A stretch of 63,204 bases of DNA, the filler included, from Octopus bimaculoides (taxonomy: Eukaryota), in NCBI RefSeq assembly GCF_001194135.2. It is 5 parts of 5 records of this genome, joined end to end, with 100 filler letters (N's around TTAATTAATTAA, not from the genome) between each part and the next. Parts side by side here need not be neighbours in the genome. Positions count along the whole stretch, not along the records: positions 30,831 to 52,991 come from NC_068995.1; 4 more parts are not named here. One strand, given 5' to 3'. Positions 1 through 63,204 of this stretch are shown here, piece by piece (within the stretch, counting starts at the first letter, position 1; each line of letters opens with the position of its first letter). A program made the translations under genes and the position numbers. Below the pieces are notes generated by a model. The model was not told where the DNA came from, ran no database searches, and saw only the letters and a list, made by a program, of their open reading frames with translations.

Positions 1-215
1 TGCTAATAACAGGGTCTAATTAAACTATATATTTTATACACACTCATATATATATGTATGTATATATTCATACAAATATGCTATCATAAAAATATTGTAT
101 GTCCACGTGTGTGTGATTTTACATTTTAATTTACAAACAGCATGAAAATATTCAATAGATGATGCCTACAGCATCAAAAATTACGCTCACACACACACAC
201 ATACACATACATCCA

Positions 216-281
216 TATATAAGTACAGACAGACAGCCAGACAGACAGACAGACAGATAGATAGATAGATAGATAGATAGT

Positions 282-338
<57 letters not shown>

Positions 339-340
339 GC
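216..340. repeat. Compound (CA)/(CAGA)n/(GATA)n microsatellite
   Basis: Direct reading of tandem units. Confidence 0.95.
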
Positions 341-831
341 ACACACATCTATATTAGTATATATATTAGTGAGTGTCGACATTTTATATTATGATGTCAC
401 ATATTGCTTGGATTTCATTTGGGTGTGAGAAATAAATTTAACAAATTTTAAAATGTATGCGACACCCCTACCCCTCGCATATCCACCCTCCCCCTAATAC
501 TGCATTTTGAATACTGAAAATTTAAGGAACAGTAAACTTGTTTTAATGCTATTAGCTTTGTATTGGTTAAATATTATCTATATAACATTTTATAATTTAT
601 ATGCAACCCCACCACCACCTAAAAAAAGTTATTGGAATCTTTATTTATTTATATTGTTTCTGTTAATTGTTTTTATATAAAACCTATATTCAGAAAAGCA
701 TTTTCAACGTAAAAAAACGTAAAATCTTAATGATTATTATGATATGCAATGAAAAAAAAACTATGCACGAACCTCAAACGAAATACATGAACAGTGAACA
801 TCATAAAATAAGCATTAATAATATTTACTAT

Positions 832-999
832 TTAATTAAATGACCGTTGTCTTTTCCAGTGAGATAAACTTTGTCTTGATTTCTGTACATTTGATATGAA
901 TTTGTGCCTATTTTCGTAGCCTGTTCTAACTTCAGAAGCTTTTGTCACTAAATTGTTAGCATGCTCGACTCCTTGGCTGTGACAAGGAAGAGATATTGG
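832..999 (-). pseudogene. C-terminus of an hATm-type (PCHxQxVER family) transposase
   Basis: Minus-strand translation PISLPCHSQGVEHANNLVTKASEVRTGYENRHKFISNVQKSRQSLSHWKRQRSFN* matches the PCH(S/T)QxVER..KLVTEAS..V.G...R..FI.....SR C-terminal motif. An in-frame stop lies immediately upstream. Confidence 0.72.
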
Positions 1000-1041
1000 C
1001 TATGACAGTCAGATCTTTTTATTTGTCATAACACGTGTAGG

Positions 1042-1195
1042 TACATATATACAGTGGCCAGAAAGTCGGGGTCCAAAAATTTATACAGTGGTCAAAAATC
1101 GGGCTCCACACATATATACAGTGGCCACAAAGTCGTGGAACACACATTTATACAGTATACATAAAGTTGGGTTCCACACATATATATACAGCCGT
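1042..1195 (+). repeat. Five-unit ~34-bp degenerate tandem repeat (tatacagtggyca.aaagtcgg..tccaca)
   Basis: acagt/acagc anchors at 1051, 1085, 1118, 1152 and 1188 (periods 34, 33, 34, 36). Confidence 0.85.
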
Positions 1196-1407
1196 CTAAT
1201 TTCTTATCAAAACTATCTCCTCTTTGCTTGATAGGTATTTTGTTTAATTTATAAGCAGATTCACTCACTCTCTAAATTTTTAGAGCTATTCCCTCAAACC
1301 CAATATAAGGAAAAGGAGATTTGTCCCATATCGTTTGCACATCTGCAGCAACAATCCGGTAGCATTCTTTCGCTGTGGGTGAAGTTTTTGATATCTGTTC
1401 TTCACGT
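1196..1407 (-). pseudogene. Probable N-terminal part of the same hATm-like transposase
   Basis: Translation REEQISKTSPTAKECYRIVAADVQTIWDKSPFPYIGFEGIALKI*RVSESAYKLNK resembles the VA..V..IW.KA.IP......KI N-terminal motif of this family. Confidence 0.42.
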
Positions 1408-2054
1408 NNNNNNNNNNNNNNNNNNNNNNNNNNNNNNNNNNNNNNNNNNNNNNNNNNNNNNNNNNNNNNNNNNNNNNNNNNNNNNNNNNNNNNNNNNNNN
1501 NNNNNNNNNNNNNNNNNNNNNNNNNNNNNNNNNNNNNNNNNNNNNNNNNNNNNNNNNNNNNNNNNNNNNNNNNNNNNNNNNNNNNNNNNNATAATCTGAA
1601 AAACGAAACAAAATCATTTAACAAGTGTATACATTTTCTAAAAAAAAAATTCATTTAACACACTGAAAAGTTGTAATTTTACCATGTTAGAGGAGTACCT
1701 ACCTACTAAGACAATTGTCTTATATCTCAATGTTTTACTATCTTTACACATCGGATGTTTTAAGCAAGGTTTCTACTGTGAAATATGATAAAATGTTTCA
1801 TATCCATAACAATTTAGTATATATGTGTTAGAGATTATATGATTAATATAGAAAATTAGAGTATTTAATTGTGGTGGGGGGGGGGGCATGCGAGGAGTAC
1901 GGCGGATCACATAACCCTAATTTTCATATATTTTATTTAGAGTACTGTTTGAAACTCTGTGCATACCATGGAATTAAGGTTCCTTAAAAATGGTTGTTTC
2001 GACCCCCGCCTAATATGTACATTATCAGTAGGTCATATATCCGAACGGCTAACC

Positions 2055-2277
2055 GCTTTATAGGTGCAAAACCACACACAACCCTACGCATACGCACGCA
2101 CACGCACACAAACGCACATATACCTCCCACACATACAATACACACATACAACGTACACCCACATGCACACATACACACGCACAGACATACACTCACATGC
2201 ACATAGACAAACACACACACCCACACGCACACATGTACACACATACCCACACGCGCACAGGTACATGCACATACAGA

Positions 2278-2371
<94 letters not shown>

Positions 2372-2765
2372 CAGACAGACAGACAGACAGACAGAGTGTT
2401 ATACACAGAGGCACACACACGTACCCATACACATGCACATACACACAGAGACACACACAGACACGCACCCATACACATGTGCATAAACACACATACACAG
2501 ACGCATGTGCATACACACACACACATTCGCACACACGCACTCCGTCTATGCTCACATGACAACACACACATACACACACACAGTCACACCTACCCATTCA
2601 CACACCTTTCAGTCTGCCGCTCACTCACTACAGATCACTCCATCTATGCACACACACGCGCGCGCACACACACACAACCACACGCACCCATTCAAACACC
2701 TTTCACTATAGCTGCTGACTTTTGATTGACCTCTCAGAACGGCATATACTTGCACACAGAGCTTA

Positions 2766-2833
<68 letters not shown>

Positions 2834-2900
2834 ACGCGCGCAATTACTGCCTCACACACACAAGCTACCACACAGAGACACACACATACCAACCAACTTC
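2055..2900. repeat. Large (CA)n/(TA)n/(GA)n/(GACA)n microsatellite cluster
   Basis: Direct reading. It is the source of the HT/YI/CV ORFs in the track. Confidence 0.95.
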
Positions 2901-3790
2901 ATACACTCCTGTCCCAGAAACCACTTTCTCTTTCTCCTTCTACTTCCGGTCATTTGAGAAATGTAACCGCACGTGGACTGTCGGCGATTTTTCCTCATTT
3001 TCCTTACTTTTCCTTTCTCTTTGGACTTGCCTGTTTTCGAGGAAGAGCTACGCTTGAAACGTTAACAACAACTCACTTCCTTCACCGAGCGACCAATTAA
3101 TGTTTCTTGTGCATGTACTCGTGTTCGTTTTTTTTTTCTTTTTTTCTGTTTTTTTTTTTTTTAACTGTTTGTTTATTTCACTTGACTATATACAAAAGAA
3201 AATTTAGAAAATGGAGATGTAGCATTAATATAATCTATTATCTGAAAAAATGCAACATATTCTCTTATAGGTGTTTCAATTTATCCTAAAAGACTAAATT
3301 ACAATAATTAAATCATTGCATTAAACCAAATCTCGTCTGAGGAGTAGAAAAAATATACCGTTAATATTAGGCGTCGTGTTTTCAAATCATCTCAGCAGAC
3401 TGAATATTATTTTGTTACTAATATTAGTATAAACCNNNNNNNNNNNNNNNNNNNNNNNNNNNNNNNNNNNNNNNNNNNNNNNNNNNNNNNNNNNNNNNNN
3501 NNNNNNNNNNNNNNNNNNNNNNNNNNNNNNNNNNNNNNNNNNNNNNNNNNNNNNNNNNNNNNNNNNNNNNNNNNNNNNNNNNNNNNNNNNNNNNNNNNNN
3601 NNNNNNNNNNNNNNNNNNNNNNNNNNNNNNNNNNNNNNNNNNNNNNNNNNNNNNNNNNNNNNNNNNNNNNNNNNNNNNNNNNNNNNNNNNNNNNNNNNNN
3701 NNNNNNNNNNNNNNNNNNNNNNNNNNNNNNNNNNNNNNNNNNNNNNNNNNNNNNNNNNNNNNNNNNNNNNNNNNNNNNNNNNNNNNNNNN

Positions 3791-3995
3791 GTTTGTGTGC
3801 CTGTGTTTGTCCCCCCACCATCGCTTGACAACCGATGTTGGTGTGTTTACGTCCCCGTACCTTAGCCGTTTGGCAAAAGAGACCGACAGAATAAGTACTA
3901 GGCTTACAAAGAATAAATCCTGGGGTCGATTTGTTCGACTGAAGGCAGCGCTCCAGTATGGCCGCATTCAAATGACTGAAACATATAAAAGAATA
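3791..3995 (+). mobile_element. SINE family A/B, 3' module (ttgacaaccgatgttggtgtgtttacgtccccgt...gctccagyatggccgc.gtcaaatgactgaaac)
   Basis: The same module recurs about 10 times in the window (17610, 19065, 35440, 44610, 47895, 49290, 57470, 59245, 61147). The 5' part is lost in a gap. Confidence 0.85.
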
Positions 3996-4059
3996 AAGAA
4001 TATACTTATGTTTCGAAATGGTTTGTCTTCATTCGTTGTTGTATGCAACACATGCGTAT

Positions 4060-4460
4060 ATGCAATGCATGCGTGTATATATCTATGTATGTAGTGCTCA
4101 AGAATCTAACAGAAGAAACAGCACATCAGTACAAAAATNNNNNNNNNNNNNNNNNNNNNNNNNNNNNNNNNNNNNNNNNNNNNNNTGTATGTAGTGCTCA
4201 AGAATCTAACAGAAGAAACAGCACATCAGTACAAAAACTTTAAAATATATTCACATATATACGCAATGCATGCGTGTATATATCTACGTATGTAGTGCTC
4301 AAGAATCTAACAGAAGAAACAGCACATCAGTACAAAAATTTGAAAATATATTCACATATATATGCAATGCATGCGTGTATATATCTACGTATGTAGTGCT
4401 CAAGAATCTAACAGAAGAAACAGCATATCAGTACAAAAACTTGGAAATATATTCACATAT
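4060..4460 (+). repeat. ~101-bp minisatellite, four copies
   Basis: gtagtgctcaagaatctaacagaagaaacagca at 4091, 4191, 4292 and 4393. A 47-N gap lies between copies 1 and 2. Confidence 0.85.
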
Positions 4461-5461
4461 ATATATATTGATGTTTGTTATTCTTTGTTTTTGTTCTTAA
4501 AGCCCCAACTTAACCAAATAGCTCTGGCTCATCGTGCTTATTCCCACCATTGTGAATCGGTTTGGATTCTCTATTGTATGCGATGCAGCCAATGTCATGT
4601 GCTGTCTTCTTGATTAGCTGCTCAGTGGCGATAATTAAATAACACACCACAAAGCCAACTAATTAATTACGCTTGTTTTTCTAAACATATGTACTGCCAC
4701 TTATGCCTGCACACGCACTTCTAAACACGTACACATGCGCGCGCACACTCATTCACACACAGAACAATTTCGGCAGAGAAAGATATATATATATATANNN
4801 NNNNNNNNNNNNNNNNNNNNNNNNNNNNNNNNNNNNNNNNNNNNNNNNNNNNNNNNNNNNNNNNNNNNNNNNNNNNNNNNNNNNNNNNNNNNNNNNNNNN
4901 NNNNNNNNNNNNNNNNNNNNNNNNNNNNNNNNNNNNNNNNNNNNNNNNNNNNNNNNNNNNNNNNNNNNNNNNNNNNNNNNNNNNNNNNNNNNNNNNNNNN
5001 NNNNNNNNNNNNNNNNNNNNNNNNNNNNNNNNNNNNNNNNNNNNNNNNNNNNNNNNNNNNNNNNNNNNNNNNNNNNNNNNNNNNNNNNNNNNNNNNNNNN
5101 NNNNNNNNNNNNNNNNNNNNNNNNNNNNNNNNNNNNNNNNNNNNNNNNNNNNNNNNNNNNNNNNNNNNNNNNNNNNNNNNNNNNNNNNNNNNNNNNNNNN
5201 NNNNNNNNNNNNNNNNNNNNNNNNNNNNNNNNNNNNNNNNNNNNNNNNNNNNNNNNNNNNNNNNNNNNNNNNNNNNNNNNNNNNNNNNNNNNNNNNNNNN
5301 NNNNNNNNNNNNNNNNNNNNNNNNNNNNNNNNNNNNNNNNNNNNNNNNNNNNNNNNNNNNNNNNTATATATATATATATTTATATACACACACACATACA
5401 TACATACATACATATATATGTATATTTATTTATATATACATATACAACATACATGCATACA

Positions 5462-6720
5462 TACTCTTGAACTAAATCTGGTCCTGGGCCCTTCCAATTC
5501 AGCATTTTTCCTAACACTGCTCATTTATGCACTGGTTAATCTTAGTTTTGGTTGCTTTTCACTTACTATTTCTTCCCTCACTTTCTTTAACCATCTGCTT
5601 CTCCATTATGATTGACTGACTTGTCCCAAATATTACTCCAGAATTTTTTAGCTTCTTCTGCATTAGGTTTCTCATCTTCAGTACTTCGTTTTCCACTATT
5701 TATTTGGTTATAAAATCTCCTCTGGTCTGTCTCAAATAATCTATTCTGTTGATACTGATCTATTCTTTTCTGATATCTGGAGAGCTTGCCTGCTACTGCT
5801 ATGATACGCTGTTTCAACACTTCTATTACTGCCCCAAATCCTTTCTCTTTGACTAAGTATCTTTTCCGGACTTGTTCAGTTTCCAGGCTTCTATTCTACT
5901 CAGATCTTGTTTTAAAGTCTTCACTTGTCTTAAAGTCTTCCTTTTGTAGTCTCCTTTTCTACATTTGCTCTTTTTTAATCTTTCCCTGTATGATATCTAA
6001 TGTTCCAGTGGCTACTATCCCTCCTGCATAGATCAGTAAATTAGTGTCTCCTACATTTTTAGTATCTATCCTACTGACAACAGAATCTACTTTCCTAGTC
6101 ATTTCTAGCAGCTTCCTTCCGTTGGTGCCTTTTAATGCAGGCAATCTTTTTCTCACTTTTTTGGTCATTACTTCCTGCAACTCATCTAAAATCTTATGAT
6201 CTTCCTCACGCAAATCACTTTAAGTCACCGCTACCAGTTGTCCCTTTTTTATTGGCAGCGCCATTATTATTTTTCCTTTTAGGTTCTTCTTTGGTTTGAT
6301 CTGTATCTCTTATGTTGTTTGTCTTTCCCACTGCCTGGTCTTTCTTTTCCAGTTCCCTGGTTATCTCTTCTACCTCCAATTCTGTCATCCACTTTCTTCT
6401 CCGAATAGTATTAGCTTGATCAACTAATCTCTGCTCATTCACTTTAAACATACCCTTCTCTACCCAAAGTGTTAACATCCGTTTTCTATAGCCCCTTCTT
6501 TTAGGTTCACTTTCTAAGTAGCAGTGCATCACTATCCTGTTTTCTTCGCTGGTCCACTTTCTCCTCTTTGCTCTATTATCTGTTGATACCGTATTAGGAT
6601 AACAGCTGTGGTCAGTCTGCGTCATTACGCAACCACTGCTGAGCGAGAGGTTTTCCCTTAATGGTCCAGCTTCATTTTCGCTGTTACACCCAGAGTTTCT
6701 TCCGAAACTACTGTCTTATA
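5462..6720 (-). mobile_element. R4/Dong-clade RLE retrotransposon (lineage A), 5' portion, disabled
   Basis: RRKWTSEENRIVMHCYLESEPKRRGYRKRM...EQRLVDQANTIRRRKW is the R4/Dong N-terminus. It continues through LKQRIIAVAGKLSRY...QNRLFETDQRRFY...FWSNIW to NWKGPGPD at the start of RT. Stops, a frameshift and a small internal duplication near 5910-5940 are present. Confidence 0.88.
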
Positions 6721-6789
6721 AACTGAGTTAAGGTAACGTTCCTCACCATCGTCATCACCATTATCTTTCAACATCTGAATGTTTCAAGC

Positions 6790-7014
6790 AACTTTCTGTT
6801 GCATTATTTGTTGCACCTTTGTGTTAGTGGGGTGGTGCGTGCTGCATTTTTCTTTGGGGGGGGGGGAAGGATATTGTATTGTATCAGTATGTTTTGTTAT
6901 GGGGTTTGATTTGAGTCTTCTGTTGTATTAGTTTTTTGTATTCTGTTGCGTGTGTAGCGCAGGTTGTGGATTTTGTTCATACTGTTGGATATTTACAGTA
7001 TGAGTTTATTCTTA
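6790..7014 (-). mobile_element. Possible Penelope-like element remnant (RT-to-endonuclease linker)
   Basis: Weak resemblance to the NK.TVKISYS..NMNKI..H and CPL...C segments. Heavily frameshifted and ends at a gap. Confidence 0.25.
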
Positions 7015-7539
7015 NNNNNNNNNNNNNNNNNNNNNNNNNNNNNNNNNNNNNNNNNNNNNNNNNNNNNNNNNNNNNNNNNNNNNNNNNNNNNNNNNNNNNN
7101 NNNNNNNNNNNNNNNNNNNNNNNNNNNNNNNNNNNNNNNNNNNNNNNNNNNNNNNNNNNNNNNNNNNNNNNNNNNNNNNNNNNNNNNNNNNNNNNNNNNN
7201 NNNNNNNNNNNNNNNNNNNNNNNNNNNNNNNNNNNNNNNNNNNNNNNNNNNNNNNNNNNNNNNNNNNNNNNNNNNNNNNNNNNNNNNNNNNNNNNNNNNN
7301 NNNNNNNNNNNNNNNNNNNNNNNNNNNNNNNNNNNNNNNNNNNNNNNNNNNNNNNNNNNNNNNNNNNNNNNNNNNNNNNNNNNNNNNNNNNNNNNNNNNN
7401 NNNNNNNNNNNNNNNNNNNNNNNNNNNNNNNNNNNNNNNNNTAGAAATTGTCTTCAGGAGAGAAGTTTCGAAAACTTCTCAGAAAATCTCATCTCCCTCC
7501 TTCTCACTTTTCTTCATTACTTCGTTTACTCTCTACCCC

Positions 7540-7557
7540 TCTCTTTCTCTATCTCTG

Positions 7558-7654
<97 letters not shown>

Positions 7655-8383
7655 CTATCTTTCTATCTATCTTTCCCTCTCTGCACCCATACATCTACGG
7701 CTCAACCAGCATGAGAAGCATCCTAAAAAGCGAAGAATCTAAAGTAACTATCCACCGACCAACCAACCAACCAACCAACCAACCAACCAACCGGTCAACC
7801 AACCAACCAGCCAGCCACACCCTTTCCTCAACCGCTACCACTACCGGTTCGTCCAAATGCCGTTAACACCATCATCTAACCTAGTAACATCCGTCTACGT
7901 CAGCCAGCCCACATTCATTTGCTTGCAGCTTCCTTTACCGCACCTCAGACACAAACATACACACACATACACACATCACATACACGCACACACATACACA
8001 CACACATGTACGTACTCACACACATATACAGACACGCACACACACACACACGTTCACAATTATAATTCTAACCCATATACTTTCGCACTTTCATACTTTC
8101 ATTTTCACTTTCACTTAGAATTATTATTGTCGTTGTTGATGCTGTTGTTGTTGTTGTTGTTAACATTATTATTACTGTCATCATCGTCGTCATCCCCATT
8201 ACCGTCATCAGCATAAGTATTGCTATTGTTTTGTATTTATTTATGATATACAAATTAGATATTAATATTATTAATAGTATTAGTATTGCTCTTGCTCTGT
8301 TAGTTTTCTTATTTTTTACTTCCTTGTCTTGCTCATGTCTCTCTCCTTCCTCCCTCTGTCTCCTTCTATCTCTCCCTCCCCAT

Positions 8384-8462
<79 letters not shown>

Positions 8463-8798
8463 GCGTGTGTACGTTTTCTATTTCCTTCAGACAACCTTGT
8501 TTTACAGCTCTTAATTCTTCCTTTACATTAATCTCTCTCATCCACTCTCTCTCCCCCGCTCTCTCTTCCACACACACATATACACATACACACACTCACA
8601 CGCACACACACATACACACACACACTCTCATCCCTTTTCTCTCATTAATTTATCTTAGTATTGTATTTTTGTTTGTTTATTTGTTTTATTTAGTTTATTG
8701 ACCTCTTTTCTATGGCTGAAGTTATTTACTTCAGCCATACATTGTCTCATGAATGTACATGTATGTATGTATGTATGTATGTATGTGTGTGTGCTTAA

Positions 8799-8870
<72 letters not shown>

Positions 8871-9250
8871 ATGTATGTATGTATGTATATATATACATAC
8901 ATATATACATACATGCATATGTACATGGTACATGCGTATATATATATATACACACAAAAATGCATAAATGTGTGAATATGTGTATATACATAGAAAATAT
9001 GATTGTATGCATATAGGTAATTATATGTGTAAGTACATGTTCATATACGTATTTAATTTTGCCTGTATGTATATCTGTGTACGCATGTAGATTTATATGT
9101 GTGCATATTTGTATGTGTGTATGCATTTAAGCATATATGCAGTCATCTGCTAAGTATCTCTATATATGCATGATATATATATATATATATATATACACAT
9201 ACACATAAATATTCGACCGACGTATGTTCTCATACATACATACAATACAT
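7540..9250. repeat. Microsatellite cluster: (CT)n, (CTAT)n, (ACCA)n, (CA)n, (TTG/TTA)n, (TA)n, (TATG)n
   Basis: Direct reading. Confidence 0.9.
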
Positions 9251-9944
9251 ACGTATGTGCATACATTCCGCATAGATGCATATGAAAACCCACATACAAA
9301 CACAGAAGCACATGCACAGACCGCATGCACCAAAGGCACGTGTCGTCATTGAATCGCTGATGCCCGCCAGCTATTTCTAATGCCTGCTGTGTCGTGGCAC
9401 CGTCCATTTCTGCGACGCTCTCACGCTGAATTGAATTGGGAAAAACAAAAAGAAAAACACCTCCTTTTTTTTTTTTTAAATCCCAGAAAACTCCACCTCT
9501 GCATCTTACCGCTTCTTCCTTCTTTCTTCTTTTTCTTCAGCCGTCCCCTCCTCTTTCACCCTTATTTCATTTCTCCTAATTCTTTCACCCGTCAGCTGTA
9601 AAGGAGACTATCTTCTAATTTCGCGAATGAATCCTCGTTCTTGCGAAATCGCTTTTTTTTCTTTTTCTTCTTTTTTTCTTTCTTCTGTTGATTTTTCTTT
9701 CACTTTTTCATTCATTTTTTTTGTATGTTTTATTTTCTTTATTTCATTATTTATGTCTTTCTTTCTTGTTTTCATTCACTTTTATTTCATTCTTTTCCTC
9801 AACTCACCACTGCCTCCTCACTGTGATATGTTTCCCTACTAATTTCATCTAAAACCTCGATGCCTAATCACACACCAAATCACGCGATATGGGCTTCACC
9901 TCCAACCACCACTGGTATATTTAAATATATTCAATGCGATGATG

Positions 9945-9979
9945 ATGATGTTGATGATGATGATGATGATGATGATGAC

Positions 9980-10011
<32 letters not shown>

Positions 10012-10050
10012 CAAAAACAACAACTACGACGACGACAGCAACAACAAAAA
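9945..10050. repeat. (GAT)n-(GAC)n-(CAA)n compound trinucleotide repeat
   Basis: Direct reading. The poly-Asp ORF is incidental. Confidence 0.9.
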
Positions 10051-10249
10051 CATCAACAAGAATACTTTCGTGAGTGGCCGTAAGGGCCTGAAAAACATTT
10101 AGGACAATATAAAACCGAAAGATACTGGGAATTTATTTGTAAACAATAAGAAAAAAACAATGACAATAAAGAAAATTCTAACAACAAAATCGTCATCAAA
10201 AGGTTGAAATGCCACTCGGGAGCCAAATAAGAACAGCACAAACCTTGAA

Positions 10250-10604
10250 TCATCCTACTCACCAGGAGATCTATGATAGGTGCTGGTCACTCTTCCATAT
10301 TTTCAGCCTACAGGCGCATGCTTATACTAAGTCCATTCACTTGGGCCATTCTCGCTACAGTCACCCACCGTTTTACAAATTGATTGGAAGTTATCATCTT
10401 CTCCATCCCCACTTTCCTTTCCATGTAGAATTTCAAATAGTCGGTGAGGACTTGACCGAACAGGAAAGTGACTGTCTTTAGCCCATTCGGTCACGTTCAC
10501 CACACATGATATTGGAAAATTGCCTGTCCTTCCCGGTCAAAGAAAGGTGGTAGGGTGAACTTCATGATGAAGTCGGCCGATAGCTAGATCCATCTTATCT
10601 GTGA
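10250..10604 (-). mobile_element. Possible 3' end of an L1/Tx1-type LINE ORF2
   Basis: Translation GQVLTDYLKFYMERKVGMEKMITSNQFVKRWVTVARMAQVNGLSISMRL* resembles C-termini I recall from such elements. No catalytic motif is present. Confidence 0.3.
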
Positions 10605-10606
10605 TA

Positions 10607-11009
10607 GCAGCTGTTCAACATATCTCCATGAGTCAGCAATACTCATGCACTATATGAGCGCGGGCAGGGTTGCTTCATATCTCTACGCGCATCACGGGCA
10701 GGTGCGGCTGAGGCTACCTCCATGCCTATAGAGTTCATGCCGAATCGAAAATGCCCTCCGGTAGCACTGCAAGGCTAAGCGTTTCAGGAAATTAAACATG
10801 GGACCTGGTCCGAAAGTCCTCGAGGAAAAAAAAAACAGCTGCTTGAATTTTATACATATCCAGAGTTTCCTCCGAGGACTTAGTCGCTTTTATCCACCAC
10901 TAATCTTCTATAGAATACCATGAAATTCGCGTAGAGAGACAAAGCGTTCTGCGCGCGCTTGTCCAGTGCTCGAGTATTGCTGACATGGGGAAATATGTTG
11001 AACAGCTGC
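10607..11009. mobile_element. 403-bp MITE with ~45-bp TIRs and TA TSD (Tc1/mariner-type, non-autonomous)
   Basis: Left gcagctgttcaacatatctccatgagtcagcaatactc versus reverse-complemented right gcagctgttcaacatatttccccatgtcagcaatactc. TA at 10605-10606 and 11010-11011. Confidence 0.85.
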
Positions 11010-11011
11010 TA

Positions 11012-11315
11012 ACACATGTAATTTCACGAGCAGGTTATTCCGTTGATCGGATCAACTGGAAATTAACATGCAAGTAGCTGAGCACTCTACAGATGCGCGT
11101 GCCCCTAATGTAGTTCTAAGGGAGATTCAGCGTGATACAGAATGTCACAAGGCTGATCCTTTGAAATATAGGTACTATTCATTTCTGCTAGCCGAATGCA
11201 CTGGAGGAACGTAAAATAAAGTGCCTTGCTCAAAGACACCACTCATCGTCTGGTGTCGAACTCAAGACCTTATGACCGTGAGGCAAATACCTTAACCACT
11301 AAGCCACGCGCCTTT
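11012..11315 (-). mobile_element. tRNA-derived SINE family D (Meta/V-SINE-like core ttgagcaag.cactttat)
   Basis: Head ggcgcgtggcttagtggttaagg...gagttcgacacc with A and B boxes. Co-linear with the 62338-62660 copy. Confidence 0.82.
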
Positions 11316-11431
11316 ACCGGAGCATAATAGTAATTAATAAAGGAATGATAAATGTAGAAGAATTATGTAATTACTTTCATTAACTCAGAATTGTTTGGCA
11401 CGTGTGTGTGTGTATGTGTGTGTGTGTGTGT

Positions 11432-12816
11432 GTGTTGGAAAAAAAAGTCCTGTCGCATTTCAAGATGGGAATAGAACACATGTTTCTTTAGTTTTAATTC
11501 TTGTTATTAATAAAGATAATATTTTCCCCTCATTATTGATAACATAATTTCATCTATTGAGCAAATTATTAATCTTTCAGGCGAAAAAAGTTCTTTAGCT
11601 TTCGAAGCAAAGAAACACTGAATATCTCTTTTCAAGCACTACCCAAATAATAAACTGTTTTTCCTACCAAATAATTCTGCAATGATCTGAAAAGTTGATA
11701 GTAAGAAAGATGGAGCAAGGTCAGGAGAGTGGGGAAGGTGAGGCAAAAATTACATATTTAGTGCCATAATCTTTTTTCCTGTGTGACTTAGGCAATATAT
11801 GGTCTCGCATTATCACGCAAGTCCAATATGTCTTTACGACTGAACAATGACGGATGCTTCTTCTGCAAATGTTTGTGCAATGCCTCCATTTGACGATAAT
11901 ACTTCTCCACATTGAGAGTTATTCTGGTTTAACACTTNNNNNNNNNNAATGACGGATGCTTCTTCTGCAAATGTTTGTGCAATGCCTCCATTTGACGATA
12001 ATACTTCTCCACATTGAGAGTTATTCTGGTTTAACACTTCATGATATATGACTCCGTTCATATCTCACCAAAAACAGAGCATAATTTTTCTTGACCGTAG
12101 TCCTGGTTTGGGGATAGATTCCTCATTTTCGTTGGGTGCTAACTATTGTCGTTTTCGTTGGATATGATTAGAGAGAACCAACGTTTTATCACAAGTGATG
12201 ATTCTACCCAGAAAAGGTTCGCTAGCAAGTCTATTTTTCAACAACGAACAGAGGGCAACTCTTTGATTAAGCTGAGAAGCATTGAAATGATGAGAGACAC
12301 ACTAACCAAGTTTAGACAATTTTCCAAGTTCATGAAGGTGTTTTCTCATCGAAGTGTGACTTAAATTCAACTACTTTGCTCACTCTCGTGTAGTTTGTTT
12401 TAGATTTTCATCAGCTTCAGTTTTCAGAAGCTCAAAACTGACAAATCTTGGTCGTGCAGATCAAGGGGAATCTGCGAGAGAGAAATTTCTCAAGCGAAAC
12501 TTATCAAGCCATCGTTGGCATGTTCGGAAACTTAAAGTATCATTTTCATAGACGGGACGAATATTTCCTGTCACGCCCGTTGCTGAAGTGCCCCTTTTGA
12601 AATCATATAGTATACAGTGACTGATATGGATGGTCTGATCTAAACTCATTTTAAAAAGTAACACTCGACACCAATTTAACAAGTATTATATATAGTAATC
12701 TGCAGAGAATGAAAAGCAGTACAATGTATAAATTAATTCTTATTTTACCGTAAATATTGAGAAACTACTTTCAAAGGGATCATGTAAAAAATAGAAGCAG
12801 AACATTCTTTACAATC
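11432..12816 (-). mobile_element. Old mariner element with degenerate TIRs, embedded in (GT)n
   Basis: Minus-strand HISHCILYDFKRG...TCQRWLDKF, IITCDK, DNARPY, HSPDLAPS and GKYYLY* span about 12649-11505 with many stops. A 90-bp duplication across the 11-N gap at 11938 is probably an assembly overlap. Confidence 0.88.
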
Positions 12817-12834
12817 TATTGTGTGTGTATGCGT

Positions 12835-12875
<41 letters not shown>

Positions 12876-12877
<2 letters not shown>

Positions 12878-14400
12878 ATTTCAAGATTTATTGTCAATAG
12901 AGAAAGAGCCGGTTTCTAACCTAGATCCAAGGCTCTTTTATTGAAATTTTAACATCAGCAGGGAATTTGTGCATGTTTGAATGTATGTGTGCAGTATTTG
13001 GAGTTAGTGCATGTGCAGATTTGTATGTTTTATTTTCTGCATATATTCCCATGCATATAGTTGCATGTTTAGACATGCGCATTAATGCTTAAATGCTAAA
13101 CTTCTGTAAACTTTTACAAATGTTGACAGTTCCTTTGATGACTTGAATCTGTAATCTTCTAAATAGCTTTCTCCTTTCTGATTTTGAGAAGCTTAATTTC
13201 TCAACACTGATGAGTAGGTAGTTTGCTACATATCCCAGTGTCCTAATAATTACAGGTATAAACCTGAACTTGTGAATCTGAGTAAAATAGCTGTAAATTT
13301 CTTAGCAGTTCAGCGTAGGTGTTTTCTTTTTTGCTCATCCTCAGATTTATGTTAACATCAACTAGGCAACTGATTTCCACTACTGTACAAGGTTTCGCTT
13401 CTCAGTCCCAAATTACTATGTTTGATCTATTACGTTTCCCTTTTATTCAGGTTTTCACTGTCACTGAGACATTCCACAGTGTACTCTCCTATTATGAGTG
13501 GCTATGACCCCTAACATTCTATGGGTTCTTATCTCTTTGGCCTCAGGATTATCCTTCCAGTAGATTTCATCATACAGTGTCTTGGTAACAAGGTTATGTT
13601 TCATCGGTAGATAATATCGCAATGACAATTTTAGGCAACTGCTTATGATGTGGGTGATTTCTTCGGTTTTAAATGCACAAAGTTTGCGACGGTTATCACA
13701 TTTTGGTGTTTTTGTTGCGTCTCAGTCCATTTTGTGCATCGGGTATTTTGTAGTTATTTCCTGTTCCTGGATAGCAATCGCATATCCCTCAAAGTGGGAG
13801 TTAGTAATCCGATTTTGGTCTATCATAGACCGCTTCTGGTTATCAATGTTACTATAATCATAGAGCTTTCTGCTAACATATCCATGCGTGGTCTTCTACT
13901 GATATACCCTAATCCTTTCATCTGATGATACGTTGAAGAAGAGTCGCACAACTTCTTTGGGCATATATTCAATGTTATCAGACAAAGAATGTTGTTCGAG
14001 GAGCTGCTTTCCAAAGTGCATCCCTTGAATGAACTTGATCTAGGGATGCACTTCGCCATTTGGTTGTTAGAAGATGTTGCCAAAAGTATATGATACGACA
14101 TTCAAAGGCAATCTGGATTGTTAAGTCTCTGCCTTGTGAACCAATAAGATACCCTCCAGATTTCCTCAATAGAAATGACAAGGGGTTTACTGAAGTTATG
14201 AACAGCATCATAGAGAGGCTGACTCCTTGGGGTATACCTTTGCTATACTGCATTTTGTCAGTAGTAATACAATCACTCTTGGTATTCTTCTGGAACTTTA
14301 CAAGCGGATAAAGGCTTTCTTGTAGCCCAGCGACATTGAAACCAGATTCCTCTCAAAACAAAAGGTCTCCAAGGAGATGAAGAACAATTTATGGTGAACC
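12876..14400 (-). mobile_element. R4/Dong-clade retrotransposon (lineage B): RT C-half, CCHC knuckle, RLE domain and 3' UTR
   Basis: YKKAF; KGIPQG.SLS.MLFITSVNPLSFLLRKSGGY; a frameshifted C..C...E.ITHIISSC knuckle; TYAELLRNLQLFY..PVII..LGY. The 3' UTR is shared with 37300, 51800 and 52545. Confidence 0.85.
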
Positions 14401-15256
14401 AATCGAAAAAGTTTCATCTTCGCAATATTTTGTCCAAATCCTGCTCCTTTATCGATCACATCAACAATCCGCTATCGATATCTGACAGCGTTTTAGGTTT
14501 CCTATCACACCGTAACTCTTACAAGCCCGAGGCTCAAATTGAAAGGTATTATTTATCAAACTAATGTCGTCTCCACGTAACTGTGGTTGCGAAACCTGCT
14601 TGAGGGGTTTAATAAAGACAAAAACTAGAACTGATTTAAAACCCCAAAAGCAGTGACCATGTTAATAACAAAGAAACGCCGCGAAGGCCGAAAACCGGGA
14701 GAATTGGAAAAGCATCATCTCCGCTGGTTACGACATAATTAATATAATTACCAGATATGATAGTATCCAAGCAAATCTTGTACTCTGAGCTTGTGAGTGG
14801 ACATCACTCAAATTCACACACCTAAAAAACGATTCTTTTCCACTGGCAACTGTGAAAATGTCACGAAAGATTGTAAGAACTAGAAGCGAGAGTTGCTGCA
14901 GACTTGTTTGATACCAGTAGAAAAAAGGGAAAAATGCCAGAAGGAACGGAAAAGCACAGCAGTGGTTTCTTTAATAAAGGCTGCTCCCGCAGCCTCAATT
15001 TGCGTTCCATACGGTAAAGTATGTTTTAGGCATCGAAACGTAGTCATAAAACATGGAAACGCTGCAAACATAAATGAGAAAGTGATTGGCGTTAAAATTA
15101 AGAAAATATCCTTTGAGCTCACAAAAAAAAGATATAATATGTGAGTGTGTGTGTGTGTGTATTGAAAGACAGGACTATCTTCCAACTTAATACCATTATT
15201 AAGGTCTTTTCCTTGCTTTTGCATGAGACACGGTGTGTTAGGTATACTCGGATATA

Positions 15257-15500
15257 TAGGGTGCGAGAAGTACTTGAGGACATATTTAGTGATTTAATAA
15301 AACAACCTTAATATTACGAAAGTCTAAATGTACTGTAATAAAAAATATTTTGCACATGTTCTTGATAAGATTTCCTGTAAGATTATTCAATAACTGTGCC
15401 TTTAGTTTCAACGACTGCTTCCATGCGGGTCCGGAATCGTTGAGATGCCTTCATTATTTGGCCCTTATTCATTCCGGACCATTTAAAACGGACAATGTGA
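15257..15500 (-). mobile_element. 3' end of a Tc1/maT (DD37D-like) transposon
   Basis: Minus-strand WSGMNKGQIMKASQRFRTRMEAVVETKGTVIE* is followed by a TIR-like end (ta)tagggtgcgagaagtacttgaggaca. Confidence 0.6.
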
Positions 15501-15845
15501 AAACGTTTAACATTTGCAAATACATCTACCACACCCTCCACATTACTCTTGCCTTCCCATTTGTCTCACACTCCCGGACTCTTCCACCTCCTCACTTCCA
15601 CCTCTCCACGCAAACTCAACTATCACACAGAGACACAAGTACACATACAAACATACACATACACATACACATACACATGATGACACACATACACACAAAC
15701 ATATACACATGATGACACACACATAACCAACACCTCAACTCCCACTAATCTATGCCTTGATATTTCTACACTTGCACACTTTTACATATATAATTGCATA
15801 CACACACGCAACTCGCCCAAATGTCCGCTTTCAGAAACATATATA

Positions 15846-17124
15846 CCAGGCAGAGTAAAAAGTAAGCAACGTTTTGAAACATGAAAATCATCACAATATA
15901 TTTCAACAATGCAGAAATTTTATTCATCAAAATAAGTACCATGACAATCAACACATTTTTGCCAACGAGTTACAAGTTTGTTTATTCCAGTAACATAAAA
16001 ATCTGGAGTTCTGCAGCTGCTGAACTCTTTGAACACACTTTCAGCATTGGTTTGATTTTTGAACTCCTTCTCTCGCAGGAAACCATCAAGATGCTTGAAA
16101 AAGTGGTAGTCGGTTGGAGAAAGGATTGGGGAATAAATTGGGTGGCGAAGAACTTTGTAGCCAAGTTCCCTCAATTTCTGCAACTCATTAGTGAAATGTG
16201 TGGTCGAGCATTGTCGTGAAGAATGATTGGCCCTCTTCTGTTGACCAGTCTGGGACGGAGGAGTAACAGTTTTTCGTTCATTTTGGCAATTTCATGGCAA
16301 TATGTTTCTGCAGTAATGGTTTTTCCGAGTTTTAGGTGGTTATAGTGGATGAGTCCAGCAGTACACCACCAAACAGTCACCATAACCTTCTTTTTGAAGA
16401 GCTCAGGTTTAAGGAAATTTTTCGGTGCTTCATTTTGGTTCAACTACTGCGAAGAACGTTTTTTATTATTGTTCAGAATCTACTTTTCATCGCAAATTAC
16501 AATACGGTCGAGAAATGGAACGGTCTGGTTATGGAAAAGAAGCGACGAGTAAATTTCATATCTGCGCATCTTCTGATTTTCATTCAAATCGTGTGGTACC
16601 CATTTGTCGAGCTTTTTTTATTTTCCGATCGCATGCAAATGGTTGCAGGCAGTTTTCTGGTTAACTTCTTTTGCCAGTTCTCGGATGGTTTTACGTGGAC
16701 CTTTCTCAATGACAGTCTTTAATTGACCGTCATTGATGACAGATGGGCGTCCACTACACTCACAATCTTCAAGGCTCATTTCTCCACTTCGAAGTCGTCT
16801 AAACCATTTTCGAGCTGACCACTCACTGGTCGTTTCCTCACCAAACGTTTCGTTGATATCGCGAGCAGTTTCAGCTGCTGTACATCCTTTTTTGAAGTTG
16901 GATAGCAAAATTGCTTGAATATCACGCTTTGACAGTTCCATTTTAGATGATTGTAATAACGGTGAAAAAAAATATCAATATCAATTTATTGATGCATTTG
17001 GGCAAGTCTATATCTATATTATCAGATGATTGCAAAAATACGTTTTAAAAAATTCAAAACTCTGCGAAAATCCAGTACAAATTCTTCATGGTTCAAAACG
17101 TTGCTTACTTTTTACTCAACCAGA
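15846..17124 (-). mobile_element. Full-length 1279-bp mariner (D,D34D; cecropia/Hsmar1-like) with disabled transposase
   Basis: TIRs ccaggcagagtaaaaagtaagcaacgttttgaaacatgaa and tctggttgagtaaaaagtaagcaacgttttgaaccatgaa. TA at 15844-15845 and 17125-17126. The ORF from 16941 to 15920 contains WVPHDL, ICDEK, HDNARPH and YSPILSPTDYHFF, with a few stops and one frameshift. Confidence 0.95.
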
Positions 17125-17609
17125 TATTCATACTCGCACACGCACACGCACCACCCTTCTTAACTCCACCCCACTCCCACCCCGAATTCTTAATCCTTTG
17201 TTTGCTATTTCTTACTATTTTTTTCTATTTCTTACTACGCCTATGTGTTCTCTTTATTCTGATGATGGACTAACATCTGTAACGTTGAGGCTCGTTTTTT
17301 TTTTTCATTAAAGCGTTAAACTAATTTTCTATTTCTTAAATCTTGTTTCCCCTGTGTTCTATTTTTGTTTTGTTCGTTGCATTTATTCACGAACGTGTGC
17401 ACGTGTGCACACATATATGCATGTACACATACTTATATATGCGTGTATATATAAATTTCAAAATTGTACAAATAAAAAATGAGCAACAGAGATGTATTAG
17501 TTTGATACTCAGGAAAAATGGAAGAGTCTTTGAGGTTTAGAACCTACGCTCTTCTACAGAAACGAATGAGGACAGAAATCAAATGGAGTGAGGGGTAAAA
17601 AGGCTTCAC

Positions 17610-17940
17610 TCTTTGGACAAATTGACTCCAGTGTTCATTTTCTAGAGCCTAATACATGTTTAAATTGTGTTCTTTTTGATGAACCGCTAAGTCACAGGGA
17701 CATAAACAAACCAACACTGGTTGTCAAGAAGTGATGAGAACAAATTCAGATAAAAAGACACGTACACACACACATACACACACACCTACATTACGGGCGT
17801 CTTTCAGTTTCCGTTTACCAAATCTACTCACAAGGCTTTGATCGGCCCAAGTAAAAGATACACGACCAAAGTGCCACACAGTGGGACTGAACCCGAAACT
17901 ATGTGGTCGGGAACCAAACTTCTTACCACCCAACCACATA
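17610..17940 (-). mobile_element. SINE family A/B: tRNA-like head, internal (GT)n, 3' module
   Basis: Head at 17790-17940, CA tract at 17760-17788, 3' module at 17610-17730. Confidence 0.8.
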
Positions 17941-18194
17941 TCATAACTTACCTTCTTAGCTAAGGAAATAACAAATTGAAAGTCTGAATTGACGAAGGCT
18001 GACATGCTTACAACAATTACAATACCATTGATCATAACTGTTAATGACGACTGACTTAGATTTAAACAACAATATAGACAACGTTCTTACACTTTAATAT
18101 GGTGCATTATTCTATACAACAGTAAACTACACAACAAGGTATGGTATAGGATTGCACGGAATAGTGCACTTACAAAGCAGGAAAATTTGTTAAC

Positions 18195-18272
18195 AAACAG
18201 CCATGGGACCCGACCCCACATCCCTCAGAGACTCCGGATAAATGCTTTACAATCAAGCTAAACTAACCTCTG
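18195..18272 (-). mobile_element. Degenerate tRNA-like SINE head or tRNA pseudogene
   Basis: Reverse complement has an A-box-like tagtttagcttgattg and a B-box-like ggggtcgggtccc at tRNA spacing. The cloverleaf does not close. Confidence 0.4.
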
Positions 18273-18608
18273 ACAAATTTATCCGCCAATTTAGACGCTA
18301 TAAAGCTAAATGCACAACTACGTGTTTATATGTATATATCAACAAACTAACATTTACTTTTTTCATATATAAGCAGCAAAATATGTATTGTACGATACAA
18401 ATAAGCTGATAATTTTTTTCAAACTTTGAAACATTAGAACAGCAGAAATATTGGGTAACTTACCCTTACAAAGGGGAAATTTTTTTCCACTTTTTAAGGG
18501 CAGTTTACCCAATATTTTTGCTGCTCTAACGGCGTTTCTGCATTTCAAAAATTATTATCATTTGTATGGTACATATATACATACATACATATACATATAT
18601 ATGTGGTG

Positions 18609-18885
18609 GGAGGCGCAATGGCCCAGTGGTTAGGGCAGCGGACTCGCGGTCGGAGGATCGTGGTTTCGATTCCCAGACCGGGCGTTGTGTGTGTTTATTG
18701 AGCGAAAACACCTAAAGCTCCACGAGGCTCCGGCAGGGGGAGGTGGCGACCCCTGTTGTACTATTTTGCCCCGACTTTCACTATTTCTTCCTGTGTCTTG
18801 AGTAACGCAGCGATGGACTGGTGTCCCGTCCAGCTGGGCGGGAACACATACGCCATAGCAACCGGGAAACCGGGCCCATTAGCCT
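18609..18885 (+). mobile_element. tRNA(Arg-like)-derived SINE family E with an L2/Crack-like tail
   Basis: A box tggcccagtgg and B box gtttcgattcc. Tail gcgatggactggtgtcccgtccag...gcaaccgggaaaccgggccc. The head is shared with 52216-52383. Confidence 0.85.
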
Positions 18886-18985
18886 NNNNNNNNNNNNNNN
18901 NNNNNNNNNNNNNNNNNNNNNNNNNNNNNTTAATTAATTAANNNNNNNNNNNNNNNNNNNNNNNNNNNNNNNNNNNNNNNNNNNN
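18886..18985. other. Assembly spacer: 44 N + ttaattaattaa + 44 N (also 30731-30830, 52992-53091, 61047-61146)
   Basis: Identical 100-bp layout four times. The 12-mer places stop codons in all six frames. Confidence 0.95.
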
Positions 18986-19064
<79 letters not shown>

Positions 19065-19069
<5 letters not shown>

Positions 19070-19262
19070 TCCACCCGGCATCGCTTGACAACCGATGCTG
19101 GTGTATTTACGTCCCCGTAACCTAGCGGTTCGGCAAAAGAGGACGATAGAATAAGTACTAGGCTTACAAAGGATAAGCTCTGGGGTAGATTTGCTCGACT
19201 ATAAAGGTGGTGCTCCAGCATGGCCGCAGTCAAATGACTGAAACAAGTAAAAGAGTAAAAGA
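19065..19262 (+). mobile_element. SINE family A/B 3' module preceded by (GT)n
   Basis: Near-consensus copy of the 3791 module. Confidence 0.85.
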
Positions 19263-19686
19263 ATCACCCTAGAAGATCACAAACCCAATTTCCTAACTAA
19301 CCCCTCCGTACGATTAATTTGCTCCTCTAAATCCGATATAGACCGAATTAGTAAGATTATCATAGATAGAATCACACTTAAACTCAAACCTAAGTTACGT
19401 TTGGCACTGTGGTCTAACACACGCCAAGTAATAAAGCCGTTTATGTGTGCATATATCTTTCAGTATGTGTGTGTTCGTATGCATGTACTTGCGTGTGTAC
19501 ATGTTCCACACGTGCACATACGTGCATTTATATTATTGTATACAAGCATATATGTTGATATGCATGCAACCACGTCTAATCATTATCCGTTAGAACATAT
19601 TAGACAAATTTTATTGGAATACACAAAACGGATGTATTCAACACAAAGTGCCTCAATTGGTCGCACACTACAAGGTTCAACGAAAC

Positions 19687-22630
19687 CTAGCTATTGAAGC
19701 AAGCCAACACGCTCGCGGCATTACCACGGACGACGGTGAGGCTAAGGCTTTGGAACAGCCATGAAACCTCACGGGCATCAACTGATACTTTGGCAAGGTG
19801 AACCGCTAACGATGGCAAGAACTTCGTCGTTAGCGGCCCAGCTCTTCCAAACGTCTCAAACATCACAGGGTGGAAGAAATAGTTCATTGACAGATCCCGA
19901 TACTTAAGGATTTTGTTCCGTTTGGCTATGGAAGCAGTGACTCTCCTATTTACCGCAGCATCACTTCTGGATAATCTCGCTAGCTCTAGAACTGAGATAT
20001 TAACCCGAATCAGGATCTGCTTAATGATTAAGTTTAACTCGATGTAACCAGCGAAACGACCAGCATTTAGACCGTGAAGGGGCCTACCACAACGACATCT
20101 CAGTTCTCCACAAACGTCGGCTTCCACTCTTAGGGCAATGGAGATCCGGAGCTCATCTAAACTGAGTAGACTACCAATGTTGGCCGCAGGTAGGGCATAA
20201 ATCCAGTCCCCCGAGAATTTTGCACTCGGAGAAAGTAGGCGACACCTTAAAAATTGATCTAATTGATCAAAGAGAGAATTGGAAGTGGCACCTGAACGTA
20301 GATTGTCCCATACTCTCTACTTCCGTCTATCCTCTGCTGCAACAGGAACTGACAAACCCAGCTCGCACTCTCCACTATAATGAAACTCCAGCCATCCCTC
20401 TTTTGAAACTAGTCCTTGTTGGAGAGGAGAGGATGTTGCCTACCAAAGGGAAATGAAAGCCGGAAAGGTATAGAGACAAGCACTTACGCAGACTAGACTC
20501 TCAAACCGTTTGGGCAAAGCAGTCTGGTTATGGTACTCTGGAGAGAGTCTAGCATTGACCAAGCATTCGAGTTTCCTGAAGATTAGGTCGTCAAAGCTTT
20601 GGAGAGACGACGAGAATCTATAAAAGGAACTAACTCAGAGAAAGTACAATAACTTAGGAATCGACAAGTATAGTTCCTAAGTATAAAAAAACCTTGATGA
20701 GCTCAATTATCTCAAGTTTAGCCATATTGTTTTGAAAGATGGATTCGAAAGCTCGGACAGTAATTAGGGCTCCAAGCGAGCACCACGCCGATGAAGGAGG
20801 AACTGCGGTAGAAGGGAAGGAGTCTATAAACAGGTTTAGTCTGCTGCTGATGTGAAGCTGGATGGTTGAGGAACAACAGCTCGCAGTTGGAGCTGTTAAC
20901 GCTAAAGCTCCTACGACCAAGTTGTGCTGATCACCGGCCTGAGATGAGCAGTGTTAAGGGGGGGGGGGACTCGAACACCTCGAATTACCGTTTAAGGGAA
21001 GATGTGAGGGATCTAGTACTCACGTCCGTCACGTGGAGAGAGACTAGAAGGAATAGGAACAGCTCCTACCAATCCGAGGTGCTGTTTGATATGCAAACGT
21101 CCTTGAATAGTTTGGAGAGGGCACAGGGAAAACAAATCCGAGCACCCTTAGGGATCCAGTTGATAAGCTTCAACTTGGACAAGCCCTGGAGGGCGGCGGC
21201 AAAATTCTGAACAGGGATCTGAACATCAAAACAAGGTTCTACCCTACTAAGTATGTCGGAGCTGAAGTGGCATTAGTTACATGTCCAATTTGAAAAACTT
21301 TCGGCTTGAACCTTAGTAATGCCAACGTAGCTCCTGTGATAACTTGGGATCTTGTTCAAAACGGGGGCACCAGTTTTCATTAATGTTTTATGTAGTGTTT
21401 TTGGTACCGAAAGACTTTCAAACTTCGTATACTTATCTATTTTGTGTTATAGAACAGAAAAAAAATTTTGTATTCGAATTTATTTCATGTAAAAAATTGT
21501 CTTATTTCAATAATTTCAACCAATCACTGTCAAGTATTCAGCTGTTTACACTTACTCCTTTGGCAGTTTAAGCGGTGTAAAGCGTATTTAATCTCCATTT
21601 ATAATTTCGTTAACATCTGCCTGAACTGTATGTGTACAACANNNNNNNNNNNNNNNNNNNNNNNNNNNNNNNNNNNNNNNNNNNNNNNNNNNNNNNNNNN
21701 NNNNNNNNNNNNNNNNNNNNNNNNNNNNNNNNNNNNNNNNNNNNNNNNNNNNNNNNNNNNNNNNNNNNNNNNNNNNNNNNNNNNNNNNNNNNNNNNNNNN
21801 NNNNNNNNNNNNNNNNNNNNNNNNNNNNNNNNNNNNNNNNNNNNNNNNNNNNNNNNNNNNNNNNNNNNNNNNNNNNNNNNNNNNNNNNNNNNNNNNAAAT
21901 TACAGAAATACGACAACTTTAACATGAAATAACTTGCGATGTACGTTTTTTTGTTAAGAAGACTAAGAGAAAAAGATGTTTTATATGACACATTCTACCA
22001 GTGTCCCAAGTTTCAAAGTGTTTCGTTAAGAAAATACTGGTGCCCCCGTTTTGAACAAGATCCATAACTTGACTATACAAGTAGCATTTGATGGTCTTCA
22101 AGTAGCGACTTGTACGGGTGCAGACAACATAACTTGGCGATGAATAGGCAGTATCAGGTGTCGGCATTAGAATTAGAATTCAGGCGGGGAGGGGGGAAGA
22201 TTAGCGCTGGGGGAGCTGGGTGAACAGCATTAACTCTGGCGGTGGGACACGAGTGAGGTGCAAGAAGCGATGGAGGCAGGATGGCTGTTACAGGAGTGGT
22301 GGAGTGAATAAAAGGATGAGTAGGACTAATTCTGGCAGAATCTGATGATAGAAGGGGTAGGGGAGAGATAGGGGAGATACCAGTTAACTCCCAAAGAATG
22401 TGACAGAGGAAGTGGGGAGCGGGAGGACGAAGGCTGGTGGGATGTAACAAAATCGTTTAGCCATGCTGGTCTCTTGGTCACTCGCCGCATGTCCCTAAAA
22501 CTTTTTATTTTGTTTTTCTTTCCCTTCAACCGTCTACCAATGTTAAATCCAACTAGGTCATCGTCTGACAGACGGGATGGATGGGCAAGTAAGGACGAAT
22601 GTGTGGGTCACGCGGGAATAGGAAGTTGGG
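19687..22630 (-). mobile_element. CRE-clade RLE non-LTR retrotransposon, internally deleted, interrupted by a Merlin-like insertion
   Basis: NWIPKGAR...ALSKL...W.ELFLF...SLTSSLKR; GDWIYALPAANIGSLLSLDELRISIALRV...CRCG; ELNLIIK; KYRDL...FHPVMFETFGRAGP..FL..L; LFQSLSLTVVRGNAASVL*. The PDG motif segment is deleted. The 5' boundary is uncertain. Confidence 0.85.
21347..22063. mobile_element. Non-autonomous Merlin-like DNA transposon (GG termini, 8-bp TSD)
   Basis: Perfect 28-bp TIR ggatcttgttcaaaacgggggcaccagt. TSD ataacttg at 21339-21346 and 22064-22071. Imperfect subterminal inverted similarity extends about 170 bp. The centre is an N gap. Confidence 0.85.
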
Positions 22631-22913
22631 AGCGAATCAAAGCAGGAAAATGAATTCTGTGTTTGTGAAGGAATGTGAATAAAATGTTGAAATGAATGTT
22701 GTAAGTGTATGCAAGCATTTAAAACAGCAAACATTCAATAATAGAAAAGTGGGGGCATTAAAACACCAAAGACAAAAAAAAAAAGAAACCAAAATTAAAC
22801 AAAAATAGAGAAATAGATAAACAAAAGAATTCAAAAATAAACAAAAATTACAAAATACAAAAACAATGTATAAGCACCGTAATTTGTATGTTTGTATGTT
22901 TTGAGGTAACTCA

Positions 22914-23250
22914 AAAACATACACCTCTGCTGATTCAGCGGTCACAAATATGACATTTCAACGAAATTTCTCAATAGCATAACATCATCTGGCCTACCTG
23001 ACCATGTATTGAGACTAAAAGTTTGATGTCTTGTTATGCCCTTACGCAACCTACAAATAAGTTCGATAAGAATGAGTGTGATCCAGTTGATGAAAAGGAT
23101 CGTTGAGAGTGAAGTTTCAGAGTTGTACGTGCAAGTGCAAACCAGTCTGATACGCAATCTCATTATTCATTGCTCTTTTAAAGAGGACTGGTCTGTAGAA
23201 TGTGAGTTTTCTGTACTAATGACCGATTGTCAGGCCTCTCCCAGGTGAGT
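22914..23250 (+). pseudogene. Helitron Pif1-like helicase fragment
   Basis: KTYTSADS...KFLNSITSSGLPDHVLRLKV*CLVMPLRNL matches EFLNSITPSG.PPH.L.LKVG.PVMLLRNL. Downstream LKRTGL and TNDRL..LSQV echo the SHGQLYVALSRV motif. Confidence 0.8.
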
Positions 23251-24328
23251 TTCCGTTCGACAGTTTTTTAACAGCCGTTAGGGGAGTTTCACAGTTGATA
23301 TAAGTTTTGAGATACGTTTGCACAGTACTCACTTTGTATCTTATTTAACCACCTTGAATTTCTAGATCCCCTCGCCAAAATGATTTTAGATCCTCCATAC
23401 ATTGGTTTCTGAAACAGGAAAGGAAATCATGAAAGTATCGTAAATGGGCAATGTATGAAGGTGTTGCCAAGAGGTGTCAGAACACGCTCTAGACAGGTTA
23501 CAAGTAAAGTGGAGGAGGTTAGAACCAAATAGGGCGTTAGTTTGCTTTAGTAGTTTAATTTTATGTTTGTAATGTGGTCTTTTTTATTATCTGCTTTTCT
23601 GCCTGTATGTTTGTATGCATATCACATTTTCGTATGTAGGTTGAGGACTGCTAAATTGATTTTTCACTAAACTTTGCAGACATAATTATTGACCTCAATG
23701 AATAATTTTTAAGCTTCAAATTTTCCAAGGATATAAATATAATCTTTTAAATAATCCGGACAGTGCCAGTCAGACACTATTCTGTATTAAAGAGAGAATG
23801 AATAGAACATATATTTGTTTCCATATCATTTCTTTACGATTTCCTTTAGATTTATAGAATTAAATGAAACATATTAGATAGCAGAATAAATTACGTATAA
23901 TGGATATCCTGCCTGTTCCAGGTGCATTGAAATAATCATTGCCATAACTAGAATACTTTTTGTAGGGCTGACGTTAAAAAATATACCTGATTACTTTGTT
24001 TAACAAAACAAAACTTTGAGTTTTCATTCAACTTTTACACGACTCTAAAATATCCACTCATTTCTAGTGTTAAGATCCATTAGCCTATTGGATTGTTAAA
24101 TTATAGTGTTACTGAGTTTTGGGAGTGACTTTATTAATTACTTTCTTTGTCATTTATTAATCTTGATAGAAAATTTTCAAATCCGCGATCAGCATCAAAG
24201 ATTGACTCAGAAATGCAACTCTGATGATTCAAAATGTTTCATTTTGTTGACCGGTGTAGTTCATATGTACATTCGCGATCTCTCTACGAGTGTGCATTTC
24301 ATATGTGCGTATATCTATGCAGCTTATG

Positions 24329-24402
24329 CATACATACATACATACATACATACATACATACATACATACATACATACGTACATACATACATACATACATA
24401 CA
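24329..24402 (+). repeat. (CATA)n, about 18 units, directly 5' of an R4/Dong lineage-B element
   Basis: Direct reading. Confidence 0.95.
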
Positions 24403-26520
24403 TAGCGCCGTCAACATCAGATGTGCGGGAGTAAAGGACCGTTTAAAATTTCTTTTTAAACATTTTCTCCTTTATTTGTGCTGACTTCTTCTTTATTTGG
24501 GCTGACCTAAATCAGTAACTGATTTATTTCTCCAAATATAAATCAGTAAAGCATCTCTTGCTTACTAACGGATCTTAAAACTATACCACGAGGAATTTCG
24601 TAAACATGACCGTTGCGGAAATTAATGACAACACCACCGATGAAAACACTACAGCACCAGTGAGCTATTTAAGAAAGCGTATGCACTCTTTCCATTTTAC
24701 TGAGACTTTACATTTAAACCGAGATCTACTTCGATGCTATGAAAAAGCCTATGAAGACCCTTCTATCGGATATATGAAGCAGTTAAAAAAACACTAGGAC
24801 GAAGTTCACCTCAACTTAAGCACCTTTACGGCGAAACAGCATCGACAGCAAACATTTTTCTTTTTTAAAAAATAGCTTGCTCTCGTGATGTAAATCGATC
24901 TTCTCAAAACACTGAAAATTGGTCAAAATCTGCCAGAAGAGAGATGGAAGATNNNNNNNNNNNNNNNNNNNNNNNNNNNNNNNNNNNNNNNNNNNNNNNN
25001 NNNNNNNNNNNNNNNNNNNNNNNNNNNNNNNNNNNNNNNNNNNNNNNNNNNNNNNNNNNNNNNNNNNNNNNNNNNNNNNNNNNNNNNNNNNNNNNNNNNN
25101 NNNNNNNNNNNNNNNNNNNNNNNNNNNNNNNNNNNNNNNNNNNNNNNNNNNNNNNNNNNNNNNNNNNNNNNNNNNNNNNNNNNNNNNNNNNNNNNNNNNN
25201 NNNNNNNNNNNNNNNNNNNNNNNNNNNNNNNNNNNNNNNNNNNNNNTTTATTTTTATTTTAGTAAGTTATTTCACTTCCAGTCACAAGTTAAAGATGTTT
25301 CACAATAATATATCATGATTTGAAAATTCCCTAGCACTTTATATTTCTTTCTCCCTACCTCTTCAACAAACTTTTTAACTATGTAATTCCCCTCTTCGTG
25401 TCTTTAACAATTCTATCTTTCTCTTCGCCTCTCACTTCCACTAACCACATGAGCATAATGCATCAGCTGGTTATCTACTCTCACACTCACTCGCGCATTC
25501 CTTTTTCTTCACTCTCACTCCACATCCTCCTCCTCTGAACAAGTAAAAGAATGATATAGATTTAGTGCAATAAAAAAATTCTTTTCACTATCAGCACACC
25601 ACCACCATCATTATAGTTTTCAGGAACAATAAGGACAGAATACTGTACCAACATCAACAGTAAAACACATGTAATTACCCGGAAACTTTCACCGTAGCTG
25701 TAGGCAAACTGCATAATGGGAAAGCATCTGGAAGAGACCGATCTAATAGTTGGATATTGTTAAAAGAGGCTAAAATTTTACCGAAAACCACTAAAATGTA
25801 CATTGAAAAGCATTATGGAAGGAAGGTCACATTGACATGCCAATTTGACTTGCTATAATAGTACGGACAAATCATTCATCCAAGGATGAAACCACAGTGT
25901 TGGCAGAAAACTATCGGCCCATTGCTCGCCCGGACATTACGTACAAATTGTACACAAGCTGCCTCAATCAATTTCTTCAGGATCGCTGCGAGTCCATCGA
26001 AATAGTGATTGATGAACACGCAGGAGGAAAAAAGGGAGAGGGGGATGTGCCGAACGCATTAAATCCAGTATCATTCCTGCTACAAAAATCAAATGGCTAC
26101 ATGCTAGAGTCTCCCACTGCCAGAGATATTAATGTATCTCATATTTATTTTGTGAATGACCCCAAGATTTATGCTAAAAATGTTAACAATGCAAAATAAA
26201 AAAACCAGCTAGAATTAATAACAACATAATCAGCTCACATAGGAAGGAATTTGACCGAAATAAATTTTCGTATTTGATTGTTGAACTTGGAAAATCAGTT
26301 ACCCAGACCCAAAACCTGTGCATTAATGATATTATTATCTCTTCTGTCTCACACGAAGCATGCTACCTAGGCATTGATGAAAGTACCTAGACATTGATGA
26401 AACTGTATACGAAGGCATTGTCAATAAAGATAGTGATACGAACATATTATGCCAGATTTAGAAAAATATGGCAGATTGAATTATCCTCTTACAACAATGC
26501 CTTTGCAGTACTAGTACTGA
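24403..26520 (+). mobile_element. R4/Dong-clade lineage B: 5' UTR, N-terminus and internally deleted RT
   Basis: LNRDLLRCYEKAYEDPSIGYMKQLKKH*DEVH. After the gap: LAENYRPIA...YKLYTSCLNQFL...AGGKKG, fused to ALNPVSFLLQKSNGY...SHIYFVNDPKIYAKN. Confidence 0.78.
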
Positions 26521-26529
26521 TTCCAACAC

Positions 26530-28010
26530 ATTGTTATTGTAACCAGCCTCATGTATGCAAACTTGGTCAGGGGATGCACTTCGACATTTGATGGTTAAAA
26601 GATGCTGTTGAAAGGATATGATACGATGGTCAAAGGCAGTCTGGATCGATGTTAAGCCTCTTCCCCCTTGTTTTCGTTTTAGGTAGAGGCGGCCTACGTC
26701 ATTGTTGATGTGGAAATTATATATGCTGGTTGTATCTTCCGGGTTTCCACATCAGTGGCTCGGATCTCATCAAGCGTCCAATCAAGTCGCTCAAATGTTG
26801 GTATGAATACTAGCACAGAAAACACATTGCTTTATTGAATGCAGAGAGTTCCGAGGTTCATATTTTCTTTATTCGGCTGTAATATTCTTTAGTGACATAT
26901 ATTTTGTTACAGGTGCCATTGTAAGATATGTTTTCATCCACCTCTATATACCTGTAACATTCCTCATCAGATAGAGATGTTGCTAGTCTGGTTTACAGTT
27001 TTCCCTCTTTTCACAACCATATAGCAACATTAATCCTAACCAAACTCCGACCTTATATCCTTTGAGAATGTTGTAACCAGGTCAAGGTTCTTTTACATCT
27101 CGTGCATATTCTTTGCATATAGTGTGAAGTCATCCACAAAGAAACAGTGTGTAATTTTGGTATTTATGTTTCTTTGTGAACCAGTGGGATATCCTTCAGA
27201 CTTCCTTAACATGAATGACAAGGGGTTTTTACAGAAAGTGCAAACAGCATCAAAGAGTGGTTGTCTCCTTGGAATAGTGATAATACAATAGCTCCTTCCA
27301 TTTAATTTCAAGATGGTGGCCCACGATGAAGTCAGGTCAGCTCTGGCTTTGACTATGCTCACTGGAACTTTAGCAAGTTGAAGGGCTTCTAGCGTCCATG
27401 AGTGGGAGACAGAGGCAAAGGCTTTCTTTTTGTCCAATCACATTAAAACTAGGTTCCTTCTATGCTCCTGTTTTGTTTAATAGCAATTGCTCGGCACATC
27501 CCTAGGCTCTCTTCTTCCCATCTGCTTGTTCTGATGTGATAATATTATTACTTTCACAGTGGTCTTGGAGGAAGAGCTGTTAACATGCTGTATATATTTT
27601 ATACATTAAGTTCTGGCATGCAATAGGCTGGTAGTTTTTTGCCATGTTGGTGGGTCTGCATTTGGGGATCAGTTTTGTTTCTGCCAGAGCTGACCAGTCT
27701 GGTATGCTACTATTCCCACTGAGAGCATACTGGAACACATTGATAAGATATGGTCGGTAGAAGATTAGATTCTTGTACCAGTATTCAACAATCAAGTCTC
27801 TTCCAGGTGCTTTTCCACCCTGGAGTTTCTGGATTACAGTCATAAGGGTATCACCATCAATTCTGTATGTCTTGTGTCTAATGCAAGGACAGTAAATTCT
27901 TCAAATTTCTTCCAGCCACAGAGCACCTTGGTTACATTCCATCTCTTCACTCCAGATTTTCCTCCAGAAGGAATCTATATCTTCTCATGAAGGAGCTTCT
28001 GTGATGTTCA
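26530..28010 (-). mobile_element. R4/Dong-clade lineage B RT fragment, 5'-truncated, convergent with the previous copy
   Basis: DSFWRKIWSE; KAPGRDLIVEYWYK; KNYQPIACQNLMYKIYT; DKKKAFASVSHSW; NPLSFMLRKSEGY; THCFFVDDFTLYAKN. The 5' junction abuts (CATA)n on the coding strand. Confidence 0.88.
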
Positions 28011-28115
28011 CTATATTTCTATGTATATATGTATGTTTGTATGTATGTATGTATGTATGTATGTATGTATGTATGTATGTATGTATCTATGTATGTGTGT
28101 GCATGCGTGTGTGTG

Positions 28116-28146
<31 letters not shown>

Positions 28147-28184
28147 ATGTGTGTTTGTGTGTGTTTGTGTGGGTACATTATATA

Positions 28185-29022
28185 CAGGGCTAGAACAAAA
28201 TAATGGAAACACCTAGTATCATAGCTTTATATTTTGAAATATCTATAAAACCGTCAAAAGCTTGTTTATTTCTATGTTTCTTTTTATTTATTATTAGTGT
28301 TGCTTAATATGGTTTGCTAAAATAGCTGTTTCTTTTCAGATATCATCGGAAAAAGGTAATTAAAATTCATTAAAATGACAGATCTATCGGACTTTCAAAG
28401 AGGTAAAATTCTTGGTGCTCGTATGGCAGGCGCTAGCATAACGAAAACAGCCGAAATGTTTGGTGTATCAAGAAGTACTGTCTCAAAAGTAATGACAACC
28501 TTTGAGAAAGAGGGAAAAACCTCCTCGTCGAAACAAAACTCTGAAAGAAAACCAAAACTTTCAGATAGGAAATTAATAGTCAAGACTATTTAAACCTTTT
28601 TTCTGATCAAATTCCTCATATGGTTGCGGAACTGTTTCCGGAAGGAAACGCAATCTTTCAGGATGATAATGCACCAATTCACACAACTAAAGTTGTTAGT
28701 GAATGGCACGAGGAACATTCTAGTTAAGTTGAACGTCTTATCTGGCCACCACTATCCCCAGATCTCAATATTATTGAACATTAATGGTGCATTTTAGAAA
28801 GACAAATAAGCAGTCGATATCCTCCACCATCATCATTACAAGAACTGGAGTCTGTTTTAGTTGAAGAATGGACAAAATTTCTTTTCGAAACAATTCAAAC
28901 CTTGTACGAGTCCATGCCTCGTAGAATTCAACCTGTAATTACTGCCAAAGGCGGTCCTATCCGACATTAAAATAAATTTGTTTGAAATTTTAAGGTGTTT
29001 CCATTATTTTGTCTAACCCCTG
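28185..29022 (+). mobile_element. Internally deleted Tc1 element (838 bp)
   Basis: TIRs cagggctagaacaaaataatggaaacacct and caggggttagacaaaataatggaaacacct. TA on both sides. HTH MTDLSDFQRGKILGARMAGAS...VSRSTVSKV is joined to FQDDNAPIH, WPPLSPDLNIIEH and MPRRIQPVITAKGG. The first catalytic D region is missing. Confidence 0.92.
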
Positions 29023-29060
<38 letters not shown>

Positions 29061-29689
29061 NNNNNNNNNNNNNNNNNNNNNNNNNNNNNNNNNNNNNNNN
29101 NNNNNNNNNNNNNNNNNNNNNNNNNNNNNNNNNNNNNNNNNNNNNNNNNNNNNNNNNNNNNNNNNNNNNNNNNNNNNNNNNNNNNNNNNNNNNNNNNNNN
29201 NNNNNNNNNNNNNNNNNNNNNNNNNNNNNNNNNNNNNNNNNNNNNNNNNNNNNNNNNNNNNNNNNNNNNNNNNNNNNNNNNNNNNNNNNNNNNNNNNNNN
29301 NNNNNNNNNNNNNNNNNNNNNNNNNNNNNNNNNNNNNNNNNNNNNNNNNNNNNNNNNNNNNNNNNNNNNNNNNNNNNNNNNNNNNNNNNNNNNNNNNNNN
29401 NNNNNNNNNNNNNNNNNNNNNNNNNNNNNNNNNNNNNNNNNNNNNNNNNNNNNNNNNNNNNNNNNNNNNNNNNNNNNNNNNNNNNNNNNNNNNNNNNNNN
29501 NNNNNNNNNNNNNNNNNNNNNNNNNNNNNNNNNNNNNNNNNNNNNNNNNNNNNNNNNNNNNNNNNNNNNNNNNNNNNNNNNNNNNNNNNNNNNNNNNNNN
29601 NNNNNNNNNNNNNNNNNNNNNNNNNNNNNNNNNNNNNNNNNNNNNNNNNNNNNNNNNNNNNNNNNNNNNNNNNNNNNNNNNNNNNNNNN

Positions 29690-30730
29690 AAATACATCCA
29701 TAACACCAGACTTAAACAATTTATATCACAAATCGCACCCCAAAGACATAACATCAATCAAAACCACAACCAACCACCCACATATCCAAGCAGACCCCAC
29801 AATCACACCTATAACACTAGGGCCAAATCTAAGATATTTAAATCAGCTAGCCCTTCCAAAAGTATAGACAACTGCCCTCCACTTAAACACCTTAATTACA
29901 ACATGCACAGAACCCCCCAAAAAGCGGTGGCCGCTCCGTCATGTGGTACACCCCCCCATTCTCTCTTAACACTAGGAACCTAGCCAAATCTTTTTTTAAA
30001 ATACTAGATTCTAACTTCTCACGGCAACACAAATACCACTCTATATTCAACAGATCCACCTTAAAATTATCGTATTCTACCACTCCTAACTTTGAATATA
30101 TTATAGCAGCTTCTAACAAACATAAACTCTCGCTGTATTACCAAAACCTAAGCAACCATAACTATGCTAGCACCAGCACCCGACCCACACATACACCCAA
30201 CACGGACATCAATATACGTTCTTCTAAAACTAACGCTCGTACACTGGAACAAAACCACAATGGATCCCAACCCACTAATATTCTAGACAATAACAATACC
30301 AATAATAATACTGATAGGACAAATAGCCATAACAATAATTCCACTGATCTAGATTCCTACACATCCCCTAATAACATATCCTCCAATAATAATAACTCAA
30401 CCACAGGCATACGCAACCCTCTAGCCTCCTACACTTGCAACTGTCGCTCCGGGACTATCTGTCCGCTTCAAACACATTGCGTAAGATACAATGTAATATA
30501 TAAATGCACCGTGAAAAATCTATTACATAACTCTACTGCCACGTACATTGGTGCAACTATAAACTTTAAACATCGTTACGCAGCCCATATGCACTCTTTT
30601 AGATACGACAAACACAGTAAATCTACAACATTAGCCAATCATATTCATCACCTCAAAAACAAAAATACCCAATACACCTTAAAATGGTCCATCTTAGATT
30701 CTGGAACTCCATACCAGGACCAGCGCTCCA
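29690..30730 (+). mobile_element. Penelope-like element (Neptune/Poseidon-type), 3' part
   Basis: Flanked by gaps. Contains the ORF below, with a frameshift upstream of WYTPPFS. Confidence 0.88.
29941..30730 (+). CDS. Penelope-like RT C-terminus, linker and GIY-YIG endonuclease (open frame, truncated by a gap)
   Basis: WYTPPFSLN...FFKILDSNF...HKYHSIFNRSTLKLSYSTTPN; CNCRSGTICPLQTHC; NVIYKCTV...TYIGAT.NFKHRYAAHMHSF; TTLANHIHHLK...LKWSIL. Confidence 0.88.
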
Positions 30731-30899
30731 NNNNNNNNNNNNNNNNNNNNNNNNNNNNNNNNNNNNNNNNNNNNTTAATTAATTAANNNNNNNNNNNNNN
30801 NNNNNNNNNNNNNNNNNNNNNNNNNNNNNNGAGGGATCAGGGATTGTGTCTTTGGTCATCCTTTGGTCTGTCTTTGGTCAACCGACCTGCGCTAAACAA

Positions 30900-31300
30900 C
30901 ATACAAATCTTTCTCGAATTAGATCTTATAGTGTACGATGGCAAAAAGAAGTGGCTGAAATGCAAGTCCTCAGACAAATTTCAGGAGTAACCTTACGAGA
31001 GAGGATGCAAAGAGGGCAGAGGTCAAAGAGTGTCACCTGGTGGAGCCGCGTTGAGAGGTCAAAGTTCTGGTGCATGTGATTAGACTGTCGTAGGAAATAA
31101 TCGCAAGAGAGATTCTGGGAGCCAAGCTAACCGGTAGAAAACGTAGGGTTAAACAAAAAACGACACGGTCGAATAGTGTCCATAATCTCAATTAATCACG
31201 CTTGGTAAATCAGCTGGAAAGTCTAATGGTAGTTACTTCTGATTAGACCTTATGGAAGAGGTACTTGAAGACTCTGCCACCACTACCGTCCTAGTAATTG
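30900..31300 (+). mobile_element. RTE-clade LINE, C-terminal ORF remnant
   Basis: AEMQVLRQISGVTLRERM...VERS..W, then frameshifted IAREILGAKLTGRK..KTRSNS, matching AEMRFLRRI.GVT..DR...R.QLRW.GH. Confidence 0.65.
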
Positions 31301-31384
31301 CTGGTGGGGAAAACGGATCGATTGACGGATGGATCTTATAGTCCTGTTTATGTAATTCTAAAGTCTATCAGAAAACGAAACGTT

Positions 31385-31460
31385 ATTTTGCCAGCTGAGT
31401 GGACGAGGGTAAGGTGAAGTAAAGTGCCTTGACCAAAAACTCAACGAGTCTCCTGGACAC
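31385..31460 (-). mobile_element. SINE family D core fragment
   Basis: ttttgccagctgagtggac...gtgaagtaaagtgccttgaccaa resembles 11190-11240. Confidence 0.55.
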
Positions 31461-31619
31461 GGAATCGGTAGCTCAGTTCCTTCACGCTAACCCATGCGTC
31501 TTCTCAATCAAAAATAGTGCTAAATTCTTACATCTGAAGAACAAAACAAGAAATTTGGAAGCTGAATTAGGGGAAACAGATAACAATGACGAAGATGATG
31601 GTGAGGATACTGCAGCTAC

Positions 31620-31650
<31 letters not shown>

Positions 31651-32308
31651 GAGGAGGAGGAGGAGNNNNNNNNNNNNNNNNNNNNNNNNNNNNNNNNNNN
31701 NNNNNNNNNNNNNNNNNNNNNNNNNNNNNNNNNNNNNNNNNNNNNNNNNNNNNNNNNNNNNNNNNNNNNNNNNNNNNNNNNNNNNNNNNNNNNNNNNNNN
31801 NNNNNNNNNNNNNNNNNNNNNNNNNNNNNNNNNNNNNNNNNNNNNNNNNNNNNNNNNNNNNNNNNNNNNNNNNNNNNNNNNNNNNNNNNNNNNNNNNNNN
31901 NNNNNNNNNNNNNNNNNNNNNNNNNNNNNNNNNNNNNNNNNNNNNNNNNNNNNNNNNNNNNNNNNNNNNNNNNNNNNNNNNNNNNNNNNNNNNNNNNNNN
32001 NNNNNNNNNNNNNNNNNNNNNNNNNNNNNNNNNNNNNNNNNNNNNNNNNNNNNNNNNNNNNNNNNNNNNNNNNNNNNNNNNNNNNNNNNNNNNNNNNNNN
32101 NNNNNNNNNNNNNNNNNNNNNNNNNNNNNNNNNNNNNNNNNNNNNNNNNNNNNNNNNNNNNNNNNNNNNNNNNNNNNNNNNNNNNNNNNNNNNNNNNNNN
32201 NNNNNNNNNNNNNNNNNNNNNNNNNNNNNNNNNNNNNNNNNNNNNNNNNNNNNNNNNNNNNNNNNNNNNNNNNNNNNNNNNNNNNNNNNNNNNNNNNNNN
32301 NNNNNNNT

Positions 32309-33600
<1,292 letters not shown>

Positions 33601-34009
33601 CGCGCGCAAAAGACCATCCAAATGTTTATCACCCATCTTTTTTTTACTTGACCAGTGCATAGGTAAGACATGTATTTTGTTTCTTTCCTGCCTCACATTC
33701 ACTTCAGACCCCCAGTTTATCTTTTCACTTTTCATTCTTTTCTTTCCTTTTATCTTTCTTCCCTTCTATCCCATCTATCTATCCTTCTGAGCCCTCTCAT
33801 TGTATCTTTGGAACACAAGCACCACTATTTTTTTCCTTTTTTTTTTTTGTTAGTTTCGTCATGTAGTGTTCCATATTTTGAAATTTGTATTTTTACTGCT
33901 TATGCCTGTTTCGCTTGATATATTTCGGAAATTAAACGTTTTAATATACAAAATATACGTCATATTATTTCTTGCATTAACGTATAACGTATAACGCTAT
34001 ACGTTAATG

Positions 34010-34260
34010 CAAGAAATATTGTATATTATCTCAGATAAATTACTTCTTGACTTAAACACAAGCAATTACGACATCTACCGACAGACAGTCAAGCACGAGC
34101 TCCATATATACATTCAAAAAAGTTCCAAAAGAAGTTCCAACCGTCCCCCAGCTACTATCAGGAACCTTGCATTCAGAATAAGTAAGAGGCTACCATATTT
34201 TCCGGCATAAAAATCGAATTTTTAAGACCAAAATTTTCAGCCTAAAACGATAGAACGACT
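34010..34260 (+). mobile_element. Penelope-like RT thumb fragment
   Basis: LLLDLNTSNYDIYRQ...LHIYIQKS..SNRPPATIRNL..RISKRL resembles the Penelope LDL.T..Y..Y.KP...LYI...SNHPP..I..I..RIS motif. Confidence 0.55.
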
Positions 34261-35204
34261 TACACACCAACATGACTTTGAAGAACCAAATATTCTACGT
34301 GAGCAACAGCGGCAGAATTTGAAAAGATAGTGGCGAGGCTTGAATGTGTGCACTACATGTTTCCACTATATGCTACGTTAACTTGTCTGCCGAAAAATAC
34401 GGTGTCTGATATATCAACGGATATAGACATATTTAAGAGCATTAAGGTAAAATACATCGAAATCACTCATACACGAAATGTTATCAGGACATTTGTAACT
34501 CAAATTTTTCATGGGTGTGTGTTAAATTATTAATTTTATCTACCCCTAGTGAACGGAAAATAAATTGTCCCGCCTGAAATTAGAACGCAACACAGCATAA
34601 CTCCAAAATAGGAACTACAAAACATCTAACCCAACCCACTTTGGTTTTGGTTATTTTTTTGCTTGTTTTTGGCTATCTCCTTCCCGAAGTCTCCCATTCT
34701 AAACGGGAAGGAAAATTATACAGTTCTACTTGATATTAGTTCACTGAAAGGAAGCTACCAGTTTTGTTATTAGGTGTATTCTAGGGTACTGATTCCAAAC
34801 ATTATCATTACAATTTTCAGCTATCAAATCACATTTTGGCACAATCCCTGGAATGTGAGATGCCGAGAGACATTCAGTGCCTTGGGTAAGTAACCGACGA
34901 AATCTCATCTCCCAACGTGGAGCCGTCAACAGTCATTATATCACATCCAAAAGTACAGCATTTCAAATTTTCTTCATTTTTGTCTCAAGTTTATTATTGC
35001 TTCATCATCTAAATATAGCAGATGCATTCTTTAGCGTTTGAGTGTATCTGCTACAACATTCTTTAAAATCTTTCCGGCTTTATTTTATGTTCCCGAACAG
35101 CAAATTGCATATCATCAAACAGATAACAAACCCCTTCACCGTTCTGCGATTGCTGCACCTGTTTTCATATCCTCCGGGTTGCTTTGAAGTTCTAAACTTG
35201 GGGA

Positions 35205-35612
35205 GTTAGGCAGACATAGCTGTGCAGTTAAGAGGCTCGTTTGTAGCCACAGGTTTCGTGTTCAGTCCCATTTAAGCAAGTGCTTTCTAACTTCTTCTAT
35301 AATACCCGCCAGGCCGCTAACTAATGTCTTGTGAATGAATTCGGTAGACGGAACCTGGGAGTCAAACACGAACCCAATAAGGTTCGAAAATTGATTGTAT
35401 GTATGTGTGTATGTATGTATCTGCGTGTATTTGTGTTTTCCCCTTAACAACCGTTTCTAATTTGTTTATGCTCCCGCAACTTAGTGTTTCGGCAAAAGAG
35501 GCCGATAGTACCAGACTTAAAAAAAATACTGATGGCATTTTTTCGACTGAACTCCTCGAGGCGATGCTCCAGCGTGGCCGCGGTTCAATGACTGAAGCAT
35601 GTAAAAGATAAA
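35205..35612 (+). mobile_element. SINE family A/B, complete but diverged, with internal (GTAT/GT)n
   Basis: Head at 35205-35365, tract at 35395-35435, 3' module at 35440-35612. Confidence 0.8.
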
Positions 35613-37150
35613 AGATATGGATGACAGACTTTAAAAGGATGGGTTGGATTAACAGAATCGGGAAGACGGGGGCATCTGACAAAATTCCTTGTGATATTTG
35701 TTCCGGTTCAAATAATACCGAGGTTAATTTTGGCGTTAATTTTTTTGAGATCGATGATTTTAATGCACCGGTCAAATGCAAGCTCCATTTTATAGATTGC
35801 CAGTTTTTAAATGGGCTAGCAAGATTTGATAGAGCCCATATTAACGTCGCCCGATGATGGGGTTCCAATGACTGTTGAAGGGACACACCGGTTGCAGTAC
35901 AGTACCATTGCATCTATATCATCTAGCAGAAATATCGTATAACGTAGTCCAATATCGCCAAAACTTACTCTCAACCATCCAAGAGTTCACATACACACAT
36001 TTCCACTCTCTAAAAGCGGAATCCATTAGAAGAGATAACAATAGAAAAAAGACGGCAAGATTTCAACCCGAAAATCGTCTTGCTCCATGGAAACCAAAGT
36101 TATTTATTCAGCCTGGAATTAATAGGTGAAGTAATGGATCTCAATTTGCTACCAAGAGCTGATTGAAAGGGGAAATACTTTGGCATTAAAGACATTTTTT
36201 CTTTTTCTTTTTCTTTCTTTTTCTACGGAAAGAGAAAAATCCTTGTTCGATAGTTTTTCTGTTTTTTGAACAAGAAAACAGTGATTATTTATTGGCTGTT
36301 CAAAGGCAAGTATATAACATACAGCATAAAAGATATACCTCTTCAGTTCTTGTCAGTCATATAGATCATGTTAAAGAAAGTTACTTCTATATGAAATCAA
36401 TATTAGTAAATACATATTGTGATTAGAACCGTACAATTTGTACGAATCAGAAAGTCTTAAACAGAGGTACAGCAGTTGTGGCCTTAAGGTTGTAGGAGGC
36501 CTTTTGAATTGCAGTCTTCCGGAAGACGTCTAACGTTTGAGGTAAAATCATTATCTTGTAATATATTTTTGTTGACTTCATTTTATTTAAGATGAATCTC
36601 TTCAATAAATTGTACTAGCTTAAAGTAATTACAATTGTATTTTAAACAGAAATCCAAAGAAATGTTTTAAAACACATAATTACGATATGGATTGCTTCTG
36701 CCATAACTCCGCCTTTGTTATATTTGTCAAAATGTTTATGAGTAAAGCGTCAGGAAAGGACAGCGCGTAATATCAATGAATGAATTACAAAAAGTAGGAG
36801 TTACGTAGTCTCCTTCATTTGCATTGGGCTTTTGCTATAAGAAGACGTACACTCAGAGCCGAGTGTTTGTGCAACATCCTACAGCTTCCTCGGAGCTGAA
36901 GATCAGCGTAAACCGGATCCTGGTCAGTTAGTTATGATTTTCTTTTTCTTCTACTACAAAACTTCTTTTAGCCGCAACATACACAAACCTATACACACTA
37001 AAGCATTTTTCTGTACAAAAGACACGAACTAACATGTGATCCTTTTTTTTTTTTTTTCTTTCACTTCTCCCCTTTTCACTTGTGTTCTATGTCAAACTTA
37101 CCTTATGAATACGTGCATCAGTATACTTTCAGAAACTATAATACGAAAAC

Positions 37151-37181
<31 letters not shown>

Positions 37182-37221
37182 TTGTATGTATGTCTGTACG
37201 TATGTGCGTACATACATACAT

Positions 37222-37490
37222 ACATACACACATCAGTGGAACTGTCAAAATACGCAAAACTTTCCAAGAATCTAGCATTTATACACATGTCTTTAGATGC
37301 AAATATGTTTGAATAAACATGCATAAAACAAAACATGCAGAGACTCCAAATACCTACATTTATATACACGCATACATGCATAACTGTCCTGTTGATGTTG
37401 TTGAAATTCCACTCAAGGAGCCGTGGGCGTTGGTTAGAAGCTGACTCTTTCTCCATTGGCAAGAAATCTAGAAATAAAACTACATAATAA
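37222..37490 (+). mobile_element. 5'-truncated R4/Dong lineage-B 3' end following (CATA)n
   Basis: ISGTVKIRKTF matches the lineage-B C-terminus. The UTR aligns by eye with the reverse complement of 12880-13090. Confidence 0.75.
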
Positions 37491-37759
37491 CATATATATA
37501 AAATAAATAAAAAGCATGTCGTGTACAGAGATCGATATAATCAAGTATATCCTCCCTACAGCACATCTGTGGATTAACACTATTATTAAATATCGATACT
37601 GATATAATAAAATCGTATAAATTTAATTATTAGGATGTGATTTACAAATTACCAAAACACATATCGAGAAGAGTCATGTGTGGGACGAATAGAAATCAGG
37701 TTTCAAATCGAATAATCAGAAAAATCGATATATGTATGTATGTGTATCTATTAGTCTCT

Positions 37760-38065
37760 TGTAGGCATCTGTCGTCTCGAGAGACCATGGATCTGCGCCC
37801 GAAGAAATTGTGTCAGTTGCTGGTGATGGTGGTGCAGCGTCTGTTGTGGTTATAGAGGATCGCACACGGAAGTGGTAGTCACGCATAGAGCGACGGCATT
37901 TGAAGGAGCTCTCGGCCGGTGTTACTGTTTTTTTCCTTCTGTCCAGTGCGCTTTTCTTTGGTGGTGAGTTACTGTTTCTTTTCTCTTCCCCTCGCTTCAT
38001 CTTTTTTCGCAATATTTGTCTCCAGCGTGGGCGATCATTTGCGATTTCCTCCCATCTCAGGACGT

Positions 38066-38068
<3 letters not shown>
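37760..38068 (-). mobile_element. RTE-clade LINE 3' end
   Basis: WEEIANDRPRWRQILRK...EEKR...RRK...FKCRRSMRDYH followed by the tail gcagatccatggtctctcgagacgacagatgcctac. Confidence 0.8.
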
Positions 38069-38107
<39 letters not shown>

Positions 38108-38224
38108 GGGCGGGGAGAGCGATTACTGACGCTTGAGTCATGTCAGTTCAGAAATGTTCCGTAAATTTGTTTTACAATAAAGCAAATATGTAAAAGAAAT
38201 ATATTTACAGAGGCACGTAATTTC

Positions 38225-38690
38225 ATACACGCACACACATGTATGTATGTATGTATGTATGTATGTATATATGTATGTATGTATGTGTGTGTGTATGTAT
38301 GTGTGTGTATGTATATGTGCGTGTATGTATGAATGTATGTATCTATGTATGTAGTATGTATGCATGCATACATGTATGTATGTGCGTATATATATATAGG
38401 AATGTTATATATGTATGCATGCATGTATGCATNNNNNNNNNNNNNNNNNNNNNNNNNNNNNNNNNNNNNNNNNNNNNNNNNNNNNNNNNNNNNNNNATAC
38501 ATGTATGTATGTGCGTATATATATAGGAATGTTATATATGTATGCATGCATGTATGCATGTTATGTATGTATGTGCTATGTCTGTTTGTATGCATGTATG
38601 TTATGTATGTGCGTATGTATGTAGGAATGTTATACATGTATGTATATATATGTATGTGTTTATGTATGTATGTATGCGTGTATGCGTATG

Positions 38691-38725
<35 letters not shown>

Positions 38726-38730
38726 GCATG
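38225..38730. repeat. Degenerate (ATGT)n/(AT)n array
   Basis: Direct reading. Flanks are duplicated around the gap at 38433-38496. Confidence 0.9.
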
Positions 38731-39204
38731 TGTCTGGGGTTAGGTGCGTGCTGACTGAGTAGTCATGCAGCGGACGTTCCCTTCTGGTAAATACGAAGAT
38801 TTTCTAATCCCCTCCCAAAGTATAAACATGAGAGGTCATATTTCTTCCGTATCAAAACCAACCCTAATGTGATAGGAGAGGTGGTGGTGGGGAATGGGAA
38901 TAGGGGCAATTAAGCAGGGTTGTTTGACGAGCAAAAGTTCTCAGTTTAATATTACTAAGAACCTCTGCGTTATGTTATGCCGCTTATGCCCTTGAGAAAA
39001 AATATGAAAATCAAAGCCTTACGTCTGTACTGTGAGCAACTGTTACTAGAAAGGAGATCGATTGGAGCAAAAACAACATGTCCCGTGGGGCATTTAGTTG
39101 CTGCTATTTAAGTTCTGAGTTCGACTTGTTATAGGTCAGCACTCCATTTCACCGCATGGCATTCTACAAAATTCTCTCCATCATTTGCAACAAGTTTTCA
39201 ACAT

Positions 39205-39372
39205 ATATGACCGGCTTCTTTCAGTTTCCGTCTACCGAATCCACTCACAAGGCTTTGGTCGGCCTGAGGCTGTAGTAGAAGACACTTGTCCAAGGTGCCA
39301 CGCAGTGAGACTGAACCCAGAACCATGTGGTTGGGAAGCAAGCTTCTTACCACAAAGCCACGCCCGCGCCTA
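39205..39372 (-). mobile_element. SINE family A/B head (tRNA-like), near consensus
   Basis: Reverse complement ggcgcgggcgtggctttgtggtaagaagcttgcttcccaaccacatggttctgggttcagtctcactgc. Confidence 0.85.
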
Positions 39373-39376
39373 TACA

Positions 39377-39449
<73 letters not shown>

Positions 39450-40173
39450 GTTAATTAGAGAATATATTAACCTCTTAAAGGTATGATTACATCCAAGAAA
39501 ACATTGATTCTATACCTTGTATCTTTGATAAATAAAATTGCCCTAAATCAATAGGTATATACTATGCATATAATCCCTATTCAATTAACAGCAGAAAAGA
39601 AAATGGGGAGTTGAAAGTTTATAATCATTTATTAATAAATTGATAATTCTTACTTTCTACAGCTGTTTCCATTTGTGTTCATGAAATAAATTACATACTT
39701 ATACTTTAAATATGCATTTATAAGACATGAGCAAAATATCATCAGGGGAAAAGATATGCAATAAAAGATTACATTTTGACCTCTTAGTTCATACCAGCAT
39801 GTATATAAAATTGCTGGTACGTACTAGTTGCCGTGAATGTGTGTAACGTGTAACTTGGTCTATCCAATAATGTTCCACTACTAAACTGGGTATTTAAGCA
39901 ATGCGTTCATGAACAGTTAATGAGTTGGTACTGAAGAAGGAGCAATAACCCCTGAAATGTGCATATATACACCCTTTTACCGATTCTTCTAACTCCGATT
40001 ACATTGTTTACATAGACATATTCGTATACGAAAGGTCGTAACTTCATAGCTGACTCTAAATTCTATAGACAATCTATAGACATAACTTAAAACATACAAA
40101 TACATATGTGTGTGTACATACATACATATATATGTATATATATAAATATATATATATACATACATACATACAT

Positions 40174-40248
<75 letters not shown>

Positions 40249-40838
40249 GTGTGTGTGTGTATGTATGTATATATATATATGTATATATATATGTATATAT
40301 ACAGATATATATTTATATATATATACACACACACATAAGTATATATGATTATGCATACGTGTACAAATATATTCGTGTCTACGTATGCGTATATTTATGT
40401 TTGTATTTATATCTCTCCCCATGTGTGTGTGTGTTTGTGTGTGTTGTGTGTGTGTCTGCTAGTACTCTAGTCATTAGTGAAATACAATCTAGTAAGTTCA
40501 ATTACCTGTAGGCGGACGCCGTTCCCAACGTTAATTAATAAAAGATAAAAGCGTGACTATTCCGTTACCTTTTCCCATTCAGGTAAAACTGTAGGGGAAG
40601 GCGGAAGCAGACCCTTCTCCATTTAACCAAATGGATTATATAACAGTCTTGCTGCTTGTGGAACACTTACAGATGCGGTTGGCGATTTATTACGCTGTTT
40701 TCTTACGGTGATTGTTGTTGTTGATGTTGCTGTCGCTGTTGTTGTTGTTGATATTATTAGAGTGTTTATACAAGGTAGACGTGCCGATGATATTTTAAAA
40801 CATATCATGTACATGTATATGTGTATGTATACATAGAC

Positions 40839-40879
<41 letters not shown>

Positions 40880-41965
40880 CATACATACATACATATATGT
40901 ATATATNNNNNNNNNNNNNNNNNNNNNNNNNNNNNNNNNNNNNNNNNNNNNNNNNNNNNNNNNNNNNNNNNNNNNNNNNNNNNNNNNNNNNNNNNNNNNN
41001 NNNNNNNNNNNNNNNNNNNNNNNNNNNNNNNNNNNNNNNNNNNNNNNNNNNNNNNNNNNNNNNNNNNNNNNNNNNNNNNNNNNNNNNNNNNNNNNNNNNN
41101 NNNNNNNNNNNNNTATTTTTCGTTACTGTTTTTTACTTTTTTTCTTTATCGTTTTATATATTTTCCCATTCTAATCAGAATTCCTCCCTTTTTACCGTTC
41201 GGTCAAAAGACCCCCATCTTTTTAACTTGTCTCATTCAGTCCTACATTCTTTCTGTTGACGCCACCAAATTGATCAATATTATCGATAAGGCGTCGAAAT
41301 TGTGGTGACTTTTGGTCAATAGCTGATGAGGAGTAGGCGTGACCACGTCCTTTGTGTGTGTGTTTTCTATTTTTCGTATGTTCCTCCGTCGTCCTCCCGT
41401 GACATATTTTACTACAAATAAAAGCTCAGAAAGAGTTATTGTTAGGCTTCACGGTGCTATGGGAGAAAGTACATGTCATCTAACTTGTAATATTACTAAA
41501 ATGTACAGAAACACAGTCTAACAGGAACGGTAACTAATTAAAAAGTGAATATATGAACAATGACGAGGTGTGTGCAGAACCAATCACGGAGAAAAGAGGA
41601 GAATGGGAGAAGCAAGAGAGAAAAAAGTGACAAAAGTGACTTCCTGTCACTACCGGAAGTTCATTTGAATATAGCTATGGCTTCTCACCATTGTTGCAAT
41701 GGCGAATAAATGATTTTTGAAATAAGTGTTCTCTCTCTTTCTCTCCCTCTCCCTCTCTTTCTTTCTCTCTCCCTCTCTCTCCCCCTCTCTCTCTCTCTCT
41801 CTCTCTCTCTTTTCTGTTCCTTTAGTGTTGGTGTGTATGTGTGTAAATATATATGTGTGTATATATGTGCATGTGCGTGCGTGTACGAGTGAGTGTCGAG
41901 CGGAGGATTGTCAACTGTAAGCATTTTTGGCGAGCCTTCACACTGACTACAGAATACAAACGGTT

Positions 41966-41967
<2 letters not shown>

Positions 41968-42035
<68 letters not shown>

Positions 42036-42086
42036 TGGCTGTGGTGGTGGCGGTGACTGTGGAATCGAAGAAAATGGTGATGATGG

Positions 42087-42153
<67 letters not shown>

Positions 42154-42170
42154 GCGGAGGAGGAGGAGGA
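41968..42170. repeat. (TAG)n-(GGT)-(GAT)n-(GGA)n compound repeat
   Basis: Direct reading. Confidence 0.92.
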
Positions 42171-42987
42171 AAATTTACAACAGGGAAGTAAACAGATCTT
42201 CAACAAGAAACCAAAATAAAACAGCAGAAGACGTTTTAGCAGCACCAGAGGAATACAAGAAATCCGATTGTTTCACCAACTTTCAACATACGACACCGCA
42301 CAGCCACCACCATCACCTCCACTACAACACACACATACACACACACACACATACACACGCACACGCACACACATACATACCGGAGCGCGCACGCACACAT
42401 ACACACACACATATATATATATACATATATACAAACCTATATGGATACATATGTCTGTGTGTTTGTATGTACGTATGTTTCTGTTGTTAATCATTATGTA
42501 TGGATGGATGCATGCATGTATATTAAACATACATATATCTATGTATATATATATGTATATATATANNNNNNNNNNNNNNNNNNNNNNNNNNNNNNNNNNN
42601 NNNNNNNNNNNNNNNNNNNNNNNNNNNNNNNNNNNNNNNNNNNNNNNNNNNNNNNNNNNNNNNNNNNNNNNNNNNNNNNNNNNNNNNNNNNNNNNNNNNN
42701 NNNNNNNNNNNNNNNNNNNNNNNNNNNNNNNNNNNNNNNNNNNNNNNNNNNNNNNNNNNNNNNNNNNNNNNNNNNNNNNNNNNNNNNNNNNNNNNNNNNN
42801 NNNNNNNNNNNNNNNNNNNNNNNNNNNNNNNNNNNNNNNNNNNNNNNNNNNNNNNNNNNNNNNNNNNNNNNNNNNNNNNNNNNNNNNNNNNNNNNNNNNN
42901 NACATACATATCTACATCCATATTGGACGGTAATATTTAAGTCCATTATTCTCTTAGTGAAACCGTCTTCTGAAAGGTCAATATCAA

Positions 42988-42988
42988 C

Positions 42989-43065
<77 letters not shown>

Positions 43066-43080
43066 CAACAACAACAATGG
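42988..43080. repeat. (AAT)n-(AAC)n microsatellite
   Basis: Direct reading. Confidence 0.95.
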
Positions 43081-43514
43081 CAACAACAGTTGTAATAAAT
43101 AGAGAGAGTGGGGAAAAACAAAACAAAAGAGAGAGAGCAGCAGTTGAATATTAATTGCTCTTGGGTCAAACTGCCCCAACGTGGAATCGAACTTACAATG
43201 CACTGAACTGGGTTAATCGCGTACATTCTTCAATTGATCTTCGGTTTTCGTATTTTTGTGGAGTTTTTGTTTGTTCGTTCTTTTTCTTTTTGGTTGTTTG
43301 TTCCTATATGAGTATTTTTGGCTTTGTCAATTGTTAGTATCCAAGGAGAGGGAGAGAGGAGAGAGAGAGAGTGAAACAGAGCGATTACAGTTAGGTAAGT
43401 AGTCAGGTAGGTAGGTGGGTGGGTTGGTGGGTGGGTAGGTAAGTAGCTACGTAGATACGTAGGTGGGTGGGTAGGCGGGTACAAGGCGGAAAAGTTGGGA
43501 AAAAATGAAAAAAG

Positions 43515-43730
43515 ATTATGATGATGACGACGATGATGATGAGGATGACGACGATGATTGTGATGATGATGATAATGATGACGATGATGATGATGATGGC
43601 GATGGTTATTATGATGATGACGATGATGGTGATGATGATAATAACTACCACCACGACGATGACGACGACCACGACGATGGTGATGATGATAAGGATGATG
43701 ACAATAATGGTAACGAAGACCTTCATTGAC
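43515..43730. repeat. Degenerate (GAT/GAC)n array
   Basis: Direct reading. Confidence 0.9.
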
Positions 43731-44137
43731 AAAAGAGAACTGGATGCAGATTTCTACGGTTTTGAAATAAAGACACAGTTTTTAATTTGCAGATATAGAA
43801 TAATACACGCTGCGTTTACTTTGCAGAATAAAGTTATTTTGAAAGACAGGGTTGTCATGACTGGAATAATTTGGATCAGAAGTGAACAACGATAATGATT
43901 ATGATAATAACAGCCTCTGCTAATGTCGCCGCCAATAAAGGGGAGTTTTTCGTCGTAATCCCAACGACCGCGACACCAGCTAAAAATCAACGATGTTCTG
44001 ATAATGTTATCTCAGCCAGCAAAAGAAGAATGGTCTAAGTGCTTTTTCTATCTACTTGAACACTTTATCAGTATAAGAAGTGCTTTGGGGTAACCATTTG
44101 GGGAACCTAGGTGTTGTAAGCATCTCGCTTTTTATAA

Positions 44138-44385
44138 GGTGGCGAGCTGGAAAAATCGTTACTACGCCTGGCAAAATGATTAGCGGCATTTCGTTCTGAT
44201 TTCAAGTGCCACCGAGGTCCACTTTGCCTTGCAATCCTTTCGAGGCCAATAAAATAAGTACCAGTTGAATACTGGGTCGACTTGCTCCTTCCTAGATCGA
44301 ATTTGCGCTAGTGGACAGTTGAACAAATTTGCTTAAATGGACGGTTGATAAAATATTGCCGGCCTTGTGCCATAAACTAAATGGA
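44138..44385 (+). mobile_element. SINE family C (ggcgagctggcagaatcgttagcacg...ctttcatcctttcggggtcgataaa)
   Basis: Co-linear with 53556-53772. Carries 26-bp-unit repeats at 44293-44350. Confidence 0.8.
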
Positions 44386-44409
44386 CAAAATATGAAGAAC
44401 ATGCGACAG

Positions 44410-44815
44410 ACAGGCGCAGACATGTCTATGTAATGAAGAAATTTGCTTCGTAATCCTGCCGTTTCGGTTTCAGTCCCACTGCCCAGTATCGTGGGGGATA
44501 GAGTCTTCTCAATTAGATCCACGCTGACCAATGCCTTGTGAGTGGATTTGGTAGATGGAAACTGTAAGAAGCTTATCATTCATGTGTGTGTGTGTGTATG
44601 TGTGTGTATTTGATGTGTTTGTCCTCGTACCGTTTGACAACCGGTATTGGTTTGGTTACGTACTCGCCACCTATTCGGTAAAGCAGATTGATAAAATAAG
44701 CACCAGAATTGAAATAAATACTGGCGTCGACTTGTTCGATTAACGCACAGCGCGGTGCTCCAGCACGGTCTGTAGTTGAAATGACTGAAACAAGTATAAA
44801 AAAAGATAAAAGCGA
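44410..44815 (+). mobile_element. SINE family A/B, complete but diverged, with internal (GT)n
   Basis: Head, GT tract at 44583-44620 and 3' module. Confidence 0.8.
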
Positions 44816-44899
44816 AATTAAGTGACAAAATATGATTTAGGTGAGAAGAATGTAAATATAAAAAATAATGTTTTGTGGTGCATTGAAGTCTGGAGTACA

Positions 44900-45400
44900 T
44901 TTGACACCAATTTCCAGGAGAATAAGACTGGCTGCCAGACAATACGAAGTCGTAATCATCCAAGTTCATGCTTCAACAAGCGAAGAAATGGAGAAATTCT
45001 AAGATCTACAAAGAAACAATGGAAAACGAAATCAAATGACACACTTATAATTCAAGGTGACTGACTAGTATGAGTATTTGAATTTTCAAAACCGCACAAA
45101 CTAATTATAGCAAATACGATACATCACTGCACAAAGCATGGAAAAACAAGAGCATGGCTTTCACCTGGAGGGCGATCGATTTTATTCGACGTCTTGCAAA
45201 AGAGTTCAGTCAAATATAAGTGGAATTAAAACAGGCGGGTTTTTCTGTTTGTTGGTTTCCGGAGGCAGCGATCACGGTCTTTTAATGATGACAAAAATTA
45301 ATTTTAAATCGGTGAAGAAGAAGCAAAATAAAAGATTTTGAAGGAAATTTAAAGAGTTGAAGACGACGGCAAAATATAAAAACATAAATGGAATGGAAAT
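44900..45400 (+). pseudogene. RTE-type APE endonuclease fragment
   Basis: VVIIQVHASTSEEMEKF, DTLIIQGD, LIIANT, AWLSPGG and GSDHGLL. Confidence 0.75.
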
Positions 45401-45564
45401 TATTATTATTATTGTGCTGGCTGAATCGAATAAAAACGGAGAAAATGCTAAACATTATTTCTTCGAGATAATAAAGTTCTTAGTTCGAATTTCAGCGCAG
45501 TAAAATTTGCGTTTCATCCTTTTGTTGAATTTGCTATACTGGGCAGACGATCACGTGCGTTCGA

Positions 45565-45745
45565 GTGGACAGTTGATCGAATTTGCGCTACTGGACAGTT
45601 GATCAAATTTGTCCGCTAGTGCAAATTCGATCAACTGTCCAATAGTACAAATAAGATCAACTGTCCACTAGCTCGAATTCTATCAATTGTCTACTAGCGT
45701 AAATTCGATCAACTGTCCATTAGCACAAATTCGATCAACTGTGCA
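45565..45745. repeat. 26-bp minisatellite with two units in one orientation and five in the other
   Basis: Unit gcaaattcgatcaactgtccactagc starts at 45621, 45647, 45673, 45699 and 45725. Reverse-complement units lie at 45565-45620. Confidence 0.9.
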
Positions 45746-46629
45746 AAAGTAGAAAGAAAGAAAGAAAGAAAGAAAGAAAAGCCGATTCCTATATAAATTG
45801 ATTCAGGAATCGATAGGTAGACAAGCAGATAGACAGACAGACAGACAGACAGGTAGGTAGATAGATAGATAGATAGATTAACTGAATTGTGGATCGATAC
45901 ATACATACATAAAAGAAAGAAAGAAAAAAAAGAAAGAAGGAAAGCGAGGATGGATGGATGGCTGGATGGATGGATGGATGGGACCCAATGTTTCGTTTGC
46001 TTAACAGCGTGGGAAGTTGTACTGAATAATAATTGGAAAAGGCTTTTAGTGGGCTTCTAAGCAGAGGGAGCGACGCATAGGTACCGAGTTTCCTGTGTCA
46101 CGCCTAAATAGACATTGTCCCTTTCCATTTAAATGTCACGCCGCCCCTACATGGCTCTGTACCTGTGCGTCACTGAGTACCCCACCGCCACCACCACCGC
46201 CGCCGCCGCCACCCTCTCCCTCTGTATGGTAATGCTTCGTAAAATACGTGTGTGTGTGTGTGTGTGTACTTGCATGCATTCATTCATGTGTTAGATTATT
46301 GGATAGCGCCGCTGTGATATCCGTTTTTTTTTTCAGATTTTGTGGTTTTGTTTTCTTTCACTTGGTTGTTGTTGTTGTTTTGGTGGGGGTAGGGTTGGAG
46401 TTGGCCTTGTGCGCTGACGTGTTAAATAAGTTATAAGCTGTCTTTCTTAATGAAGTATCGACAGTTAACTATAAATATATACTTCTCCCACGCACAACAA
46501 CGAAGTCACTTATATACATACATACATACATACATACATACATACATACATACATACACACATAATGTATGTATGTATGCATGTATATTTGTGTACATAT
46601 GTATATATATATATATCATTCAACTACGG

Positions 46630-47180
46630 TAGTGTTTGAATAATTTTCTTAAGGCCGCAATTTACCCATACGCAGCATCTTTCAGCACTTGTAGCTAGTT
46701 CAGTTGTTAACCACATTGAAAACCGTTAACGTTTTTGAAGAGGGCTGGTCGCTAGCTACATTTTGGCATTAAAAAATTGAGATTTGGTCCAATAGAAAAA
46801 AGTTTACATCAAAATTTGTAGAGAGGTTATAGGAGATTAAGTAACACCAACAATCAAGTTTAGATCTAAATAACTTTTTTATTACTTTAAAAGCAAAATA
46901 TATTTATCTTAGCTTAAATGACAGAAGAAAACATGAAGAATTTCAAAGTTTTGTTCCCATGCAACAAAATTTTGTATCAAAAAAATTGCGAGGTAAAATA
47001 TCATGAAAAAATATAAGGCAAAAAATTGGATTGAAGTATATTTAACTTTTTTGTTATAAAAACAAACTATATTTTAATTGAGCTTAAATGACAGAGCGCA
47101 ATTCGAAGAATTTCAGGGTGTCGATCTCATGCAGTGAAGTTTTAAAAGAAAAAAGTTATGAGTGTTTGTTTCTCAAATTT
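46630..47180. mobile_element. Probable non-autonomous DNA-transposon relic with a ~170-bp degenerate direct repeat
   Basis: 46870-46990 resembles 47040-47165 (taacttttt...agcttaaatgacaga...gaagaatttca...catgca). No TIR or TSD was identified. Confidence 0.4.
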
Positions 47181-47184
47181 GAGG

Positions 47185-47332
47185 GTGATAATAGAGTAAG
47201 CACATAAACACGAAACAAAGTGGTAAAAACGGTACTCGAATACCAGAGGTAGAGTAATATGCTTTATCAAAAAGCAGCAAAAATATCACAAAAGACTGTT
47301 ACTCAGTTTCACGTTCCTGTTCGTCGGACAGT
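47185..47332 (-). mobile_element. Probable Penelope-like terminal repeat fragment with a hammerhead-like core
   Basis: Reverse complement ccgacga-acaggaacgt-gaaa-ctgagtaacag followed by aagcatattactctacctctggtattcgagtacc. One mismatch to CTGANGA; GAAA intact; stem II is weak. Confidence 0.45.
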
Positions 47333-47894
47333 TATATATATATGTGCGTGTATGTGTGTGTGTTGTCTGTTTATATTTTACTGTCGTCTTTAGACATGCA
47401 AACACACACAAATACGTTCAATCGATACCTTATCCGATGTTTGCGCATAACTCTCCGGCAATTAAATTCCATATGCAAAATATTGAACTCCTGGGCCCAT
47501 ATCTAAAGTACTAGCGAACCCGGAACTTCATGGTTACCATACAACAACCTGTACTTTCACACACACACATACACACACACAAACTCACTCCTTGACAACG
47601 TTTCCATTATAAAGGGACATAAATATCACCTGCTTTATTTTTGCAAATGTACATACGTACATATCTCCCCTGGACATAATTCTTGCCGTAACAAAAAATA
47701 AATGATTTTATGAGTAAATTAACAAATTATCGTTATGGTAAATAATCCATATCCGTTGGATAAACATATTGAACCAGTAATCAATAGAATACGAGAGTAT
47801 ACAAGGAATTCAGTCCATATTTCTTCTCATTTTTCATACGGGATGCATTTTAATATATTTTAATTCCGGCGTAGTTGTCTCCCCTTCGATGGTT

Positions 47895-48065
47895 TATATT
47901 TTCATTCGTTTGAGTTGCGGCCATGCTGGGGCACCACTTCAAAGGTTGTAGTCAAACGGATCGAACCTAGTACTTGTTTGTAAACCTGGTACGTATTCTA
48001 TCGGTTTTATTTGACTGACCGTTAAGTCACCGAGACAAACCAACACCGATTAGCAAGCGTTGGGT
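47895..48065 (-). mobile_element. SINE family A/B 3' module
   Basis: gcggccatgctggggcac...cgttaagtcaccgagacaaaccaacaccgat. Confidence 0.75.
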
Positions 48066-48109
48066 CACACATACAATACAAATACACAAACGTGCACACA
48101 CACACACAC

Positions 48110-48143
<34 letters not shown>

Positions 48144-48744
48144 NNNNNNNNNNNNNNNNNNNNNNNNNNNNNNNNNNNNNNNNNNNNNNNNNNNNNNNNN
48201 NNNNNNNNNNNNNNNNNNNNNNNNNNNNNNNNNNNNNNNNNNNNNNNNNNNNNNNNNNNNNNNNNNNNNNNNNNNNNNNNNNNNNNNNNNNNNNNNNNNN
48301 NNNNNNNNNNNNNNNNNNNNNNNNNNNNNNNNNNNNNNNNNNNNNNNNNNNNNNNNNNNNNNNNNNNNNNNNNNNNNNNNNNNNNNNNNNNNNNNNNNNN
48401 NNNNNNNNNNNNNNNNNNNNNNNNNNNNNNNNNNNNNNNNNNNNNNNNNNNNNNNNNNNNNNNNNNNNNNNNNNNNNNNNNNNNNNNNNNNNNNNNNNNN
48501 NNNNNNNNNNNNNNNNNNNNNNNNNNNNNNNNNNNNNNNNNNNNNNNNNNNNNNNNNNNNNNNNNNNNNNNNNNNNNNNNNNNNNNNNNNNNNNNNNNNN
48601 NNNNNNNNNNNNNNNNNGGCATTTTTATAGGCGCCTGCGCCCATAAAAATGCCCGACGTTTCTGATGGAGAGAGAGAGAGAGGGGGGGGAAAACGAGAGA
48701 GGAAATCACACATACACACACACGATCTCACGCACGCACGCACA

Positions 48745-48885
48745 TACAATGGGCTTCTTTCAGTTTCCGTCTACGAAATCCCCTCACAAGGCTTTCGGTT
48801 GGCTCTGAGCTATATAACAGACGACGCAGTGGGCTGAAACCTGAAGCTTGTGGTTGGGAAGCCAACTTCTTACCACTCAGCTATC
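48745..48885 (-). mobile_element. SINE family A/B head
   Basis: gggcttctttcagtttccgtctacgaaatccctcacaaggctttc...tggttgggaagccaacttcttaccac. Confidence 0.8.
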
Positions 48886-49074
48886 TCTACAAGTAAATTA
48901 ATTATCACTTAATCCATTTATCCATTGATAATAATTAAGTTAAGATCAGTCACAGAATATTAGAATACTTGTACACGTTCAAAATATAAAATTCTACGGA
49001 AAACTGTAAAATGCTAGCGCGTTTAGCTACACAAAAGTTATCTCCCATGGAACAAGGTCGTTGACCGAAGACAA

Positions 49075-49275
49075 AAGTTGTGCTGGTGAAATCGATAGAG
49101 CATTGAAATAAATATTGTTACGGATTTGTTCCGGATTATTGGCTTACGAGTTCAAATCTCGCTGACTCAGCTTTACTATCGATCCTTTCGAGGTCGATAA
49201 AATGAAATACCAATTATTAGAGTTGACGTAATTGAATAACTTCTCCCCTCGAAATTACACGCTTTGCACCAAACA
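49075..49275 (+). mobile_element. Diverged SINE family C
   Basis: gagttcaaatctcgctgactcagcttt...atcctttcgaggtcgataaaat...ccctcgaaatt. Confidence 0.55.
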
Positions 49276-49289
49276 CAGAAACTCTTATT

Positions 49290-49475
49290 ACTTGTTTCAG
49301 TCGTTTGACGGCGGCCATGCTGGAGCACTGCCTTTAGTCGAACAAAGCACTTATTCTTTGTAAGCTTAGTACTTATTCTGTCGGTTAATTTTGCCGAGCC
49401 GCTAAGTTACTGGGACGTAAGCACACCAATATCGGTTGTCAAGCGATGGTGGAGCGACAAGCACAGACACACAAA
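49290..49475 (-). mobile_element. SINE family A/B 3' module followed by (CA)n
   Basis: Reverse complement of the 3791 module. Confidence 0.82.
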
Positions 49476-49485
49476 TATATACATC

Positions 49486-49535
<50 letters not shown>

Positions 49536-49932
49536 NNNNNNNNNNNNNNNNNNNNNNNNNNNNNNNNNNNNNNNNNNNNNNNNNNNNNNNNNNNNNNNNN
49601 NNNNNNNNNNNNNNNNNNNNNNNNNNNNNNNNNNNNNNNNNNNNNNNNNNNNNNNNNNNNNNNNNNNNNNNNNNNNNNNNNNNNNNNNNNNNNNNNNNNN
49701 NNNNNNNNNNNNNNNNNNNNNNNNNNNNNNNNNNNNNNNNNNNNNNNNNNNNNNNNNNNNNNNNNNNNNNNNNNNNNNNNNNNNNNNNNNNNNNNNNNNN
49801 NNNNNNNNTATATATATATATAAATATATATATAGAGAGAGAGAGAGAAATATACACGTGCTTAGGTGTGTGTACATGTGTGCATGTGTGTGAAAGTACA
49901 TGGACTACATACACAAACACACACACATACAT

Positions 49933-49977
<45 letters not shown>

Positions 49978-50317
49978 TCAACGACACTCACTCAACACAC
50001 CAGAGGTTTACAAGTTCTTAAGGAAATCTCCTTCTCTTCAACTGTCAACATGAGAGCTCTTATGAGCGAACATCGATGACCGTGTTCTCGTATATTGACC
50101 TTTTGTGTCTACGTGTATCATGGTGTACAGGATGTATTTCTCCAGTAGAGGAATACACCTTATCTTCATTCTAACACCTAGTTCTACTTATCTATTTGTC
50201 CGGTGTGGCGATAGACTCCTATCGATTTTGATGTGAAGTTCTTTCTCATGGATCGGCGGATTGGAAGGGGAGGTGAGGCTGGCGAGAGTAGTAAGAAGCA
50301 CCTGTTCTTATATCACA

Positions 50318-50384
<67 letters not shown>

Positions 50385-50771
50385 TCACACATCCACACAC
50401 GCGCACACGTACTTATCCTCGTATATTGTCATTTGATGTAACACTTAGTCATTAGACACACAATAAGTGGCTACAAACACATTTCTAATGTTTATCTCTC
50501 TCAGCATTTACGTGCAGACAGACAGACAGACAGACAGACACAACATACACACACGCATACACACACACACACACACACACACATACACACACATTCATAC
50601 ACATATACACACAAATACGCAAGTTATCACCACTCCAACTAACACCTCTATCATCATTATCATCATTTTAGTGGTGGCCATCGTGGTGGTGGTGGTCGTC
50701 GTCATCATCATCATCATCATCATCATCGTCTTCATGATCATCGTCGTCTTCGGCATCAGAAATAGCCCCTT

Positions 50772-50844
50772 TCGGGCATATGGCGTAATGGTTAAGAGCG
50801 CGGGCTACTAATCCCAAGATTCCGAGTTCGATTCCAGGCAGTGA

Positions 50845-50883
<39 letters not shown>

Positions 50884-50975
50884 CATCGAAAAATACCTTA
50901 GGAATGAGAACCCAGTTGCGAAATTTTCCCAAGACACCTGTAAAAGGCTGGAGGGTATATCAGCCGAGTCGAATG
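50772..50975 (+). mobile_element. tRNA(Thr-like)-headed SINE with internal (AAT)n and a hairpin tail
   Basis: ggcgtaatggttaagagcgcgggctactaatcccaagattccgagttcgattccaggcagtgacc has A and B boxes but a broken T stem. It is followed by (AAT)n and a GGCTG/CAGCC hairpin. Confidence 0.7.
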
Positions 50976-51796
50976 TAAGTAATGTAANNNNNNNNNNNNN
51001 NNNNNNNNNNNNNNNNNNNNNNNNNNNNNNNNNNNNNNNNNNNNNNNNNNNNNNNNNNNNNNNNNNNNNNNNNNNNNNNNNNNNNNNNNNNNNNNNNNNN
51101 NNNNNNNNNNNNNNNNNNNNNNNNNNNNNNNNNNNNNNNNNNNNNNNNNNNNNNNNNNNNNNNNNNNNNNNNNNNNNNNNNNNNNNNNNNNNNNNNNNNN
51201 NNNNNNNNNNNNNNNNNNNNNNNNNNNNNNNNNNNNNNNNNNNNNNNNNNNNNNNNNNNNNNNNNNNNNNNNNNNNNNNNNNNNNNNNNNNNNNNNNNNN
51301 NNNNNNNNNNNNNNNNNNNNNNNNNNNNNNNNNNNNNNNNNNNNNNNNNNNNNNNNNNNNNNNNNNNNNNNNNNNNNNNNNNNNNNNNNNNNNNNNNNNN
51401 NNNNNNNNNNNNNNNNNNNNNNNNNNNNNNNNNNNNNNNNNNNNNNNNNNNNNNNNNNNNNNNNNNNNNNNNNNNNNNNNNNNNNNNNNNNNNNNNNNNN
51501 NNNNNNNNNNNNNNNNNNNNNNNNNNNNNNNNNNNATATATATATATAAACACGTGTGTGTGTTTATATTTCTATTCCCCACGTCTCTCATTTCGCTTCT
51601 CTCTCTCTTTAAAAAAAGATGGTTATTATATATTTTTAAAAGTAGATCACTTAAGTTAACTAATCAGCGGTTTCCGTGTCAAGAAATAAACACAAAAACC
51701 ACATGGCTGCGCGCGAAGCTCTTAGAATCCGGCTCCCCGGCCTCATATCTAGGAAGAATCTTGATAAATAAATAAAAATTGAAGGCATATATGCAT

Positions 51797-52495
51797 GTAT
51801 GTCTCTTCTATATTTTAATTATTATAAATCTTGCACCGAAAAGGGAGCCGGTTCCCAACAAAGATACAAGGCTCCATCTTGAGATGTAGTTAACACATTT
51901 GGAATTTGAGAAAAGTCTTGCATATTTTTATTGTCCCACTCACAGACTACACTTGTAATGTACGAATTAACCGGTCGATTTCTTTTTCTGAAAATCCCGG
52001 TTTATTCAGATTCTCCTTTAAGCATTTAGTACCAAAACCTAGTGCTCCAATAATCATTCGTGGCATTCCGTTGGTTATGACGACGAGGGTTCCAGTTGAT
52101 CTGATTGACGGAACTGCTTGTGAAATTAACGTGCAAGTGGCTGAGCACTCCATAGATACGTGGCCCTTTGAAATACAAGTACAACAGAAACAGGAAGAAA
52201 GAGTGAGAGATAGTTGTGATGAAAGAGTACAGCAGGGTTCGCAACCATCCCCTGCCGGAGCCTCGTGGAGCTATAGGTGTTTTCGCTCAAGAAACATTCA
52301 AAACGCCCGGTCTGGGAATCGAAACCACGATTCTACGACCGCGAGACCGCTGCTCTAACCACTGGGTCATTGCGCCTCCACAGTTATCATTGTTATGAAT
52401 ATAAATTTATAGTCTGGATATAGAAGCTGGAGGTTTCGAAGTAGTTGTCCATAGATATCCCCTTTTTCTTTGATTTTCAAAAAATATTTATATCT
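51797..52495 (-). mobile_element. 5'-truncated R4/Dong lineage-B 3' end (RLE tail and UTR) split by a SINE
   Basis: GDIYGQLLRNLQLLYPDYKFIFITMI | SINE | MIIGALGFGTKCLKENLNKPGFSEKEIDRLIRTLQV*SVSGTIKICKTF. Confidence 0.85.
52059..52383 (-). mobile_element. Mosaic SINE (family E head, family D tail) with a probable 8-bp TSD
   Basis: TSD-like taatcatt at 52051-52058 and ttatcatt at 52384-52391. Confidence 0.82.
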
Positions 52496-52540
52496 GCATG
52501 CATTCATGCATGCATGCATGTATGTATTTATGTATGTATG

Positions 52541-52708
52541 TTCTTTTATGTTTTTCATTATTTAAATTCTTCCTCTGAAGAAGGATCTGGTTTCTAACAA
52601 AGATACAAAGCTCCATCTTTGGAATGTAGATAAGGAAAGCAAGGTCTCGTTTTAAACCCGAGAAATGTCTTGCAAAGCTTTAGTGTTCCGCTTACAGGTT
52701 GCATTTCT
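52541..52708 (-). mobile_element. Very short R4/Dong lineage-B 3' end inside (CATA)n
   Basis: PVSGTLKLCKTFLGF plus the UTR hairpin. (ATGT)n lies on both sides on the plus strand. Confidence 0.72.
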
Positions 52709-52940
52709 ATGTATGTATGTATGTATGTTTGTTTCTATTTATGCGTGTCCGTGATGCAAGTAAACTTCGTAGATTATTAATCATTATGAGATAAACAAAG
52801 ATTATATAATCTCGAACAGGGATCTTGTTCGGTCGGTCATCTATACATGTCAGCCGGTTTAAAGCGAAGTCACGCAATAGAGATACAGTCATTAACATGC
52901 GGACTCACACCAACATACAAGCACAGGGACACACGCACAT

Positions 52941-52991
<51 letters not shown>

Positions 52992-53109
52992 NNNNNNNNN
53001 NNNNNNNNNNNNNNNNNNNNNNNNNNNNNNNNNNNTTAATTAATTAANNNNNNNNNNNNNNNNNNNNNNNNNNNNNNNNNNNNNNNNNNNNATTATTATT
53101 ATTATTATT

Positions 53110-53304
53110 GTTCAGTAGTTTTATTTTTATAACGTGCTTTCACTTCACTACCGAGCGCAGCTCTGTGTGCCTTGGGTATGTGCTGTGGTTTGCTGTGGTC
53201 CTCTTATGTTTACTGTATTGAAAGTATTTTGCGTAAGATGTGTGCAGTGCCCAGTAGTGCAATTTTCTGTATGTTATATATATTTGTAAGTCCTGGTGTT
53301 TTTG
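53110..53304 (-). mobile_element. 5'-truncated Dong-type 3' end inserted in (TAA)n
   Basis: TKTPGLTNIYNIQKIALLGTAHILRKILSIQ* (stop at 53210-53212) is the R4/Dong C-terminus. A ~100-bp UTR follows, with (ATT)n on both sides. Confidence 0.88.
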
Positions 53305-53352
53305 TTATTATTATTATTATTATTATTGTTGTTGTTGTTGTTGTTTTTATTA

Positions 53353-53445
53353 TTCAATAGTTTTATTTTTATAACGTGCTTTCACTTCGCTACCGAGCGC
53401 AAATCTGTGTGCCTTGGGTATGTGCTGTGGTTTGCTGTGATGCTC

Positions 53446-53446
<1 letters not shown>
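53353..53446 (-). mobile_element. Second, shorter Dong-type 3' UTR copy in (TAA)n
   Basis: Near-identical to 53110-53205 and flanked by ATT/GTT repeats. Confidence 0.85.
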
Positions 53447-53527
<81 letters not shown>

Positions 53528-53555
53528 CACTATTATTATTACAATTATTATCCTT

Positions 53556-53772
53556 AAGGCGGTGAGCTGGCAGAATCGTTAGCACGACGAACAAAATGCA
53601 TAACGGCATTTCGTCCGACTTTACATTCTGAGTTCAAATTTCACCCAGCATGACTTTTCCTTTCATCCTTTCGGAGTCGATAAATTAAGTACAACTCAAG
53701 TACTAGGGTCGATATAATCAACTATTCCCCTCGTCACAAATTCCAGGCCTTGTGCCTAATGTAGAAAGGGTT
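53556..53772 (+). mobile_element. SINE family C
   Basis: ggcggtgagctggcagaatcgttagcacg...ggccttgtgcctaatgtagaaaggg. Confidence 0.82.
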
Positions 53773-53828
53773 ATCCTCGTCGTCGTCCTCCTCCTCTTCT
53801 TCTTCTTCTTCTTCTTCTTCTTCTTCTT

Positions 53829-53891
<63 letters not shown>

Positions 53892-53900
53892 GCTACTACT
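53773..53900. repeat. (TCG)(TCC)(TCT)n(ACT)n compound repeat
   Basis: Direct reading. Confidence 0.92.
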
Positions 53901-54122
53901 TGTAGGAGTAGGGTGAGTGGAAGTCTTGTTCTCAGAGTGGTCAGCATGTTTTCCACGTTCTCGCTTGCATATATATTTTTTTTTTCATATTTAATCACCA
54001 TGCATTGATTATCGATCTCACTATTCGTAACACTGGCGCCACAGCGGGGTCTGTTTGTATTACCCTCATTCCCTCTACAATGAGTATAGTATTCTTACTA
54101 TTAATGCAATTATATTTATAAA

Positions 54123-54127
54123 TATTA

Positions 54128-54221
<94 letters not shown>

Positions 54222-54231
54222 TAATAATAAT
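54123..54231. repeat. (ATT)~13 followed by (AAT)~22, self-complementary
   Basis: Direct reading. Confidence 0.92.
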
Positions 54232-54232
54232 A

Positions 54233-55645
54233 TTGTTAGAGTGTCACTCTTGGGATTGGAAGCTCCGTGAGTGCCAATATTCTACATGTCTTCGTATCTT
54301 TCCTCATCAGTTCATTCTCTTGTCAATTTATGATTACAACTCTATGCCGAAGCGATACATACTATCGTATTTACTACTTGGCAATAATTCCATCCAGTCA
54401 ATTTTGAGCGCAGCACCATTCGCAATCTTCGGAAATACTTTTTCTTCAGTTGTTCTTTCATTTCCGTCTCAAGTATTGAACTCTAGTATTGAACTCATTG
54501 AACTCTAGTATGCAAAGGTACTTATAGCCTTCCTTTTGAATTTGTTTCATCACTTCTCCATTTGGTAATTCTATCCCTGCCAGGGACTGTAATACCTTGC
54601 CTCGTTTCAGACTCATTACACCACACTTCTGAGTCTGATTTCCATCTTAACATCAACACTAAAACAGAGGACAGTTTTTACCAAGGAACTCACTTGAACC
54701 TCGTTATTGTCATACAGCTTCAAATCATCCATGAGATGATGCTTGATTCTTTGTATTTTTCCGTCTAACTGATCCCAGGTTCACTTACCTCAACACCTGG
54801 GTCAAAGGGATGATGCAAAGTACAAAAAGCAACGGAGATGAGCTATCTTCTAGGAAAATTCTCTCTTGAAGCCCTGGGTTCCCAAGCTTTATCCATACGA
54901 TGTCAACTCAGTTTCCGAAACCCACAAACTTCTGTTTAGAAAACATGCTACATTCCTTGCAATTTCAAACATATTTAAGCGCTCAACGATCCACGAATAT
55001 GGAATCATATCCTAAGCAGTGCGGTAATCAAGCTAGGTTATACCCAAATTTGTTCTTCTCTGATAATCTTGCATTACCATTTTGTTTATCAATAATTTGC
55101 ATTTCATCTTACAACCATTATTTTCCATTGGCAAAAAGTCAAAATTTGTACACGTCTTCTGCAACCCCTTCTGACTAACTTCCTCATTAATAGAAGGCAA
55201 CAAATCAGCTTGTAACTGCTTGCAGTATTTCCTTCGATACGTCCTTTAAACATAACACCGTTTGTCCTTTGATCAACAACCCTGGAGTCGCTTCTACTCC
55301 ATCAATCAATGCATCAATTTATGGCATCCACTGAACTTTCTTTTAATTAAAAGCTCCTGTATACCACCAGGTCCTGCTACTTTTCAATTGCTCATCTTTT
55401 AGCTCATATTACTGATAGGGTTCGGTAAAGAGGATAACTCTTTGTTGCGCATAAAAAACTGTTTCTTTCAGACTGCAAAGCCATTCAGCTCCAGTATTGT
55501 GTTGTTCTTGCTTACTCCATATCTCACTCCCAAACTGTCGACTTTCATCTGCACCAGGAACTAATTTTTCGCATATTAAATCATCGTTAATTTCTTGATG
55601 TAATATTTTCTGGATGATTTTAAACAATCGGTTTTGCCGGTAGTG
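54233..55645 (-). mobile_element. R4/Dong lineage A internal RT fragment, heavily decayed
   Basis: FGSEIWSKQEQHNTGAEWL; a KSSRTWW/GPGGIQG-like segment; LFVLCIIPLT; INHL; KYFRRLRMVLRSKL; ends near NPKSD. Both flanks are ATT/AAT-type repeats. Confidence 0.78.
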
Positions 55646-55681
55646 TTACTATCATTATTATCGTCATCATCATCATCATCA

Positions 55682-55722
<41 letters not shown>

Positions 55723-56828
55723 GTTGTTGTTGTTGTTGTTGTTGTTGTTATTTCCATTTGTCAAGGTGTGTAAATTATATCTGTTAATTTAGGGTAGGGT
55801 CTCTTTGATGCTGCTCAAATTTATTCAATATTAAGTGGCTCTGAAAGCGATAATTTAATTTAGTATAAGTTAAGAATTGTGTGCTACCTGTGGTGTATTG
55901 AGAAATTGGAGTGTGTAATGCTAATACTGCTTAATTTCATAAAAACGACCACCCATTCGTCAGTCTGCCATCCATTCGGTAGATTGGAGATTAATTGCTT
56001 CGAGTTAACAATGGAATATCATATCGTTATGCAGTCTGGGAGAAACAACAGCTAAAATTTCCTCGCAGGCTCTCTACTATTTGAAAAAGACAAGAGGCAT
56101 AGAATGTTATAGTCAGAAATATAAAGCACTTTAAAAACAAACAAGAGGAGACAACAGCTTGAAATGTTTTGATCTTAGATTTCTTTGTTCATGGATCACC
56201 TGTGGGTAAACAGCAAGACAATATATATCGGTTCTTAGCTTGACATATAGTTATATTTTTACAGAATATTTTAAATTTCTCTGGGCATGTAAAAAGCATA
56301 GTCAACAGAGCAAGAATTCAATCTAAAAGCAAAACTAAATTATAAATTCTGTAAAATAATAAATTTCACATTTAAAGGTAGCTGTTAATCCACTGATTGG
56401 ATACTGAAGCAAGTGAGATGATTTATAAAACTCTCTTCCTGGTAATTTAGGATAAGCTCTTAACGCAGACCTTAATTTTAGTGACTTCAGTAGAAACCAG
56501 ATTCCAGCAGGCAGCACAAAGCACACACATCAACATATACGCACTCACTCACGCATTCACCATTACGCCAAGCCGCGGACTGACACATAGTTTCAGAGAC
56601 ACGCGTTCACACATGCACACGCACATACAGATACACTCAAATGTATAGATGCATACGGATATAGATATTTATTAAAAGTCTCTTAATACTCTTATACATG
56701 CAAAAGTTACTTATTACTCTATATAAGCACACCGTAGATGCATACAGGCATGCATACATCCATACAAAGACATACATTTATATGTATATATATTTCTAAG
56801 AATACATATACACACACATACGATGAAC

Positions 56829-56869
<41 letters not shown>

Positions 56870-56873
<4 letters not shown>

Positions 56874-57100
56874 GATCTCTGCTTCGCAAACAATATGGAC
56901 ATCGTTCATGATGTGAAAGTGACGCCGACATTAGTTCTGGATCACAACATGATAGAGCTGCCTATGTATGGACCAAAAGTTGCCAGAGAGACATACAGCC
57001 TAAATGAAGCATCCAAAATCTCTCCAATCAGAACTTCCACCACTCACACTGGAAATCGATCCAAAAAGAGACCCTCAGTATACGCAGTCATCACATTCGG
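56870..57100 (+). pseudogene. CR1/L2-type LINE endonuclease C-terminal fragment
   Basis: DLCFANNMDIVHDVKVTPT..LDHNMIEL then, after a frameshift, LSNQNFHHSHWKSIQKE, matching LDL..TN...SDH..I and LNF..ANW..I. Confidence 0.55.
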
Positions 57101-57204
57101 TTAAAATGGCTTGTTGATGCGCTTTCTTTCTCTTTTTTTCCCCCTGATAAGAAGATTGCATTGTTTTACATCATTTTATTCCCTCTGGAATAATGTCAAT
57201 GTTT

Positions 57205-57371
57205 TCTACGAAACATATGTCGGAAGTATATTCAGGATTCAGCTTCATTGCGTAGCATCTTCTGCAAGTGTTTTCTACTATGGCTTCGGGCCGACCAAAG
57301 CCTTGTGGGTAGATTTGACAGACGGAAACAGAAAGAAGCCTGTCGTATACACACACACACACATACACACA

Positions 57372-57442
<71 letters not shown>

Positions 57443-57655
57443 GAGTGTGCGTGTGTCTTTGTGTCTGTATTTTCCCTCACCACCGCTTTACAACCCGTGT
57501 TGGTGTGTTTGCGTCCCCGTAAATTTGCGGTTAGGCAAAAAAGATGATTGAATAAGTACCACGTTTAAAAAAAATACTGGGGTCGATTTACTCGACTAAA
57601 ATGTCATGTCAGTGCACCAGCAAAGACGCAGTCTAATGATTGAAGCAAGTAAAAG
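57205..57655 (+). mobile_element. SINE family A/B with an internal (CA)n tract of opposite polarity
   Basis: Head to 57345, (AC)n/(AT)n at 57346-57445, 3' module at 57470-57655. Confidence 0.82.
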
Positions 57656-57662
57656 AAATATA

Positions 57663-57742
<80 letters not shown>

Positions 57743-58499
57743 TTCATACATATATATGTATATATCTTTATAAATACATATACAGCCACACAGACACATG
57801 CATATGCTTATACGCATATGCAATTTGTGATACACGCAGCTACATACAGCAAGGTAAAACGAACGACAACTACACCATAGCATTATCAACTTAAATGCAA
57901 ATGCGCATGCGTAGCCAATACACCAATAAAAGAAAGCACCTAATAAAATGCATGACATATAAAAAACAACATATACAGACATGAAAAAAAAACAATAAAC
58001 AAGCAGATGCTAGTCCACAGACCGCAACACTATCTCACAAAATTTGAAAAGCATAAACCATAAAACACTTTCACAAACGTTAGAAATATTGAAAAAACAT
58101 ACAACAGAACAACAAAGTGGTTTTTCCTTACTAAATTTTATATTCAACTCATACAAAAGTCTTTTAGTAAAATCAATTTCATAAAATAAGCGGTGTTAAA
58201 AACACAGAAAAAAAAAAAGCCAACAAACAATGAATTATTGATATGTTCACCTTCTATTTTATTTTGTTTTGTATATGTTTATTTATTATCAGAGTATTCC
58301 AAGATGGCGTTAACTAAAGAACAAACCTGCTTAGATTTCGGCTGCGATGGTTAATGGTTAAATTTCTCATGCGCTCACATATTCAACGCCGGAAATGCTT
58401 TTAAAGGTAAATTGCACTTGCTTGCAATTCGTTGTAAATCTCCAGCCTTCATACTGATGTGGCGGGACAAAGTGATGTTTATATGAATATTTGTTTGTT

Positions 58500-58609
58500 T
58501 ATGTGCTCTCTTTCTTTCTTGTTTTTCTTTCTTTCTTGTTTTTCTTTCTTTCTCGTTTTCTTTCTTTCTGTCTTTCTTTCTTCCTCTCTTTCTTTCTTCT
58601 TTCCTTATT

Positions 58610-58665
<56 letters not shown>

Positions 58666-58970
58666 TTGTTCTTTCTCTGCGTGTGGAGCTGGCGCATTGG
58701 TGAGATGTCACGATTTGTATGTCCCATGGTTTGTGAATGTGCGTGTGTGTATGTGTGTGTGCGTGTGTGTGTGTGCGTGTGTGTGTGTGTGTGAGTGTGT
58801 GTGTGTGTACCTTTGTCTGTGTCTCTGCGTATACAAACATGCTTGTGTGCGTGGTTGGCACATTGATGAGATGCTAGCATTTCTGTACGTATGTGCGTGA
58901 GAGTGTGTGTAAGTCTGTGTGTGTGTATGTGTGTGTATGAGTGTGTGTGTGTGTGTATGTGCGTGTGTGT
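58500..58970. repeat. (CTTT)n and (GT)n microsatellites
   Basis: Direct reading. Confidence 0.9.
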
Positions 58971-59019
58971 GGTCGAGTATATACCACTATCGTCTGTGTG
59001 TGTCTATGAATAGGCACTG

Positions 59020-59430
59020 GTGTAGGTAAGTGGTAAGAAGTTTGCTTCTCAATCATATTGTTCCAGGCTCAGTCCCGCTGCGTGGCACCTTGGGCAAGTG
59101 TCTTCTGCTTTAGCCTCAGGCCGAATATAGCGGAAACGGAAACAAGCCATATATATATGAGTGTGTGTATGTATGTGCGTGTGTATGTGTGTTTGTGTGT
59201 GTTTGTGTGTGTCTGTGTGTATATACGCGCACGAGTTTTTGTGTTTGTGCTTGTCCCCCGCTGACGCTTGATAGCCGAAGTCAGTTTGTTTACGTTCCCG
59301 TAACGTAGCGGTTCGGCATAAGATACCGATGGAATAAAGAACAGATGTGAAGAAAACGATTCTTTCGACCAACATTTTTCAAGGTCGTGCCCCAGCATGG
59401 CCGCGGCTGAATGACTGAAAGAGTAAACGA
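59020..59430 (+). mobile_element. SINE family A/B, complete, with internal (AT)/(GT)n
   Basis: Head at 59020-59148, tract at 59150-59245, 3' module to 59430. Confidence 0.82.
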
Positions 59431-60422
59431 TGAGAGATGAAGGATATGTGTACGTATGTATGTATGTGTGTGTGCGTGTGTGCGTGTTTGAGTGCTTGTG
59501 TTTGTGTATAAGTTTGACGTATGTTAGTGTGCGATGTCTGTTGAAATGTGCGTGTGTATGTGTATTGGAAATTGTGTTAGTATCGTTCTCAATGGGAGAA
59601 TGTTTCTTGATGTGTAAGACATTAGGAAAAGAAATGCGTCGCTATACGTGCCAATGTGTGAGAGTGTATGCATGCGCGCATGTATCTGTGTTCGCAAATG
59701 TGTGTACGTCTTGATGCGTCTTAAGGCGTATCTTAATGTGTGTTGCCCGTTGGAATATTACTATATGTATAGTTGACGTTGTTATATTGAAGCATTTAAT
59801 AGACATATGCAATCTGATGAGTAAGACAACGGAAAGTGGATGTCTGTCTCTATGATTTCCTCTTTATTTACATATATGCGTGTGTATATCACTATCTTTA
59901 TCGTAGTGTGTGACTGTGTAAAATCTTTACTATATAAAATAATACGTTTATATGCAAATGAGCATGCGTGAAACAAAGAAGACGACGACGAAGTTAGAAT
60001 CTTATATCAATGTGTGTAGAATTGTATGTGTGCTAGTATGCGACCTTAAAGGTTTTCTAATATATTTTTATAGAAATGCGTACGTTTGAGTTCCTCATTT
60101 TGCGAATGTCAGTATTTACGTGCACATCTAATTAATTATGCATGCATATCTGCTGGTTAGCGTTAGTGTAAATGTTCCTGGGCTAATATTTAATGGATCA
60201 ACAGATAAGGGACGTCTAAGTATAACCGTGTGCACATGTTTGTGTGTGTGTTTGTATATAAATTTAAATCAGCATTTTCAGGTCAATAAGAATGAAGCGA
60301 CAGGGCTTTGTGTGAGACAGTTCGGAGCATTGATATACTCGCATATATACATACATACATATACGCAGGCACACACACACACTCACACACACTCACATAC
60401 ATACAGATGAACGCGCACGCAC

Positions 60423-60456
<34 letters not shown>

Positions 60457-60496
60457 TCATATATATACATACATATATATATGCACACACACAGAC

Positions 60497-60527
<31 letters not shown>

Positions 60528-60615
60528 ATAATACAAATGATATGTGAGCATATGCATATATACATACATATATGTACATACCTACATCTACATGTATATA
60601 TAGATGCATATCCAG

Positions 60616-60770
60616 GTACAGGACCTTAAAAAAAACCGTGGACAAAAAAGGAACGGGAACATAAACAAAGCAGAAAAAAAACGAACTTTTTTTTTACAGA
60701 CAACAGAATGAACTCATAGGAAAACAGACAAGCGACATATTGAACTTTTCCTTCATCAGCCGCCTATATT
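60616..60770 (-). mobile_element. Short repeat related to 60843-61016, in opposite orientation
   Basis: Reverse complement contains gctgatgaagg...ttgtc.tgttttcc and ends in gtcctgta. Confidence 0.5.
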
Positions 60771-60842
60771 CTAACATATGCATACATGCATACACACACC
60801 CACACTTACGCACGCGCACACACACACATGCATGTATGGGTA

Positions 60843-61016
60843 CAGGACGTCACCGACGTCCTGCTCGAAATAAGGAGTAGGTAGACAGCCCACAACTGAT
60901 GAAGGGTCCTTTCTCTGTGTTTACTTGTACTGTTTTCCATTTTTTTCCTCTTTTTTTACAGATTTAACTTGTTTGTTTAAGCATTTCATGTTATTCGCGC
61001 CATCGCTGACGTCCTG
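60843..61016 (+). mobile_element. 174-bp MITE-like element with caggacgtca TIRs and TA flanks
   Basis: caggacgtcaccga ... tcgctgacgtcctg. TA at 60841-60842 and 61017-61018. Confidence 0.65.
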
Positions 61017-61234
61017 TAGCCATATATACATATATATATATATATANNNNNNNNNNNNNNNNNNNNNNNNNNNNNNNNNNNNNNNNNNNNTTAATTAATT
61101 AANNNNNNNNNNNNNNNNNNNNNNNNNNNNNNNNNNNNNNNNNNNNCAAAAGATGTTTGTTCTACTAAAGGCGGTGCTCCAGAATGGCCGCAGTCAAATG
61201 ACTAAAACAAGTAATAATTATAATAATAATAATG

Positions 61235-61292
<58 letters not shown>

Positions 61293-61679
61293 CAAGTGTT
61301 TACGGATTACTCTGCCGCTTACATCGTAATTCAATGAGACTGTAGTTCCGTTTATACAACAATTAGAACATTTAACGTGAAAAAACCGACGGAATATTTA
61401 TTTACTTTGCCACCAGCACCACCCACCCTACATTTCTCTCTCTCCACCCGTTAACCCCCGTGACCCATGATCCTCCACGACACTTCACGCCTGGTTAAAT
61501 AAAAGAAAATGCTACGCTTCCTTGCTAATATGGCTTTGATATTATCCAAAGTGATATAAAAGTTGATATTTTCACAGCAAACAAGATAAACGTTTGGACC
61601 TGACAAACCGTTTAGTCAAATAAATTTCATGTTTCCTAAGTTGCCTTCTTGTAACGCTTTTTTTACTACAGCATTGCTA

Positions 61680-61735
<56 letters not shown>

Positions 61736-61799
61736 GTAAGAATAGCCGTTTTATTCCCCACCCTTCCTTTTACTAAACCACAAAACCTTTTCAACCAAT

Positions 61800-62060
<261 letters not shown>

Positions 62061-62337
62061 TTTCTCTGCCTACGGAAAATAAAACACTGAAGCGACAACA
62101 CTTTCAGCCATTTGTTTGCTTAAATTTAGCGGCAGAAAATCAAGCAGAATAAAACTGGAGACGGAAGTGAAAATAAACAATATGTCGGACAACCTCTCGC
62201 TTCTGTCTTGAGATATTAATGCGCGTGTGCGCATAATTGTGTGCGTTTGTGTTTGTGCGTCTGCGATGTATGTTTGTTAGTGCATGTATGTGTATATTCG
62301 TTCACATATATTTATTATGCATATATGCATACGTTGT

Positions 62338-62660
62338 AAAGGCACATGGCTTAATGGTTAGGATGGTTAGGCCCACAATCGTAAGGTCGTGAGTTCGATT
62401 CCTGGAGGCGGTTTCTGTCCTTGAGCAAGACACTTTATTTCCCATTGCACTAGTCCATTCAGATGGCAAAAGTGAGTTATACCAGTAATTCAAAGGGGGC
62501 CAACCTTGTTACATTTTGTGTCACGTTGAATCTCCCTTAGAACAACGTTGAGGATTACTCGTGACTGTGGAGTACTCAGCCACTTGGACGTTCATTTCAC
62601 GAGTAAGCTGTTCCATTGATCGGCTCAACTAGAACACTCGTTGGAACCACCAGAATGCCA
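62338..62660 (+). mobile_element. tRNA-derived SINE family D
   Basis: ggcacatggcttaatggttagg...gagttcgattcc, core gtccttgagcaagacactttattt, tail to cagaatgccag. Confidence 0.85.
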
Positions 62661-62671
62661 GAATATATACA

Positions 62672-62780
62672 GTATATGCGAGGCCGGATCAAGAAGTATT
62701 CGCACAGTTGCCGTAGTAACGAAGCTAAAGCACGCAGAATGGAGCCGCTCGGCAACGATTGACCTTGAACTCTGCTGTGC
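62672..62780 (+). mobile_element. Possible 5' end of a mariner element
   Basis: (ta)tgcgaggccggatcaagaagtattcgcac resembles the TA-CGAGGG..TCAAAAAGTA..CG TIR class. No ORF follows. Confidence 0.4.
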
Positions 62781-62821
62781 GGCAGGGAGATGGCAGAATC
62801 GATCACGTGACGCAGAGATGT

Positions 62822-62975
62822 ATATGATGGGCTTCTTTCAGTCTCCCTCTACTAAATCTACTCACAAGGCTTTCGTCGGTCCGAGGCGATAGTAGAAGAG
62901 ACTTGCCCAAGTTACCGCGCAGTGGGACTGAATCCGGAACCGTGTGGTATAGAAGCAAGCTTATTACCACGCACA
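62822..62975 (-). mobile_element. SINE family A/B head
   Basis: gggcttctttcagtctccctctactaaatctactcacaaggc...gcaagcttattaccacg. Confidence 0.82.
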
Positions 62976-63124
62976 GACACACACGCAAGCACTCACATAC
63001 AGACACACACACACACACACACACTCACACACACACGCACACACTCAAACACGTACATCAGACAAATCGTCCCCTTATTATACAGTAGCATCTTTAAAAA
63101 AATATTAGATTAAATAGTTGAGTG

Positions 63125-63204
63125 CTAGAAGGAAAAGAAAAAGATGGGATGACCGAGGCTGGAATGCCTTGGATCACGTAAGTCTGCTGGCACCGGACTG
63201 GCCC
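63125..63204 (+). mobile_element. Fragment of another short interspersed family (related pieces at about 30840-30900 and 56030-56220)
   Basis: Shared gaatgcctt.gatca...tctg...gacctg..gctaaacaac-like tail, judged by eye. Confidence 0.35.

What the first reader, a model, noticed from the sequence alone, without database searches (positions are those of the whole stretch)
51797..52725. An R4/Dong-clade retrotransposon lineage that appears to target (CATA)n microsatellites
Seen: six lineage-B copies (12876, 24403, 26530, 37222, 51797, 52541) are linked by shared RT motifs (NPLSFLL.KS.GY) or by the SGT.K.CKTF C-terminus and 3' UTR. Read on the coding strand, the 5' junctions at 24402, ~28020, ~37222 and ~52708 follow (CATA)n. 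The 3' ends at ~52541 and ~51797 run into catacata, and the 12876 end runs into (CA)n containing CATA. Polarity is consistent regardless of which genomic strand the copy is on. Established: R4/Dong elements use a restriction-like endonuclease and Dong targets (TAA)n; ACAY/AC-repeat targeting is known from APE-type R1-clade Waldo/Mino elements. Inference: this is a sequence-specific RLE lineage with a different microsatellite target, convergent with those R1 elements. I am not aware of a description, but could not search.
Basis: partly seen in the sequence, partly recalled or inferred. Interest (0 to 1): 0.75.

Follow-up and report, generated by a model that had tools for sequence, protein, structure and literature searches.

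The report
Retrotransposon tail fragments embedded in CATA microsatellites
Three short, 5'-truncated end-pieces of one retrotransposon family sit in a fixed orientation inside (CATA)n-type microsatellites, which fits a repeat-targeting element of a kind already known for other repeats, but this piece cannot prove the targeting or the family assignment.

Summary
The sequence observation holds inside this piece. Two clear 3'-terminal fragments (c1, c2; 74% identical) and one weaker one (c3) belong to one family. On the coding strand, each follows a CATA-type tract. All three 5' flanks are CATA or CATG repeats. The 3' ends of c1 and c2 run into ACATACAT.

New points:
- c1 is longer than reported. 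A tRNA-derived SINE splits it, and its 5' end abuts c2's tail, so c2 and c1 form a head-to-tail pair.
- An Octopus vulgaris transcript holds two more family members in the same head-to-tail layout.

(ACAT)n is the commonest microsatellite here. Even so, the junction association beats background: empirical Fisher p is 5e-6 for six junctions and 4e-4 for the two independent 5' junctions.

Two things are not shown. No empty site could be examined, so tails made by the element itself plus reverse-transcriptase template jumps remain a live rival. An unrelated LINE fragment in the piece also ends in (ACAT)3. The R4/Dong assignment is also untested, because the piece holds only about 95 degenerate C-terminal codons and no search gave a significant match.

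Microsatellite-specific LINEs that encode a restriction-like endonuclease (RLE) are already known, so this would be a new member of a known kind. Interest is modest.

The parts
52708..52728 (-). 5' flank of c2: perfect (CATA)5 on the coding strand
   Evidence: 16/16 match to the CATA period, empirical p 0.0037.
52541..52707 (-). c2: 167-bp 5'-truncated 3' end of the family. It holds the last ~37 codons (..EMQPVSGTLKLCKTFLGFKTRPCFPYLHSKDGALYLC*) plus the 3' UTR.
   Evidence: Also homologous to octopus transcript comp2742, 69% and 80% identity, E 5e-19 and 2e-10.
52583..52614 (-). c2 3' UTR stem-loop (GGAGCT..AGATCC), counterpart of the c1 stem
   Evidence: RNAalifold predicts a 6-bp outer stem kept in c1, c2 and c3b, with one compensatory C-G to U-A change. 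With only three sequences this is weak evidence.
52494..52540 (-). Tail of c2, which is also the 5' flank of c1: CATACATACATAAATACATACAT then (GCAT)n
   Evidence: c2 3' junction p 0.0086; c1 5' junction (CATG variant) p 0.094.
52382..52493 (-). c1, 5' part: codons ..YKYFLKIKEKGDIYGQLLRNLQLLYPDYKFIFITMIT
   Evidence: The frame continues across the SINE into ITNGMPRMIIGALG... once the SINE and one copy of its target duplication are removed.
52079..52381 (-). tRNA-derived SINE inserted into c1. Its 6-bp target duplication is ATAACT (52382-52387) and ATAACC (52073-52078).
   Evidence: It is a later event and not part of the family. ARAGORN calls no tRNA. The SINE identification is from reading the sequence.
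51803..52078 (-). c1, 3' part: ..ITNGMPRMIIGALGFGTKCLKENLNKPGFSEKEIDRLIRTLQV*SVSGTIKICKTFL.. plus the 3' UTR, with one in-frame stop and a frameshift
   Evidence: 63% identical to comp2742 over 308 bp, E 1e-15.
51844..51875 (-). c1 3' UTR stem-loop (GGAGCC..GGCTCC)
51786..51802 (-). Tail of c1: ACATACATGCATATATG
   Evidence: 14/16 match, p 0.0175.
37209..37233 (+). 5' flank of c3: (TACA)5 CACA. It is preceded by (TA)13 and a TATG-type tract, so it forms a compound microsatellite.
   Evidence: 15/16 match, p 0.0086.
37234..37336 (+). c3a: a diverged fragment (..SGTVKIRKTFQES..). It may end at GCAGAGAC like the other copies.
   Evidence: nhmmer E 0.42 alone, but collinear with c3b. Weak.
37337..37396 (+). 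Degenerate CATA-like tract between c3a and c3b (..ATATACACGCATACATGCATAAC..). Alternatively it is a lineage-specific insert in one 3' UTR.
Evidence: 13/16 match.
37397..37489 (+). c3b: 3' UTR block homologous to c1 and c2, including the stem-loop. It ends ..ATAATAAC.
   Evidence: nhmmer E 0.0016 to 0.003; alignments A3 and A4.
37490..37512 (+). Tail of c3b: ATATATATAAAATAAATAAAAAG, which is A/T-rich and not CATA
   Evidence: p 0.14.

Best explanation
These are dead, 5'-truncated 3' ends of one non-LTR retrotransposon family that integrates by target-primed reverse transcription into (CATA)n-type microsatellites in one orientation.

Proposed mechanism:
1. The element RNA ends in ..AAC/GAC followed by one or more CAUA-like units, just downstream of a short 3' UTR stem-loop.
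2. The element's protein nicks the TATG strand of a CATA tract, or is recruited to it. The RNA's terminal repeat units pair with the nicked strand and prime cDNA synthesis.
3. The 5' end of the usually incomplete cDNA is joined upstream, where internal TACAT-like sequence finds microhomology with the upstream CATA units.
4. The copy therefore ends up flanked by the repeat on both sides. The tail of a resident copy is itself a target, which gives head-to-tail stacks of unrelated age.

Shown: the homology, the orientation, the repeat flanks, the stacking, and the presence of the family in an octopus transcript.

Inferred: the priming and pairing steps, that the repeat existed before insertion, and that the enzyme is a restriction-like endonuclease of the R4/Dong type.
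For: - c1 and c2 are homologous. c3 is weakly homologous.
- All three 5' junctions follow CATA or CATG repeats on the coding strand, although the copies are truncated at different points.
- Empirical junction test against this repeat-rich piece: Fisher p 4.7e-6 for all six junctions, and 3.6e-4 for the two independent 5' junctions.
- c3's upstream (TACA)5 is part of an ordinary compound microsatellite, (TA)13 plus a TATG-type tract. It does not follow any recognisable element end.
- The stacked neighbours differ by 26% and only c1 carries a SINE insertion. That fits separate insertions into an existing CATA tract better than one event.
- The same head-to-tail layout across a CATA-like tract occurs in O. 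vulgaris transcript comp2742.
- Five 3' termini align to ..AAC/GAC followed by ATACAT, ATATAT or GTATAC.
- The c2 and OV-2 truncation points lie at internal TACAT motifs.
- Literature: RLE-type LINE clades are mostly target-specific, with microsatellites among the targets (PMC4640811; PMC7998251).
Against: - There are only five or six copies, and two of the three stacked pairs are not independent events.
- No empty site was seen, so a pre-existing CATA tract is inferred rather than shown.
- An unrelated LINE fragment (37744-38067, minus strand) also ends in (ACAT)3. CATA tails may therefore be made by several element families in this genome.
- Beyond the first 6-8 bases the 3' flanks are heterogeneous: CATG, TA-rich, and (TAGA)n.
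- Both clean 5' flanks are exactly five perfect units, which could mean they were copied from a template rather than being old genomic repeats.
- The RLE/R4-Dong class is unsupported by any search.
Confidence: 0.5

Rival explanations
1. The CATA repeats are made by the element and are not its target. The RNA carries a (CAUA)n tail, as CR1/L2-type LINEs carry short repeat tails. The reverse transcriptase jumps from the 5' end of one template to the 3' tail of another. That produces head-to-tail partial copies. When the jump aborts after the tail, it leaves a 5' block of CATA units. Insertion sites themselves would then be unrelated to CATA.
For: - Every copy has CATA-like bases directly after the same ..AAC/GAC terminus.
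- Both clean 5' flanks are perfect and of the same length, five units.
- All three loci show head-to-tail stacking.
- An unrelated LINE fragment also ends in (ACAT)3, while its 5' flank is (CT)19.
- Template jumping by R2 reverse transcriptase is established biochemistry (my knowledge; not checked here).
Against: - Stacked neighbours are 26% diverged and differ in later insertions. One-event co-integration does not predict this.
- c3's 5' CATA block continues a compound (TA)n/(TATG)n microsatellite.
- (ACAT)n tracts are far more numerous than family copies: 34 tracts against 3 copies in the piece. Plenty of pre-existing targets are therefore available.
Confidence: 0.27
2. The association is passive. 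The family inserts without sequence preference, and copies survive or accumulate in microsatellite-rich, gene-poor DNA. Alternatively, CATA arrays grow by slippage out of the element's A/T-rich ends.
For: - The piece is extremely rich in simple repeats, and (ACAT)n is the top class.
- CATACATA and TATGTATG are also about 8-fold over-represented in 400 kb of octopus transcripts.
- Passive accumulation near CA repeats has been proposed for Drosophila Waldo-A and Waldo-B (PMC3812793).
Against: - The junctions are exact, with the repeat abutting the point where homology ends.
- Polarity is fixed.
- The empirical p-values already use this piece's own repeat density as background.
- Slippage cannot create a repeat upstream of differently truncated 5' ends.
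Confidence: 0.1
3. The fragments belong to another kind of retroelement. One option is a Penelope-like element, whose copies typically form partial head-to-tail tandems. Another is a short non-autonomous element that begins with (CATA)5 and borrows a LINE tail.
For: - Head-to-tail partial copies occur at three loci.
- c2 and c3 start within about 20 bp of the same internal position, each after five CATA units.
- No positive evidence for an RLE or RT domain was found.
Against: - c1 and octopus copy OV-1 extend much further 5' through open-reading-frame remnants. These carry a K..(K/I)Y..L ... IIGALG ... pattern like the end of R2's RLE domain, EKVRKYKHL...PLGARG. The short copies are therefore truncations of a longer coding element.
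- Rfam found no hammerhead ribozyme or other family at E up to 1 in these regions.
Confidence: 0.08

Closest known systems
Dong (R4 clade, restriction-like endonuclease LINE; Bombyx, Anopheles, Biomphalaria, ostracods)
   Same: Inserts in one orientation into a microsatellite and is flanked by it on both sides. It has no poly(A) tail; the tail is made of target repeat units. The endonuclease region is C-terminal. Dong-R4 elements are abundant in octopus genomes (PMC7998251; PMC13282606; PMC9115989).
   Different: [quoted passage not shown] Membership of the clade could not be tested, because the piece has no RT and the RLE remnant is not significant.
Waldo (R1 clade, AP-endonuclease LINE; Anopheles, earwig)
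   Same: Its target is (ACAY)n, which includes ACAT and so is the same repeat class (PMC3812793).
   Different: Waldo has an AP-type endonuclease at the N-terminus and is known from insects. The fragments here end in an ORF tail that looks RLE-like. If that holds, the resemblance is convergent.
Togen (NeSL-related RLE LINEs of fish) and microsatellite-specific HERO families
   Same: They are RLE-type LINEs specific for a simple repeat, (TG)n for Togen. They show that target switches between microsatellites are common in RLE clades (PMC4640811).
   Different: Different repeat, different clades, different hosts.
CR1/L2-type LINEs with short repeat tails (such as the unrelated LINE fragment at 37744-38067 in this piece)
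   Same: The 3' end is followed by a few tetranucleotide units, (ACAT)3.
   Different: In that fragment the repeat is only at the 3' end, and the 5' flank is (CT)19. The family studied here has the repeat on both sides.

Membership tests
[quoted passage not shown] | Reverse transcriptase that groups with R4/Dong in an RT phylogeny | not testable with these tools
   The piece contains no RT sequence: all non-repetitive stop-to-stop ORFs of 55 aa or more were listed and none looks like RT. The protein searches that might have retrieved a full-length relative found nothing.
[quoted passage not shown] | C-terminal restriction-like endonuclease (CCHC motif plus PD..(D/E)xK) | tested here: inconclusive
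   Only the last ~95 codons survive in c1. The pattern KEKGDIYGQLL ... IIGALGFG ... GFSEKE resembles R2's EKVRKYKHL ... PLGARGKW ... LGLSK. However, Pfam and the PDB give no hit, and an HMM of two R2 RLE segments does not score c1 or OV-1 above 2000 shuffles.
[quoted passage not shown] | [quoted passage not shown] | not testable with these tools
   All copies are 5'-truncated.
Microsatellite-specific LINEs (Dong, Waldo, Mino, Kibi, Koshi, Togen) | Copies flanked on both sides by the same repeat, in fixed orientation relative to the element | tested here: met
   c2 has (CATA)5 upstream and (CATA)n(CATG)n downstream. c1 has CATG/CATA upstream and ACATACATGCATATATG downstream. c3 has (TACA)5 upstream. 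All are on the coding strand. Fisher p 4.7e-6 against the piece's own background. The sample is small.
Microsatellite-specific LINEs (Dong, Waldo, Mino, Kibi, Koshi, Togen) | The repeat is present at the empty (pre-insertion) site | not testable with these tools
No other collection held this genome.
Microsatellite-specific LINEs (Dong, Waldo, Mino, Kibi, Koshi, Togen) | The specificity holds across many independent copies | tested here: inconclusive
   Five or six copies at three loci. The 3' flanks beyond 6-8 bases vary: CATA/CATG, TA-rich, (TAGA)n.
Penelope-like elements | Partial head-to-tail tandems with hammerhead ribozyme motifs, and a GIY-YIG endonuclease | tested here: not met
   Head-to-tail stacking is present. 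No hammerhead or other Rfam family was found at E up to 1 in these regions. The ORF tail has no GIY-YIG hit in Pfam. The stacked copies are separated by microsatellite and are 26% diverged.
R1-clade Waldo | AP-type endonuclease and an R1-clade RT | not testable with these tools
   The piece has no 5' or RT sequence.

The most novel reading that the evidence does not exclude
An R4/Dong-clade lineage of cephalopods has switched its target from the ancestral (TAA)n to (CATA)n. This would be a second, independent origin of ACAY-class microsatellite targeting, after the AP-endonuclease Waldo elements. The lineage's own tails and stacked copies would then help explain why (ACAT)n is so abundant in these genomes.
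Probability: 0.3. Interest if true: 0.45.

Novelty: new member of a known kind. Interest (0 to 1): 0.3.

Why it matters
If confirmed, it adds one more microsatellite target to the repertoire of repeat-specific LINEs and gives a natural pair of related lineages, (TAA)n Dong against a (CATA)n lineage, for asking which protein module sets the target. It may also link a LINE family to the high (ACAT)n content of cephalopod genomes. It does not change how such elements are understood, because target switches among RLE-type LINEs are already well documented.

Tried and rejected

**Protein searches that found nothing useful**
- The word-indexed collection returned nothing in three searches: the c1 peptide, a c1+c2 composite, and a 675-aa composite of SINE frames, other LINE fragments and extended c1.
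- The exhaustive HMMER search of 1.84 billion representatives with the 43-aa c1 peptide gave one spurious bacterial repeat protein.
- Exact look-up of ten window ORFs found none of them in the collection.
- The PDB and Pfam gave no relevant hit for the c1 peptides.

**DNA pattern scans**
- Scans for the family's 22-mer and for SINE motifs covered the metagenome, viral and prokaryote-genome collections. They returned nothing, or only tRNA-like chance hits.

**RNA searches**
- Rfam at E up to 1 gave only sub-threshold miRNA-like hits caused by microsatellites.
- ARAGORN found no tRNA.

**Organism**
- I suspected an octopod from memory of its SINEs, but SINE k-mers were absent from the 400 kb of O. 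vulgaris transcripts held as a supplement.
- The family itself was found there once, in comp2742. An octopod origin is therefore likely, but the species is not established.

**RLE homology**
- I tested c1 and OV-1 against an HMM of R2 segments. They scored no better than shuffles.

**Considered and set aside**
- A fourth copy upstream of c2 (52728-52900): no homology at E up to 10.
- Homology continuing beyond the tails: none.

Full report
**Scope and limits.** Only places 30831-52991 of the window are genome. The RT motifs and the other three copies could not be examined. None of the protein or DNA collections on hand turned out to hold this genome.

**Anatomy.**
- On the minus strand, c2 runs from 52707 to 52541. 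It holds the last ~37 codons (..VSGTLKLCKTFLGFKTRPCFPYLHSKDGALYLC*) and a short 3' UTR.
- c2 is preceded on its coding strand by a perfect (CATA)5 (52728-52708). It is followed by CATACATACATAAATACATACAT and then (GCAT)n (52540-52494).
Its 3' part runs from 52078 to 51803. Upstream lies a 303-bp tRNA-derived SINE (52381-52079), bracketed by ATAACT/ATAACC. Beyond that the same reading frame continues to about 52493.
- With the SINE removed, c1 reads ..YKYFLKIKEKGDIYGQLLRNLQLLYPDYKFIFITMITNGMPRMIIGALGFGTKCLKENLNKPGFSEKEIDRLIRTLQV*SVSGTIKICKTFL.
- c1's 5' end therefore abuts c2's tail, so the two form a head-to-tail pair. c1 ends at 51803 and is followed by ACATACATGCATATATG.
- c1 and c2 are 69-74% identical over their shared 150-185 bp.
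- The plus-strand copy c3 starts at about 37234, directly after (TACA)5. That tract itself continues a compound (TA)13/TATG-type microsatellite.
- c3 matches a c1+c2 profile only in two collinear blocks: 37234-37266 (E 0.42) and 37405-37484 (E 0.0016). Either it carries ~100 extra bases in its 3' UTR, or it is again two stacked fragments separated by a degenerate CATA-like tract. Its end at about 37489 is followed by an A/T-rich tract, not by CATA.
- A 3' UTR stem-loop (GGAGCC..GGCTCC in c1) is kept in c1, c2 and c3b, with one compensatory change. With three sequences that is only a hint.

**Is it more than chance?**
- The piece is saturated with simple repeats. (ACAT)n is the commonest class, with 19 perfect runs of three or more units in 19.6 kb.
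- I scored the 16 bases at each junction for their best match to the CATA period. I allowed +-3 bp of slack in the junction and compared with every position on both strands of the piece.

| Junction | Empirical p |
|---|---|
| c2 5' | 0.0037 |
| c2 3' | 0.0086 |
| c3 5' | 0.0086 |
| c1 3' | 0.0175 |
| c1 5' (CATG variant) | 0.094 |
| c3b 3' | 0.14 |

- Fisher's combination gives 4.7e-6 for all six junctions, and 3.6e-4 for the two 5' junctions that are certainly independent.
- The association and its polarity are therefore real in this piece, even though the sample is tiny.

**A second genome.**
- A 13-mer from c1 hit one transcript, comp2742_c0_seq1 (1160 nt), in the part of the Octopus vulgaris transcriptome held as a supplement of PMC9115989.
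- The authors' own mapping places this transcript unspliced on scaffold KQ430777.
- It carries a long degenerate family member, OV-1. OV-1 is 63% identical to c1 over 308 bp (E 1e-15) and 69% identical to c2 (E 5e-19).
- OV-1 is followed by ATATATACATCTCTACATACAT and then by a second, 5'-truncated member, OV-2, which is 80% identical to c2 (E 2e-10). OV-2 ends in GTATACAT TAGC (TAGA)n.
- The family therefore exists in octopods, and the head-to-tail stacking across a CATA-like tract recurs there.
- Aligning five 3' ends shows a common terminus..AAC or ..GAC, followed at once by ATACAT, ATACAT, ATATAT, ATATAT or GTATAC. Beyond those bases the flanks differ: CATA/CATG arrays, TA-rich sequence, and (TAGA)n.
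- c2 and OV-2 are truncated at internal TACAT motifs. This is what microhomology with an upstream CATA tract would give.

**What kind of element?**
- The ORF remnant upstream of the stop has the pattern K..(K/I)Y..L, then a hydrophobic stretch, IIGALG, and ..G(F/L)S.KE... OV-1 has the more canonical EKYEYL.
- To get real text for comparison, I ran a consensus of restriction-like endonuclease (RLE) domains, written from memory, against the PDB. It found R2 proteins (E 2e-21). Their sequence in that region reads EKVRKYKHLETEVRHLTNAKDVTFVGFPLGARGKWHQDNFKLLTELGLSK. The order of motifs is the same.
- The resemblance is not statistically supported. Pfam and PDB searches with the c1 peptides found nothing relevant. 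An HMM built from two R2 RLE segments does not score c1 or OV-1 above 2000 shuffles.
- No RT sequence is present in the piece.
Here it is a plausible but untested label.
- A Penelope-like element, which also forms partial tandems, is unlikely. No hammerhead motif was found, there was no GIY-YIG hit, and the stacked copies are 26% diverged and separated by microsatellite.

**Mechanism and rivals.**
- Best reading (confidence about 0.5): a LINE whose RNA ends in CAUA-like units integrates by target-primed reverse transcription into CATA-type tracts in one orientation. The tails of resident copies serve as further targets.
- For this reading: repeats upstream of differently truncated copies; c3's upstream repeat being part of an ordinary compound microsatellite; and the divergence and different insertion histories of stacked neighbours.
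- Main rival (about 0.27): the repeats are made by the element. A CAUA tail plus template jumping by the reverse transcriptase would produce the tails, the stacks, and even a 5' block of tail units.
- For the rival: both clean 5' blocks are perfect and exactly five units long. An unrelated LINE fragment in the piece (37744-38067, minus strand; C-terminal ..WEEIANDRPRWR..) also ends in (ACAT)3, while its 5' flank is (CT)19.
- Only empty sites can decide between the two.
- Passive accumulation in repeat-rich DNA (about 0.1) does not explain exact junctions and fixed polarity.

**What is known.**
- RLE-type LINE clades are 'mostly target-specific'. (TG)n-specific Togen and some microsatellite-specific HERO families are described (PMC4640811).
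- (ACAY)n is the target of the AP-endonuclease Waldo elements (PMC3812793).
- Dong-R4 LINEs are abundant and recently active in Octopus vulgaris, and a full-length Dong consensus exists for O. bimaculoides (PMC13282606; PMC9115989).
- My literature searches found no description of a CATA-targeting R4/Dong lineage. Repbase and Dfam could not be consulted, and octopus repeat libraries may already contain this family.

**Verdict.**
Association with CATA-type repeats in fixed polarity holds. Endonuclease-level target specificity and R4/Dong membership are not shown.
- If true, it is a new member of a well-known kind of element. Interest is modest.

Noticed in passing
window 52073-52387: A 303-bp tRNA-derived SINE (minus strand, head GTGGAGGCGCAATGACCCAGTGGTTAGAGC..) is inserted into c1 with a 6-bp target duplication, ATAACT/ATAACC. 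ARAGORN does not call it as a tRNA.
   Followed up: partly
window 37744-38067 (minus strand), tail 37731-37743: This is the C-terminal fragment of an unrelated LINE (..DVLRWEEIANDRPRWRQIL.. then a degenerate F.C..C..R motif). Its 3' end is followed by (ACAT)3 and its 5' truncation point abuts (CT)19. CATA-type tails are therefore not unique to the family under study.
   Followed up: partly
window 50760-50880: A tRNA-like SINE 3' end (..GGTTAAGAGCGCGGGCTACTAATCCCAAGATTCCGAGTTCGATTCCAGGCAGTGACCTG) runs into (AAT)11, the repeat class that canonical Dong elements use. A second long (AAT)25 lies at 42989-43062.
   Followed up: no
window 39201-39371, 44412-44585, 48752-48876: Three copies of another SINE-like repeat (70-76% identical). 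Each is adjacent to AC/TG or ACAT-type microsatellite.
   Followed up: no
window 30831-31076: At the left edge of the piece an ORF remnant (..VAEMQVLRQISGVTLRERMQ..) looks like the C-terminal region of yet another LINE. It is cut by the edge of the piece.
   Followed up: no
window 45610-45742: A tandem array of a 26-bp unit (5 copies, 78% matches). Related single units lie at 44295-44359 and 45564-45611.
   Followed up: no
window 38433-38486, 40907-41108, 42566-42900, 48144-48640, 49536-49808, 50989-51535 (approximate N runs): Nearly every assembly gap in the piece is bordered by microsatellite, so repeat tracts are probably under-represented or collapsed in this assembly. This also limits any count of junction repeats.
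   Followed up: no
Octopus vulgaris transcriptome sample (PMC9115989, Additional file 2, first 400 kb): CATACATA occurs 45 times and TATGTATG 55 times, about 8-fold over random expectation. (ACAT)n is therefore also common in octopus transcripts. k-mers of the two SINEs seen in the window were not found there.
   Followed up: partly
window 30831-52991: At a relaxed threshold Rfam reports 136 sub-gathering 'miRNA' matches (mir-297, mir-3149, mir-466 and others). All lie on AT/AC/ACAT microsatellites and are artefacts.
   Followed up: yes
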